A stretch of DNA of 63,760 bases, filler included, from Stramenopiles sp. TOSAG23-2 (taxonomy: Eukaryota), in NCBI GenBank assembly GCA_900128395.1. It is 8 parts of 8 records of this genome, joined end to end, with 100 filler letters (N's around TTAATTAATTAA, not from the genome) between each part and the next. Parts side by side here need not be neighbours in the genome. Positions count along the whole stretch, not along the records: positions 35,492 to 47,198 come from LT649907.1; 7 more parts are not named here. One strand, 5' to 3'. Position numbers and translations under genes: made by a program. Position 1 is the stretch's first letter, and each line of letters starts with the position of its first letter. The notes under the pieces were generated by a model that was given only the letters and a program-made list of their open reading frames with translations, ran no database searches and was not told the origin of the DNA. Shown one piece after another: positions 1-63,760 of the stretch.

Positions 1-425
1 GGAATAACATTACTAATGGTGTGTAGATGCTAGAAAATTGTAGTGAGTGCTGTGTGATGCTATTTCGTGGCCATTATTTGGCCATTTTCTGCCCCCTATA
101 CGGATTTGAAATGTAACACATCACAATTTTTTTTTGGATCCTTGCTAAGCTTGCCGTAGCCGGGCTTGCTGGGCTTGCTGGGCTTGTGCCCTTCTGCGTT
201 CTGCTGCGGCGTGCCAGGCGTCGTGCTATTTCGTGCCGCCTTTTCTTCTTGGATTCAAAATCACCCTTTTGTAAAGTATAATATACATTAACATGTATAT
301 AAACAATCATCATAGAAGAAAACAAAGGTCACTATTAGAACAGTACAAAAACAAAATTGAATCATACTAATCGTATATTACCATTTATAAACAAGCCAAT
401 CAAAAATACAATACAAAATAAAACA

Positions 426-845
426 ATGAGCTATACAGATACTTTATGTCTTGTCATGGCATGTGTCTACACATTCTTCGGTGTAACCTTAGCAATTTCA
501 ATGCGAGACTTTTGGGGGACAAACTCGCCTGGATTTAGTTATTGGACCGTTTCAGATGACTCTGGTCAATGGTTTGCACGTGCAGCAGGCGTATGGATGA
601 CTTGTGTGTGTAGCAGCCCATATTGGGCAGGCATGCCAAAAGACGCTCTTGTTAAATTGTATTTACCAATAAATATTATTTTTATGGGAATGTTCGTACA
701 AGCCTCCTTCTTTATGGATACGACTGGCCCAGCAGCAAATGCAACACTTCCAATTAATCTTTGGTGGACACAACTTCCAATTGCTGCGTTCTGCCTGTTT
801 GCAAATTTCATGGCACTTGGTGAAGGAAAAGAAAAAGCAAAATAA
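426..845 (+). CDS. Small multi-pass membrane protein of unknown function (139 aa)
   Basis: First ATG at 426 within ORF 357..845; about four hydrophobic segments. Confidence 0.7.
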   Translation: MSYTDTLCLVMACVYTFFGVTLAISMRDFWGTNSPGFSYWTVSDDSGQWFARAAGVWMTCVCSSPYWAGMPKDALVKLYLPINIIFMGMFVQASFFMDTTGPAANATLPINLWWTQLPIAAFCLFANFMALGEGKEKAK

Positions 846-1806
846 AGTTAAATTTGGTTCACAGAATTTTAGCGACAACACTTTGCAAAAAAAGAAGAAA
901 ATATGTGTGTTCCCACGTTTTTTTTTTGACATATTTTACTACTATGATGAAAATATCATGACGTGCAATCATCTCCTTTTTCAAAGAAGATGGCTCCCCA
1001 AGACACAAATACAAAATGATTATTATATATATGTATGTATATCTCTTCTACGATAGATACATACATATCGCGTAACAACAACCATAAAAATTAAAAAAAT
1101 ATAGATATACAGAATTTAAAGAAATATATATATATATTATAATATATATACAGATTAGATATAGATGTACAGAAAAGTGTACGGGTATTGTGAAAGTAAC
1201 AAAATAATATACTATAGTATCGATATCTTAAATATATAAAATTATAACTTATAATAAAGGTTGCAAAGGTTGCAAACTGGCAAAGCGAGATCTTTTTTCT
1301 TTCAAAAGTGGTACACAATTATTATAAAAAACTTATAATAATCTTGTACATCAGTCGGAGGAGATTCTCTCTTATAGTATTCCCTTGCTATAATAAACCT
1401 TAAATATTAAATGTTTTTTAGGCGTAATAGCACTGCGAGGATATGTCATGATGAGCCGCGCCGAGCTGCTTTGCCAGTAAAAAAAAAAAAATTACAAAAC
1501 AAATTCAAAAATTATATTGAAAACTTTCAAATATAAAAATGGTTTTTTAACATAATGTAGAAACATAAATGCAACAGAACAAAAACAAACAAAAAAATAC
1601 AAAGCAAACAATACAAACGACATATCTACACAAAGCTTATTTTTATACCAATATAAGAAAGAATTATCAAAGAAAAATATAATTAAACATTTTTTTTATA
1701 TAACTATATTCTTAAAATTTAAATTATACTTATATATAATATATAATTTCAAAGTTTTTGAATACTTTAATAACACTAAAAAGAAATATTAAATAATAAT
1801 ATTATC

Positions 1807-4092
1807 ATGTCAGAAGCACCTCGACGTGGCGCATGGGAAACAGCTGGTAAAATGCAACCAGGTGGTAATGCGGGAAATATGAATATATTCACACCAGGTA
1901 ATGATGGGCAAGGATTAACAGATCCAAGTGCACCTGTATTAATGCAACCGGAAGCTGAACGTTTAATTGAAACTCTTCAACCTATGTCTTTAAGAGAAGT
2001 TGGAACTGAGAAATGGATGAAACAGCATGAAGTTATTGAAAAATTAAATTTACAAGCGCATCAATCCGCGCGTACAAATAGCGAAGATTTCGTGTTAGAG
2101 GCATTAATTACGTTTGAAAAATTACCAGTATTGGTACATGAATTAATTGTTATTGAAACATGGAGAGAATTTGTATATCCAAAAATATACAAAGATTTAG
2201 CAAAATCACATAGTATGAGAGCATATTTTGTCCTATACCACGAAGCTACCCTTGCAAATTTATTGGAAGTATTGTTATATTATGATTACTCAGTGGAAGC
2301 GATGGAAGATTCAATAATTGAATTAGTAGATTGGACGATTCGACGTTTAGTGTATTTAAATGCATTGCCAGATGATCATGCAGAGAAATGGGCTCGTTTA
2401 CCAAAGGAAAGGCCACAATTAACTGGAGATGTGGAAAAAGATAAAGAAATCAAAATGAAAGCTGCAAAAGCAGCAGCAGCTGAATTAAACAACAAAACTC
2501 CTGAAGATGATTTGTATTGTCATTATTTAACTATACAATTTCGCGCGTGTTGCTCCGCAGCAACCATTGCGCGTTATTTAACGCAACACACGGAAAAATT
2601 ATCATTAAATGTTTTGTCCAGAATGCTAGATACGCATGATATTTTAATGTTATTATGCCCATTAGTAGAAACACCACCATGGACATGGAGAAATCGTGAC
2701 ACTGCACAATGGATGAAATTTGAAAATCAAAAATGGAAAGCTGTTAAACCTATTAATTTATTAAAATTGACAAAGCTAGAAGGACAAATATGGCTTGCAA
2801 TATATAATATTTTAACAGATAAAACATGTGGGGAAAGGTACTATTTCAGCTCCCAACGTAAAGATAATTTATTACGTGCTAGGAAATATTTAAATGATGT
2901 ATTGTTAGATCAATTACCAATGTTGGCAGATATACAACGATTTATGGATGAAATTACCATCATGAAACCACCAGAAGCAAGTGCAAAAAATATGGGTGGA
3001 TTGATCATGGAACAAGTACCTGTTGTTCGAGATGGTATGGTACAGCGCTGTAATTGGGTGGAAGAAGCAAGTTTTTCGCTACAAGAAGTTTTTGGAAAGA
3101 CGGATGATCGTTCCGATAAAGGATTACAAGCATTAGCGGATTTATATTCAGGCGATGCGCTGGAAAGTTTAGTAGCCGAGCAAGAAATAACACCAGAGGA
3201 AAGACGTGGTAGTTTAATCAGTGGACAAATCAAATTATATGCTCCAAGGAGAGAATATGAAGATCCTATTTCAAAATTTAATTTAAAAGTTGTTGCTGGG
3301 AAGCCAACTCCACAAAGTACATCCCAAGGTATGTTTGAACGTTATAGATTGGAAGTTGTTGGGACGACGTTAGGCGCATTTGTGCCATATTTAGGTACGA
3401 TGAAAATGATATTAACATTTCAAGATGGTACAACTATGGATGTTGAGACGGAATTACCGATGGAAATACCATCAACTGTTGTTGAAAAATACGATTCGTA
3501 CAAACCAACGGAAATGATTGACGTGGTAGTACCAGAAGATGCAAAGAAATTGCCAGGGAAAGCATGGCAGAAAATTGGATCTGTAGATGAACGTGCTATT
3601 ATCCAAGTACAATTAGTCCGCGCAAAGCATGGGAGAAAAGAAAATGTTACCGTAGTAGATGATGGTACTGTACATTTGCATTGTTACAATTTAGGTATTA
3701 TATTTGTTTCTGTACCGATGATTGGAAAAAGAGCAAGGGAACAATTGGAGCAACAATTGCAAAGTGCAAATGAGGCAAGATTAATGAAAGAGGAAATGTC
3801 AGAGAATACAGAAAAAGCAATTAAGAAAAAGACAAAGAAACGTAGGGAAGATGACAATACAGTTGAAAAATTTAGAGATCGTATGAAGAAAAACAAGGAC
3901 AATAATACAAGTAATAATGAAAATAATAGTAACAATAACAAGATAACCATGGTAGATGAGAAGAAAGATTCGCCAACAAAAACAACAACGGCTACGACTA
4001 CGGAAGAAAATGTTGAAGTAGAAGAACAAACAACAATGTCAAAATCTATGGATGAAATGATCGAAGAGACGGAATTTGATGAGTTGGATTAA
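1807..4092 (+). CDS. ZMYND10: ZMYND10/BLU-like axonemal dynein assembly factor, with no visible MYND finger
   Basis: Conserved blocks EAERLIETL, WMKQHEVIEKLNLQAH, KLPVLVHELIVIETWRE, YFVLYHEATLANLLEVLLY, PPW, KLTKLEGQIWLAIYNIL and LLDQLPMLADIQRF. Confidence 0.85.
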   Translation: MSEAPRRGAWETAGKMQPGGNAGNMNIFTPGNDGQGLTDPSAPVLMQPEAERLIETLQPMSLREVGTEKWMKQHEVIEKLNLQAHQSARTNSEDFVLEALITFEKLPVLVHELIVIETWREFVYPKIYKDLAKSHSMRAYFVLYHEATLANLLEVLLYYDYSVEAMEDSIIELVDWTIRRLVYLNALPDDHAEKWARLPKERPQLTGDVEKDKEIKMKAAKAAAAELNNKTPEDDLYCHYLTIQFRACCSAATIARYLTQHTEKLSLNVLSRMLDTHDILMLLCPLVETPPWTWRNRDTAQWMKFENQKWKAVKPINLLKLTKLEGQIWLAIYNILTDKTCGERYYFSSQRKDNLLRARKYLNDVLLDQLPMLADIQRFMDEITIMKPPEASAKNMGGLIMEQVPVVRDGMVQRCNWVEEASFSLQEVFGKTDDRSDKGLQALADLYSGDALESLVAEQEITPEERRGSLISGQIKLYAPRREYEDPISKFNLKVVAGKPTPQSTSQGMFERYRLEVVGTTLGAFVPYLGTMKMILTFQDGTTMDVETELPMEIPSTVVEKYDSYKPTEMIDVVVPEDAKKLPGKAWQKIGSVDERAIIQVQLVRAKHGRKENVTVVDDGTVHLHCYNLGIIFVSVPMIGKRAREQLEQQLQSANEARLMKEEMSENTEKAIKKKTKKRREDDNTVEKFRDRMKKNKDNNTSNNENNSNNNKITMVDEKKDSPTKTTTATTTEENVEVEEQTTMSKSMDEMIEETEFDELD

Positions 4093-4106
4093 AAATTTTT
4101 ATATAT

Positions 4107-4299
4107 TAAAAACCGCAGTACTAACCTTGGTCATTTAAGGACTGACCCCGCCTAACTCCCCATCCTATTTACCTGCTAATGTACATTAGCAGGCAAATAC
4201 AATTAGAGTTAGGTAAATGCTGTGTTAATGGTAACGTGTTACCAGCACCACAACATATAGTAAGTCCTTAAATGACCAAGGTTAGTACTGCGGTTTTTA
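4107..4299. mobile_element. MITE-like element with 37-bp perfect terminal inverted repeats
   Basis: 4107-4143 (TAAAAACCGCAGTACTAACCTTGGTCATTTAAGGACT) is the exact reverse complement of 4263-4299; internal 34-bp palindrome at 4166-4199; non-coding. Confidence 0.75.
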
Positions 4300-4830
4300 T
4301 TAATATTTAGGATTCTCGGATTCATTAGCAGGTAAATACAATTACCCATTTTACCGTTTTTGAATAATTGGTCATTTTTCGGACAAAATAAAGCTCTCTA
4401 ACCCTAAAAAACCCCTATAACTTTGCCCTTTCACCTTTCACGGCGTGGCCAAAACATTCAAATTTAGACATAGGAGTTTTGGTGTACTTGCACTGGAAAA
4501 CTAGTAGTCTTTTATGTTTTTTCATTTATTTTCAATACTATCCCATGCTAATTCATTTAAATTATGCCATTATATTTTCACGGTCCCTTGAATTTTGCTC
4601 TTGTAAAATGTCACGCTAAGCTGATATTGCGGCTATTTAAAAAGGACACCCTTTATAAGTACCAAGTTGGGGCAGTTTTACGGCCTATCTCCATGCTAAT
4701 TTTAAAAAAAAAAGTCAAAATGTCAGGTCCTGTGGTGTATACCTGCTATTTTGATAGGTCTCCGTTTATAAACTTACAGCCCACTTGAGTGTAAGACATG
4801 AGCTGACAAAAAATTGAAATGCAATTTTTA

Positions 4831-5559
4831 CTACATCTCATGGAAGTTAGGTACTCTATACTCTTTTAATATGCAATAATATATCCATATAATATATGCA
4901 TATATAACTATCCAAGCAGTCCATTTACATTCTAGTAAAATGAGCAATTTAATGTATAATATAATTGTAACTGCTGATGGTATGTATGTATGTCTAACTG
5001 CTGATGGTATGGACCAAAGCTTCTTGTCTATTATTGATAATTTTGATTTAAAATTTTTCCACATCTCATGGTTTTTCAATTTTTCTAATAATTCTTGAAC
5101 TTCCTGTTTTTCTCTTGCATAACTTGGATATTTATTGAAAAGCATGTAACATATTGTTGGAAAGCAAATCAAGAAAAAATAAAAAAGAAAACTAAGAGCT
5201 GAGGTCGATTTGGATTCAGTCCAAACAGCAACTTGTTTACTTTGTTCTTCTTTTTTTTTCTTTTCTTCTTTTTTTCGTCTCTTTTCCGCTTTAAGCTCCT
5301 GCTCTTTCTCATTCTTTTCTTCTTTTTTTCGTCTCTTTTCCAATTTCACCTCCTGCTCTATTTTCTTCTTTTTTTCTTCTTTCTTCTTCTCTTCTATATA
5401 TGCATTTATAATTTTTTTCTTCTCTTCTTCTCGTATTCTTTTCTTTTCTTCTTCTTTTTTTTTCGTTTCCTCTGCTAAAATATTTTCAACCATCTTTTTT
5501 CTTTCTTCTTCAATTTCTAATATATGTTCCATGCCATCAGCATCATAAACGCTACGCAT
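4831..5559 (-). CDS. Lys/Glu-rich coiled-coil protein with C-terminal transmembrane helices
   Basis: First ATG at 5559 in ORF 4831..5634; K/E-rich tract followed by about three hydrophobic segments. Confidence 0.5.
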   Translation of the reverse strand: MRSVYDADGMEHILEIEEERKKMVENILAEETKKKEEEKKRIREEEKKKIINAYIEEKKKEEKKKKIEQEVKLEKRRKKEEKNEKEQELKAEKRRKKEEKKKKEEQSKQVAVWTESKSTSALSFLFYFFLICFPTICYMLFNKYPSYAREKQEVQELLEKLKNHEMWKNFKSKLSIIDKKLWSIPSAVRHTYIPSAVTIILYIKLLILLECKWTAWIVIYAYIIWIYYCILKEYRVPNFHEM

Positions 5560-5940
5560 GAATTCATGCAATGAAACGTAGAAAAAATATTGATGTTTGT
5601 AAGATTGAGTTTTAAAAAAAAGGTTTTTGTACACCGTACGATTATAAAGTTATGTGCTTCTTGAGTTTTCTTTTTGGTATGATATATTATAATTTTATTT
5701 TAATATATATTCAAAGATTTTTACACGTATTTTGTCAGCAGTTATACGACGTACAAAACTAGTCTGCGTCGTCAGACTCTTTCGGTAATCAGTAATTATA
5801 CCTTAGATTTTAACCATCATAAATACGAGTTCGTATATATTAAATATTATATATTTTACAGTATTTAATAATATTATTACGCGTTCAGTATTTTATTTTT
5901 TTGTACACATATTTTTTTTACCGGCCGCGTAGAATTTTTT

Positions 5941-6984
5941 TTACACTCTTTTCTTGTTTACGTCTGCATAATTATTACGTGTGGTATCATTTTCCCCCAG
6001 CACTGATGCAGTATAAAAGAAACGATATAAAATAGCAGTACTACTCCAACTACAACCAAAAAAATAACAAAAGAAAAATGGTAAACGTTTTAACCATAAT
6101 GGCGAATTTGGCATACTAACGCATTCCCACATCGAAGGAACTTCAGTAGATGTGGAACTTCTTTCCCAATTTAATAAAAAATGGGGTATTTCGAATCCTA
6201 AATTAAAAAATAATAATGCCAATGCACCACATATCAATGTTGCATGCGATATATTATCTCCCCATCTTTTAGACAAATGTAACAATTCAGCTCCATCCCA
6301 CGTCCAACAAAATGCTATTATGACCCAACAACAATATTCCAAACAGAAGAATTGTGCATTTCCCATTAAAACTCCAGTCCATGAAAAGCATTCTGCTAAC
6401 ACTGCTGGCATATACATTATGAATTTATTTTTAGCAAAAACTTGATTTTTTAATTTTAATCTTACAGCAGCACCATCAATATATGATGTAATTTGAACTA
6501 CAAATGCTAATTCACCGACCGTCGCAATTGTTCTACCACTGACAGGGGCATTAAAAATGGATGACGGTCCTCTACATGCAGCAGCGCCTTCACTTGCAAT
6601 AAAAAATGCACGATATACACATGATGCAATGATTAGTATGGAACTTGTTGTCATTATCAATGCTCTTCTTCCAAATTTTTGTCTTTTTTCATCTTGTGGT
6701 AAACATTTTTCTTCAACTTTTGTTACAAAATATCGAATACTTAACAACGATGATACAAGCAAAGATAATAATGCACCGTAAGGAATTAAATAATCCATTA
6801 ATATATTTAATTGTAATACTTTTTTATTAGTCCATGTATCCCATGCATATACAGACGATAAAGCAAAAATTAACCCTGATATACATGGAAATAAAAATTT
6901 TACGTTTAAAATGCTATGAAATTGACTGGCAATTGTGCCTGGTAATGGATGATATTTCTTGGAATTATTATTTTTGATGGACAT
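5941..6984 (-). CDS. Polytopic membrane protein of unknown function
   Basis: ATG at 6984 (MSIKNNN); 8-9 hydrophobic segments. Confidence 0.7.
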   Translation of the reverse strand: MSIKNNNSKKYHPLPGTIASQFHSILNVKFLFPCISGLIFALSSVYAWDTWTNKKVLQLNILMDYLIPYGALLSLLVSSLLSIRYFVTKVEEKCLPQDEKRQKFGRRALIMTTSSILIIASCVYRAFFIASEGAAACRGPSSIFNAPVSGRTIATVGELAFVVQITSYIDGAAVRLKLKNQVFAKNKFIMYMPAVLAECFSWTGVLMGNAQFFCLEYCCWVIIAFCWTWDGAELLHLSKRWGDNISHATLICGALALLFFNLGFEIPHFLLNWERSSTSTEVPSMWECVSMPNSPLWLKRLPFFFCYFFGCSWSSTAILYRFFYTASVLGENDTTRNNYADVNKKRV

Positions 6985-7709
6985 ACTTAATTTTGTAGTG
7001 TGTGTGTGTGTGTATTTAGATATTGTTCTTTCAAATATTATATCTTGTTGTATTATTTCTTTCAATGTTTTCTATTAGGATTTTTTCTTAATTTGATCTT
7101 CTGCTGTTTCTTTCGATGTTGACAAACAACTTTCTGAAATTATTAATATTATGATATACGCGTTTTTTTAGATGATTGGATATGCACACAATGCACAACA
7201 ATGCACAACAAAACAAGTATACGAATTATTATAGATGATTGCACCTATATTAATATCAAAATCTAAAAATTATTAAAAAACACAAAAGGACCTCCAAAAA
7301 ATGAATTAGAATATTATAATAACACCTGCTGTCGTCTGCTGTCGTCTGGCTGTGCACTGTGTGCAGTAGCTCTTTTAAGTAGTTGAACCATTTGAGAGGG
7401 AATTCTCATTAAAAAGGCCAACACGAACCTATATCTATAGCAGGTAAATACACTTGAAAAAAAAAAACACATCAACATATCTTCGTTTGCATTCATTCAT
7501 TATTATTATACAAACTAAAAAATATAAATATAGAATAATGAATATACACTATACTAATGTAGTCCACGAGAAAAACAAAATTGTATAAGAAAAAACAAAC
7601 AAACAAAAGGGATAGTGAAAACGAACATTAAAGAACATACGAATCAACAAACACATATATATAAAACAAACAAACAAACGAAACTGTAACATTAGTTATA
7701 AGAGTAATA

Positions 7710-8276
7710 ATGGCACAACGTTATGAAATGTCAACGAATGCAGGGGGCAAGTTCTGGGAAGTAACAAATACAGGTTCAACATTATTAATTTCATATGGTG
7801 GAATAAATCGCGGAGCTCCAAGAAACTTGGAAAAGAAATACGATAGCGAAGAGAAGACTGCAAAAGAAATGGCAAAAATTATCAAACAAAAAATTGGAAA
7901 AGGTTATGCACTTGTTAGTGATAGCAGTAGTAGTAGTAGTAGCGGTAGTTCATCTAAACGTAAAATGACAACATCATCTGTATCAAAAAAAAAGAAAAAA
8001 CAAAAAAAATCGTCAAATAATAATAATTCCGAAAACCCCTTTTCAGAACATGTTTATATTTTAACTGGAACATTAAGTGTTTCACGTGCAAATATGGAAA
8101 ATGAAATTCGTGCAAATGGTGCAAAAACAGGGCCAGTCACACGAGCAACGCATTTATTACTTGGTACAAATGGAGAAGGTACAAGTAAATATGATAAAGC
8201 AGTTGAACGTGGTATACAAATTGTTGATGAAAAATATGTACGTAATTTTTTTACCGAAAATTCAAATAATAACAAC

Positions 8277-8309
<33 letters not shown>

Positions 8310-9116
8310 GGTGGCTGGGTTGCTCCTTTGCTTGCTAAAAAATATGAAGAAAAAAAAGATCCGAAAGGATGGTTAATGTCAGAAAAATTCGATGGACTTC
8401 GTGCAATTTGGGATGGGAAATTATTACATTCGAGAACAGGGAAACTTGAATTTGATGCTCCAACCTGGTTTACAGATGAATTACCTGCTAATTTTTATCT
8501 TGACGGTGAGCTATGGGCTGGAAAAGGAAAATTTGATGAAACTAATGGCATCGTCCGTCGTACAGGAAAAGCAAATCATGAACAATGGAAAAAATTAGGT
8601 TTGAGATATATGGTTTACGATGCCCCAGATCCAAGTTTAAAGGATGCAAAATTTGAAGATCGTATCTCAAAAATTAATGAATTGCTTTCAAAAAGTGATC
8701 CAAATATTGTTCATGCAGTTAAACATACAGTTTGTAAAGGCAAAGAAGATTTAATGAAAAAGCTTGACGCGATGGTAAAAAAAGGTGGAGAGGGTATTAT
8801 GATAAGAGAACCAGGCTCAAAATATGCTCATAAAAGATCTAGTACACTTTTAAAACTTAAAAAATTTCATGATGCTGAAGCAGAGATCATTGGCTATAAT
8901 GACGGAACAGGAAAATATTCTGGTATAGTAGGATCACTTCTTTGTCGAATGGATAAGACAAGTGGCAAAACATTTAAATGTGGTTCTGGTTTAACAGATG
9001 ATGACAGAAAAAATCCTCCGCCAATTGGATCTTTGATTACATATCGTTACCAAGAAACAACAAAAGATGGTGTTCCAAGATTTCCCACGTACGTACGTGT
9101 CCGTGAAAAAGAATAA
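7710..9116 (+). CDS. WGR-BRCT-fused ATP-dependent DNA ligase (minimal adenylation + OB core)
   Basis: WGR-like KFWEV...YG...KIGKGY; BRCT-like ILTGTL..SR...I...GA....VT..THLLLG.....SKY.KA...GI.IV.E; ligase motifs EKFDGLRA, LDGELW, YMVYD, EGIMIR and LLKLK; OB-fold end GVPRFP. Confidence 0.9.
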
Positions 9117-9688
9117 ATATGATTTTTCATATTTGTATGTGTCTTTATATATGTGCCATATATTTGATTATATTAAATTTTATATATGATATATTATATA
9201 TATATATATATATTGAGATATGGTACAATGTAAAAATTGAAAAAGGTTTTCCATACTAATATCTGTATAATTTTTTGAAAAAGTAAATGATGTACCAAAA
9301 ATTAAAAAGGAGACCAATATATTGCTTCGCGAGAGCTAAAGGCAACTAAATATTTAGTATGTGCTATACATTATAAAAAGAAAGAAGAGGCTTAATTTCT
9401 AAAATTTGGATTTATTTCTTTAATTTTGTCTTTCCTTTTACTTGAGATAATATTAAGTATAATTAATGCATAACTTATTTTTTAAATTTTACTCGTGATA
9501 ATTCCTACTCTCCAGAAAAGAAGACAATAACTGAGACAAATCTATCCCACTAAACTGAAAGATGGACAATGAATCGTAACAACTCGGTGTACTCGTATTA
9601 ATTACGAGTATAATAAAATATTTTATAGAGAGATATATTTTTTTTGTTTTTTTAAAAAGATTAATAAATAAATACTACGTGTATTTGT

Positions 9689-11412
9689 TTAGATACTCGC
9701 ATCTGCATCACGCTCTTTTTTCATATTCTCTTGGTTTTTAGTTTGAAGTTCCACACCGCCTGCTTTACTAACAGTACCACCACCAGCTTTATAACCACCA
9801 CCAGGTGGACCTTGACTAACAACGCGTTTATATCCAACGAATTTCAATAATACTAATGCTTCTAAAAATGAAGCTATTCCACCTAAAATAAATGCTAAAT
9901 GGCCAAATGTTCCATCTATGGTGTTGGAGTACAAAGGATAAACGGTGTCGTCTAATGTTAGAAAGATTTTCTAAATATAGTATATATATGAGGAATAAAG
10001 AGTTTGAACTTACATTTATGTTTTATCGCTAATACATCCGACATAAACAAAGGCCCTGCAACAATTGGTGCAATCGCTTTACCAACTGTTCCACCAGCAT
10101 TTAATAAACCTGTTGCTAAACCACGAATTTGTGGTGGGCAACTACGACCTAACAAAGTGCTTAAAATTGCCATTTGAAAACTATTACTAAATGATATAAA
10201 TATCATGAAATAAACATAATGAAGCCAATCAATATCAATAAATGTCCAACCGGCTTGACCAATACAGCCCATCAATGAACTAATAATTATCACCTTTTCT
10301 GGTCCTAACCATTTGACGCTTTGTTTTACTGAAACTGCCTGGTTAAAAATACCCCATACGCCAGCAATTGTTAAAAAGATCGCAACAGCGGTTGTCCCAG
10401 TATTGAATAGTGCCATCCATACCATTGCAAACATTGCAGTCATTTGAGAAAAGCTAAACCAATGCAAGAAATAGCAAAAACACAGTGCGTAGATGACGGT
10501 TGGTAATTTGGGTTTTTCCGGTTTGTTTCCATTCTGTGTATTCTTTGCTGCTGCTGCTGCCGCCGCCGCCGCTACTAAACGACCTTCTTCGGTATCATGC
10601 TTTGCTGCTTTTAACTTAATTTCCTCTATTATAATCGCAACTGGAACTTTTCTTTTGATTGCTTCAATGGCTGGATCTTGCGCACCACATATACCACCAT
10701 TTTTACTAGTTTCTTTCACGTTAAACCAAGCAACGCATTGTACAATCATTGCTACTACCGTCGGTGCAAAAAAGGCCGCACGTTTAGTTAAAATTGCAGC
10801 AACAAGCCCACCTAATGCTGGCCCAAACACAAATGCTACACCAATCATTGCGCCAGCAATTCCAAAATACTTTGGCCGTTCGCGGGGCGATACCGTATCC
10901 AATATCATAGCAGATACAACTGGTTGTGTCCCACCAAATAAACCAGACCATAGTCTTGCTAAATATAAATGTGTTAAATTTGGTGCTAATCCACACCATC
11001 CATATCCTAACGAACTTCCAAAAAGTGACACCATAACACAAACTTTTCGACCATATTTATCAGATAGTTTACCAAAAATAACACCCCCAAAGAATTGCCC
11101 AACCGCAAAGATGGATTGTAATAGACCGTAATCAACTGCAGTTCCACACTCAGGTATTCTTCCGCATCTATTATACGTTCCGTTTACAAAAGGTCCTGGC
11201 TCAGGACATGCTTTGGGACACTTTGGATCATTTGTTATCCAACCTAACTCCATGGTAAAGAAAGGTAATATCGGAATCGCGACGCCAAAACCTAAAAAAT
11301 CAACAAAGGAACATAAATATGCAGGCCATAAAACACTCCATGGACTTGGCACTTTTCCATTCTTTTTCTCATCACCGGTTGGTGGTTGAGGTTTGTCAGC
11401 TACGTTGGCCAT
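9689..11412 (-). CDS. MFS transporter (TetA/DHA1-like), two exons
   Basis: Motif A GKLSDKYGRK and antiporter motif C FVFGPALGG. GTAAGT donor at 10013; an acceptor at 9952 (or 9916) splices in frame into ORF 9689..9934, which supplies the last TM helix. Confidence 0.85.
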
Positions 11413-11740
11413 ATTTGCACGCAACTGTGTTTAATTTTGTAATAATATAAATTTATTAAAATTATGTAAAAAAAAAAAATATTACTTTTTTTTAAACTTA
11501 TATGGTATGGGGTTCTCTTCTTTTCTAAATAACTTTAATATTTTCAATGCTTGTAAAGATACTGTTGTTGATGATGATTCGCTATATATATATACATTTT
11601 CATATTTGTAAAAACGTTTTTAATCTGTTTTTTCTTTATTTCATTTAAATTTGAACATTGAAGGTTGGACACGCACACACCGTAATCCTTGTAAATAAGA
11701 CGGATGAAACTCTCCTAAAAACAGGCGTGGTCTAATTAGT

Positions 11741-11840
11741 NNNNNNNNNNNNNNNNNNNNNNNNNNNNNNNNNNNNNNNNNNNNTTAATTAATTAANNNN
11801 NNNNNNNNNNNNNNNNNNNNNNNNNNNNNNNNNNNNNNNN
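11741..11840. other. Artificial contig spacer
   Basis: N44-TTAATTAATTAA-N44 linker. Confidence 0.98.
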
Positions 11841-11991
11841 GATGATTCCTATCGGTAAAATGATGTGTGTGTGATGTTGATCCTCTCTCTCTGTTCGTGT
11901 GTGTGTGTGTGAGAAATCAATTTTATATATATAAAAGAAGATTTAAAATTTTAATATTAATTAATTAATTACCGATTCTTCACGTACATAT

Positions 11992-12156
11992 TAAGGAAAC
12001 AATTTCTTAAATCCGTCATACTATTTAAAAAATATATTAAGTGCATATATTTGTATACTAATATTTCTATCAAATTAAATAGTAATATTAATATACAGAT
12101 ATTTATACTTAATATATTTTTAAAAAAGCATGACGGATTTCAGAAATTTTTCCTTA
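11992..12156. repeat. Long imperfect palindrome (foldback or degenerate MITE)
   Basis: Arms of about 78 bp (TAAGGAAACAATTTCTTAAATCCGTCAT... and ...ATGACGGATTTCAGAAATTTTTCCTTA) around a loop of about 10 nt. Confidence 0.8.
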
Positions 12157-12441
12157 TTGTAAGATTTATATATATATAAATATTAATAACAATAAAACAG
12201 ATGAAATGTGATGTGTGTGTTAGTGAATAATAGATTATGATGTATATAATGTAATATAAATGGAAGAATCGTAATCTCGTAAAATTCGTTATATTATTAT
12301 TATTATTTATATATATAAAATTATTATTATTTGGAAAAACAAATATAGTGTGTGTATATATACGGTGTATGTGTAATTATTATTATTATTTATATATTAA
12401 TATAAATTCAAGATTGAAGAACTGTTTTCATTATATAAATC

Positions 12442-13128
12442 ATGTCAGCAATCACCTCTAAAGTAAAAGCTTTGTTTAATAATGGTAGAAAAATTGTATT
12501 GATACGACATTGCAAAACGAATAAAGCTGCAGAAGAAACTCCGGAAGCTGATAAAGCAAGGACTGCTAATGAAATTGGAAAAACCCAATGTGAAACTGCA
12601 CGTACAACTTATTTCAAGGATTTCTTATCAGCTGATGTAGTATGCCATACAGAGGCTGGACGGACAAAGGAAACTGCAGAGTTATTATTTAAAGATAAGG
12701 AATGTAAATTCCATACGATTTATAGTATGTATGGTGGTTTAAATTCGAAAACTGGTGAAATTAATTGTGAACCTATTGAAAATGCATTTTGGAAAAATGG
12801 ATATCAAAATGTTCAAGTGTATTTAGATTTAGTTGGTGAAGAACCTCTTCAAAAATATACAGACAATGTATTGAATGAAGTATTGAAAGTTTTTGATACA
12901 AATTCAATTCCAGAAGAAAATAATGATAAGCCTATAATATTTATATTACATGCGGTATATATAGCAGCATTGACACGATCGATTGCTAATTGTTTAGGTG
13001 ATGCTTTTCCAGCTGAAGCACGTAATTTGATTTTAACAACAAATGTTGGGGAAGTAAGTGGTTTTGTTTTGTCTAGTGAAGATATTAAATTTATTGGTTC
13101 GACTATAGAGCCAACTCTTCGAAGTTAA
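12442..13128 (+). CDS. Histidine phosphatase (phosphoglycerate mutase-like) superfamily protein
   Basis: IVLIRHCKT (RHG variant), R-T-x-E-T-A and the second catalytic His in FILHA. Confidence 0.75.
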   Translation: MSAITSKVKALFNNGRKIVLIRHCKTNKAAEETPEADKARTANEIGKTQCETARTTYFKDFLSADVVCHTEAGRTKETAELLFKDKECKFHTIYSMYGGLNSKTGEINCEPIENAFWKNGYQNVQVYLDLVGEEPLQKYTDNVLNEVLKVFDTNSIPEENNDKPIIFILHAVYIAALTRSIANCLGDAFPAEARNLILTTNVGEVSGFVLSSEDIKFIGSTIEPTLRS

Positions 13129-13342
13129 TTCTTCTAGAGATGCATATATAATATATCATAATTCTAAAGAAGGAATGAGAGAGGTTTGTATGTGTGAGGG
13201 GGGTAAATATAATACTCGTATTATAAATTATAATTGCCATCATAACTCGAACGCAAAAAAAATATATAATTTACCTCTCTACACTGGGGTTAAAAATAAA
13301 TGTAACATACCGCCACCACAAAAACCTATTGAAACCCTCTTT

Positions 13343-16300
13343 CTAAACTTTGTTAAAATGCTTGGAATAAAAGTCTTCATAATTTTCCTCTGTATCAACT
13401 GTATCTAATTGTCGTTGATATCCCTTCTTCTTTCTTCTCTTTTTCTGTTTTGTCTTTTTCGGTGGTGGTGGTGGTGCTGCTGCTGCTGCTGCTGTTGGCT
13501 TTCGTTGACCAAGCATAGGATTATTTGTCATTTCTATTATTTCACCATCTTCCCCTTCATTTAATTTTCTTGCTCCTTTGAAACTTGCTTGAAATCCGCG
13601 AAGGTCTCCTTTAAATGCATCAACTCGTTTTTTACACCAATATATAATAATTTCAACTAAAAGGATAACGCCTACGCCTACAACAATGCCTATGATAAAA
13701 GATTTATCGCGATAGGGTATACCAACACTTTCTAAAAAAGATCCATCACTACTATCGTCCGTTATATTAGAGGGAGGAAAAATTCCTCGGTCAGCTGGCT
13801 TGGATGCATTTGCAGAGCCGGGAATGCTGACAAGACAGCATGATTTTGTCTCCGTAATTGTCTTGCATATTTTGTTATCATCGTTGCAATATTGATATGA
13901 TCGAAAACATTGCGGCTGTTTTGATTCAGGATGCTCCCATATTTGGTATATATGAGCATAGCAAATACAGGTACAATGAAACTTGTTGCCCTCTTTTGGA
14001 GGATTAGGGGCTAATGGAGCTGTTGTCGTTGTTGTCACTTCTGAGGAAGATGTATTGGTACCTGGCGATGGAGTTGGTGGTATGGATATAGCAAGAGGAA
14101 TAATCTCGAATTCATTGGAATAGATATTTACATTCTCCAGCGATGTGGATTGCAAATATAAATAATAATGCTTTGAGTGTTTTAAACCACTGGTGATATC
14201 TGGAACTACCCAACTAAAATTTCCATTTGCGCTATTGATGGCACTTTCTGCCAAGATTGCATATTTTGTATCTCGGCCCCAATTATTAGTAAACAGTTCA
14301 ATAGAAACATGCGAGCCTGCATTAATGGACTCCCATGATACTTGAATCACATCTCCAGAGAAAAATCGTGCACCTGTGGTAGGCGTATTAATATTCAATT
14401 GATGTGGCAATGGGTTAATTGCAATTTTTTTGCTATTATCTGTGATCATTGCATCACTATTGGATGTAATTTGGATATAATAATGGGTGCTTCTTGAAAA
14501 TTCCGATCGTTGTGAAATAGAAAGACTTGCCGTTCCATTTTTTAACATTACATTATCAAGACTATCAATAATCGAATCTGTGAACCAACCATCTAGCATC
14601 AAGTCAATTTTCCCCGTTGTCCCAGGGTTTTCAGACACCCAATCAACTTCGATATCATCTCCTTCTTGAAACGATTCTCCTCCTGCAGGCTTGTTTATCT
14701 GAATGGAGTGAGGAACAGGTGAAATTTCAAATTTATTTGATCGAGATTCCAACTCGTAGCTTTCACCTTTATTTTTTATCATTATGTAATAATGTTTTGA
14801 ATGCGGTAGTCCATGCGATGGAATATTTAATGATGCTGATTTTAATGTTAGATCAACATCATCAACTGTTAAATAAACGCTGTCCGTAAACCAGTCATCA
14901 TCCATTAATAATAAAGTACCTAACGATCCAAAATTCTCCCCATCCCATTTTACACTCAATACGTCGCCTTCTTTAATGGATTCTCCACCGACAGGATTTG
15001 TAACTAATATCGTATGGGGGAGTGGCTTTATAATAAATGATTTACTATATGATATCAAATCATTGATCAAAATTGATTCAGCTTGAATGTAATAATGATT
15101 TGATTCTTGTAAATGTGGCACGATACATGTAAATGTATTTTGTCCCTCAATATTAACGGTTGAATCATTACACGATCCATACTTTGTATTATAAATCCAA
15201 CCATCCATGTATATATTCAATTTAATTTGCGGTCCAGCATTTTCACTATTCCATTTAATCACCATATTATCTCCTTCAATATAGCTTGCACCTTCCAGTG
15301 GCTCTAACACTTCAATCGAATGTGGAATTGGTGAAATTTCAAATTTATTTGATCGAGATTCCAACTCGTAGCTTTCACCTTTATTTTTTATCATTATGTA
15401 ATAATGTTTTGAATGCGGTAGTCCATGCGATGGAATATTTAATGATGCTGATTTTAATGTTAGATCAACATCATCAACTGTTAAATAAACGCTGTCCGTA
15501 AACCAGTCATCATCCATTAATAATAAAGTACCTAACGATCCAAAATTCTCCCCATCCCATTTTACACTCAATACATCGCCTTCTTTAATGGATTCTCCAC
15601 CGACGGGTTTTGTAACTAATATCGTATGGGGGAGTGGCTTTATAGTAAATGATTTACTATATGATATCAAATCATTGATCAAAATTGATTCAGCTTGAAT
15701 GTAATAATGATTTGATTCTTGTAAATGTGGCACAACACACGTAAACGTATTTTGCCCTTCTAAATTTGGTGCTGAATCACTGCATGATCCATACTTTGTA
15801 TTATAAATCCAACCATCCATGTAAATATTCAATTTAATTTGTGGCCCAGCATTTTCACTATTCCATTTAATCACCATATTATCTCCTTCATTATAACTGG
15901 CACCTTCCAGTGGCTCTAACACTTCAATCGAATGTGGGATTGGAGAAATTTCAAATTTATTTGACGTATCCCGTACAGATGTAAAACTATTTGATGTCAC
16001 TTTGAAATAATAATGTGAACTTTTTGGTAGATGAGCCGCAGGTAGATTGACCTGAAGCGTATTTTGTCCTTGTACAGACGCGGTATTATCTACACTCCAG
16101 TATAAAGTATCTGAAAACCAATCATCATCATAAAGTTCAATTTTTACGTTGTCTCCAATATTTTCTGCATTCCATGTGACTGATACAGTATCGCCTTCTT
16201 TGAACGATCGAGAGGTTGCTTGGGAGCCTAAACCTGACATAGAGACCTTCACTCCCCGTGCAAGATTGTTAATTTCGAATTCAAATGAATCATCTCTTGC

Positions 16301-16978
16301 ACCTGAATATGACGTGCTAGTTATACGCACATAATATTCATTTGAATTGTCCATATCTGTATCTTTAACTGTCCAATCAAACAAGCCTGTGTTGTGTGCT
16401 TGAGTGGCAATGACTTCATAAAGATCATCTGGGTTGGGCCAAATATCCGCCTCAAGCAATTCAATGCGCACAAAGTCTCCTGCATTTTGATGTTCCCACT
16501 TGATGGTAAAAGCTTCTGATGTATGTAATTTTGTCGAACTTTTTGGCTCGGAAATTTTAATGGAGCGTTGGATAGGTTTGATGGTGAAATAATCACCATC
16601 TCTACTCCGACAATATCCCAATAAACAATTATCCACTTGTTCGACATGGATGTAATAATAACTCCCTTGGTCTAGATTTGCAGGTGGTATCCATGAGTAA
16701 CCAGTGCGTTGGCTATTAGCAACAGATGATGTGATAGTTTGTTTCGTCGAGTCAATACCCCAATCGCCATATTTTAATAAAATTTCAACTTTCCAATCTT
16801 CTTCCATGTCACCAGTCGTCCAAGTAATACTTTGTGTCATTTCTTCATGCACGATAGCATTTTTTACTGGTGATGTAACTTCATTAATAGATCGAAGACC
16901 TTCACATGTTATTCCTAGCTGTATTAATATGAAAAATGCAAGGTAAAACTTATTCTGAAACGACATTAAATCCACCAT
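13343..16978 (-). CDS. Type I membrane surface protein with about 8 tandem Ig-like (Kre9/Knh1-N-like) repeats
   Basis: N-terminal signal-like helix; repeats of about 100 aa (P..G.....GD...I.W......I.L.....W......Y....YY......S..F.I); Thr/Pro linker, Cys-rich module, TM helix FIIGIVVGVGVILLVEIIIYW, basic tail. Confidence 0.8.
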   Translation of the reverse strand: MVDLMSFQNKFYLAFFILIQLGITCEGLRSINEVTSPVKNAIVHEEMTQSITWTTGDMEEDWKVEILLKYGDWGIDSTKQTITSSVANSQRTGYSWIPPANLDQGSYYYIHVEQVDNCLLGYCRSRDGDYFTIKPIQRSIKISEPKSSTKLHTSEAFTIKWEHQNAGDFVRIELLEADIWPNPDDLYEVIATQAHNTGLFDWTVKDTDMDNSNEYYVRITSTSYSGARDDSFEFEINNLARGVKVSMSGLGSQATSRSFKEGDTVSVTWNAENIGDNVKIELYDDDWFSDTLYWSVDNTASVQGQNTLQVNLPAAHLPKSSHYYFKVTSNSFTSVRDTSNKFEISPIPHSIEVLEPLEGASYNEGDNMVIKWNSENAGPQIKLNIYMDGWIYNTKYGSCSDSAPNLEGQNTFTCVVPHLQESNHYYIQAESILINDLISYSKSFTIKPLPHTILVTKPVGGESIKEGDVLSVKWDGENFGSLGTLLLMDDDWFTDSVYLTVDDVDLTLKSASLNIPSHGLPHSKHYYIMIKNKGESYELESRSNKFEISPIPHSIEVLEPLEGASYIEGDNMVIKWNSENAGPQIKLNIYMDGWIYNTKYGSCNDSTVNIEGQNTFTCIVPHLQESNHYYIQAESILINDLISYSKSFIIKPLPHTILVTNPVGGESIKEGDVLSVKWDGENFGSLGTLLLMDDDWFTDSVYLTVDDVDLTLKSASLNIPSHGLPHSKHYYIMIKNKGESYELESRSNKFEISPVPHSIQINKPAGGESFQEGDDIEVDWVSENPGTTGKIDLMLDGWFTDSIIDSLDNVMLKNGTASLSISQRSEFSRSTHYYIQITSNSDAMITDNSKKIAINPLPHQLNINTPTTGARFFSGDVIQVSWESINAGSHVSIELFTNNWGRDTKYAILAESAINSANGNFSWVVPDITSGLKHSKHYYLYLQSTSLENVNIYSNEFEIIPLAISIPPTPSPGTNTSSSEVTTTTTAPLAPNPPKEGNKFHCTCICYAHIYQIWEHPESKQPQCFRSYQYCNDDNKICKTITETKSCCLVSIPGSANASKPADRGIFPPSNITDDSSDGSFLESVGIPYRDKSFIIGIVVGVGVILLVEIIIYWCKKRVDAFKGDLRGFQASFKGARKLNEGEDGEIIEMTNNPMLGQRKPTAAAAAAPPPPPKKTKQKKRRKKKGYQRQLDTVDTEENYEDFYSKHFNKV
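14719..15962. repeat. Recent 612-bp intragenic tandem duplication
   Basis: Sequence from 14719 recurs near-identically from 15331 (offset 612 bp = 204 aa, two repeat units). Confidence 0.9.
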
Positions 16979-17367
16979 GGTGTTGAAAAACGGTGGTGCC
17001 AATATTTAATGTGTGTAATACTATTTTTGTACTCTTTTTTATTTACATACATATATAATATATATCACCAATTTAATAAATATAGTAAACACGCTATAAT
17101 GCTCTACTTGTATATATGAATGTATATAAATACTTGATATCTATATTTCATTCCACTCTCTGTATCTTTGTGTCTTAACATATATTAATATATCTCTTCA
17201 AAATCTTAAAATCTTCAATAATCTTCATTTTTAACATTGAAGAAGAAAAAAAAAGAAATACGGTACTGTAACTGTATACGGTACAGTATCGGTACCTGTA
17301 TACTCTTTTCATTTCAATAAAAAAAATTCCAAAAAACGATGTGTGTACTTTTTTTTCTTCTTTTTGT

Positions 17368-19104
17368 TCACGTTGTAAATGTCTGATAGATACCTAAAAT
17401 GACAACACCAATACCACCAATTAAAGACTCCAACATGGTCAAATTCAATTTTAAACCTAATAAACGTATTGGATTTGATTGAAGTTCACTATCGATTTCA
17501 AACGCTAAATTTCGTAATTCCAATGCAACTGCTTCTGAATGATCTATTTTTAATAATGAAACATGTCTTGCACGTTGTAATAGTTTTGTTCGAAATCGTT
17601 TGTTTACATATGTTATTCGTATACCTTCTAAAACTACAATGCCAAAAAATGCAACAAATAATACAATACTTATGGATATAAAAACAATAAATGCTGATAT
17701 TTCCATCTTTCCATCATTAGAAAGTAATGCTAACATTAATTGTACCAATAGAAACAATATAAAAACGAAAAATTCAAAAAATACAGAACCAACAAGGATA
17801 CTTAACCTAAGCCAATAAATTTCACCCAACATCAATAATGCAGAGCGGCCTCTAGCCCAAATTTTAATTTGATCTGGTGTTAAAATAATAGGTGGAACTT
17901 TATCATTTATCAACCCAATCGCATCTTTTTCTACTTCTACTACATCGTTTTTAGTACTTTTATTATTCTCGTTAACCATACGATTTGACATCGCCAAGTT
18001 TTCATTATTGTACAATGGAGGTAATAATAAGTTGTTATAATCATGAATTATCTTGCGAGAGCGGGCTAAATGTCCTGAAGCACCGTTTAATGGTCTAAAC
18101 AAGGAAAAGCCAACAAAACCAAAACCTATCCCAAGTACCATCAAACTACTTGCTGTAATTTCAAACCAATCGCTTCCAAACGCAGGAACGTTTAAAACAA
18201 AGTTTTTATACAAAGGATTGATGGATCCCATTAATCCCATTATGAAGAGAAATGAAAAAAAATGATATTTTGTAAACTGGAGTTGAAAAATTCCTTTTCC
18301 ATTATTACGCTTAACGATCGAAATTAAAACTTGCTCCAGGTTGTATTCATTTCCATCATTATGTATTTTTCTTTTTAATGGGCTTTGATCTTCATTTGAA
18401 TCTTTATCGACTAATTTTAACTTGAAGTTTTTGCCGTCTAATGGATCACCAGTGCGCCAAAGAGCTTTTTTAACTTCGACCCCAATTAATTTGTCTTTCA
18501 AAGGTGCTAACCATGGCCCAATAGCTTCTTTAGTTTCGTCAACACTACCATTAATCGATGGCTGCACAGCATTCTCAGCGCTTCCTAAAATTTCTGTTTC
18601 AAATTTCAATTTTGTCATATATCCATATTTAGCAGCAGAAGCTAGCGGCGCAAACAGTGAGCATATGAAAATGATTAAACCTTCCCCGATAGGATCAAAA
18701 TTACTAGTCGGGCGTTGACCTGTCAATACTAATATACCTTCTATCAATGGCACAACATTCATTAACCAAAATATATGTTCAATTAATAGTTTTATTACCC
18801 ATCCTTGAATACTGACAGGTAAATAAAGCATATTCTTTGCCCCTGGAAGTCCCATAACTATAATTGCTATAGGAATAATCAATAAAGGACCTAACGTCAT
18901 GCTAAAAAAATCAACAAAATAATATCGAAAAAATGCATTGTAATTAAATATTAAATTTCTATTTTGTCCAATGTAAAAACTGTGATTGAAATTATCAGTT
19001 ACTTCTTCTTCTTCTTCTTCTTCTTGCTCATCATTTAATACATATTTCGATGCAGCATGTTCATTAATTTCAATACGACTGTTGATAGCTTCATTATTTT
19101 CCAT
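17368..19104 (-). CDS. Polytopic membrane protein of unknown function (578 aa)
   Basis: Long ORF with about 8 hydrophobic segments. Confidence 0.75.
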   Translation of the reverse strand: MENNEAINSRIEINEHAASKYVLNDEQEEEEEEEVTDNFNHSFYIGQNRNLIFNYNAFFRYYFVDFFSMTLGPLLIIPIAIIVMGLPGAKNMLYLPVSIQGWVIKLLIEHIFWLMNVVPLIEGILVLTGQRPTSNFDPIGEGLIIFICSLFAPLASAAKYGYMTKLKFETEILGSAENAVQPSINGSVDETKEAIGPWLAPLKDKLIGVEVKKALWRTGDPLDGKNFKLKLVDKDSNEDQSPLKRKIHNDGNEYNLEQVLISIVKRNNGKGIFQLQFTKYHFFSFLFIMGLMGSINPLYKNFVLNVPAFGSDWFEITASSLMVLGIGFGFVGFSLFRPLNGASGHLARSRKIIHDYNNLLLPPLYNNENLAMSNRMVNENNKSTKNDVVEVEKDAIGLINDKVPPIILTPDQIKIWARGRSALLMLGEIYWLRLSILVGSVFFEFFVFILFLLVQLMLALLSNDGKMEISAFIVFISISIVLFVAFFGIVVLEGIRITYVNKRFRTKLLQRARHVSLLKIDHSEAVALELRNLAFEIDSELQSNPIRLLGLKLNLTMLESLIGGIGVVILGIYQTFTT

Positions 19105-19295
19105 CGTTTCAAATTACGATCTGAAACAAAACCTTTTTCCAATTAATATATTATATTTATATTCTTATATAGTCTTCAAAAACAAATTAAAATATATATA
19201 TAGCAGCTATAAATGATTATTAAATTTATAATACAGGTATATATATATATATAACGTTTTTTATTTAAGCTTTTTCTTCAGTTCACCATCCACAC

Positions 19296-19950
19296 TATCT
19301 GGTAAAATAAGGAAATAAGATGAAAAAAAATATATATTCTTCTCGTCTTCGTAGGTGGTGTGCCATCCCTAATGCCAGTGTTAGTGTGGTCGATTCAAAT
19401 TCTAATTACCTTAAACATTAAAAATTCACATACTCATATTGCTAAAAAGCCAGAAGAAAGCACTAAAAATACATTCGTACAATACACGCGCTCGCAAGAA
19501 AAAACAATTCAAACACCGGTTTTCGTGTAATATATATTTTTTAAACACCATTCACATTTTTATAATATTCCATTTTACATATATATATCTATATATAAAT
19601 AAAATATATATATTATTATTATTATATTTATTATAACGTTTTTTAAGAAGCCACTAATAACTACTATCTGCATCTGGTAAAAATAAGGCTTTGAGGGAAA
19701 AAAAAAATATTCTTCTCGTCTTCGTGGGTGGTGTGCCCGTGTTAGTGTGGTCGATTCAAATTATAATTACCTTAATCATATGAACATTAAAAATTCACAT
19801 CAGAACCAAAAAGCAAACAAACACAACTCTGTAAAAAGCCAGAAAGCATCACTAAAAATACATTCGTACAATACACGCGCTCGCAAGAAAAAACAATTCA
19901 CACCGGTTTTCGTGTAATATTTTTTTTAAAAACCATTCACATTTACAACA
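19296..19950. repeat. Diverged non-coding direct duplication (about 280 bp x2)
   Basis: Blocks TCTGGTAAAATAAGG, TTCTTCTCGTCTTCGT, GTGTTAGTGTGGTCGATTCAAATT and CACTAAAAATACATTCGTACAATACACGCGCTCGCAAGAAAAAACAATTC occur at about 19296-19570 and again at about 19672-19950. Confidence 0.85.
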
Positions 19951-20023
19951 TTCCACTATATACACATATATACATACACAGAGCAAACCTCAAAAAAATA
20001 TATTCTCCTCCTCTCCCCTTTTT

Positions 20024-22504
20024 TTAAACATATTTATCCAATGAATCTTTACCATTTTTAAATTTAATAAATCCATATTTATTGAACCATGGATTTTGCA
20101 ATGCTTTTTTAGCATTAATACGTTTAGATGGTTGAACAACTAATAATTGCATTAATAATTGTTTTGCCTCTTCACTTATTGGATATTTTTCAGAAAATTC
20201 CAATGGTTGATCTAAACATTTATGATATGGACGAAATGGTGAAAATCCAAATATCAATTCATACATAATTATACCAACACTCCATAAATCGGTTTGTTTT
20301 CCATATGCTTCTTTTCTTAGCAATTCAGGTGCAAAATATCCTGGGCTACCACATATCCCAGTAAATGGAACTTTATGTACATCACCAGTATGCCTGAAAT
20401 ATTTAATATCAGGAACTTTTCTAGACAAACCAAAATCACATAATTGAACTCGACCATCATCATTAAAAATGTCTAATTCATCTAATTGACCATCAAAGAC
20501 TTTACGCTCCGGAGCAAGTGTATGTTTTGATGTCGATGGCAATGATAATGGTGGTGCTTTATTCAATAAAACATTATCTGGTTTTATATCAGAATGCAAG
20601 ATACCATTTTCATGTAAGTGCGATACTGCAACTAATAATTGATAAATAATTTTACAGGCACGGCGTTCGGACACTTTGCGTGGCATGCTTTCTGCTAAAG
20701 TACCTTCGGTTGCATGTTCCATGACAAGATGTAATTTCTCCGCTTCTTCGTATACTTCATATAGACGGATGATATTTGGATGGTGGAAGCGCAATTGTAC
20801 TTCAATTTCACGTCTTACACTTTGTTTTTCCTCCTCGGATATTAAATACCTTTTATTAATAGTTTTAATAGCAAATTGTCCGCCTAATTTCATATGCTTT
20901 CCACGATATACTTGAGAATACGTGCCATATCCAGCAGCGTATTGTTCCAACTCGTATATATCTTGTATTTGTGAATGGTGAATGAACCATGGTTTTAATT
21001 GATCAAAGGTTTCAGCTTTTGGTGACAGGACTTCTTGTTGATTTCTCTTGCTAGATGCTTTAATGGTTGTTATTGATGGACTTAATTTACTTTTTAATGC
21101 TTTCGAACCAACTTTTCTCCTTGAAAACAATGTGGATGATGTATTATCTTCCGTACTTTTATTATTATTATCACTATTTCCTCCAGTTGTTTTATTGACT
21201 GCAAAATCCATGCTATACGAAGAACCACCCATTAAACTATCGATCGATGGAACTTTTTCCTTTGTTTTTTTTCTATCTAAATAACGCAAAACTGGTGATA
21301 CATGATCCTCACTTAAGGATTTTAATTTCTTTTCCTTGGGCTGCTTTTTGTTGTTGTTGTTGTTGTTGTTCTTTTTGTTGCTAAATTTATCCCGGTCAAC
21401 TGGTAAATTTACAGAAAAATTCTTTCTATGTTGTTTCCTGCCTTCTTTATCATTAACATCGACATCGAATACATTCCCATCATCCTTTTTCATCGATGAA
21501 TTACTTAAATGTGGGCTACTATGAGACTTGATTTGTCCAGATTGTTCACTGCCATGGAACATTGTTGTATTACTTGCTATTCGTAGATGAACGCGATTAT
21601 TACTATTATTATTATCATTCTTCACAGCACCAACAACAGAAGAAGAAGACGGTGTTTTCTTTTCTTCCTCGCCTACAATAGTGGTGCTATTATTATTATT
21701 ATTCTTATTCGTTTTATGTTCAACAGAATTATGATGTCGTCTCGTTGATGTAGATGCACTTGCAGCAAAATTTAATAAATGAGAAGTATCACTATTGCTT
21801 TTCTGCCTTCGAAACAATCTTGTTGTATTTTTTGCATCTATTGTATTATTATTATTATTATTGTCTTCTCTATCAAATTTAAAATTAGTAAGAGAAGTAT
21901 GTTGTTTCCGAGGGACGGAACTGCTTAATCTATCGTTCATATTATTGTTTTTATTTGCAACTTTCATCTCTAACATAGAAGATCGTTTTATTGTATCTTC
22001 GTTAGTTGTATCATAGGCATTAATATTATTATCATAATTATTATTGTATGGTTTTGGCTTCCATGTTTTCCATGTATTGGATATGGTAATATTCGTCTTC
22101 ATATTATTCTCACGCTTCATTTTTGACTGCTGTATTTGCACTGCTTGTGCAGCTTTGATGGAAACTCTCTTTAACTTAGTCGGTTTATTTGTTGCAGAGC
22201 TTCTCTTATTCTTCAGTTTAAATTTACTATGATGTAATTTTGAATAATTTTGTGGGAATGGATGGAACGTACCAGTATGAGGATTATTACGGTACGCTTT
22301 TTGTTTTTGCAACTCTTCCTCTGTTATGATTTGCATATTAAAATATTTAGCACCAACATTACCAGCTGGCGGTGCATGATGAAATGTACCTAAATATGGA
22401 TTATTAGAAGACATTCTGGCAAATGTTTTATTTCGTTGTTTATTGCCGTTGTTCTTGCCATCTAAATTAGAAAGTGTACCTACATGTGTTTGTACACGCC
22501 GCAT
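20024..22504 (-). CDS. Ser/Thr protein kinase (CAMK/Aurora-like catalytic domain) with long Asn-rich N-terminus
   Basis: GYGTYSQV, FAIK, HSDIKPDN, DFGLS, GSPGYFAPE and DLWSVG motifs. Confidence 0.9.
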   Translation of the reverse strand: MRRVQTHVGTLSNLDGKNNGNKQRNKTFARMSSNNPYLGTFHHAPPAGNVGAKYFNMQIITEEELQKQKAYRNNPHTGTFHPFPQNYSKLHHSKFKLKNKRSSATNKPTKLKRVSIKAAQAVQIQQSKMKRENNMKTNITISNTWKTWKPKPYNNNYDNNINAYDTTNEDTIKRSSMLEMKVANKNNNMNDRLSSSVPRKQHTSLTNFKFDREDNNNNNNTIDAKNTTRLFRRQKSNSDTSHLLNFAASASTSTRRHHNSVEHKTNKNNNNNSTTIVGEEEKKTPSSSSVVGAVKNDNNNSNNRVHLRIASNTTMFHGSEQSGQIKSHSSPHLSNSSMKKDDGNVFDVDVNDKEGRKQHRKNFSVNLPVDRDKFSNKKNNNNNNNKKQPKEKKLKSLSEDHVSPVLRYLDRKKTKEKVPSIDSLMGGSSYSMDFAVNKTTGGNSDNNNKSTEDNTSSTLFSRRKVGSKALKSKLSPSITTIKASSKRNQQEVLSPKAETFDQLKPWFIHHSQIQDIYELEQYAAGYGTYSQVYRGKHMKLGGQFAIKTINKRYLISEEEKQSVRREIEVQLRFHHPNIIRLYEVYEEAEKLHLVMEHATEGTLAESMPRKVSERRACKIIYQLLVAVSHLHENGILHSDIKPDNVLLNKAPPLSLPSTSKHTLAPERKVFDGQLDELDIFNDDGRVQLCDFGLSRKVPDIKYFRHTGDVHKVPFTGICGSPGYFAPELLRKEAYGKQTDLWSVGIIMYELIFGFSPFRPYHKCLDQPLEFSEKYPISEEAKQLLMQLLVVQPSKRINAKKALQNPWFNKYGFIKFKNGKDSLDKYV

Positions 22505-23575
22505 TTTTCACTACTAGAAACACAAAAAATAAGAAATATAATTAAAAAAAAATGTAGGAAAAAATATAAATATAATGATGATATATTCAAAAACGGCTAC
22601 AATAGAAAAATCGGAGACGGGGATGAAACTACTGCTTGATTATTTCCTCGTATTATAATATTCACAATCTTAGGATAAGCAGGTCAATCTATCACTTTTT
22701 TTTTGTTGTTGTATTATTTTCGTACAATATATTCCATCTCCATCGATGATACATCTACAATTCTTTCTCTTCTTATGAAAGGCAATGCCCTTTGGTTCTT
22801 CTTTTTCTTTTCTCGCAACAAAAAAAAAACACAAAATTCATTCAATAAATTCCAATTTTATATTTTAGATTTTTTTAAAATAATATGATGTGCATAATTT
22901 ACAATACATGTAGAATAAACATACTATACCTAATTCTAAATGATGATTAAAATGATTATATGACCAAAATGATAAATATAGGAATACGATGTTGATAAAT
23001 TACCATTTTATCAGTAGGAATGGTGAACAAAGGTGCTCATTCGCAGGTTGAGAAAATAGCCAGAATTTTCGCAACTTGTTAATTCGCAGATACCGTAGTA
23101 TACTAAATACTGTTTCTATGCCTATATACTAAATATATCATCTTGCGATGCTTATATATATACGCTTATATACACTCGCTATTAAACCATACATAATGCT
23201 GTACCAAAGCACCACAAAGCACCAAAGCACCAAGCCTTGGCAAGGTAGCCTGTAGGTACACAAATTATTAAAATCAAGGTGTTTCTTGTTTCTGTGTTTC
23301 TATTTCTGTGTTTCTTGCTTTCGGTGCTTTCGTTCCACTTTCGTGCAAACAGAAATCTTTTTGGTTTCTGTGAAGTGTGCTATACGCTATCAATAAATTC
23401 TAAGGTTTAAGGTTTTTCATCGATTTGTGTGATTATGTATGTATTTAGCACTTCTGTTATTTATATGCTAATCTGTGACACATCATCCTCAGTCAACTTT
23501 TTCTAAACCTTGTGATGAAACTCTCCCCAACACAGGCGGGGGTCTAATTAGTACAAATTTAGTATACTGTAGATA

Positions 23576-23675
23576 NNNNNNNNNNNNNNNNNNNNNNNNN
23601 NNNNNNNNNNNNNNNNNNNTTAATTAATTAANNNNNNNNNNNNNNNNNNNNNNNNNNNNNNNNNNNNNNNNNNNN
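23576..23675. other. Artificial contig spacer
   Basis: N44-TTAATTAATTAA-N44 linker. Confidence 0.98.
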
Positions 23676-24702
23676 CCTCTAATTTATCTTTGACAGCTTG
23701 TTTTAATGCCGTTAAGTTTCTGATTTTTTTACGTTTTTCAACATACTGACAGAATTATTCAAGGCTACATGCCTGCTAGAAAAATTAGCATGGGGATAGC
23801 ACGATACGCGCAAACAGCCTTAACCAGCTAACTATAATAAATAATAACTTTGCTAATTTTTTTAGGCAGTTAAACAAAACTCTCTTCTTTCTTCTTCTCA
23901 ACAATAATAGCAACTGCAATATGCAATACATATTGTAGTACATGCAAGATAATTAAATTAAATAAAAATAAATACATACAGACAAATATGCAAATACACT
24001 TTCGCTTCATACACACGGAATATAAATACCTGTGTAAAAAGGTTTCTAAACAAGTTTGACATTTGTTACGTGTTTAGGATTCATTTATCAGTGTGTAGAA
24101 ATCATTTTCTGGTGTTTGTTTTTATTTGCGCGGTGATTTTATTCTATATTCTATACGGTGTTGGGTATCGGCGTTGAGAGCTACGATCGTATAGACGTGT
24201 ATAGACCCTTTTCTAGGACGTCTAGAATAATATCCAACGGCGGTATAAAAAGATAGACAGGTGTGTGTAGCAATTGTTGCGAGCATATTATAGGTTAGCA
24301 AGTGTGGCTGGTGTGGTCGAACTTGTGTTGGAAATTATTCGGCAGTATTGGTGATTTCGTTGACAGTGGTTGAATATTTTTCTAAAAAGGTAGTAAACGA
24401 CCTGATTAAATCAGAGGTTTCAACGGGTGTAGGGATATTTTTTTGGAGAGCAACTGCCAAACCGGGTCAGAAAAGCGGTAGAAGGGATAGAAAGTTCCTA
24501 ACGCCACTACCGTTATCTAACATTCTAAACTGTGTTGGTGACTTTGGATTGGAAATCCTTAGTGTGAAGTTTTATAGAAACGAGGAATCAGAGGGTTCAA
24601 CGAGCTATTGGATAGTACCCTGACGTATAAAAACATACACGGATATAAAAACGTAGAAAAGGCGGATATAGGTATTAGTATCGACCGAATCTAACTAGAA
24701 TT

Positions 24703-26109
24703 ATGCTTTCTAATGTTACAACGATATTCAATCCGCTGGATGAACCCAATAAAAATGATGGTAATAATAGTGATAGAAGTAAGTTGAAGCAAGAAAAAGA
24801 AAACAAATTCACAAATGAGGAAATAAAAGCAGTAATTTCCATACAAAGAGCATGGAAAAAAATCAGAAACTTAACGGCATTAAAACAAGCTGTCAAAGAT
24901 AAATTAGAGGCATCGAAACTAAACAAAAGAAAATTATTGTCTGGCATTCTCATATTTATTGCGCATAGCATTAGGATTGGACAGTATATACAGCAGTGGA
25001 TAAACGAAGTTCGTGTAGATTCAACCTATGTTACAGTAGCATGTCTGTATCTTACACTCCTAATATGGGCAATTATTTTACCATTACAAGATAAATTCCG
25101 GTTGAAACTATATTTAGGAATGTCGGTAGCTGGTCCGTTTGCCTTGAGTATTTTGCACTTTATTGTTGTTACGTTTTTATTCTCTCGATGGCAGTTCATA
25201 ATTGAAACTGTCTTATTAATTTTCATGTCATATTTGTTTTACTGGCTTTTGGAATCCATGAGTATTATTATACAATATATATACAAAAACGATATTTATG
25301 GTGTATCCATTCGTATTGCTGGAAAGATTTTGTCTACATTGCCTGTTTTGAGCTACCTATTGTTTGGTGGGTTTTCAACTAGTATGGTTTCTGGCGTATA
25401 CTACGGAGAAATGTGCAAATATGTACCCGGGAGCTTTAAAGAACAATATAAAGACATCATTGGAAGGCCAGGAACTACGTGGTTTAATTGTTCATATTAT
25501 TATTCCAATAAAACTATGAATGATGACGAAAGTAGACAAAAACTTGATGATTATTTCCCTGAGGAACCGTCATCAATTAAACAAGTTATGCTTCAACAAG
25601 AAATGAAACAATACGTTGCTATGGAAGTGTATACCTCAACCAACCAACATCAATCTATTGAAATTCTTTTCTTACTTTTGTCGATGCAAATTCTTATGCG
25701 TATCTGCCGATTAACTGTAAATGACATTCTATCGCTACAGCTTTCTGCATGGGAGCTAGGTCTGGGCTTTATAAATCTTCTCAGGGTTTTGGTAATATTA
25801 ATTGCTAGTAGTTTAAATTTAGAATTGTATAAACCATCTGCAATCTATCAATTATTGGGTATAGTTAAGTATTTGATGTGGGTACTTTATATTATAACAT
25901 TTGGCATAGGTATCAAGCTTGTTCGTGATGCAAAACTAAGTTTAAGATTTGACCAGAAGAAGGAGGAGGAGGAGGATGATAAAATTGAAGGGGAAAATAA
26001 CAAAAAGAAGAGGGCTTCAAAGTCAGTACAACTAATACGTAGACGTTCCCGGCGCGAGAGCTCGATACACATTAAAAAAAGCATTGTCTCACTGGATTCT
26101 ATCGTTTAA
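24703..26109 (+). CDS. Polytopic membrane protein with an N-terminal IQ-like motif
   Basis: AVISIQRAWKK IQ-like motif; multiple TM segments; basic C-terminal tail. Confidence 0.7.
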   Translation: MLSNVTTIFNPLDEPNKNDGNNSDRSKLKQEKENKFTNEEIKAVISIQRAWKKIRNLTALKQAVKDKLEASKLNKRKLLSGILIFIAHSIRIGQYIQQWINEVRVDSTYVTVACLYLTLLIWAIILPLQDKFRLKLYLGMSVAGPFALSILHFIVVTFLFSRWQFIIETVLLIFMSYLFYWLLESMSIIIQYIYKNDIYGVSIRIAGKILSTLPVLSYLLFGGFSTSMVSGVYYGEMCKYVPGSFKEQYKDIIGRPGTTWFNCSYYYSNKTMNDDESRQKLDDYFPEEPSSIKQVMLQQEMKQYVAMEVYTSTNQHQSIEILFLLLSMQILMRICRLTVNDILSLQLSAWELGLGFINLLRVLVILIASSLNLELYKPSAIYQLLGIVKYLMWVLYIITFGIGIKLVRDAKLSLRFDQKKEEEEDDKIEGENNKKKRASKSVQLIRRRSRRESSIHIKKSIVSLDSIV

Positions 26110-26249
26110 ATTATTGTTAAAACCTTCCATCTGTATCATCAGTCAGCATTAAGCAGCACAACGACTACACGATGTAACTCTGATTGTATAGAATGTATAA
26201 CAATATAAATGGCATAAATATTGAATCATTATCATATACTTATCATCGT

Positions 26250-26669
26250 TTATAGGATGATTTCAAGGTGTTGAAGATAACTGGCATTTCACTAAACTCT
26301 ACCAATATAAGCTTTCCACATCCTCGTAAGAATCTTATCTACATCGTCAGGCTTCTGAGAGACAGCTATGGATAGTCTCAGCCGCTTACGAGCCGATAAA
26401 AAGTTCATCTGATATCAGACTGTTCGATTCGAAGCGTTCTGAAATCGTTCACCACGCTTCTGAGCTTCTCATAAGCTCATAAGCGTGTCGTTTTTTAAAG
26501 AATGTTTGTACTTTTTTATATACTTCCATATAGGCTCTACCATGTTGTCGTCTTGGTAGTGTTGGGATACATAGTCTACGAGTGCGTCGTACTCGCTGAT
26601 AGCGGATAGTTCGTAGTAGATAGCATGATAGCATTCATAATTCATAAAGACTTGCTGAATAGAGGCCAT
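26250..26669 (-). pseudogene. Possible decayed ORF with in-frame stops
   Basis: ORF 26469..26669 continues in frame past TGA as EAQKRGERFQNASNRTV*YQMNFLSARKRLRLSIAVSQKPDDVDKILTRMWKAYIGRV. Confidence 0.3.
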
Positions 26670-27512
26670 TCTGTACTGAAAGTATACTGATGAATAATCA
26701 GGTTTAATAGTTGTTTTGTATACGAAAGGGTATGTTATAATACTAAGAAAAGCTACTGATGCATTCGCCTATTCGTATCGGATACGGACGACCCTAGTTT
26801 TCACACTGATGTATTCGCATATTCGTAGAGTATTCTGACGACCCAAGTTTTCGGATATTTTGTTTTGATGCAAAAACCGTCAAAATGGACCTGACTATTG
26901 GAAATAGTTCATAGGCTTCAATACGTTCCGACACTACAAAACGATTAGGCTACCGAGCAAAATAAGGGTGCTATTTTAGGAGGTTTTTAACAGGGACACA
27001 GGATGGATATATGCTAGTACGGTGATACCACTACACTCTTCGAGCACCGAAATAATATGGAGACCCCGACTCTTCGAGCTTTGTATATCGTAACTCGTAA
27101 ATGTCTGAACCATGGTGTTAGAGCTTGCCTTTGTACTTAGGCTTATTATTCGGGTAGTCTAATTTGAACTACTAATAATGTACTTAACAACTCCACTACT
27201 AAAAAACAAATACACAATAATAATTGAATGGATGATCAACTCTTCTCCACCATTATTTTTTTTTATTATTGGCACATTGCACTATTATTATTTATTATTA
27301 TATTAGATATAGCAACATACATTCTAATTCTGGCATTCCATTGGCATTACAAAAGTTAGTGCAATCATAAGTAAAGAACAAATTGTATCTAAACATACAC
27401 ATTCTATATCATATTACATCGCAATAAATACCAATCATATTTCCGTCATTGTTAACATACTTTAAAAGCCAATAATAATAATATTATAACACATCTTATT
27501 GTTTGTTTAACC

Positions 27513-28868
27513 ATGCCGAAGAAAACGATTGCATATTTTTATGATTCGGAAGTTGGAAATTATCACTTTGGATATGGACATCCTATGAAACCACACCGTG
27601 TACGGATGGCACACGAATTAATTGTTAATTATGGATTATATCAACAAATGAAAATTTATAAACCAAAAATAGCTAGTAAACAAGATTTGATGAAGTTTCA
27701 TTCAGAGCCATATTTAAACTTTTTAGAAAAAATTACACGAGAAACAATTCAAGATAATATTGAAGATATGAAACAATTTAGTGTTGGGCAAGATTGTCCA
27801 GTTTTTGAAGGTGTCTATGAGTTTTCAAAAATATGTGCAAGTGGTTCTATAGGCGGCGCAGAAAGATTAAATGAAGGTAGTGCAGACATTGCAGTCAATT
27901 GGTCTGGTGGTTTGCACCATGCGAAAAAGAGTGAAGCTAGTGGTTTTTGTTATATCAATGATTGTGTTTTATCTATTATCGAGTTATTAAAAGTTCATGA
28001 ACGTGTGTTGTATTTAGATATTGATATCCACCACGGCGATGGTGTCGAGGAAGCGTTTTTGACGACTAACCGTGTTATGACATGTTCATTTCATAAATAT
28101 GGCGATTATTTTCCTGGAACCGGTAGTGTAAACGATGTTGGTGTTAATGCAGGGGAAAATTATTCAATCAACTATCCATTGAATGATTGGATCGATGATG
28201 CAACATATGTGGATATTTTTCAAACAGTAGTTGGAGATATCATGAATAAATTTGCACCTGGTGCAATTGTGTTGCAATGTGGTGCTGATTCACTTGCTGG
28301 AGATCGTTTGGGATTATTTAATTTAACGTTGAAAGGCCATGCGGAATGTGTTAAATTTGTTAAATCATTCGATGTGCCAGTCATGATATTAGGTGGCGGT
28401 GGTTATACGATGCGCAATGTCGCGCGTTTATGGACATATGAAACCTCCGTCTTGTTAGATACAGATATAAGCAACAATTTACCAGCGAATAAATATTTTG
28501 AATATTTTGGACCAAATTATAAATTGCATATTGATGCATTAAGTAGCCCACAACATAAAAATGAAAATACAAGTGAATATTTACAAAACATTACAGCACA
28601 TGTGTTGGATACATTACGTAAAATTCAATCTAGTCCAAGTGTCCAAATCAACACCGGCCAACCAGGTACTGGGGGATTAAATAAAGATACCAATTTTACT
28701 AGAAGCGATATTGATAGCTCAGAGAAAGACAACGTGGATATTACGAAAGATAAATTACATTTAGAAGGGAAAGATGAACGTGTTGTGGACATAGATAGTA
28801 CTACACAAAGTAAAGGGGAATTTTACGATGGAGATAAGGATCAAGATGGTGATGTAGCAATGAGTTGA
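27513..28868 (+). CDS. HDAC1: Class I histone deacetylase (RPD3/HDAC1-like)
   Basis: GHPMKPHRVRM, GGLHHAKKSEASGFCYIND, DIDIHHGDGVEEAF, QCGADSLAGDRLG and GGGGYT motifs. Confidence 0.95.
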   Translation: MPKKTIAYFYDSEVGNYHFGYGHPMKPHRVRMAHELIVNYGLYQQMKIYKPKIASKQDLMKFHSEPYLNFLEKITRETIQDNIEDMKQFSVGQDCPVFEGVYEFSKICASGSIGGAERLNEGSADIAVNWSGGLHHAKKSEASGFCYINDCVLSIIELLKVHERVLYLDIDIHHGDGVEEAFLTTNRVMTCSFHKYGDYFPGTGSVNDVGVNAGENYSINYPLNDWIDDATYVDIFQTVVGDIMNKFAPGAIVLQCGADSLAGDRLGLFNLTLKGHAECVKFVKSFDVPVMILGGGGYTMRNVARLWTYETSVLLDTDISNNLPANKYFEYFGPNYKLHIDALSSPQHKNENTSEYLQNITAHVLDTLRKIQSSPSVQINTGQPGTGGLNKDTNFTRSDIDSSEKDNVDITKDKLHLEGKDERVVDIDSTTQSKGEFYDGDKDQDGDVAMS

Positions 28869-29403
28869 GAAGAGACAGGGGGAGAGACAGTGGGAGAGAG
28901 AGAGAGAGAGAGATAGAGAGAGAAATATATATATATATACTCGTATGATATATGATATATATTATACGAATATGATATATATATTTATTTTTAAAAAAAT
29001 AATTAATTTAATTTACGCATAATTTATTTGCCTTGGTAGTGTCACACATTAATACGACACGTACATTTTAATAGAATATAATACGAGCACATATTTTATG
29101 TATTTTTTTAAACTACTTCGTAATACCGAACGTACGTATGGTTCGTATTATTATATATATATCATATACACTCGTAATTAATATATTAATATTTAATATT
29201 ATACGTGGGGAAATATCAACACACTCGTGTGAGATAGATTATTTCAGTTATTGTATTCTTTTGAAAGAGTACGAATTATCATGAGTAAATTAAAACAATA
29301 AATTATGCGTAAATTAAATTATTTTTAATTATTACGTACGAGTCGTAATTATATATTAATAACATCGGCCATAATTTCAATAACGGTTGTTACCATTTTT
29401 GCA

Positions 29404-31281
29404 TTAAAAATTGGTAGTACCAGGAGCTGCACGATACTTATTATACCCCGAATATGATTGTGGCGCTGGTGGGGGGTTATACATTGTATTGTTCATTGTC
29501 ATATTATTATTATTCATAGACATTACATTATTATGATGTGTCATTCTTCCATTATTCATCATCCCTCTACTAGTATTATTCATATAACCCATTCTTCCAT
29601 TCATGCCTGTCGCATTCATATTGCGATACATATTAACATTATTATTGTAGCCTGTGTTATATGGATTATTATTGCCAAATGCATTTCTTGGTGCCATTGG
29701 CTGTGCTTGCACCACTGGTCTCCCGATGATACCAGATGGCCTTATATATGTCCCACTCACTACTGGAGGCGGTGAGGGGGACATAGGCGGTGCTAGATTT
29801 CCAGCCATTGAGTACTTAATATCGTTGTTTAAGAATGATCTCACCTGACGATGAGGCGCAGCTTGGGGACGAATGACTCTTGCACGAGGCAATACTTTCG
29901 GCTTCCTTCGTGCTTCACGAGCGCGGCTTTGCATACTAGATGTTTGCCTTGGTGCAACTGTAGGTTTCACTTGTTGTGGAACTCCAGAGTATTTTTCAGG
30001 ATTGGCAAAATAATAATTTACCGCTCGTTCCACGTCTCCACCTGCTTTATCTAGCAATTCATTAGCATGTCTATCACTTATGTCTCCAACAATTGCACGT
30101 AAATGGCCTAAGGCACCTGCATCAAACTTTTGCACTGATAATGCACGACGCCTAACTTCTGCTTTCGTGTTATTAGCATTTCTATCGGTTTGAAGAACTG
30201 GAGCAGAGCGAGTATTAGGAAGCACTGGTGCTGTTGGCCTTGGCTTTGATATTGATGGTGGTGCTACCACTACTGGTGCCACTAGTACATTTTCTACTTT
30301 AGGATGCTGCCCACTTGCAAAATAATAATTAATGCAGCTCTCAACATTCCCGTTAAAATCTTCTAGCATTTTATTAGCTTCCTCATCTGAAATGTTACCA
30401 AGGATAGCTCGAAGTTGCGTATATGTTTCTGCGGGAAATTGCTGTTCATTTTGCACTGCTACAGCATTGTTGTTATTATGATCAGGCCCAACTTCTACTA
30501 CTTTAGGATGCTGCCCACTTGCAAAATAATAATTAATGCAGCTCTCAACATTCCCGTTAAAATCTTCTAGCATTTCATTAGCTTCCTCATCTGAAATGTT
30601 ACCAAGGATAGCTCGAAGTTGTGCATATGTTTCTGCGGGAAATTGCTGTTTATTTCGCACTGCTACAGCATTGTTGTTATGATTTACTTCTTCTTGACTT
30701 GGACGATGTTGCATAGCTACTGCAGGTTGATTCTGACGTTGTTGACGCTGTTGATCAAGCCCAACTGGATTCACTGTAAAGGGAGCATATACATTGTTTG
30801 GTGCGGTTCCAGACATTCGCCGTTGTATCGATGCTCTTCGATTTTCATTATTACTGCCATCTCTGCCGATACTGGCATTTAAAATATTTGATCCTTCCGT
30901 AGCAAGAGCATTACGATCCGTTTTGAACAACGTTATGCCAAGTGAAGCAATTTGTTTCCTTCCAGAATTTAATACGCGAAAACCATTTGGTTGTGCACGT
31001 TGTTGTGTCGGTATTTGTTGCAAAGATATCCTTGATACACCAACCTGGCGTGAATTCTTTTTTGTCAACAATTCACATAGTAACATTTGCTCGCCACCAT
31101 ACTGAAAGGTTACTTTCTCATCAACAATACCCATTTTTCCTATAGCTGGCGTTTTCAATACCTTATTTCCTAAAGAACATTTGATATAAATATCTTTTGA
31201 GGTAAGATATTTTGTCAAATGGTTATCAATATCTATAACTTGATGCAAGTGTATCACAAGCAACGGTTTTTGGGTGGACAT
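29404..31281 (-). CDS. C2-like domain protein with three UBA-like repeats and an Asn/Met-rich tail
   Basis: N-terminal beta-rich C2-like segment; three LRAI.G.ISD..AN..L....G.VE...NYYF repeats, two of them a near-identical 204-bp duplication. Confidence 0.75.
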   Translation of the reverse strand: MSTQKPLLVIHLHQVIDIDNHLTKYLTSKDIYIKCSLGNKVLKTPAIGKMGIVDEKVTFQYGGEQMLLCELLTKKNSRQVGVSRISLQQIPTQQRAQPNGFRVLNSGRKQIASLGITLFKTDRNALATEGSNILNASIGRDGSNNENRRASIQRRMSGTAPNNVYAPFTVNPVGLDQQRQQRQNQPAVAMQHRPSQEEVNHNNNAVAVRNKQQFPAETYAQLRAILGNISDEEANEMLEDFNGNVESCINYYFASGQHPKVVEVGPDHNNNNAVAVQNEQQFPAETYTQLRAILGNISDEEANKMLEDFNGNVESCINYYFASGQHPKVENVLVAPVVVAPPSISKPRPTAPVLPNTRSAPVLQTDRNANNTKAEVRRRALSVQKFDAGALGHLRAIVGDISDRHANELLDKAGGDVERAVNYYFANPEKYSGVPQQVKPTVAPRQTSSMQSRAREARRKPKVLPRARVIRPQAAPHRQVRSFLNNDIKYSMAGNLAPPMSPSPPPVVSGTYIRPSGIIGRPVVQAQPMAPRNAFGNNNPYNTGYNNNVNMYRNMNATGMNGRMGYMNNTSRGMMNNGRMTHHNNVMSMNNNNMTMNNTMYNPPPAPQSYSGYNKYRAAPGTTNF

Positions 31282-31735
31282 TGTATATTATGCTGTTTTA
31301 TGTATTAAATAAAGTTGTTTATTCTATTTGTGGAAACAACCTATGTAATTGATGATAATGTAAATGTAAATCTCCAGTTCACTCAAAAATCATCCAATGT
31401 GTATGTACATATTGTGATTTCACATCATTATTATACAAGTTAAAGTTAAAGAAGTAATTATATTATTTTTTATTTTTTATCTTAACAACAACCACCTTAC
31501 TCTCACATTACCTGGTATTACCTGTAATGTAAAATACCTCGTAAAATACTTAAGGGCTTTGGATTAACAACTTTAATCAAAAAAATTTTAAATATTCATT
31601 ATTATTCTAGAATTATATTTAAATATATTTAAACAAAAAAAGAAGGGCACGCAAGGAGGGAAGTTTCAAAAATCAAAACAGATTTTTATAAAAATACCAA
31701 GCTGGCAAGCCTTAGGCAAGAAGTTTTTCTTTTAT

Positions 31736-32356
31736 TTATTTCATTGTACCCATTGTATAATGAATATTTTCACAAAAGCAATCAGGATCTGTTTCACCAA
31801 CTTTAGAACAAACATAAGCCCCTTGGCTATCACTTCTATTTAAATAAAAACATGAAATTGGATAAGCTCCTTCCCGATTCTTAGTCTCATTTTGATTATT
31901 ACATATAAATCGTTTATTTAAACCATTTGAATCCAATATTGCAAATTGGCAAGGTGGTGCCTTACGTGTTTCTTCTTGGCATTGAAAACCCCAACGCGAT
32001 TCAAAAATGGACATGTTATTTATATTTTTTTTGTTTGCTGGCAAATTTAACTGGCAAAACACGTCTTTATTCAAATGAAACATTGGCCCTGTAACATTAG
32101 TACCACGAAATGTCCCTCTTACAATTCTAGAACTTTTTATAAAGGATAACGGACCAGACAATAAAGGGTTATCTGAAAAACGTACTTCTACCAACTTGTT
32201 CATGTTCGACAAAACACTTAAATCTCCAGAAATTCCTTCGTTGTTGAAATATATGTATTTTAAATTCATCAATTTCCCCCATGACTGTGGAATCAATCTT
32301 TGTAGATACTTTTCTCTATTGCAATTTCTATTGTTAGAGAAGCTAATAGTGTACAC
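31736..32356 (-). CDS. Leucine-rich-repeat protein fragment (no good start; partial or pseudogene)
   Basis: IPQSWGKLMNLKYIYFNNEGISGDLSVLSNMNKLVEVRFSDNPLLSGPL resembles plant-type LRRs; the ORF begins at GTG after upstream stops. Confidence 0.45.
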   Translation of the reverse strand: MYTISFSNNRNCNREKYLQRLIPQSWGKLMNLKYIYFNNEGISGDLSVLSNMNKLVEVRFSDNPLLSGPLSFIKSSRIVRGTFRGTNVTGPMFHLNKDVFCQLNLPANKKNINNMSIFESRWGFQCQEETRKAPPCQFAILDSNGLNKRFICNNQNETKNREGAYPISCFYLNRSDSQGAYVCSKVGETDPDCFCENIHYTMGTMK

Positions 32357-32810
32357 CTCTTTCTGTATTTTTTGCTATTTCAGTAAATGTTTCTAAAGTA
32401 GTTTGTTGAATACTTCTTCCATCATTCACTATGATATCCTTCTTCTCCATTTTATATCGTATTATGGTATACTATGTCTTAAAAAAAAAAAAGAACGGAT
32501 ACAAAATATTAAAATAAAAAACAAAACAAATACATATATATCTATATCTATCTTCAACAACAAATCATTTTGATTTATAATTATATATTATTTTTTATTG
32601 GAAAAATGATGTGAAGAAATCCTCCTGTGATGACTGAGAGTTTGTACTGTGCTACTACTATGCTGCTACTTACTATAAACTTACATGTATTATTTTAAGC
32701 TGATGTGAGTGAGAAGAAATCCAGAAATGTGTACGTGCATTTTTGCTTTTTTCTGAATTTCTTTTTACCTTAAATGGAAATCTATTATTAAACTATTATA
32801 ACTAGATAAC

Positions 32811-32912
32811 TAGTGATGGCCACGGCAAGAAAAACAATTCACGCCCGACCACGGCATCTGGGAAAAATCCACAACCGACCACGGTTTGACGGCGTTTTTG
32901 ACGCCGTCACTA
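32811..32912. mobile_element. Possible 102-bp micro-MITE
   Basis: TAGTGATGGC ... GCCGTCACTA (9/10 inverted match), TAAC on both flanks, three internal CCACGG repeats and a 9-bp stem hairpin. Confidence 0.4.
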
Positions 32913-33731
32913 TAACTGTTTACTATTGAAAAAAATATCAAGCCTATTTAGTTCTATAGGCATATTCCGTTATAGCCGTTTCGCATGTTTCACACGTGTC
33001 CTCGATATAGACATTTTCCCACGAGAGGATACATCATCTACACAAAGAAATATTTGTAATGGATGATTGTACATCAAAAACGGGCGGTCTATCTCGTCTA
33101 TCAGTTAAAAAAAGAAACAGAAGCTTTGAACACACCACTCTTCGTCAACCAACCATCAAACAACAAACAAACGTTTGCAGAAACAAACAAATACAGTTGT
33201 AAACACCCATATTCAAAACTTTCGAATTGCCAAGCATACGCATACAATCATAAATGGGTCGTGTTGCTGTTGGTCCCCAACGGGAAGAGTCGAAAGAGCG
33301 GCAGGTCGTTAATTTATATGAAGTTCTAGACGATAGATTTGCTCACGAGGGTTGTTGCAGGCCACTCGTTAGAATGTTAACACACAATTTTACGAAATAA
33401 CATTTAACAAGATCTATAAAAAAGTGGAAGCAATGAGTTCGTGAGATACCTGGTATTAATAAAAAATTTTAAAATATTTTTATTTTTATAGACCAGAGTA
33501 AGAGAGAAAAATCCCTCTGTGTGTATATTTTATACCTGGTCGCAAATATTTATTAAGTTAGTCTCTATAATTTTATTTTTTATTTTAGGATTCTAGTAAC
33601 TAGATTGTTTTCTGCCATAATATGATATTTATGTGTGTGTGTGTGTGTGTGTGTGTGTGGTTTTTAAAGTGTATTGATATTACGAAATATTCGTATCATA
33701 GGTAAATATATATTACCAAAAATGTGTGCGT

Positions 33732-34367
33732 TCATCCAATATTCGCCCCCAAGCGCTCGCCTAAAAGTCTCAAAGCATTGAGATCTAGATTAAATGCAGT
33801 CTGAGTACCATGATCCTCTTTCGTCAACAACACACAACAGCCCATACTCTGGTAGAATGCTCGGCTGTTTTCATCGTCTACACACCAACAAAAAGCTTTC
33901 TCAACGGAGAACGCTTTTATTGCATGCGAAGCCGCTATGCACAGCATCCGCTTCCCTATTCCTCGTCGTTTCCACTCAGGCAGTACATACAAACTCATTA
34001 ATTCGACACTAAAGTCTTTTGTCATTATTCCAGAATCATTATTCTGTAGCTTCCTGCCTCGTTGGAAACGAGCAAAACCAACAATCTCAGGATATCCAGG
34101 GTACTTTACCGTTTCTGCAACAATATATACCTGGTCTGAACTGATGAGCCGTTTAGCCCAAATACCGTTCCATTTTGCATTGAAGTAAAACTCTGTTGGT
34201 GCATCTGCCTCCTCATAATACACAAACCCTGTAGAAAAAAAAACGCGCCTGATGTGGTCGCAGTCTTGCACTGTTCCTACTCTATATTGGATATGACACT
34301 CGGTAACAGGCTTTGGTTCCCATACCTTTTTAGTTGTGTCAACTGCATCTGATACTGCAGTGCTCAT
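33732..34367 (-). CDS. GNAT-family N-acetyltransferase
   Basis: IVGFA, ELMSLYVLPEWKRRGIGKRML and N..SRAFYQSMG motifs; ATG at 34367. Confidence 0.85.
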   Translation of the reverse strand: MSTAVSDAVDTTKKVWEPKPVTECHIQYRVGTVQDCDHIRRVFFSTGFVYYEEADAPTEFYFNAKWNGIWAKRLISSDQVYIVAETVKYPGYPEIVGFARFQRGRKLQNNDSGIMTKDFSVELMSLYVLPEWKRRGIGKRMLCIAASHAIKAFSVEKAFCWCVDDENSRAFYQSMGCCVLLTKEDHGTQTAFNLDLNALRLLGERLGANIG

Positions 34368-34593
34368 AGATATTGGTAAAAAATGCCTCCTGATGTGCGT
34401 CAACCATAAGCATATATGTATATATGTTTTTGAAACTTTTTTTTTAAAAAGTATTATTATTATTTAGATTATTATAAATTAATAATCCGTAAATAATAAT
34501 AATATTATAAATAATAATAATCGTGGTGCAAAATGCAAAATCATCATCAAATAATTCAAAATATAATAGCTTGCATACGCTATACTACTCGAA

Positions 34594-35205
34594 GTGAAAA
34601 TGGCACCTATCAACATGATGTAATCTATTTTATACTTATATTTAACCAAAATGACAAAAATGTATATTTTTAATTTTTTGATAACATAAATTTCCGAAAA
34701 TATTTATATTTTATTCAAGGCCACATCCATCAACTGTGGCACTGTGGCACATTCAAGTACAGCCAAAATGGCCAAAATACCACCCGGCACTCTCAACTAT
34801 TCCAAAATTTCCGAAAATATTTATATTTTATTCAAGGCCACATCCATCAACTGTGGCACATACACACATACAGCCAAAATGGCCAAAATACCACCCGGAA
34901 CTCTGAACTTTTCCAAAATCTATAGATGTCATTTTTGCCTTTTTGATAGGAAGCTTATACTTGTTAGTGCTCAAATATTTCTATAGATGTCACGTCAGCA
35001 ATTTTAGGTACAAAAATCGTACTTCTTAGAATATACTAATCTTTCCTAGTTGCCATTTTCACACCGAGTCTATTCGTCGCTTCGCTCCTCAGAGTGAAGT
35101 GCACGAAATAGACGAGGGCACCGTGTAGACGGAATCCATCATCGGAATCTAAATGGGAATCATGGAATCATCGCGGTGTGAAAATGTGAAAATGGCACCT
35201 ATCAA
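34594..35205. repeat. Complex repeat cluster: 117-bp tandem duplication plus 20-bp direct and inverted repeats
   Basis: 34689.. repeats at 34806..; GTGAAAATGGCACCTATCAA at 34594 and 35186; inverted TGCCATTTTCAC at 35051. Confidence 0.75.
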
Positions 35206-35391
35206 ATTAGATATACTCTATCAAGTACGATTTAGGTAAGTACGAGGAACGAGGATACCTAAAAAAACGTGTATGGTGCTATGTGATTGTGTATTGTGGT
35301 CCATGTTGTGTACGTTGGCCCTTTTCCAAAACAGTCAGGACGCAGGACTAACCCATGATAGGGCCACGCTCAGTTTAAGTACAAGCCAACG

Positions 35392-35491
35392 NNNNNNNNN
35401 NNNNNNNNNNNNNNNNNNNNNNNNNNNNNNNNNNNTTAATTAATTAANNNNNNNNNNNNNNNNNNNNNNNNNNNNNNNNNNNNNNNNNNNN
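35392..35491. other. Artificial contig spacer
   Basis: N44-TTAATTAATTAA-N44 linker. Confidence 0.98.
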
Positions 35492-36359
35492 CATTTTCTA
35501 TATAAGCTTGTATCACCTCTTTTCCCTTCGTTCCCTTCATTTCTTTCAAATAAGCAAAACATATTTCCCTATGCAAGGTGGTTCTGTAAATCAAGCATTT
35601 CATAAGATTTTCATCAATATCATTAATAAATAATAAAGCCAAGCCGTTCAAAATAAGTTCAATAGAAGGTATTTGGTTATACCGCATTAATAAAAAACCA
35701 GTTAGGATTATGCTCCATATCATTTCGACGAATTCTAAGAACACCCACATAATGGTTTTTTTTTTACTTGAAGTTGATATTATTATTCCTGAATAATAAT
35801 AATGATGAAAAAAACTAACTAATATTTTTACTTCAACATATCCACAAAAGAATAAAAAAAGAAAATAAAAAAGAACATCTTGCAAGAAAAATTTAATATA
35901 GTCTCCCATAGTTAGGTCATCTTTTGTTTCCACGACGCTGAATGTATTAATTTGATGTGTTGTGTTGTATGAAATATTGCCTACCCTGAAACCGTGTTCG
36001 TGATATTCCACTCTGGACCAATAACGATTTTCCTCCATGTCACCATCAGCTATAAGTGAAACATAAAGAAACATAGCTAGCTCTACAACTTTAATTGCAT
36101 AAGCGCTAATTCGAATGGACAAAGGCAGTTTTTTAGGGCAAAATAAAATATCATAAGCCCCAAGGTCTTCATCTTTCATATGCTCTTCATATATAATTTC
36201 AAGCTTGCTTCTTTTTTCTATTAGATCATATTTCTCTTGTATTTTTTCCATGAACTTTTTAAATAAGTCTGCCTCAGCATCACTTAAAACAATAGATTTT
36301 TCTTCAGTAGCCGAAGTTGCTTCGCCTATTAAGTTAGTTTCTGGAACAATTTTAGACAT
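35492..36359 (-). CDS. Multi-pass membrane protein, 3'-truncated by contig end; looks cellular rather than viral
   Basis: About four TM segments and the motif ELILNGLALLFINDIDE; the ORF runs into the gap. Confidence 0.65.
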
Positions 36360-36813
36360 CGTTAAGATTATTGTATGTATGTTTGCTATTTGATTTTATT
36401 TTTATAAATATTTTTATTCAGTTTATACATGCCGTGTAGGTGTGTGTATAAACGCAGTTGAACGGTAAATTTATTATTTTCTAGGTAGAGAAAATATTCC
36501 TTCGTTCCCTTCATTTCTTTAAAAGGGGGCGCACAACCAGTCATTTTTTATATAGAAATAGCATTAAATCATAATAATATCCAAAAATAGCATAAAATAT
36601 CATTATTATAAATTTTTCAAAAATAAAATGAATAAATGATTGAAAATTTCAATACTATACACACTATATACATAAAGATATATATATCTATACGTATATA
36701 CACAGACGGATGTATATCAAAAAGAAATTTATTAATAAAAACAATTAACAACAAACAACAATTGATTAAAAGAATATATACAAATTACAGCAACAAAACA
36801 ATATTTATACAAT

Positions 36814-37869
36814 ATGAGTTCAACGCCAACAAATAGAAAAAATATAAAGGGCATCTCAGATCCAGCACAAGATATGTTGGAAAACTTCAGAAAAGATGGA
36901 TCCCTTGAGTTTAGTATGGACGTTTTTAACGATTTAATTGATGCCGGAGACACAGACGAAAGAATGTTTTTAGCTGAAAAACTTGTGAAAAAAGACGGGG
37001 TAAAAAAATCTATTTATTATTCAATGTATGAATGCGACGACCGATTTGAAAAACAAGAAAAAGTATTTGATAATTTAGTTGTGGTAGATGAAGACATGTC
37101 GTTAAGACAGGTTGTAGATAAAGGAACTATCTACAAAGAAGTCCATGAGTGGTTGGAAGCCAACGAACAACGTGATAAAGATGACAAAGCGAGAAAAGCG
37201 CTAGAACCATTAACTGAATGGTATGAACGAAATAAAGCAAACCGAAAAAAGAAGGTAGCAGCACAGAAAATTGAAGAACTTATTACAAATATCAAAGATT
37301 TTGAAGACGAACTTCAACGTGCAACAAAACCATCCATGCAAAAGTTGCTGAAAGCGGAAGTGGCAAAAGCAAGTAAAGATCTTGAAAAGAGAAAAAAGAA
37401 ATTTATAAATGATTTTCACGAATCTTACGAAACCTACAAAAATATTGGACCTTCTCCGCTGCAACGACAAGATACGTTAGAAGATTTAGAAGAGAAGAAA
37501 AAAACCATTAATGATGCTATAAAAAGGGCTGAGGAACGACGTAAAAGAAAAAGAGATAGTGATGATGAAGGATCTAGTTCGAGCTCAGATAGCGATAGCG
37601 ATAGCGATGATGATGATGATGATGATGGCAATGATGATGATTTTACAAGTGCCCCAACTCCAAGTTCAAAGAAGAAAAAGAAAAAGAACGACGAAACAGG
37701 ACACAATATTACAAGTTTTTTTGCAGGAAGTAGTAAAAAGAAAAATACAACGCCTTCAGCATTTGATATAGACGATGATACAAACGAAAAAATTCAAGAA
37801 TTTTTACAAACACAAAAAAAGAAAAAGGCAAAATCAAGCAAGAAAAAGAAGAAAAAAAGCAGACATTGA
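36814..37869 (+). CDS. Hypothetical charged protein with coiled coil, acidic tract and poly-Lys NLS-like tail
   Basis: 351-aa ORF; SDSDSDSDDDDDDD tract and KKKKKK clusters. Confidence 0.7.
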   Translation: MSSTPTNRKNIKGISDPAQDMLENFRKDGSLEFSMDVFNDLIDAGDTDERMFLAEKLVKKDGVKKSIYYSMYECDDRFEKQEKVFDNLVVVDEDMSLRQVVDKGTIYKEVHEWLEANEQRDKDDKARKALEPLTEWYERNKANRKKKVAAQKIEELITNIKDFEDELQRATKPSMQKLLKAEVAKASKDLEKRKKKFINDFHESYETYKNIGPSPLQRQDTLEDLEEKKKTINDAIKRAEERRKRKRDSDDEGSSSSSDSDSDSDDDDDDDGNDDDFTSAPTPSSKKKKKKNDETGHNITSFFAGSSKKKNTTPSAFDIDDDTNEKIQEFLQTQKKKKAKSSKKKKKKSRH

Positions 37870-37952
37870 CTACCACAAAGTCCAATGTCGATTAAACAAA
37901 TAGACAGATATGAAATATTTCAATCAAAAAAAAATCTTATAAGTTGTTTTAT

Positions 37953-38696
37953 TTAAAAAGATTTTAATTTAAATGTATAATAATTATTTTTTTTTTTACT
38001 AAATGTGATAAACACATAACGTCCATACCATCTTTTATCATTTACTATATGTTGAGATTGAATGTACCAACCTAATTGATTCATTTGATTTAATCTACGA
38101 GGAGTAAAAGTATTCATAGTTGATAAATTTATTAACCAAAAGATACCTTTAGTTGATATATTCATTGCTTTAAGATGAAAACGCCAGAATAATTTACGTG
38201 GCACAAACGGAGGATTTCCAATGATGTATTGAACTTTTGATTTGTAATGAAAAAAATTGCGACCTTTGTTTAATTCACACCAATCTTTTTCTACATAAGA
38301 TGGTAAATTATTATAAAAAGCTCCGTTGCCCATGCATGGATCTAAGATAATATCATTTTCTTTAAAATTACATCTTTTGATTAAATGTTTTGCCATTTTT
38401 TCATTGGTATATACAAACGTTTTATCGAATTTATTAATTAATATTCCTAGATTGTCTAATTTATCCTTTTTATAATCCCAAATTTTCTTTTTATCATACG
38501 TAAAATCATGCATCATCTTTAAATAATATATAGCTTGTTGATAGTTTTTTTGTTTGACAACATCTTTTAATGTAGCATGTTCCAACTCTTTATTTAATTG
38601 ACGTATTTTATGAAATTCCAAATATTCATAAGCTTTTTTATAGTTTTTTTGTTTAACTATATCTTTTAAAGTTATATTATCCATTTCTGTATTCAT
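37953..38696 (-). CDS. DNA amino-methyltransferase (N6-adenine type) no. 1
   Basis: FVYTN (motif X-like), IILDPCMGNGAF (SAM-binding motif I) and IIGNPPF (catalytic motif IV). Confidence 0.88.
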   Translation of the reverse strand: MNTEMDNITLKDIVKQKNYKKAYEYLEFHKIRQLNKELEHATLKDVVKQKNYQQAIYYLKMMHDFTYDKKKIWDYKKDKLDNLGILINKFDKTFVYTNEKMAKHLIKRCNFKENDIILDPCMGNGAFYNNLPSYVEKDWCELNKGRNFFHYKSKVQYIIGNPPFVPRKLFWRFHLKAMNISTKGIFWLINLSTMNTFTPRRLNQMNQLGWYIQSQHIVNDKRWYGRYVFITFSKKKNNYYTFKLKSF

Positions 38697-38933
38697 TTTA
38701 TCTTGTATAATATATGGATGTTATTATTTTGCAATTTTTATATGATTATTTGTATGTATGTATATATTTATATACGGTATAATTATAACATTACGAAAAA
38801 TAAATAGCACTAATTTTACTATTTATTATTCAATTTTCACAAAAAAACATATATTCATAAAGATAAAATAATAATAATAATAATAATAACATGAAACATA
38901 AAAAAGATATAAAGAAAACAAAAAATCAATAAA

Positions 38934-39620
38934 ATGGATAAATATTCATTAAAACAAATAAAAGAAAAAGGTTTATATGAAGAAGCCAAATCTTTTTTAG
39001 AAGCAAAACATCTGGAACAAATAAAAAATGAATTATTCGATAAAAGTTTAAAAGAAATAGCCAGATCTAAACGATATGAAGATGCTAAACTAATATTATT
39101 TGCTGAAATATTACAAACAAAAAATGAGTTTTACACACCGAAAGAAGCTTTTCAACAAATAAATCATTTTATACCGAAAGATAAGACAATATGGGAACCA
39201 TTTACAATGGGAAATCACAAATGTATAGAAAGTCCAACCTATTTACGAGAACTAGGTCATAAAGTTATAGCGACAGGCGAGAATTTTTTTACATGTTCCT
39301 ATGGTGATATTGTTGTCAGTAATATACCTTTTTCCACACCAAAGGGCACACCAAATATAAAGATGCGGATATTAAAGCGTTTGGTATTTTTAAAAAAACC
39401 ATTTTTATTACTAGTCCCAATACAATTTTTACAAACAAGAGAGATTAAAATGTTTCAACAAAAATATGGAGAGATTCAATTATTAATTCCGTGTGATAGA
39501 ATTAAATTTTATTATTATATAAATAAAAAGCGACACCAATATGCACACCCAAACAACCATCATATTTGTTGTTGGATTTGTTGGAAAATGAATTATGAGC
39601 GAGACGTGTATTTTTTGTAA
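38934..39620 (+). CDS. DNA amino-methyltransferase no. 2, variant catalytic motif NIPF
   Basis: EFYTPK, TIWEPFTMG, GENFF, DIVVSNIPFS and KPFLLLVP motifs. Confidence 0.82.
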   Translation: MDKYSLKQIKEKGLYEEAKSFLEAKHLEQIKNELFDKSLKEIARSKRYEDAKLILFAEILQTKNEFYTPKEAFQQINHFIPKDKTIWEPFTMGNHKCIESPTYLRELGHKVIATGENFFTCSYGDIVVSNIPFSTPKGTPNIKMRILKRLVFLKKPFLLLVPIQFLQTREIKMFQQKYGEIQLLIPCDRIKFYYYINKKRHQYAHPNNHHICCWICWKMNYERDVYFL

Positions 39621-39773
39621 AATAATATGTAGATAGCATTAGGATCCATTTTTCTGATTTTTTTTTACTTAATAATTTATTATATATATACCACAAATAT
39701 ATATATATGCATAGATAGATAGATAAACATATATGCACATGTTTATAAATAAAAATAAAAGTAAAAACACAAA

Positions 39774-40457
39774 ATGGAATCTTATTCATTAAAACAAATA
39801 AAAGAAAACGATTTATATGAAGAAGCTAAGTCATTTTTAAAAACAAAACATCTGGAACAAATAAAAAATGAATTATTCGATAAAAGTTTAAAAGAAATAT
39901 GTAGATCCAAAGAGTATAAACCTGCACTTTATATATTAAAAGAATACATGCTACGTGAAAAAAATGAATACTATACAAACAAAGATACGTTTGAAAAGAT
40001 TAACCATTTAATACCAAAAAATAAAATAATATGGGAACCATTTACAATGGGAAACCACAAATATATCGAAAGTCCAACATATTTACGAGAACTAGGTCAT
40101 GAAGTTATAGCAACAGGCGAGAATTTTTTTACATGCAACTATGGTGATATCGTAGTTAGCAACATGCCTTTTAACCAACATATGGGTGAAGAATCGATAA
40201 AGGTACGAATTATTAAACGTTTAATAAAAATGAATAAGCCCTTTATGCTTTTGGTTCAAAGTAATTTTATTCAAACAAAAGTATTTAAAACTATACGTGA
40301 TAGACACAGACATTTTCAATTTATACTTCCTAGCTACAAAGTGAGTTATCACAGAAAAGATTTACATGGGGATAAAGTAAAACTGAGTGTTCCAAATTTT
40401 TATAGTTCGTGGATCTGCTGGAAAATAAATTTGGCTGCTGATGTGATTTTTGTGTAA
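39774..40457 (+). CDS. DNA amino-methyltransferase no. 3, paralog of no. 2, variant catalytic motif NMPF
   Basis: EYYTNK, IIWEPFTMG, GENFF, DIVVSNMPFN and KPFMLLV; 39844-39899 is identical to 39004-39059. Confidence 0.82.
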   Translation: MESYSLKQIKENDLYEEAKSFLKTKHLEQIKNELFDKSLKEICRSKEYKPALYILKEYMLREKNEYYTNKDTFEKINHLIPKNKIIWEPFTMGNHKYIESPTYLRELGHEVIATGENFFTCNYGDIVVSNMPFNQHMGEESIKVRIIKRLIKMNKPFMLLVQSNFIQTKVFKTIRDRHRHFQFILPSYKVSYHRKDLHGDKVKLSVPNFYSSWICWKINLAADVIFV

Positions 40458-40488
40458 AACTAAATGATTTAATACTTAATAAATAGCT

Positions 40489-40989
40489 TTATTTTTTTAT
40501 CATAGCCTGTGATGCGGACGTAAGCGCACTATTAATACTTACACCTCCCTGTGGCATCCAACCTTCAGCTATTTTCTCCTCAACTAGGAAAGCCAGTTGC
40601 TTGTAGAGAAGCGGCTCAATAAATTCATTACCTGGTGCATATCTATATATTCCTCCTGTGCTCTTTTCTAAAACAGGCAGTCCTTTTGCTAGATTTTTTA
40701 TCTCTTCATAAGTTAGATCAGGTTTTGTCTGTACTCCCCCAAATACAGGAGCTTTTGGTTTTTTTTGGAGTTCTTGTTGATATAGTGCATATAACCGTTT
40801 ATAATTATCAGCAGCTTTCTTATATTCATCTGTTTCCAATACATCAGACCTAGATGCCCTAACTATAATATATTTCTGATGAGGAGCGGTAATGTGTACT
40901 GAACTGTCTGCATGGACAGGAACTGTATTGATTGAGTAATATATCCACACTAAAACACACAAAAAAGCAGCTAAAATGTATTTCATCAT
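40489..40989 (-). CDS. Membrane-anchored protein with DUF1737-like C-terminus
   Basis: N-terminal hydrophobic helix; C-terminal VEEKIAEGWMPQGGVSI...QAMIK pattern. Confidence 0.55.
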   Translation of the reverse strand: MMKYILAAFLCVLVWIYYSINTVPVHADSSVHITAPHQKYIIVRASRSDVLETDEYKKAADNYKRLYALYQQELQKKPKAPVFGGVQTKPDLTYEEIKNLAKGLPVLEKSTGGIYRYAPGNEFIEPLLYKQLAFLVEEKIAEGWMPQGGVSINSALTSASQAMIKK

Positions 40990-41326
40990 TTTTTTATTAT
41001 TCTTTTTTATGTTATTAATATTTTTTATATTTGCATGTGTATTTTTATTTTATCTTATGTATAAAATAAGTAATTATTTAATAAATATTATTTATTTTTT
41101 ACAGATTTATATTTATATTTGTTGTAAAAGTAATTTGTATCTAATAAAATAATAATATGGATATAGCATTATATGGCGTTTTTCCAATAATGAAGTAAAT
41201 AAAATAAATATCGTTAATAAAAACCTACAATCTGATACATAAAAATATTCAACAATATAATTTATCTCTTTTTGTCAATTTGGGGAGAGAAAATAATTAT
41301 TAGATAACCGTCCTGTGTAAGCTAAT

Positions 41327-41998
41327 ATGGATTATATTAGTAATATATTATCAAAATGTTTTAAACATAATGTAGATTTAAGTTATGAACGTATAAAAAA
41401 ATGGTTCATCCCTGTAAGAAACTGTATTATGTTTTTTATCATGTGTGAAGTTATTATTATCATGTGTGACTCCGTGGCAGACAAGTTTTGTAAAATACAA
41501 ATACAGTGGTCTGTATGGTGGTTGTTATCGTGGTTTAACAAAAAAGATGGAAACTTATGTTATTACGTTCGTAAAATCCCATTGGATGTAATAACTGCAA
41601 GAAACAATTATTTTTGGGAAATAATTTCACTATGGTTTGCGTTCATCACCACCACTTTATGGAATAACTCTCATGCAGTTTATAACCACAATAAAACTAT
41701 CACATCACAGGAGTTAGAAAATTTTAAAGATTTTCCATTAATGAAAAATGTCACAACACAAGTGTATGCAGTTTGGGATATTCCTGGTTTAAAAGCTGGA
41801 GTGTATTTAAATTATAATGATATTGAAACATTTCATAAAAGGAAAGGAAAAGAATTCGGGGACTATCATGGAGTTCGGAGTTATAACTCTAAAAATTGTG
41901 GGGGTGATTTATTAAGAACAGTAAAAACAGCAGAGGAAAAAGTAAAGGATGAGTTAAGAGTAAAGAATATTCCACATTTGCGTATAAAAAAAGAATAA
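41327..41998 (+). CDS. Hypothetical membrane protein, C-terminus weakly like the RNase H1 N-terminal/viroplasmin domain
   Basis: Hydrophobic segments in the N-terminal half; VYAVW....KAGVYLNY.D pattern. Confidence 0.5.
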   Translation: MDYISNILSKCFKHNVDLSYERIKKWFIPVRNCIMFFIMCEVIIIMCDSVADKFCKIQIQWSVWWLLSWFNKKDGNLCYYVRKIPLDVITARNNYFWEIISLWFAFITTTLWNNSHAVYNHNKTITSQELENFKDFPLMKNVTTQVYAVWDIPGLKAGVYLNYNDIETFHKRKGKEFGDYHGVRSYNSKNCGGDLLRTVKTAEEKVKDELRVKNIPHLRIKKE

Positions 41999-42070
41999 CT
42001 TTAGATTCACATTAAGTATAATATATAAAAAAATTCATATAAATATAATTTATTTCTAGTATATATATAT

Positions 42071-42280
42071 ATGATAAAGGTAAATATAAACGAAATTGAG
42101 GCGATGAGCCTAACAGAACTAAAAAATGTATTACGGCAATTTTTAGAAAAAGAAAATGCGAGATTAGAAAAAATGAGAAAAGCTCATGCAAAATATAGAA
42201 AAAGTGAAAAAGGTCGGAAAAAAATGCGAGAATTACAGAAAAAACACTACCAAAAATCCAAAAATCCACCAAAAAACTAG
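42071..42280 (+). CDS. Small basic helical protein, possibly DNA-binding
   Basis: 69 aa with AKYRKSEKGRKKMRELQKKHYQK; ATG follows a TATATA run; co-oriented with the replicase. Confidence 0.65.
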   Translation: MIKVNINEIEAMSLTELKNVLRQFLEKENARLEKMRKAHAKYRKSEKGRKKMRELQKKHYQKSKNPPKN

Positions 42281-42445
42281 CTTTTTTTCCAAAAAAACAG
42301 AGAAAACGACTCAAAAAGTAGCATAAAATGTAAAAAAAAGGTATTAAATTTTTTACATTTTTACCGAAAATCCAAAAAAATAGCCATATATTGGACATTC
42401 AAGGCTAATTTACGAAGGCTATACATTTTACTGGTTTTTACACCA

Positions 42446-42617
42446 TTATGGTCTTATTTTGAAAATATACCTTTATTTTTATGGTCTTATTTATGGTCAC
42501 GAAGGAAACGAAGGAAAAAGTCAATTTTAAAAAGAGGAAAGAAAAAAAATATTTTTTTTTATCCATAACAAATATATATAAGTTAGAAACCCCCTGTTTT
42601 TCCTTCGTATCCTTCGT
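42446..42617. promoter_or_regulatory. Putative replication origin or operator: inverted iteron pair plus direct repeats
   Basis: ACGAAGGAAACGAAGGAAAAA (42499-42519) versus TTTTTCCTTCGTATCCTTCGT (42597-42617), 20/21 inverted match around an A/T-rich spacer; TTATGGTC three times at 42446, 42479 and 42491. Confidence 0.5.
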
Positions 42618-42671
42618 TTCATATACATATTTATATATTTAGAATCAATATAAAGAAATCTTCTAATAAAT

Positions 42672-45602
42672 ATGTATAGGATGGAAAATTATTGGAAAAT
42701 CGAGAAAAACACCAGTCAATTATTTAGTAAATTTGCTATTTTGCATGAACCTCTGAATCTTGAAAATTTAGAGTTGCTTTTAAGATCCAACTACAACTGC
42801 ACATACGATGATAAAGAATGGCTAGAACAGTTCAATGTCCCATTTGATAATGTGCGGGACCATTTAAAAAAGCTAAAATCTAAAGTGAGGAATGGACATT
42901 TAGAAACAAATGCAAGTATTAAAGATGGGTATGGTAGAGCCACATACAAAGGGCATATATCACTGTGTATGTTAAAATCTGAAATACGACAAGCTTTATC
43001 TATAGAGACAAGCACTGATTATGATATAAAAAATTGCCAACCACATATTTTATATGAAATTTGTAAAAAAATGATAAAGAAAAAAAACAAAAAAGAATAT
43101 ACTAAATTAAAAAGTTATTGCACAAAACGTGATAAATGGTTAAGCACATTAGCCGAAAGCTTTTTTAATGAAGATACAAAAGAGAATAGAGGAAAAGTAA
43201 AAGTTGGAATTATTAGAATGTGCTTTTTTGGCGGATCTATCTCAAAATGGTTTAATGAAAATAATGTAGATATGGATAAAAATGGTGATGTGTATCAATT
43301 AAAAAAAGAAGTGGATGCCATAGTGGATAAATATATTATTCAAAATAATTACAAAATATTTGAGGAGATAAAAAAAGAAAAAGAACAAGAGTATAATGAC
43401 AAGATGAAATATTATAAAAAAAATAGAAAGAAAAAACCACATCTAAAACAACCGATAAAGAAAGATCCAAAAAGCACATTAATAAGTAAATTCTTACATG
43501 AATATGAACGTAAGTGTGTTGAAGCAGTATTACTGGAACTAATGAGACGTGGCAAAATAAAAAAAAATGAATTTATTTATTGCTATGATGGATTTCAGAT
43601 AAAAAATAATATAGATGTCAGAGTAGAAGAATTGGAAAGAATTGTAAAGGATAAAGTTGGACTAGAAGTAAGATTTGATATAAAGAATTGTGCAGATGGG
43701 GAAAAAGTTATGCAAGAAGTGAATGAATTAATAAAAGCTATGGAACCCTCAGAAAAAAATCAGTATGAGTTTGATCCAGACTATTTTAAAAGTATAGACG
43801 ATTGTTTTGAAATGCAATGTTGGTATTGGAATAAATTTTTCTGTTTTACAGAAATGGAAGGAATTTATTGGTACCGGGATAAAATACCGAAAAATAATCC
43901 AGAAACAGGAAAAACACAAATGGTTAATAAAGTCACAGAATACAGTCCAAATAAATTTAGAGATTCCTGGAGGCACTATAAAACAATAAAGGTTGATAAA
44001 AATGGTAATAAAGACGCAAAAATTTTTATAGATAAGTGGAAGGATGACTTAGATTATTTTAATTCCTACAAATTACAAAATTTTTTACCAGAAAATAAAC
44101 CGTTGAGGTTATTAAATCATGACAAGTCTATATATAATATTTTTCAAGGTTATCCAGATTTTTTATTTTCAGATGCACAACTGGAAAATTATGACAAAAA
44201 TGTAAAGTTCTTTCTACAATTTATTTCCAACTTAGTAGGTAATACTGAAGCGTGTGAGCAATTAACACACTTAATTGGATATAAGATAAAATATCCCGGA
44301 CGTAAAAAGCCTTATGGTATAATAATAAAAGGACTTCAAGGTGAAGGTAAGAATTTTTTACTATACTTAATTTCGAAAATAATAGGTGAAGACCATTATT
44401 TTACTTCCAGCAATATAGATGATATAGCTGGAACCCATGCAACAGGTATCGAGGGGAAATTAATTATAAACCTAAATGAGATGGATTTAAGCTCAACAAA
44501 AGATAAAACAAATTTGATGAAAAGTCTTATTAGTGAAAATGTAATAAATGTTAATAAAAAATTTGTGAATCATTATAAAGCGTATAATTTTGCATTGTTT
44601 ATTGTGACCTCTAATGAAACACTACCAATTATGATAGATATGATGACAGGTGATAGAAGATGGTTTGTTTTTGAAGGTAATGGAGAAAATACAAAACTGG
44701 ATGACAGAACATGGGATTATTTGTGGGGACTATGTGAAGATCTAAATTTTTTACGTTGTATTTATAAATACTTTATGGGTTTAGATTATAATGCTTACAG
44801 TTTTAAAGAAGCTAAACGACAAAATAGTTTAAGTAAAGCATATGCAAAAATGGCTTCATATTTTATACCATATGAGTTGCTATTTTTAAAAGATTTTTTT
44901 ATCAATAATAGATTTTTAATGCAAAAATATGGAGAAAATTATGATGATGAACGTCTTTATTATAAATTTGATGCTTTTTATGAAAAAATGGAAATCGAAG
45001 TAGCAGATATGTGCAGGGAATTTTGGGAATGGAGTGAAAATAATAGAGTGGCATTGGGTCAAAGTAAAAACACAAAAGCATTAAAGAATAAGCTAATGTC
45101 ATTTAATTTCAGAGAATTTACAACATTTCTTGATAATAAAACTAGACGAGTAAAGTTACGGTTTTATCCATATTTAGTAATGAAAGACTTAATTAGTAAA
45201 AAAGCTTTTGATAGTGCAGATATGGAAAAATGGCGAGAAACAGATTTGAAATCTAACAATAATAAAAAAAGTAATATAAATGATATTTTAGAATTTTGTA
45301 AAAGTCAGCCAGAAATCGAACCAACTACAATCAAAACTAAGGTAAAATCCACTCTAAAGCCAAAGGTGAAACGTAAGATAAAATCCAGATGTAAAAAAAC
45401 AATTGCAAGTGAGAATAAATCTACTACTAATAATAAAGTGCAAAACAAGGTAAAATCCACTAATAACATTACTATAAAAATAGCAAATTCTGAAAATGTA
45501 GAACATTGTCCAACTTGTAAAGAACCATTTGGAAAATGTGATAATGAATATAATGGTTGTTATAAATTTTATGAAAAACAACAAGAAATATTACAACGAT
45601 AA
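42672..45602 (+). CDS. PolA-family-like primase-polymerase (TVpol-like) fused to superfamily 3 helicase
   Basis: PolA-like motif A DYDIKNCQPHIL, motif B RGKVKVGIIRMCFFGG and motif C IYCYDGF; SF3 Walker A GLQGEGKN, Walker B IINLNE, motif C FIVTSN and arginine finger GDRRWFV. Confidence 0.85.
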   Translation: MYRMENYWKIEKNTSQLFSKFAILHEPLNLENLELLLRSNYNCTYDDKEWLEQFNVPFDNVRDHLKKLKSKVRNGHLETNASIKDGYGRATYKGHISLCMLKSEIRQALSIETSTDYDIKNCQPHILYEICKKMIKKKNKKEYTKLKSYCTKRDKWLSTLAESFFNEDTKENRGKVKVGIIRMCFFGGSISKWFNENNVDMDKNGDVYQLKKEVDAIVDKYIIQNNYKIFEEIKKEKEQEYNDKMKYYKKNRKKKPHLKQPIKKDPKSTLISKFLHEYERKCVEAVLLELMRRGKIKKNEFIYCYDGFQIKNNIDVRVEELERIVKDKVGLEVRFDIKNCADGEKVMQEVNELIKAMEPSEKNQYEFDPDYFKSIDDCFEMQCWYWNKFFCFTEMEGIYWYRDKIPKNNPETGKTQMVNKVTEYSPNKFRDSWRHYKTIKVDKNGNKDAKIFIDKWKDDLDYFNSYKLQNFLPENKPLRLLNHDKSIYNIFQGYPDFLFSDAQLENYDKNVKFFLQFISNLVGNTEACEQLTHLIGYKIKYPGRKKPYGIIIKGLQGEGKNFLLYLISKIIGEDHYFTSSNIDDIAGTHATGIEGKLIINLNEMDLSSTKDKTNLMKSLISENVINVNKKFVNHYKAYNFALFIVTSNETLPIMIDMMTGDRRWFVFEGNGENTKLDDRTWDYLWGLCEDLNFLRCIYKYFMGLDYNAYSFKEAKRQNSLSKAYAKMASYFIPYELLFLKDFFINNRFLMQKYGENYDDERLYYKFDAFYEKMEIEVADMCREFWEWSENNRVALGQSKNTKALKNKLMSFNFREFTTFLDNKTRRVKLRFYPYLVMKDLISKKAFDSADMEKWRETDLKSNNNKKSNINDILEFCKSQPEIEPTTIKTKVKSTLKPKVKRKIKSRCKKTIASENKSTTNNKVQNKVKSTNNITIKIANSENVEHCPTCKEPFGKCDNEYNGCYKFYEKQQEILQR

Positions 45603-45640
45603 GGTGTAATTTTATATATTTAAAAAAAAACATATAAAAT

Positions 45641-46360
45641 TTATTGTTTTTCTAAATTGTTATCAATTTCGATTTTGTTAAAACAGCACCTATATTGTAA
45701 GGCAGGGTGCTTAGCATCACAGTCAATAAACAGGAAGTCATACGGTTTTTTAGTATATTTTTTAAATTTTTTTATAAATTCTACTTTTTCTAAACCACAA
45801 CCAATATCTGAATATAGTAAATTTATTTCTTTTTTCGATGGAACAGCAAACAGCGATATATAATTACAATTTACTCTAATCACTCTAGGAATGGAAGACC
45901 ATCTTTGCCCTAAAAAACAAACACTACAATTTTTATGTCTAGATCTTACAAAATAATCTATCATGGGTGTTTGATTGGAATCTAGTAAAAAATCATCAAA
46001 TATTACAAGATTTTGGACATTTCCATCTAATTCATCAACTGGAACTACATCATCCAGACTATTACTCATAAATAATATCTCCTCTTCAGTTTTTTCTTGA
46101 ATTTTTTCAAACATATCTTTAATTAATTGAAACTTAGGTTGATTTAGGTGTTTTGAATATATATACAACCGGTCAAAACTCAAAAGCCTACAAATACTCC
46201 AGCAGATTAAATTACTTTTTCCAGATCCACTGGAACCATTAATAATCCAGCGAAAACCACCATTTTTATGCTGTGGCACAAGGCTACTTTTATTTCTACC
46301 TTTTTTATTGCCTTTAATACGCTTTATGTTATCACAATTTCCAATATCTAGCTTCACCAT
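45641..46360 (-). CDS. A32-like (FtsK-HerA) DNA packaging ATPase
   Basis: Walker A INGSSGSGKS, Walker B LVIFDD, RSRHKNCSVCFLGQ, IRVNCNY and KPYDFLFID, the pattern of Polinton/PLV/virophage packaging ATPases. Confidence 0.92.
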   Translation of the reverse strand: MVKLDIGNCDNIKRIKGNKKGRNKSSLVPQHKNGGFRWIINGSSGSGKSNLICWSICRLLSFDRLYIYSKHLNQPKFQLIKDMFEKIQEKTEEEILFMSNSLDDVVPVDELDGNVQNLVIFDDFLLDSNQTPMIDYFVRSRHKNCSVCFLGQRWSSIPRVIRVNCNYISLFAVPSKKEINLLYSDIGCGLEKVEFIKKFKKYTKKPYDFLFIDCDAKHPALQYRCCFNKIEIDNNLEKQ

Positions 46361-46396
46361 TCTTTATATATATATTTATTTAGAGAATTTTCTAAA

Positions 46397-46450
46397 TGAT
46401 TTAATTATTTTTTTTTATGATTTAATTATTTTTTTTTATGATTTAATTAT
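46397..46450. repeat. 21-bp tandem repeat (about 2.6 copies) in a divergent promoter
   Basis: ATGATTTAATTATTTTTTTTT unit between the ATPase start (46360) and the next start (46454). Confidence 0.8.
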
Positions 46451-46453
46451 ATA

Positions 46454-47198
46454 ATGGTTAAACAAGATTTTAGAAAAATCCAAAATTTATCTGAATTCGA
46501 AAAATTAGTGAATTCATTTACAGAGGAAAGGCAAAATTTAAAACAACGTGTCATGGAAGAAAAAGGTATATCAGAAATTTCTGAATTAGATATTGAAAAA
46601 AAAGCAGCACCAGTGGTTAGGGCAATCGAAGGATTGAAACAAGACTTAAAACCAACACGAACATACTTCCAAATGTTTGAAAATCAAGCAAATACCTCTG
46701 GTAAAAAGGTCACTGAAGTAAAAGCACAAAGAGTTAGTGGAAAAGTTATACAAAAATTAGGCACAAATGGTATTGTGGAAATAGATGCACTAAAAGAAAA
46801 TCGAATAAGTATTATAAATGTGCGAGATCCACAAAATAGAGTGATTAATATTAATCTTACACCAGGTTTAGGTGAATTGGTATTTAAAAAGTATCAAGAT
46901 ATTAATAATGATGTTATAAGCAGAAATGACTGGATTACATTTTGGAATATTATGAATTATACTGACTTTCCTAGACGAGCTTTAGGTAGAAATAGAAAAT
47001 TAATTAGGGCAAATCAAATATTTAATAACATGCCCCAACAACCACAACAACCACCACCACCAGCACCACCAGCACCTCCACAACAACAACCGCCTGGACC
47101 AGCACCACCTGGACCATTTGGACCAAATCCTCCATTCCCACCTAATAATAATAACAATAATAATAACAATAATAATAACAATAATAATAACAATAATG
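46454..47198 (+). CDS. Maverick/Polinton-type conserved protein, 3'-truncated, with Pro/Gln and poly-Asn tract
   Basis: N-terminal coiled coil ending IEKKAAPVVRAI and motif LTPGLGELVFKK......SRNDWITFWNIMNYT, which resembles a protein I recall from animal Mavericks. Confidence 0.6.
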
Positions 47199-47298
47199 NN
47201 NNNNNNNNNNNNNNNNNNNNNNNNNNNNNNNNNNNNNNNNNNTTAATTAATTAANNNNNNNNNNNNNNNNNNNNNNNNNNNNNNNNNNNNNNNNNNNN
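47199..47298. other. Artificial contig spacer
   Basis: N44-TTAATTAATTAA-N44 linker. Confidence 0.98.
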
Positions 47299-47532
47299 CC
47301 TTTCAACATTTTACACTTGAAAATTGTGTTTTTCTGCCATGTTTTCTGTTTTTCATTTCCTATCATATTTATACTTAATGTCGTCCTTTTCATATACTCA
47401 GTAGATTTGTAGTGTTTTATATATTTGATAGGCCAGATTAGGTATTTTTGTACTTGAGAAGTGCATTTATAAATTTTAAAAAATTCACTATTATCTTGTA
47501 ATTTTTCAGCCGTCCTAAATTATAAAAAAAAA

Positions 47533-50500
47533 CTAAACATAACTTAAAGAAACTGCATCTCGTACAAATAACTGATCCACAACATGTACACCAACTTGTT
47601 GAAACTTATTCAAAATCTCATCAATCAACAAGACCCTCCTCTGAAAAGGTAGCTGCTGCACACCACGCACAGCCGCAATAGCGTTCAGTGCGGTTTGCCT
47701 TGCCAACATTGGTGCCAAATCTGCATGGATAATCATTCCATCTTGCAAAGGGCCAAAAGATATAGTATCAGTTCGGCAATATATTTCTACACGTAAAAGT
47801 TTTGGGGCGAAATCAGAGCCGCCCACATTAGTATCGTCTTTGTCCTGTCTAAATTTATAAGGGCAAATAGGCAATAGAACTATAAACACATCCGTAACCT
47901 TACTGATAAAAGTACGTACATCATATGCTCGCTCATTGTCACACCAAACAATTTGAACAGTATCATTACCAATGTGTCGTTTTCGACGTATTTGTTGTTT
48001 ATCATTTTCTTTTAACGGTAGCCATGTTAAAACGTGATAAATTATTTCTACCGTGGGATCATCATAATACAGCGCATGGACATGCTCAGTCGCATCTAAA
48101 CCACCCGTGTAACGCCCCTGTGAAACCAGGTCACCGATTTGTTCATCGCGTCCCAATCCCGAGACAAACTTATCGTATGCAAGTGAACCGTGAGTATTTT
48201 GCATAATTTCAACTTGAGTTGTTTGACCTTGGCCAACATATACAACGCCAACTTTTGTAGTGTGCCTTGGATTTGCTCTGTCCAACGAACGCAAGAAAGT
48301 ACGCAAACGCTTGTTATCTTCAAGGGGAATAAACTCTTTTAGCTGATTTGGACCAATAAATCCTATATCTGACAAAAATTGTCTACAACGATCAAATGTT
48401 GTAACAGATGTAATACTTTCATTTTTATCATTGTTACGATGATCAGCAGAGGAATAAGCAGATGAAAATGAATCATCCTCATCATCATTACGTGCGTAAC
48501 TATCTCTCTGCTTTACTACTAATTTACTAAATCTATTTTTTTCTGCTAGTCCCATACTTTCAATTTTATCTAAAAACACATTGTCAGCATCAACATTCTT
48601 TTCTAAATATTTTCGTGTTGTTTCATAATATGCTCTAAATGTTTGACTTTCATCACAATCACTGTCAAATTTATTGATAGTAAAATTTATAAGGTCTTCC
48701 AACCGATTTGAATACGTAGATGATTTGGGAATATCACTCTTCGCATATGCTTCGATCAATAAGTTGTGTAATGTATTATCTTCATTCTCCTCATTCCTAC
48801 TTTCATGCACGCCGTTTCCAACCATTTCTAATACAACATCTTCAACGCTGTTGCCATTGTCAATTATATCCGTCTCAACACTTACTTTTTTCAACGGAAC
48901 GTGGCCATACGTTTGTTTTATATCTCTTAAATAATCAAAGTCCCATGAAAATTTACCATTGGCATCTCTCATGATAATACGAGAAAAACACCGTTCGATA
49001 TCCCCATTAACCAATGGCAATTCAGATATGCTAAAAATTTTTCCATTTAACGTGAAGAACAATGCCTTCGAGGCATCTGTATCGTTTTCAACTACATTAG
49101 TACGATAACCACCGTTCCGAATAAGTGCCGCAGGAGCTTTAAAATACCTAAATAAGTGAGATACAGTTGTTTGAGCTTCATATAGAGCTTTTAATTCCGC
49201 TGCTGTTTTCTTTACACCAAAGTCACCACCAGGATCGTCGCGATGAAGATTACCTTGATTAATCGCAGCCGTGCGTGAAGAAGACGATTGGGAGGATTTA
49301 GATTTGGCGAGCGTTTTTGACTTTGGAGAGCGTTTTTTATCGGTTAAATATGAGTGTGTCGAGCCCTTTCTTGCCGATAACCCATCTTTATGAATTATTT
49401 TGCCTAATATTTCTAATACATTTTCCACAACAGAATCATCTTTTTGCAACATAGTCCAAACTTTTAATGCTCGCGAAATTTTTTGGACAATCGACCACAT
49501 ATCATCCACTGGCATTTCCAAATTACGAACCTTTAAATTCTCAATGCATGTTAAAACAGTTTTCGTTAGTGATTGGATTACATTCGTCACAATTTGCTTA
49601 CAATTTTCCCCTAAGCCATCTTCATTTTCAAGGCCTTTTGCAATAAATATTAAGGAGGATAACGCTTGCAAAACTACCTTAGAGGATATCCCTTTTTTAT
49701 CGACAGATTCAATTATTTGAATGAATGAATTTATAATATGCAATTGGGAATTATTATGGAAATCATTGTATTTATTTACGAACCGTGGATATATATCTCT
49801 TTCAATTAAATCATAGATTTCTTGTTGTGCTTCATCAAAAAATGACATATTAATGTCATCATTATCATCATTTGTTAATTGTAGCGATTGGATAGCATCT
49901 GAATTTTTAGAGGAAATATTTACTTCACGTTCCGAATTTTTCTCAATATACGTCTTGTGAATAAGCCCGCCTAATTTAATTGCTACGGCTCTATCACTAC
50001 TTTCTTTGTTGTATGATGCTGTTATTGTGGAAGCATGAAATTTTTCAACGTCAATCCAAAAATCAACATTTTCATCGCTATACTGTTTTTCGCTAAAATC
50101 TCTTAATTGTTGTCGAAGAGCATCATCGTATAAAATATCTATCAATTTCATCGATTCAAAAAGATTCACAGGTCTCGATGCTTTCTCGATCATCAACCGT
50201 CTTGTTTCATGTTGAAACATCGTAGATAAGGCGTGCATAATTTGAGACATTACGAACGGATCACTCTCATAACTTAACACCTTTAAGAGCAACTTTAGAC
50301 CATGTGATTGCCGTAGAAGGTACTTTGGTGCCATCAATGATTTTTCTATATTATCTGATTTACTTGTATCTTCTTTCGTACCAACAGAGCGGAGATGTAT
50401 ACTTCGCGTGAGTAAAGAATGTACCAATGCGTTTGAATCCAACTTCGCAAACAATGCAGCATGGCAAAATATAGAAGACAATATACTAACAATGCTTCCT

Positions 50501-53500
50501 CGCAAATGCTTTGTTAACTTGTTATACTCCTTGTTTGACAAGCCATGGATGAGATAGTCTATTGAATACAAATATGATGGTATTAATGTACTAACCCCGT
50601 CATGACCAGTTGAAAATATGTCCATGGAGTGAGAAAGTATACTATGTACAACAGATAAATCTGAATTGTCTGGAAAGGACAATCCATACCCAATACAGCT
50701 GTATATTTCGAAAAGTCTATCACGAGATATAATTTCACCTGTACGTATGCTAATCAATATGCAAATGACAGAGAATGCCATTGCTTTTCCACCTTCAAAT
50801 TTCCCACTATAATCGTATAAATGTTCTTCAAAATCATGCAAACAAGCGTTTAATAACCATGGACCAAAAAGATCAATTACTGTAGAGACCAACGGCGTTA
50901 TAAATTTGGTACCACGTTTATATGTCGCAGCAACTTGCTCTTGAATACGCAACCAAGCTCTTATCATGTAAATAATTTGTAAGACAATTGTTTCAAATCC
51001 TTTTGGATAATTACGTGTTTTCCATATCTCACAATGCTTACCACATGAGAAAACATGCAAAAGTCTATCCCACAAAATAAACAAATGTGCCGAGTTAGAA
51101 ATATCTTTATTTGCCCACTTTCCATACAGTGAAGATTTTCTTTGTTTACTAGCACCCTTTTGTTCATTATCACCCTCATCATCTGCACCACCGTCCTTTC
51201 TCGTCGATTTTTTATCATCATCATCTTTATCTTCTTTTTTTTCTTCAACCGTATGAACATCTTGGAATATTTCGTAAAGAGCTTGATAGAAATAATTATT
51301 CTCATCATCCCAATAATTTGTTTTTGATTTTGCTTGATCCAATACTTTGTATGCCGCATCAGTGGATTCAAACATATATTTTAAATTATTCACATCAAAT
51401 GATGTAATTATTGACTTCGGGAAATTTAATCGTGCATGCAATTTCTTATTACTTGCTTTTAGATTCGATTTTTTCATGGACTTTGATTTCGTAATTGTTG
51501 GAGTTAAGAAAGATTTCGCTTCAATTGCATTTTTTCTTATGTCTTCATGCATTTGTACTTTATGCTTTGTATACGATAAGTTCAATATTGTCCGCGTTAA
51601 ACATACTAAAACAATACCGACTGCCTTTATTGCAGCTGGATTGATAAGAATACCAGGCATTTCACTATATACATAAGACCATGTTTTAAAGTCTAGTCGT
51701 TTAGTCAAAACCAACAATTTAAACACAGCGAGAGTTGAACGAGTAACGTAATTTCCACCACCACCAGTGGTAATAATAGCACTTACATTTGTAGTATTGC
51801 GTGATATTTTGGCCACAGTATGTAATAGTTGCTGTATGTTTAATTGAAAGTCACGCGTGTAAATGTAGTCTGACGTGCTAATACTTTGTAATAAGTTCAT
51901 AGCAACTGAAAATGTTGTCTCAAAGCCAGTAGAAGCGTTGTTCTTAATATGTAATTTGGACATCTCTATGATAGCACAAGCTTGTGCAATGAACACATTA
52001 AAATGTATTTCTACTTTGTTCTCTATAGATACTCGAGTTAATGGACATTCTTTGCTAATAATCCAAGAACGATATACACCCAGAATAACAGATGCTTGAC
52101 TTTCGACAACTAGATTAGGAGTTGAAATGAATATGTTAAAAATCTCTAATACATTCTGAGTACGTTTCACATCCCCAACAATAAGCCTTGAGAAATAATT
52201 AAGCCTTAATGAATTAGTCAAAAATTTCACTACGATTTTTTGCAATCCATGTGGTGTCTCTGTTATTAAACATTTAGACGATAACTTTTGGCCTTTTTTA
52301 ATCAACCTATCGGAAAATCTCGTAAATCCAAAATTTATATTTGGATAAATTATTGGAAATATATAATTGTATAACGTGAAGTACCAAAATTGCAACTTGT
52401 CTGGTTCCTGTAAATGGTTGATGCTTTGTACATGTTGAAGCAAACAATTTAGCATAGTTTTTACATTGTCTTTAGATGATTGCTCATGTTCATCAATAGC
52501 AATTAAAAAAGGAAATGTATCGACATAGCTAGCTAGGTTTATAGCAGTATTGCCACTTTTCTTTTTCGTAAAGCTGTGAGTTTTAATATTTAAACTATCA
52601 TCCCGTGAGCTTTTTATCATACGTTTTAAATCATTGTAATACGGAGTCCAATCGAAAGAGGCAATTAATAATGACAAAAATGGATGTAATCTTTCATAAG
52701 TTTTGATAATTGAATTAAACGATTTAGTATCTAAATGATCATGCAATGGGATGACTACATCCGAATCATCGCTACGGTTTAACAAGGTTGCTTTATTTTT
52801 ACTTTCAATTTCGTCATATCTATTTTGTGTTTCGACTACATTTTTGCCTGGTAAAGACCATCTTTTCGAGCAATAGTCAAGGAAGCTGTCACCTTTCGAA
52901 GTTTTTGTTTCAAACTCTTTTAATGTTCTAAAGATATGTTTTCTCGCTACTCGATTAGTATCCTTACTCATGTTTCGACTGCCTTCTTCATTTTCAGAAT
53001 CACTTTCACTGCTATCGCTACTTTCTTCTTCGACTTCATCTTTTGCTTTATTCGACACTTGATTTTTATTATTATTATCATTATTGTCATTATTGTCATT
53101 ATTTGTATCATCACTCACCAAAGGTACACGGCATAATAATTCTGCTTGTTGATAAACATCCCCATTGGCATTTGGATTGTCTGGAAACTTCAATCCAATA
53201 ATATGAATCAAAAGTTTAAAAACTTTAATTCGCAAACTGTAACGATTGAAATGTACTAAAAATTTCGACAGCAACTCATACAATCTCGTTTCCTCCCAAC
53301 CTTCTTTTATAATTTTACTTTCATATATTATTAATTTCTCTAAACACCATATAATAAGTTCAACATCACTTTCTTTGACATTTTTTTGTTTCATAAATCC
53401 CCAAAAATTTTGTTTGGCCTTGGCCTCTTTAATCGACTGCATGTTTAATTCTAGTAAAGCATCTATCATGTTTTGAAATATATTATCATGTAAAACCCTG

Positions 53501-53721
53501 AACACGCGCTTTAAGAAATCTGCAGTTTCCTCTTTCTCAATTTTCACAATTTGCCGTAACTTTCCTACGGCGGATTTTTCTGAACCTAAAAATTTTTTAA
53601 TTCTTGGATGAGAGGAATCAATCCATGGTTGTGCATTACTTTTCCCACTACGAGGAGATGGTGTTGATGATGCTCCTGACATAGCTTTTCTTCGCGTAAT
53701 AGACATGCCTCTATTCCTCAT
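47533..53721 (-). CDS. RalGAP-alpha/tuberin-family Rap-GAP protein with an internal RGS domain (2062 aa, intronless)
   Basis: C-terminal Rap-GAP domain (KVGVVYVG.GQ, GS.AY..FV..LG, YTGGLD, EIIYHV, KRHIGNDTVQIVW); RGS motifs SDENVDFW, YI...S.REVNI and FDEAQQEIY.LI..D.YPRF; RalGAPA-like N-terminal LEK......I..GW....L...L.H.N...R. Confidence 0.88.
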   Translation of the reverse strand: MRNRGMSITRRKAMSGASSTPSPRSGKSNAQPWIDSSHPRIKKFLGSEKSAVGKLRQIVKIEKEETADFLKRVFRVLHDNIFQNMIDALLELNMQSIKEAKAKQNFWGFMKQKNVKESDVELIIWCLEKLIIYESKIIKEGWEETRLYELLSKFLVHFNRYSLRIKVFKLLIHIIGLKFPDNPNANGDVYQQAELLCRVPLVSDDTNNDNNDNNDNNNKNQVSNKAKDEVEEESSDSSESDSENEEGSRNMSKDTNRVARKHIFRTLKEFETKTSKGDSFLDYCSKRWSLPGKNVVETQNRYDEIESKNKATLLNRSDDSDVVIPLHDHLDTKSFNSIIKTYERLHPFLSLLIASFDWTPYYNDLKRMIKSSRDDSLNIKTHSFTKKKSGNTAINLASYVDTFPFLIAIDEHEQSSKDNVKTMLNCLLQHVQSINHLQEPDKLQFWYFTLYNYIFPIIYPNINFGFTRFSDRLIKKGQKLSSKCLITETPHGLQKIVVKFLTNSLRLNYFSRLIVGDVKRTQNVLEIFNIFISTPNLVVESQASVILGVYRSWIISKECPLTRVSIENKVEIHFNVFIAQACAIIEMSKLHIKNNASTGFETTFSVAMNLLQSISTSDYIYTRDFQLNIQQLLHTVAKISRNTTNVSAIITTGGGGNYVTRSTLAVFKLLVLTKRLDFKTWSYVYSEMPGILINPAAIKAVGIVLVCLTRTILNLSYTKHKVQMHEDIRKNAIEAKSFLTPTITKSKSMKKSNLKASNKKLHARLNFPKSIITSFDVNNLKYMFESTDAAYKVLDQAKSKTNYWDDENNYFYQALYEIFQDVHTVEEKKEDKDDDDKKSTRKDGGADDEGDNEQKGASKQRKSSLYGKWANKDISNSAHLFILWDRLLHVFSCGKHCEIWKTRNYPKGFETIVLQIIYMIRAWLRIQEQVAATYKRGTKFITPLVSTVIDLFGPWLLNACLHDFEEHLYDYSGKFEGGKAMAFSVICILISIRTGEIISRDRLFEIYSCIGYGLSFPDNSDLSVVHSILSHSMDIFSTGHDGVSTLIPSYLYSIDYLIHGLSNKEYNKLTKHLRGSIVSILSSIFCHAALFAKLDSNALVHSLLTRSIHLRSVGTKEDTSKSDNIEKSLMAPKYLLRQSHGLKLLLKVLSYESDPFVMSQIMHALSTMFQHETRRLMIEKASRPVNLFESMKLIDILYDDALRQQLRDFSEKQYSDENVDFWIDVEKFHASTITASYNKESSDRAVAIKLGGLIHKTYIEKNSEREVNISSKNSDAIQSLQLTNDDNDDINMSFFDEAQQEIYDLIERDIYPRFVNKYNDFHNNSQLHIINSFIQIIESVDKKGISSKVVLQALSSLIFIAKGLENEDGLGENCKQIVTNVIQSLTKTVLTCIENLKVRNLEMPVDDMWSIVQKISRALKVWTMLQKDDSVVENVLEILGKIIHKDGLSARKGSTHSYLTDKKRSPKSKTLAKSKSSQSSSSRTAAINQGNLHRDDPGGDFGVKKTAAELKALYEAQTTVSHLFRYFKAPAALIRNGGYRTNVVENDTDASKALFFTLNGKIFSISELPLVNGDIERCFSRIIMRDANGKFSWDFDYLRDIKQTYGHVPLKKVSVETDIIDNGNSVEDVVLEMVGNGVHESRNEENEDNTLHNLLIEAYAKSDIPKSSTYSNRLEDLINFTINKFDSDCDESQTFRAYYETTRKYLEKNVDADNVFLDKIESMGLAEKNRFSKLVVKQRDSYARNDDEDDSFSSAYSSADHRNNDKNESITSVTTFDRCRQFLSDIGFIGPNQLKEFIPLEDNKRLRTFLRSLDRANPRHTTKVGVVYVGQGQTTQVEIMQNTHGSLAYDKFVSGLGRDEQIGDLVSQGRYTGGLDATEHVHALYYDDPTVEIIYHVLTWLPLKENDKQQIRRKRHIGNDTVQIVWCDNERAYDVRTFISKVTDVFIVLLPICPYKFRQDKDDTNVGGSDFAPKLLRVEIYCRTDTISFGPLQDGMIIHADLAPMLARQTALNAIAAVRGVQQLPFQRRVLLIDEILNKFQQVGVHVVDQLFVRDAVSLSYV

Positions 53722-54299
53722 ATTGTTTAATATTTATATATTTTTATATATATATATATAGCTTTACTGATATACTCGTATGTATATACATCTATTAATT
53801 ATAATATATATTTATTAAATTTATTGTGGATGATCTATTCACGGCACGTCACAACTAGCCGAGGCAATTTGGTAGAGTTAGTGCTGTGTGTATGTATTTT
53901 TCCATCAAAATCATGTTTATCCATAACCTTTTGAATGCTGTGTGGGCCTATTGCTTGCTATTAAAAGCCCAAACGACAAAACTGGTACACCAACAGCCAA
54001 AAATGCAATACAGCTTTCCAGCCTATTTTTTTTTGAACATGATGTAAATATCTATTACCACATAGTGATTTGTGTTAATATTAATGAATAAATATATATA
54101 TATTATAGTATTTCATATGGATATTTCACATTTCAAACATTCTCGGTAACTTTTTTCTCAACACATACTTTGTGTGGAATATTTGCACAGTGCTTCTTTA
54201 CACCCCAAACAAAAACATATTAATTTTTCAACACGAAACAACACGAAAAAAAAGTCGACATAGTAAAAAGCGAAAGTTGTCTGCATCTACAACCCATAC

Positions 54300-54615
54300 C
54301 ATGAGAGATACGTCTAGGTGGACTATAGCATATACAGAGTTTCCAGCTATTGGTCAATTGAACAAAGATACGATGCTGGAGTATATCAAAAAGCGTTATC
54401 AAGATGTACCGTTTCATATTTCAGAAAACTACATTTATAATGAAATCATTCAAAATGTAAATACAGTGCAGAACTGTGCAACTGCAACATTATGGCAGAT
54501 GACTGGCTGAACATCCTGTTTTTCCTAGGGACGTTCAAGGAAACTGACCCAGATGGAGATGTCTTTGTGCAGTTTCTGCAAAAAAGCATAAGTTCATGGG
54601 ATACAAGACTCTGAA
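54300..54615 (+). pseudogene. Possible frameshifted gene remnant
   Basis: MRDTSRWTIAYTEF... reads protein-like to about 54470, then another frame gives CNCNIMADDWLNILFFLGTFKETDPDGDVFVQFLQKSISSWDTRL. Confidence 0.25.
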
Positions 54616-55200
54616 ACAGGTTATTTGCACAAACAAAAAATTAAAAGAACGAAAAAAGAGAGCAGATAAAAGTGTGGGAACATAAACAAAATTCACGTAC
54701 TTACACAATACCATTTTATATAGGAAAAATAACTTCCTGATAACACATCATTTTTTCATGTTCTTAATAGGTTTTCTACCATACAAATATTAATTCTAGA
54801 TTTAGTAGGAACACACGACGCTCAGGCCCGTAAAGGCAGGCAGGAGAGCGTATGCACGTACGATGGAAACGTGCAAAATCCTCCTGAAAACCCTTAAATG
54901 GAAAAATGTTGCGAAAACCGAAAAAGAATTTGTAATTTGGACTGAGGAGCTGAGGAAGGATAGCTCCAGCCTGGCTAGTAGCTGGATAGCAAGGAGTTTG
55001 TCGTCCAAATATTATGTGCTATTACTTTACTTTAACTTTTATACAAACATCAATACATATGTACATAACGAGTAATATTAAATTGAAAAACAACAAACGA
55101 TATTGTAGAAACAATCAAACTATTGTATCTATTTTTATTTATAGAATTAATTAATTTATTTATGAACAAACAATAATAAAAAAAGTCGTAGGAAAAAAAT

Positions 55201-55449
55201 ATGAGCGGTTGTGGATGTAAAACTTCTGGCAAAGCATGTAAGTGTACTAATTGCCAATGTGTTGGAAAACCTCAACCTCAATTAACCACTAGCAAATCAA
55301 ATGATTGTTGTGGAAAGAATCAATCAACCACCAATAATTGTTGTGGAAAAAGTCAAAGAACACAATCGTGTGGGAATCATGGTTGTGCATGTGGTTCTGC
55401 TTGTAAATGTGAACCTGGAAAATGTAAGTGTGCCAGTGGAAATTTGTAA
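55201..55449 (+). CDS. Metallothionein-like Cys-rich protein (82 aa, 17 Cys)
   Basis: CxC clusters at both ends, two internal CC pairs, no aromatic residues. Confidence 0.85.
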   Translation: MSGCGCKTSGKACKCTNCQCVGKPQPQLTTSKSNDCCGKNQSTTNNCCGKSQRTQSCGNHGCACGSACKCEPGKCKCASGNL

Positions 55450-55936
55450 AAAAAGTACGTAGAGAGAGGAGATCGAAACAGTGTTTATACATGGGTATCA
55501 TACCAGGTACAAAAGAAATAAATAGAAAATGTCGAACAATTTTTTGCACCAATATTTTTGGAAGTATAATACGCATATATGTATATGCATTATATATATT
55601 AATTTACGCATAATTTATTGTTTTAATTTACTATGCATTATATATATAAGAGCTTTGTATGTGCGTATTAATATGCGTCGAGATATACGAAGCGTTCGTA
55701 GAATTAAAATATTTTGAGAGATATATAATGTATTTTTATTTTTTTTTAGTTAATTTAATATATATTATGTGTTTTTTATAAAATAAAAAATAGTAAAATT
55801 TATTTTTTTAAAAATCTCGAGAACCAAACCAGGCAAAGTATCTTTTCTCTTTTCAATTTCTTGCACTTTATTGCTTCTTTTTCTAATTTTAAACTTGGAA
55901 GTGTATACAATATCATATATATATATATATTATCGT

Positions 55937-56498
55937 TCAACTTTTAGGTACATATATTTGCAAAGGAGTTCTTGGCCTATAAATTCCACCAACACTATCA
56001 ATAATTGATTTTACATCCGCAATTAATGATTCATCTATCTCCTCTCGTGTTGCTCGTGTTTCTTCTTTATTACTAATTATATTCATGTCATAATTTCTTC
56101 TATTTATACTGGATGAACTTTGTGGACGGCGTTTTTTCAACAATAATTTCCTAGTAGATGAAGATGAATTTTTTCCAAGTAAACGCGTATTGGTAGTTGC
56201 TGCATGTCGTGATGATTCATTAAATGTATGCAAGTTATGAACATAATTTGCCAATTTTTTATCACGAAATATTACCGCATGTGCCCCTAAACCTCTAGGT
56301 TTTACTCTCTTTGATTTATATTCATTTGTTTTTTTATATGTACGATTGTCAACATAATTTCTTGATTTAAAACGAATATCACCATTTAAAAATCCAATAC
56401 GATTCTTTCTATTAGATCTTGTGAATGGATCATTGGTATTTAATAAATATGCACCTCCTCCAGCACGTATAATGTTTTGCCTTGTTGGTTTACCATGG
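55937..56498 (-). CDS. Hypothetical basic protein, probably a terminal exon (start unresolved)
   Basis: Open frame of about 185 codons preceded by a polypyrimidine-CAG acceptor-like site near 56499. Confidence 0.45.
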
Positions 56499-56669
56499 CT
56501 GGTGCACGAAAAAAAAGAAATACTGTATATGCAAACAAACACTGAATCACACAAACACACTCACACACATTACACATAGACAAATTATCAACATACATCT
56601 ACATATACATATACATCTACATATTCTCTCTCTTTCTATATATATAATATATATTCTCAATAATATAGA

Positions 56670-57092
56670 ATGAATAAGAATCACAAAGAAATATATCTTT
56701 TTTCAAAAAAAAATGCAAAATGGAATACAAATAGAAATCAATGGGATGAACCTTCAAGAGATTTAAAACACGAGTTTGAATCATTGAAATTAGATACAAC
56801 ATTATCGCCAGAAATGCGACAATTTTTAGAATATCAAATAGAGAAAATTGCAATAGAAGTTGCTAATGAAGCTATTCAATGTGCAGCGCAAATTCATCAA
56901 GATAATGAACGAAATAAAGCAATCAAATTAAATAATCAAAATCCGCCATCTTTATATCAATTGAGTAAACTTCATTCAAAAGCTAATAATAGTAATAATG
57001 ATGATGATATCAATTGCAGCAGTAAATACCATGAAAATAAATACGATGAGGAAGACAATGACAATAATAATAAATCATATAATAAGAAGTAG
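56670..57092 (+). CDS. Hypothetical protein (140 aa)
   Basis: ATG-initiated ORF with a helical core and host-like Asn/Asp tail. Confidence 0.55.
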   Translation: MNKNHKEIYLFSKKNAKWNTNRNQWDEPSRDLKHEFESLKLDTTLSPEMRQFLEYQIEKIAIEVANEAIQCAAQIHQDNERNKAIKLNNQNPPSLYQLSKLHSKANNSNNDDDINCSSKYHENKYDEEDNDNNNKSYNKK

Positions 57093-57419
57093 CAGCATTG
57101 AAAATATCTGGTGTCCTACCACATCGAGAGTAGCAAAAAGAAGAAAAGAAAAGAAAAATGTAAAATATTTTCAAAATACTTGAACACACATAGATAAAAT
57201 ATTTTAAGACGTACAATATACGGTATACGCTTCGTAAAAGATAATAGACTATGTATAAATATATATTATATATAATAATTCTTCCACACTCTTTCATTTT
57301 ATGCAATTCTGTCTAGATAATAGTATTTAATTAATTTCTAGAGATATATAATATATATATATATAATATTTATAATTTTAAAAATTTTTATTATTTATTT
57401 GCAAAGGACTTTGCATTAC

Positions 57420-58517
57420 TTAATGGCCGTCGATAGCATTGCCTTTTGATTGTCCTGGTTGTACTATTGAAAGACGTTTAGCATGCATAATTTTTTTGTT
57501 ATTTCTTTTTACTATCATCATATTTATAATCAATGCAAATGTTCCTAATGTCAATTTCAACATACCAAATGTACCTCCAATACGTTCAACTAATGCTTGT
57601 AATCCATACAATGTCTCATCTATAACTTGGCTTTTGTCAGACATTCTTAGATAATAAACTAAAAATTCTTCTGATATATCGGAAGAACGCCGTGTATAAA
57701 AACTCTCATACTCAAGGTAACGTAATTGGCTTGTCACCCCACTATTACCAAAGAATCCTGTAAAAATTCCATATAATGTATAGTTTACAGGTTTAAAAAA
57801 TATCTCAACTCCTTGCCATGTTCCATCTTCAAATGTGGTATATGCTTTGCTTCCCCATGCAGTTTCATTGTAACTTATTCTATCGTTTATCCACATGCTG
57901 ATTCCTCCATATGACCGTAAAAATTTATCTAAAATATCTGTCCTATTTTGACACGTTAACCCTTGTGTTTCGTTCAACTCGTCTGCGTAATTCCAACATG
58001 GTTCGACTGTAATCTTCATATAACGATACTCTTTGGACGCATATTCACCAACAACACTTAATTTATCTTTGTCTTCTGGACAGTATGCATTAACAAATAC
58101 ACCAGGATGAGTCTCAATTTTACATTGTTCAGTCCCTAAGTATCTATTTACCCTTGGCTTATCCTTGTTCTTGTCTGATTCATAGATTGTTCGAAGTTTA
58201 AAACTTACTCGTCCCCAGGTATCGTCAACATCTTTAATATTTCTGGAAAATGAAACAGCTAATTCAGGCAATTCTGCTGGAATTTTGCTTCGTCCATGCT
58301 GGTGCAATGCTTGGGATGAGGCTCGCCTTTCCATTAACTCAAAGGATGAATTTATAGAAGTGTACATCAAGACAAACATCAATATTGTAACAAATGCACC
58401 AAATGTTGAACGAATTCTTCTATCTTCTTCATATCCATTAACGTCTAATTGACGAAATAGTTTTTTAACCAAAGGTTCCTTTTCAGGATAATGCAAATGT
58501 GGTAAATGGTGTGGCAT
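57420..58517 (-). CDS. Two-TM protein with a large Cys-containing lumenal or extracellular loop
   Basis: TM1 after RSTFGAFVTIL; loop with VVGEY...EYRYMKITVEPC.N; TM2 starting LVERIGGTFGML. Confidence 0.75.
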   Translation of the reverse strand: MPHHLPHLHYPEKEPLVKKLFRQLDVNGYEEDRRIRSTFGAFVTILMFVLMYTSINSSFELMERRASSQALHQHGRSKIPAELPELAVSFSRNIKDVDDTWGRVSFKLRTIYESDKNKDKPRVNRYLGTEQCKIETHPGVFVNAYCPEDKDKLSVVGEYASKEYRYMKITVEPCWNYADELNETQGLTCQNRTDILDKFLRSYGGISMWINDRISYNETAWGSKAYTTFEDGTWQGVEIFFKPVNYTLYGIFTGFFGNSGVTSQLRYLEYESFYTRRSSDISEEFLVYYLRMSDKSQVIDETLYGLQALVERIGGTFGMLKLTLGTFALIINMMIVKRNNKKIMHAKRLSIVQPGQSKGNAIDGH

Positions 58518-59002
58518 GCTATATCCTATGATTTCAGTTTTTGCGACAGTTTATGTTTATGGATTAGAACATATAAAGTTGTCTATTTATTTATATGCGC
58601 CTGTATATATGTATATTATGTATGCTGTTTTCCACTTTATACATGAGTAGCCAGCTAATAAGTCAATAGTCAATAATAAAAGTCTGTAAACTCCTCATTT
58701 TATTTATAGTAGCACCGACAAATGAGACACTCTTTTTGATCCTGGATTTAAAGTACGATTATTAGACTACTAAATGAACAATTGAAATGAGATTATTTGA
58801 TAGGAAATTTACATATTATTTAGGCCGTCACAGCACTATTTGTTTTTTGTTTGTACAAAAAAATTGCAAGTTTCAAGTTTCTTTCCAGAAGCATACTAAC
58901 ATATACCAGCATTCTTACGAGTACTCATAATGTATATCATATACAGTATGAATTCTATTGTACACTCCTCTGCTACAATATTATGCATTATGAATACTAC
59001 AC

Positions 59003-59102
59003 NNNNNNNNNNNNNNNNNNNNNNNNNNNNNNNNNNNNNNNNNNNNTTAATTAATTAANNNNNNNNNNNNNNNNNNNNNNNNNNNNNNNNNNNNNNNNNN
59101 NN
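59003..59102. other. Artificial contig spacer
   Basis: N44-TTAATTAATTAA-N44 linker. Confidence 0.98.
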
Positions 59103-59719
59103 ATGATCGTGATGCATTGTATTTTGTTGTTTGTTCGTTGAATATAATTAATATTTGTATTACTCTTCTTATTGCATCTAATAGAATATCTCTATATATA
59201 TCAATGTATATATATATATAGATCGATAGATAGATAGATGTCAAATAATGTTTGTACAAGTTGCATGATGTATATATCAAGGAGTATTCACAGAGTAGGA
59301 ATTTATATTTATTATTTTTTAAATTAATTTTTTAATTTTTATGTTGTGATGGAAGACGATTTATCCAAGTACAACTGATTTTATATATTTACTTGCTGTG
59401 TATATCTTCTATCTTAGTCTATGAAAAAACACACCTATCAAGTTCTGAGTATAACATACATTATTTTATTGGCAATAATAATCCCCATACACACGGAATG
59501 ATGAAACGTTAAAATTAACGATATAATAATGTGTTAGTATATGAATATGGTGTACTTGAATGTACTATGTAATAGGAGTGGTATCGTGATGCTAAACCAG
59601 TACGTATTGCTGAGCTAACCCTAATGATAATGAGTAGTAGGTAGTTAGCATGAATCGTGCGATTAGTAGGCATATAGCATATGTAATAAATGTAGAACTG
59701 TGTGATAGTAATCTGATGA

Positions 59720-60198
59720 TATGAGCCTAGCGTGCGGATTAGTAGGTACATAGCACCAGTATCCAAGCAGGTTAGCAGGTAGAAGGTAAACAGGTAGATA
59801 AGCATGAATGAAATGAGCCTAGCATGCGGATTAGTAGGTACATAGCACCAGCAATCCAGCAACCGACAGCTCATTAAGGTATATATATATATAGGTAGAT
59901 AAGCATGAATGAAATGAGCCTAGCGTGCGGATTAGTAGGTACATAGCACCAGCAATCCAGCAACCGACAGCTCATTAAGGTATATATATATATAGGTAGA
60001 TAAGCATGAATGAAATGAGCCTAGCGTGCGGATTAGTAGGTACATAGCACCAGCAATCCAGCAACCGACAGCTCATTAAGGTATATATATATATAGGTAG
60101 ATAAGCATGAATGAAATGAGCCTAGCGTGCGGATTAGTAGGTACATAGCACCAGCAATCCAGCAACCGACAGCTCATTAAGGTATATATATATATATA
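59720..60198. repeat. 101-bp tandem satellite, four near-identical copies plus a partial upstream copy
   Basis: Unit AGGTAGATAAGCATGAATGAAATGAGCCTAGCGTGCGG...CTCATTAAGGTATATATATATAT starts at 59792, 59893, 59994 and 60095. Confidence 0.95.
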
Positions 60199-60588
60199 CG
60201 ATGGGAATAGCACTATATAAGAACAGCCGCCAGCCCCCTATAACTAGCTGCTAATAAATAAACTACCCGTTTTTATGGCCGTTTTATTTGCAATGCAAGC
60301 AATGCAAGCAATAAATAAATGCACAAATACATCAATATTGATAGTAGGGAAACAAATGTATATGTGCAGAGTGAAAAACAAAAAAAACTAGACGGAACAA
60401 ATACCAAAGAACAGTTGTAAAACAATATATATAGTCTATCGTAATACATATTTATTAATAAATATAGTAGTATATATAGGACATATAGTTTGAAAAAAAA
60501 AAAAGGATAATATATAACAAAAAAATGGAAGACTTTACATCCGAAAAACAAGATAGGGAAGCACGGATTAAAGCACGTCGTACACGTA

Positions 60589-60688
60589 NNNNNNNNNNNN
60601 NNNNNNNNNNNNNNNNNNNNNNNNNNNNNNNNTTAATTAATTAANNNNNNNNNNNNNNNNNNNNNNNNNNNNNNNNNNNNNNNNNNNN
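60589..60688. other. Artificial contig spacer
   Basis: N44-TTAATTAATTAA-N44 linker. Confidence 0.98.
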
Positions 60689-60714
60689 CAAAAGAACTTT
60701 TTACAGAATATGAA

Positions 60715-61407
60715 ATGGCAACAATGGTTGAGAAAGCAACATTTGTCAATTTTGATTTTTACGTACAACCAAAAGAGAATAGCGCGGAGTATGAAGTTGC
60801 TTTGGGTACTGCAAGAACAAATGGAGGAGTAACAGAAATTGGTTATTTATATGCTGGCAAAGCGAAAGGTATTCTTTCCCCAGAGTACGCATGTGGAACT
60901 GCAAAGAAAAAGAAAGGGGGTTTTTTTGGCAAAGGTGGAAGAGTAAGTTACTGTAACAAACAAATGGTAACAAATGACAAAATTAAAAGAATTAAAAGTG
61001 CCTTGGAATATTTTGCATTTGAAAGTATTAAATTTGATGGGAGTTCAAATTTTGATACAATGATGAATTTGGACAAAAATAGTAATAGTCAATCATCCAA
61101 GTCATTTATGACGGACAATGATGGTTTGTGGAAATTAGATGATTATACAAAGGCAATGATTGGTGAAGATGATGGCAATAGTGGTGGCGATGATCCATTT
61201 AACCTAGTTTATCCAGGAAGGATCAAGTTAGGCGGTGGGAAAGGAACCAGAAATCCTTTATTTGGCAGGACAAGTAATGGTGGTGGTTCACACCGTCAAC
61301 GATTTCGTTGGTCCAACGATGCTTCTACAGCAGCCGAACATTGTCCTTTTGATTACCCTCCCGGTAAATCCTTTGTTGCTAAAATCAGCCATGAAGATTT
61401 AAATTAA
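60715..61407 (+). CDS. Hypothetical protein, probably the C-terminal part of a 5'-truncated gene
   Basis: 230-aa ORF starting close to the contig start. Confidence 0.6.
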   Translation: MATMVEKATFVNFDFYVQPKENSAEYEVALGTARTNGGVTEIGYLYAGKAKGILSPEYACGTAKKKKGGFFGKGGRVSYCNKQMVTNDKIKRIKSALEYFAFESIKFDGSSNFDTMMNLDKNSNSQSSKSFMTDNDGLWKLDDYTKAMIGEDDGNSGGDDPFNLVYPGRIKLGGGKGTRNPLFGRTSNGGGSHRQRFRWSNDASTAAEHCPFDYPPGKSFVAKISHEDLN

Positions 61408-61700
61408 TATAGGATTCCGTTGTTTATATATATATATTTATGGTGCATTTTTACACCTTAAAGTAAATTTAAAATACAATTAATATACTAAGAGTATTAA
61501 AAAAAATCGCTAAAATCTGAAAATTTGACCTTTCTTTCTTCTTTGAATTTGCAATGTATGTAGCAATAATAATCCACCAAATATGCAATATATATATGTC
61601 ATGTGTAGAATACGGAATACTTTTCAAAGTTTCTTTAGTTCAGATGTAAACAACAATTTATCCAAAAGGTTTCATATTCATCTATACGCGGAGAAACAAC

Positions 61701-62119
61701 ATGTCATCATTTGTCACCAACGAGGATGATGCGTATCATGACAATGACAACAACAACAATAACATAGATTACAATAATAATAATAATAATATAGATTACA
61801 ATAACTATTATGAAACACAGCAAAAACAACAAGAACAACAACAATCATCGTCATCATCTGTATCTATATCAACAAAAATGTCTTCTTCTACCATTTCAAA
61901 AGAGTTACAAGAATTATCACCCTCCCGTCGACGTAATAAACGTAAAAAGAAAAAAAAGAAACAAACAAGTGCAAATGCAAAATTCGTTAGACCAACAGGA
62001 CCATTCGAAAGCTTTTCCAATTTACCTCAAATTCGCGAGACCCAACCTGGTGTCGCTAGATCAGCATTAGTAAAACGTAAATTACATGCGTTGTGTCGAT
62101 TATTTGATTTTTCTTCTTC

Positions 62120-62172
<53 letters not shown>

Positions 62173-62174
62173 GT
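61701..62174 (+). CDS. Possible PP2A B56 (B') regulatory-subunit-like protein, N-terminal fragment
   Basis: FSNLPQIRETQPG..RSALVKRKLHALCRLFDFS resembles the start of the B56 domain (LP...D.P......LF..KL..C...FDF); truncated at a poly-Asn run. Confidence 0.5.
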
Positions 62175-62274
62175 NNNNNNNNNNNNNNNNNNNNNNNNNN
62201 NNNNNNNNNNNNNNNNNNTTAATTAATTAANNNNNNNNNNNNNNNNNNNNNNNNNNNNNNNNNNNNNNNNNNNN
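62175..62274. other. Artificial contig spacer
   Basis: N44-TTAATTAATTAA-N44 linker. Confidence 0.98.
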
Positions 62275-63729
62275 AGAAGATGAATCCAAAGTAGCTGCAG
62301 CTTTTTTATCAGCATGAGCTTTCTTTTTATTAGCATGAGCTTCTTTGTCCCGTTTTGACTGCTGTAATCTTGCAGCTTTACTAATTTTACTCGGCGACGT
62401 GCGCTTGTCATTTTTCAGCTTTTTGTTATTTCTTGCGGCACCTTTAGACTGCGTCAATAATGGTGATGGGTTCAACGCTGATAAGTTCGATGCCGCATGT
62501 GGGGGTGGTGGATTGATGCTACTAGCTTTGACCTTTTTTACCAATAAGATGTGATCTTTCTTATTCTTTTTTTTTGAAGCATTTTTATTATTACTAGCTA
62601 CGTTTACAGTAACAACTTTCATGACTTTCTTTCCACCTTTTGCAGATGTCTTTGCATTTTTCTTATTTCCTTTTGCCCCTAATGATTTATTATTATCATA
62701 TTTCCCTTTTTTATTTTGTTTCTTATTATTCAACATTGTTGTGTTTTTACTAAGAATATTGTTATTCTTGCCTTCGTTCGATTTTGGCAACAATAATTGT
62801 GGCTCCATATTAAGTTTGCCACTATTCAAAAAGGATGAAGATTCCATCATCAACAATGTTTTTGGTTTAAATTCCGGCGAATCGCTGCTTAACAATGTCG
62901 TTTTTTTCGTCGGCGTGCTTTGCATCGCTTGCATTTGCTGTTGTTGAAATTGTTGTTGCAGTTGTTGTTGCGACATCATGCTCATCACAGGAGTCGCGAC
63001 AGGTTGTTGCATCGAAGGCATACTCATACGAATTGGTTGGCCCATCATATTTGGTATAGGTTGACCCATCATATTTGGTATTGGTTGACCCATAATTGTA
63101 GGAGTCGGCAGCGCATTTTTTGGTTCAAATGGTTTTGCAGTAATATTAATTTTATTCTTTTTTTCTTCATTTTTATCATCTGATACCGAAGAAGCTGTGC
63201 TTCCAGTTGTGGTTTTATCTGGAATAGTTTGTTTTGCAATATCTACTTTCTTTTCACTACTATCTCCATTATCATTAATAATAGCATTACGATGTTGTAA
63301 AAGTAATGATGATTTTGGCGGCCCTACATCCGCTTTTGCGCTTGTTCCTGTACTACTCCTACTAAATAAAAGAGATTTCAAACGTTCCGTTGCCATCGCA
63401 TTTGTACGATCTACTTCATTCTGCATTCTTGTATTTGGGCTTGCATTACCAGCATTAGTGCCACTCGTTGCTGAAGTAGCATCTGATGATGATGGTTGAA
63501 GACTTCCTTGTGGTCGTATACCTTGTTGCGATCCCAACATTTGCTTTAATACCGTATCATTATTATTATTGCCATCGTTGGTATTGCGATTGCTGCTAAA
63601 CGTTGATGTTGAGGCAGTTGTTGCAGAGCCACTCAATGTACCATTATTGGGAAAAGAAGAGGAGCTATTTCTTTGAGTTGATGCATTATTTGTATTTTGT
63701 GATGAAAATGCATTATTTGGAAAATTCAT
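62275..63729 (-). CDS. Low-complexity protein fragment with two PAM2-like motifs
   Basis: KINITAKPFEPK and LLSSDSPEFKPK flank MGQPIPNM repeats and a Gln-rich tract; the frame is open at both contig ends. Confidence 0.65.
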
Positions 63730-63760
63730 TGTCCGGTTATCGCTATTGTTATTATTACTA

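Follow-up and report, generated by a model that had tools for sequence, protein, structure and literature searches.

Three adjacent methyltransferase (MTase) genes (positions 37953-40457), named here MT1, MT2, and MT3, probably form a cassette of functional orphan SAM-dependent amino-MTases with which a small virophage- or polinton-like virus would mark its genome. Each of the three is a genuine gene of the MTase fold, maintained by purifying selection, and their products are most likely DNA adenine-N6 enzymes, with DNA as the presumed substrate. A cassette of three MTases is ordinary for viruses of this kind, save for an N-terminal module of two 34-amino acid repeats that is common to all three enzymes despite their belonging to two different families.

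Genomic context

The window, a stretch of 63,760 nucleotides (filler included) from Stramenopiles sp. TOSAG23-2, is a concatenation of eight contigs with the spacer N44-TTAATTAATTAA-N44 at all seven joins, and what is near the cassette is thus limited to the 11,707-nt contig that bears it (35492-47198). This contig is an incomplete fragment of a small element. Its GC content is 27.8%, as compared with 32–37% in the other seven pieces, and the eukaryote genes of the window sit on contigs other than this one. It carries a gene for a 976-amino acid primase-helicase-like protein (42672-45602, plus strand; PF19263 DUF5906, E 2e-15, above cut-off), which is predicted to be the replication gene of the element. 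It also encodes a 239-amino acid A32-like packaging ATPase (45641-46360, minus strand; PF04665 Pox_A32, E 9.5e-7, 29 bits with a cut-off of 22.8), a trait of virophages as well as of polinton-like viruses (PLVs). Models of the double jelly-roll major and minor capsid proteins had no match in any scanned ORF of the window. The element, of which the fragment shows no capsid gene, is probably a small dsDNA virus of virophage or polinton-like type. No relatives of the A32 ATPase were found in IMG/VR, and hence a longer genome of the element was not obtained. The contig shows neither a junction nor a terminal inverted repeat nor a step in GC content, which bears on host integration neither way.

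The initial annotation had remarked that no nuclease gene is recognizable nearby, and we agree within the reach of this partial contig: none of its nine other ORFs belongs to a nuclease family according to Pfam or PADLOC. Restriction enzymes often escape recognition by sequence, and because the contig is partial, a cognate nuclease could sit off-contig. The K/E-rich ORF was considered as a nuclease and rejected, as its match to Endonuclea_NS_2 (E 0.013) is below cut-off and falls in a low-complexity tract.

Three minimal MTases from two families

MT1 (247 amino acids; 37953-38696, minus strand) is an 'A1-type' minimal amino-MTase composed of a core (amino acids ~70–247) and an N-terminal extension; its 145 homologs are mostly ~178 amino acids in length and lack the extension. 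MT2 (228 amino acids; 38934-39620, plus strand), an 'A3-type' minimal amino-MTase distantly similar to EcoRI methylase, likewise has an N-terminal extension, and has 465 homologs at E≤1e-3. MT3 (227 amino acids; 39774-40457, plus strand) is its tandem paralog. The triad described in the initial annotation is present in the sequence, and all three proteins match the phrog_799 'DNA methyltransferase' profile (E 9.5e-17, 1.4e-13, and 1.3e-12 for MT1, MT2, and MT3, respectively), only over profile positions ~205–370 of 458. MT1 is a member of a family of ~178-amino acid minimal MTases, and MT2 and MT3 are members of a family of ~165-amino acid enzymes distantly resembling EcoRI methylase; metagenome contigs of viral size commonly carry genes of either family.

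Matches of MT1 to Pfam-A are all sub-threshold, and MT2 and MT3 reached no model of Pfam-A or NCBIfam, with PF13651 (EcoRI_methylase) absent at E≤1; NCBIfam has no match for any of the cassette MTases. The link of MT2 and MT3 to PF13651 is transitive only, through relatives: 39 of 71 aligned members of the MT2 family match this model at E≤0.01 (best 1.3e-9), while 7/71 match Eco57I and 5/71 Dam (PF05869). Neither the three proteins nor their 71 and 52 relatives matched a Pfam model for rRNA adenine dimethylases or any other RNA MTase. Sequence searches of the PDB with single proteins and family profiles gave no meaningful MTase match.

The three enzymes have the gamma-type order, with motif I located N-terminal to motif IV and no domain in between. 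Motif I (DPCMGNGAF in MT1, WEPFTMGN in MT2 and MT3) precedes motif IV by ~40 amino acids in each, and the MT1 and MT2 family profiles align across motifs I–IV with 95% probability. The models of MT1 and MT2 both show a Rossmann-like class I MTase fold. The MT1 core (pLDDT >90) superimposes on ErmC', Trm14, METTL5, and M.TaqI with Z-scores of 14.5–15.4 (ErmC', Z 15.4, rmsd 2.3, 139 aligned; M.TaqI, Z 14.5). The core of the MT2 model (pLDDT 93) has Z-scores of 10.9–10.2 to lmo1582, M.TaqI, METTL5, DIMT1, KsgA, and ErmC' (amino acids 63–228: Z 10.9 to 2f8l, rmsd 2.8, 147 aligned; Z 10.7 to M.TaqI). These fold matches do not split DNA from RNA amino-MTases, since ErmC', KsgA, DIMT1, METTL5, and Trm14 tie with M.TaqI. 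Among viral structures in BFVD there were 23 matches at E≤1e-3, mostly small phage proteins, and those with names are mostly DNA or N6-adenine methyltransferases; Foldseek returned nothing from the PDB at E≤1e-3. Both models end at the last Rossmann strand and contain no separate target-recognition domain, so that the candidates for target recognition are narrowed to the helical module at the N-terminus and a hairpin of variable sequence. Cores of ~165 amino acids are far below the size of characterized sequence-specific gamma-class enzymes.

Conservation of the triad

A metagenome scan with MT2 alone as query found nothing, and a second, with query alignment A6, found two contigs of a relative (L121 and L122). 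The order and orientation of genes on these are as in the cassette contig (K/E-rich ORF, MT1, MT2, MT3, and a 165-amino acid ORF), and the motif IV sequences are identical (NPPF in MT1, NIPF in MT2, and NMPF in MT3). The ortholog of MT1 gives a dN/dS of 0.14, and that of MT2 (P0121 on L121; 79% identity) 0.145. The MT3 ortholog comes in two pieces, from L121 (amino acids 1–85; dN/dS 0.31) and L122 (amino acids 78–227; dN/dS 0.11), which differ by one residue in their 8-amino acid overlap and may join two variants. Neutrality is rejected for the values 0.14, 0.145, and 0.11 (Fisher p<1e-14 each). Neutral decay of the NIPF and NMPF copies, which the initial annotation had considered, does not agree with the values of 0.145 and 0.11; ortholog dN/dS of 0.11–0.15 instead indicates that these copies are not decaying. 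MT3 has a stretch of upstream sequence in common with the orthologs of MT2 and MT3.

Motif IV variants

Motif IV of MT1 is NPPF (N161, P162, P163, and F164; 38205-38216, minus strand) and conforms to the strict consensus (D/N/S)-P-P-(Y/F/W); in an alignment of 52 sequences, NPP is invariant and F nearly so. MT2 and MT3 do not conform, having NIPF (residues 130–133; 39321-39332, plus strand) and NMPF (residues 130–133; 40161-40172, plus strand), respectively. These had been described as diversifying motifs. The Ile and Met codons are in fact one nucleotide apart (ATA/ATG), and each residue is conserved in its ortholog (P0121 on L121 for MT2, L122 for MT3); the motif is thus fixed rather than diversifying.

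A pseudo-catalytic role for the variant copies had also been suggested, and the recurrence of the substitution argues against it. A second residue other than Pro (I, L, M, C, or S in N-x-P-F/Y) occurs in 22 of 218 family sequences, and a FastTree tree of the family needs no fewer than 14 changes to account for it. For L078/L084, L111, and L058, the nearest relatives (70–80% identity) have NPPF. A hydrophobic residue at this position is also native to other active enzymes: N(I/L)PY is the catalytic motif of Erm, for which the published account speaks of a 'conserved NIPY motif' (PMC9386465), and of wild-type DIMT1, where N128-L-P-Y131 is described as contacting SAM (PMC8463865). NIPF and NMPF would accordingly be working variants of motif IV that arose by a single ancestral replacement of Pro, followed by a one-nucleotide change between Ile and Met. 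Within a DNA-MTase-like family, N-I/M-P-F is then a selected and recurrent state rather than a sign of decay, which is useful when annotation is made of the MTases that abound in virophages and PLVs.

Tandem duplication and candidate specificity segments

MT2 and MT3 are 58% identical (133/229, E 5e-95) and, as the initial annotation had it, form a tandem pair that is divergent from MT1. The duplication (38909-40258, plus strand) has a period of 840, with 38909-39085 corresponding to 39749-39925 and 39119-39418 to 39959-40258, and includes an exact run of 56 nt (39004-39059 and 39844-39899). The reported divergence of the pair after motif IV is borne out as well: amino acid identity is 93% over codons 91–120 and 13–33% over codons 151–210, and the C-terminal halves as a whole range from 13 to 47%. 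The omega between the paralogs, 0.25–0.39, is a rough figure because dS is close to saturation.

The similarity among paralogs and orthologs is mosaic, and two short segments that differ between the paralogs are conserved between orthologs. The first is the loop that follows motif IV, which is identical between paralogs at 6/15 positions and between orthologs at 11/15 and 14/15. The second is a β-hairpin (amino acids 181–212 of MT2, 39474-39569, plus strand, with strands at 193–196 and 199–202 in the model; MT3 counterpart ~40314-40403), a candidate specificity determinant that is identical at 4/30 positions between paralogs, as against 24/32 (MT2) and 27/31 (MT3) between orthologs. The duplication would predate the split of the element from its relative, and each copy would since have kept its own loop and hairpin. 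Both segments are placed where substrate contact would be expected in a small MTase, and it is therefore probable that each of the three enzymes methylates a site of its own. The part of the initial annotation that proposed a multi-specificity system thus receives qualified support, in that segments variable between paralogs and conserved in orthologs fit distinct specificities of MT2 and MT3. The three marks together would shield the genome from nucleases of restriction type that belong to co-infecting giant viruses or to other elements, serve as a self mark, or both; the protection from giant-virus or host nucleases proposed in the initial annotation is putative and draws on the literature.

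MT2 and MT3 are a clean natural case in which a gene was duplicated and the copies then diverged in two short segments, candidates for the specificity determinants of a minimal ~165-amino acid MTase that lacks a target-recognition domain. If the three specificities were mapped, these minimal enzymes could show the minimum protein required for sequence-specific adenine methylation, along with the restriction pressures that operate among the viruses of marine protists, between the small ones and the giant ones.

N-terminal helical module

The extension of MT1 (38478-38696, minus strand) consists of two helix-turn-helix repeats of ~34 amino acids, matched by a repeat HMM at amino acids 15–47 and 48–81 of the stop-to-stop frame; at the DNA level the repeat is seen at 38521-38599 and 38620-38698 (73% identity). 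Its dN/dS between orthologs is 0.10. The same HMM identifies two ~34-amino acid repeats in MT2 (38934-39122, plus strand) and MT3 (39774-39962), which in the MT2 model form helices at 6–12, 15–34, 39–44, and 48–63 (pLDDT 88–97). Among the sequences in hand, the module occurs in 2/171 of A1 type (MT1 and its ortholog) and ~8–9/238 of MT2 type. Over the first 135 nt, the paralogs within one element are 89% and 95% alike, as compared with 81% for the MT2 orthologs. MT1 would have captured the module from the MT2/MT3 lineage, and gene conversion would homogenize it in MT2 and MT3.

A word-based homolog search with residues 1–62 gave nothing at E≤0.01, and a profile search of the PDB nothing at E<1. 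Comparison with ESM Atlas features yielded at best 0.83, to unnamed clusters of 31–39 amino acids, which is below the useful range. Matches to Pfam were limited to sub-threshold Sel1, TPR, and ANAPC3 hits of the MT1 copies (2/6 sequences, best E 0.0036). By these homolog, feature, profile, and Pfam searches, the shared module is the sole feature of the cassette for which we found no precedent. We consider it doubtful that the module is an addressing or assembly domain for the three MTases combined with an N(I/M)PF pocket of altered chemistry. In that case the MT1 core, though unrelated, would have received its copy of the module from the MT2/MT3 lineage, gene conversion would have kept the module uniform, and the module would gather the enzymes at the virion, at the factory of a helper giant virus, or with each other. 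The altered pocket, by analogy with Erm, KsgA, and DIMT1, may permit a second methylation or action on RNA. The cassette would then be a modular 'methylation kit' of three MTases with different specificity.

Alternative explanations

MT2 and MT3, possibly with MT1, could instead constitute one hetero-oligomeric enzyme in which the N-terminal module is the assembly domain, and either the paralogs divide an asymmetric site between them, by strand or by half, or one of the subunits has a largely structural part. The protein P0139 (372 amino acids, 5'-partial) fuses two MT2-type domains, NPPF first and NLPF second, and the tandem pair L078/L084 joins NPPF with NIPF. The likeness of the module between paralogs by gene conversion, its acquisition by the unrelated MT1 core, and the faint sub-threshold matches of the MT1 module to Sel1/TPR-type repeats, which bind proteins, also fit. 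We nonetheless regard a hetero-oligomer as rather unlikely, as both paralogs keep all catalytic motifs with an omega of ~0.11–0.15, so that neither resembles a dead scaffold, and most members of the family are single (103/120 loci). A true double-domain fusion accounts for 1 of 150 among the representatives listed, and longer fused MT2 forms were sought and not found, itself weak evidence; a predicted MT2–MT3 complex (score 0.24, mark 0.34) carries no weight for or against binding. It is unlikely, too, that some or all of the enzymes methylate RNA (rRNA, or mRNA at its cap-adjacent adenosine) or a different amino group, with a pocket of Erm/KsgA/DIMT1 type that might allow dimethylation. Pointing toward RNA are the tie of ErmC', KsgA, DIMT1, METTL5, and Trm14 as top fold matches (Z 10–15), BFVD matches to 'PCIF1 WW domain-containing protein' of CroV and Tetraselmis virus (E 8.8e-4 and 2.8e-3), and the absence of a target-recognition domain. 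Against it, the relatives fall in DNA MTase families (EcoRI_methylase 39/71, Eco57I 7/71, Dam 5/71; phrog_799), no RNA MTase model matched, the models lack the C-terminal domain of Erm and KsgA, and small phage MTases head the BFVD matches. The resemblance of motif IV to N-[I/L]-P-Y of adenine dimethyltransferases, as given for Erm and DIMT1 (PMC9386465, PMC8463865), counts on the side of RNA.

Methylation might also be non-defensive, acting in the virus's own transcription, replication, or packaging, or as a self mark against host or helper DNA. This would suit the lack of a cognate nuclease on the contig and the shared sequence upstream of MT3 and the MT2 and MT3 orthologs. Regulatory and packaging roles of orphan MTases are discussed for bacteria and phages (PMC7253447, 10.64898/2026.06.19.733378), with transcriptional regulation brought up as well in the preprint on PLVs (10.64898/2026.06.19.733378). 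Yet the methylated motifs of giant viruses are described as not enriched in intergenic sequence, with protection favored by those authors (PMC7253447), and an accumulation of several specificities is the pattern expected of anti-restriction; we hold a non-defensive role to be quite improbable. It is very improbable that MT2 and MT3 are duplicates, redundant or in decay, which an altered motif IV has inactivated. Both break the strict (N/D/S)PP(Y/F) consensus, and their C-terminal halves are only 13–47% identical, but the ORFs are intact here and, within contig reach, in the relative, the ortholog omega values (0.145 and 0.11) differ from neutrality at p<1e-14, the divergent segments are conserved in orthologs, and the same replacement recurs in the family.

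Comparison with known MTases

The favored reading, a set of orphan DNA MTases, places the cassette closest to the MTases of virophages and PLVs. More than half of these viruses are stated to encode a DNA MTase (Bellas & Sommaruga 2021, PMC7805220), and some PLVs, according to a 2026 preprint, have 'three or more' (10.64898/2026.06.19.733378). Like these, the element here, probably a small dsDNA virus, has an A32 ATPase and a primase-helicase, and several MTases with no recognizable nuclease beside them. The same two families occur on IMG/VR contigs, among them a virophage contig of Sputnik type; the module on all three enzymes sets the element apart. The initial annotation had asked whether such triads are routine in PLVs, and this holds in part, given the preprint's 'three or more' and one triple in IMG/VR. 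Among 120 related IMG/VR loci, 16 have at least two MTases of the MT1 and MT2 families and 103 a single one; L108, which has Sputnik-type MCP and penton genes, is the only one with three MTases of both families.

Features in common with the M.EcoRI-like gamma-class N6-adenine MTases (PF13651) are the motif order (I before IV, nothing inserted between), a motif IV of the NPPF type, and a D/N-E-Y/W-x-T-P motif at the N-terminus. The differences are that MT2 and MT3 miss PF13651 and have Ile or Met as the second residue of motif IV; M.EcoRI is about twice the size of the ~165-amino acid cores of MT2 and MT3. Erm, KsgA, and DIMT1 have a Rossmann core on which those of MT2 (Z ~10) and MT1 (Z 14–15) superimpose, and a further C-terminal domain follows this fold in Erm and KsgA, whereas the models here stop at it. 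As reported for these enzymes (PMC9386465, PMC8463865), a hydrophobic residue replaces the first Pro in N-[I/L]-P-Y. However, the motif of MT2 and MT3 ends in Phe rather than Tyr, a match at the level of sequence family is absent, and by sequence the closest relatives are DNA MTases. Convergent tolerance at a single position is the probable source of the likeness.

Giant viruses (chloroviruses, pandoraviruses, and CpV-BQ2) also have several MTases without cognate nucleases, which have been read as a guard against the restriction systems that come with co-infecting agents (PMC7253447, PMC6459981). Their genomes are large and their MTases many and unrelated, whereas here three minimal enzymes, two of them tandem-duplicated, are contained in ~2.5 kb. 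Zamilon vitis, the sole virophage in the giant-virus methylome survey, is recorded there as having no MTase and being unmethylated (PMC7253447), so that we found no direct experimental precedent in the literature for a protective role in a virophage. The small orphan adenine MTases of phages (PF05869 Dam; phrog_799) resemble the cassette in the phrog_799 match of all three proteins and in the best BFVD structural matches, which are phage MTases of 130–260 amino acids; here, in contrast, the contigs are of eukaryote-virus type and the N-terminal helical module is added.

Occurrence in environmental reads

Short read-derived contigs match all three MTase genes at near identity (0–2 differences over 143–247 nt) in two runs labeled viral metagenome (X2 and X3); stretches that no such contig covers carry no meaning. 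In RNA library X7, which may contain DNA, two 151-nt contigs lie on MT1 with no differences, and RNA library X9, which may likewise contain DNA, has contig cover on the K/E-rich ORF.

Three methyltransferases of two families

The cassette comprises MT1 (37953–38696, minus strand, 247 amino acids, motif IV NPPF), MT2 (38934–39620, plus strand, 228 amino acids, NIPF), and MT3 (39774–40457, plus strand, 227 amino acids, NMPF), all of which match phrog_799, “DNA methyltransferase” (E 9.5e-17, 1.4e-13, and 1.3e-12, respectively). The three methyltransferases (MTases), the tandem pair, the shared 56-bp block, and the three versions of motif IV described in the initial annotation are thus all found in the sequence. 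MT1 has a sub-threshold match to N6_N4_Mtase in Pfam-A, in which nothing relevant was found for MT2 or MT3, and none of the three has a match in NCBIfam. MT2 and MT3 share 58% identity (E 5e-95) and form a tandem duplication with a period of 840, including an exact 56-nucleotide run (39004–39059 and 39844–39899). MT1 is like MT2 only at the N-terminal end (~50 residues; 33% identity, E 1e-6).

Of 531 candidates, 145 are homologs of the MT1 core (amino acids ~70–247) at E≤1e-3. Almost all of these are ~178 amino acids in length and have no counterpart of the first ~68 residues of MT1. Across an alignment of 52 sequences of this family, NPP is invariant and F nearly so. In a 50%-representative library, 465 sequences are homologous to MT2 at E≤1e-3 and 114 at ≤1e-10; most are ~160–175 amino acids in length and begin at about MT2 residue 60. 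Profiles of the two families are alignable over motifs I–IV only (48 columns, 95% probability). When 71 MT2-family members were scanned singly in Pfam, 39 matched EcoRI_methylase (best E 1.3e-9), seven Eco57I, five Dam, and five N6_Mtase, none of which is matched by MT2 itself; members of the MT1 family gave scattered weak matches only. Motif III is N-F-F in MT1 (amino acids ~146–149), MT2 (39276–39290), and MT3, with a family consensus of D-F-(F/L). The MT1 ortholog has D-F-F, and P0125, a protein with NPPF, has N-F-F; D and N therefore seem interchangeable at this position.

The MT2 model (pLDDT 93, pTM 0.85) has a core (amino acids 63–228) most similar to lmo1582 (Z 10.9), M.TaqI (10.7), METTL5 (10.5), and DIMT1/KsgA/ErmC' (10.0–10.3). 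The core of the MT1 model is also well defined (Z 15.4 to ErmC', 14.5 to M.TaqI), and its N-terminus poorly defined. With the MT2 model, Foldseek returned nothing from the PDB at E≤1e-3 and 23 matches at this threshold from BFVD, mostly small phage proteins; the named ones among them are mainly annotated as DNA or N6-adenine methyltransferases. As modeled, the fold is that of an amino-MTase. DNA and RNA MTases are both among the top matches, and the fold is therefore silent on which of the two is the substrate; DNA was assigned as the probable substrate from the sequence families.

Selection on the triad and its motif IV

Two metagenome contigs, L121 (4,144 nucleotides) and L122 (1,855 nucleotides), have the same arrangement as the cassette. 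L121 carries, in order, a K/E-rich ORF, an MT1 ortholog on the opposite strand (86% identical, NPPF), an MT2 ortholog (79%, NIPF), and an MT3 ortholog that is cut off by the contig end after residue 85. On L122, the last 150 residues of an MT3 ortholog (87% identical, NMPF) come first, and an ortholog of the 166-amino acid ORF adjoining MT3 comes next. One residue differs within the 8-amino acid overlap, so L121 and L122 may be two variants, and the MT3 pieces were analyzed separately. Nei-Gojobori dN/dS between window and orthologs is 0.14 for MT1, 0.145 for MT2 (0.11 for its core), and 0.11 for the C-terminal part of MT3 that includes NMPF, with neutrality rejected in each case (Fisher p<1e-14). 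Neutral decay of the NIPF and NMPF copies, raised in the initial annotation as a possible outcome, is contradicted by these values. The same dN/dS range (0.11–0.145) and the retention of the motif in orthologs speak against pseudo-enzymes and against a “diversifying” motif IV. The interpretation in the initial annotation is supported in part: the sequences encode three MTases that appear to be working, probably with different specificities.

Replacement of the motif IV proline has precedents within and outside the MT2 family. The form N-x-P-(F/Y/I), with I, L, M, C, or S as x, occurs in 22 of 218 MT2-family sequences. On a FastTree tree of these 218, built after the trait column was taken out of the alignment, the second residue changed at least 14 times, a count that tree error can inflate. 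Independently of the tree, the nearest relatives of the MTases at metagenome loci L078/L084 (NIPF), L111 (NLPF), and L058 (NMPF) have NPPF at 70–80% identity. All members of the clade formed by MT2 and MT3, the orthologs of both, and P0126 have N(I/M)PF, which indicates one old replacement of the proline followed by a single ATA/ATG difference. As in MT2 and MT3, the second residue is hydrophobic in Erm enzymes, whose “conserved NIPY motif” is described as lining the adenine pocket (PMC9386465), and in human wild-type DIMT1, in which N128-L-P-Y131 is described as contacting SAM (PMC8463865). A hydrophobic residue here is therefore compatible with adenine-N6 methylation.

Divergence and probable gene conversion in the tandem pair

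Over motifs I–IV, MT2 and MT3 are identical at 42 of 45 aligned residues, as compared with 40 of 45 between MT2 and its ortholog and 42 of 45 between MT3 and its ortholog. The corresponding values are 6, 11, and 14 of 15 for the loop after motif IV, and 4 of 30, 24 of 32, and 27 of 31 for the hairpin formed by amino acids 181–212. These segment-by-segment identities indicate that the duplication is older than the divergence of the two elements; MT2 and MT3 each keep their own version of the two short segments. From this pattern we infer that the loop and hairpin determine specificity and that MT2 and MT3 would recognize different sites. An alternative in which MT2 and MT3 form a hetero-oligomer is kept alive by P0139 (372 amino acids, 5'-partial), a natural fusion with two MT2-type domains in one chain (NPPF, then NLPF).

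Synonymous divergence between MT2 and MT3 is patchy, with dS ~0.24 in codons 1–30 and 91–120 and ~2 elsewhere. In the first 135 nucleotides, identity between the paralogs of an element is 89% (window) or 95% (L121), and between orthologs 81% (MT2) or 89% (MT3); from nucleotide 136 onward, orthologs group together (84–90% identity, versus 62–73% for paralogs). This switch in sequence relationship points to gene conversion across the N-terminal module of MT2 and MT3.

A shared N-terminal module

MT1, MT2, and MT3 each start with two ~34-amino acid units, consisting of a short helix and then a long one (residues 6–12, 15–34, 39–44, and 48–63 in the MT2 model, pLDDT 88–97). The most original element of the cassette is this common module, along with the mosaic that gene conversion and divergence appear to have left. 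A profile of the unit was run against all ORFs of the window, all ORFs of 120 metagenome loci, and the 270 fetched proteins, and matched solely the N-terminal ends of these MTases and of a few relatives. The module occurs in two of 171 MT1-type sequences, MT1 and its ortholog. At least 30 residues precede the core in 19 of 238 MT2-type sequences, about eight or nine of which show the repeat by eye (MT2, MT3, P0121, P0122, P0123, P0126, P0128, P0132, and perhaps P0124). In the simplest reading of these sequences, the module would be native to the MT2 lineage and would then have been transferred as a copy to MT1; a spacer of 237 nucleotides separates the 5' end of MT1 from MT2. The module is under purifying selection (omega 0.10 in MT1, 0.30 in MT2). 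Searches with it gave nothing above threshold, the only hints being sub-threshold Sel1/TPR matches of the MT1 copies; it could be a DNA clamp or serve in oligomerization or targeting. The DNA of the two MT1 units (38521–38599 and 38620–38698, spacing 99 nucleotides) is 73% identical, a higher value than an old internal duplication would lead one to expect.

Occurrence of MTase cassettes

Among 120 IMG/VR loci fetched via either MTase family and surveyed within ±10 kb, 103 have one MTase of the two families, 15 have two, one has three, and one has none. Pairs include tandem MT2-type genes (L078/L084 and L090), convergent MT2-type genes (L112), and an MT1-type gene adjoining an MT2-type gene (L043 and L092). 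The sole locus with three, L108, draws on the same two families as the cassette but differs in make-up, with two tandem MT1-type genes and one MT2-type gene. Its major (MCP) and minor (penton) capsid genes, of the Sputnik type, mark L108 (5591–9237 and 10781–13779) as a virophage, which also has a D5-like helicase. A DNA MTase is reported to be encoded by “over half” of 632 polinton-like viruses and virophages (PMC7805220), and a 2026 preprint credits some polinton-like viruses with at least three (10.64898/2026.06.19.733378). The cassette thus belongs to a kind already described in print. Orphan MTases of giant viruses have been interpreted as protection against restriction systems of co-infecting agents (PMC7253447, PMC6459981), and a protective role of methylation is what we infer here. 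Short contigs with 0–2 differences map to all three MTase genes in two runs labeled viral metagenome. Two contigs of an RNA library match MT1 with 0 differences, which is no proof of transcription.

Genomic context

The window is a composite rather than a single molecule: eight pieces in descending length (11,740, 11,735, 11,716, 11,707, 11,704, 1,486, 1,486, and 1,486 nucleotides), joined by seven N44-TTAATTAATTAA-N44 spacers (11741–11840, 23576–23675, 35392–35491, 47199–47298, 59003–59102, 60589–60688, and 62175–62274). ORFs spanning joins, such as 35436–36359 and 46454–47254, are artifactual where they run into the spacers. The cassette piece (35492–47198) has a GC content of 27.8%, and the other pieces 32–37%. 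Genes for a protein kinase, a histone deacetylase, an MFS transporter, and RapGAP/RGS proteins all lie on other pieces and are therefore uninformative on integration.

The cassette contig, which has partial ORFs at both ends, also encodes a 351-amino acid K/E/D-rich ORF, a 976-amino acid primase-helicase-like protein (DUF5906, E 2e-15), and an A32-type packaging ATPase (E 9.5e-7). No capsid genes were found on this fragment. Its ORFs match no nuclease family in Pfam or PADLOC, as the initial annotation had noted for the vicinity of the cassette. A 223-amino acid ORF (41327–41998, plus strand) has no Pfam match at E≤1; its C-terminal part (~VYAVWD...GVY...) bears what we take to be a likeness to the RNase H1 N-terminal/caulimovirus viroplasmin hybrid-binding motif.

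The 166-amino acid ORF (40489–40989, minus strand) is hydrophobic at its N-terminus, and its GC content is the highest on the contig. It has a dN/dS of ~1.0 to its ortholog (L122 490–987, minus strand), with a dS of only 0.10, as compared with 0.5–0.9 for its neighbors. An antisense ORF of 72–76 amino acids is open in both copies (window 40635–40853, L122 621–851). Recent exchange, positive selection, and constraint on the other strand are possible explanations.

The divergent MT1–MT2 spacer is 237 nucleotides in the window (38697–38933) and 740 in L121 (2305–3044), where it holds an extra 124-amino acid acidic/basic ORF (2551–2925) absent from the window. A sequence of the form CACATGTT(T/G)ATAAA(A)TAAAAATAAAA occurs ~15–45 nucleotides before the start codons of MT3 (39725–39773) and of the MT2 and MT3 orthologs (upstream of 3045 and 3890 in L121), and looser ACATG...ATAAAA versions precede MT2, the 166-amino acid ORF, and the extra L121 ORF. 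This shared upstream sequence may be a common promoter element. Three 21-nucleotide tandem copies of the ATTTAATTATTTTTTTTTATG type (46378–46450) lie in the intergenic stretch that separates the A32 ATPase gene from the following, divergently oriented ORF.
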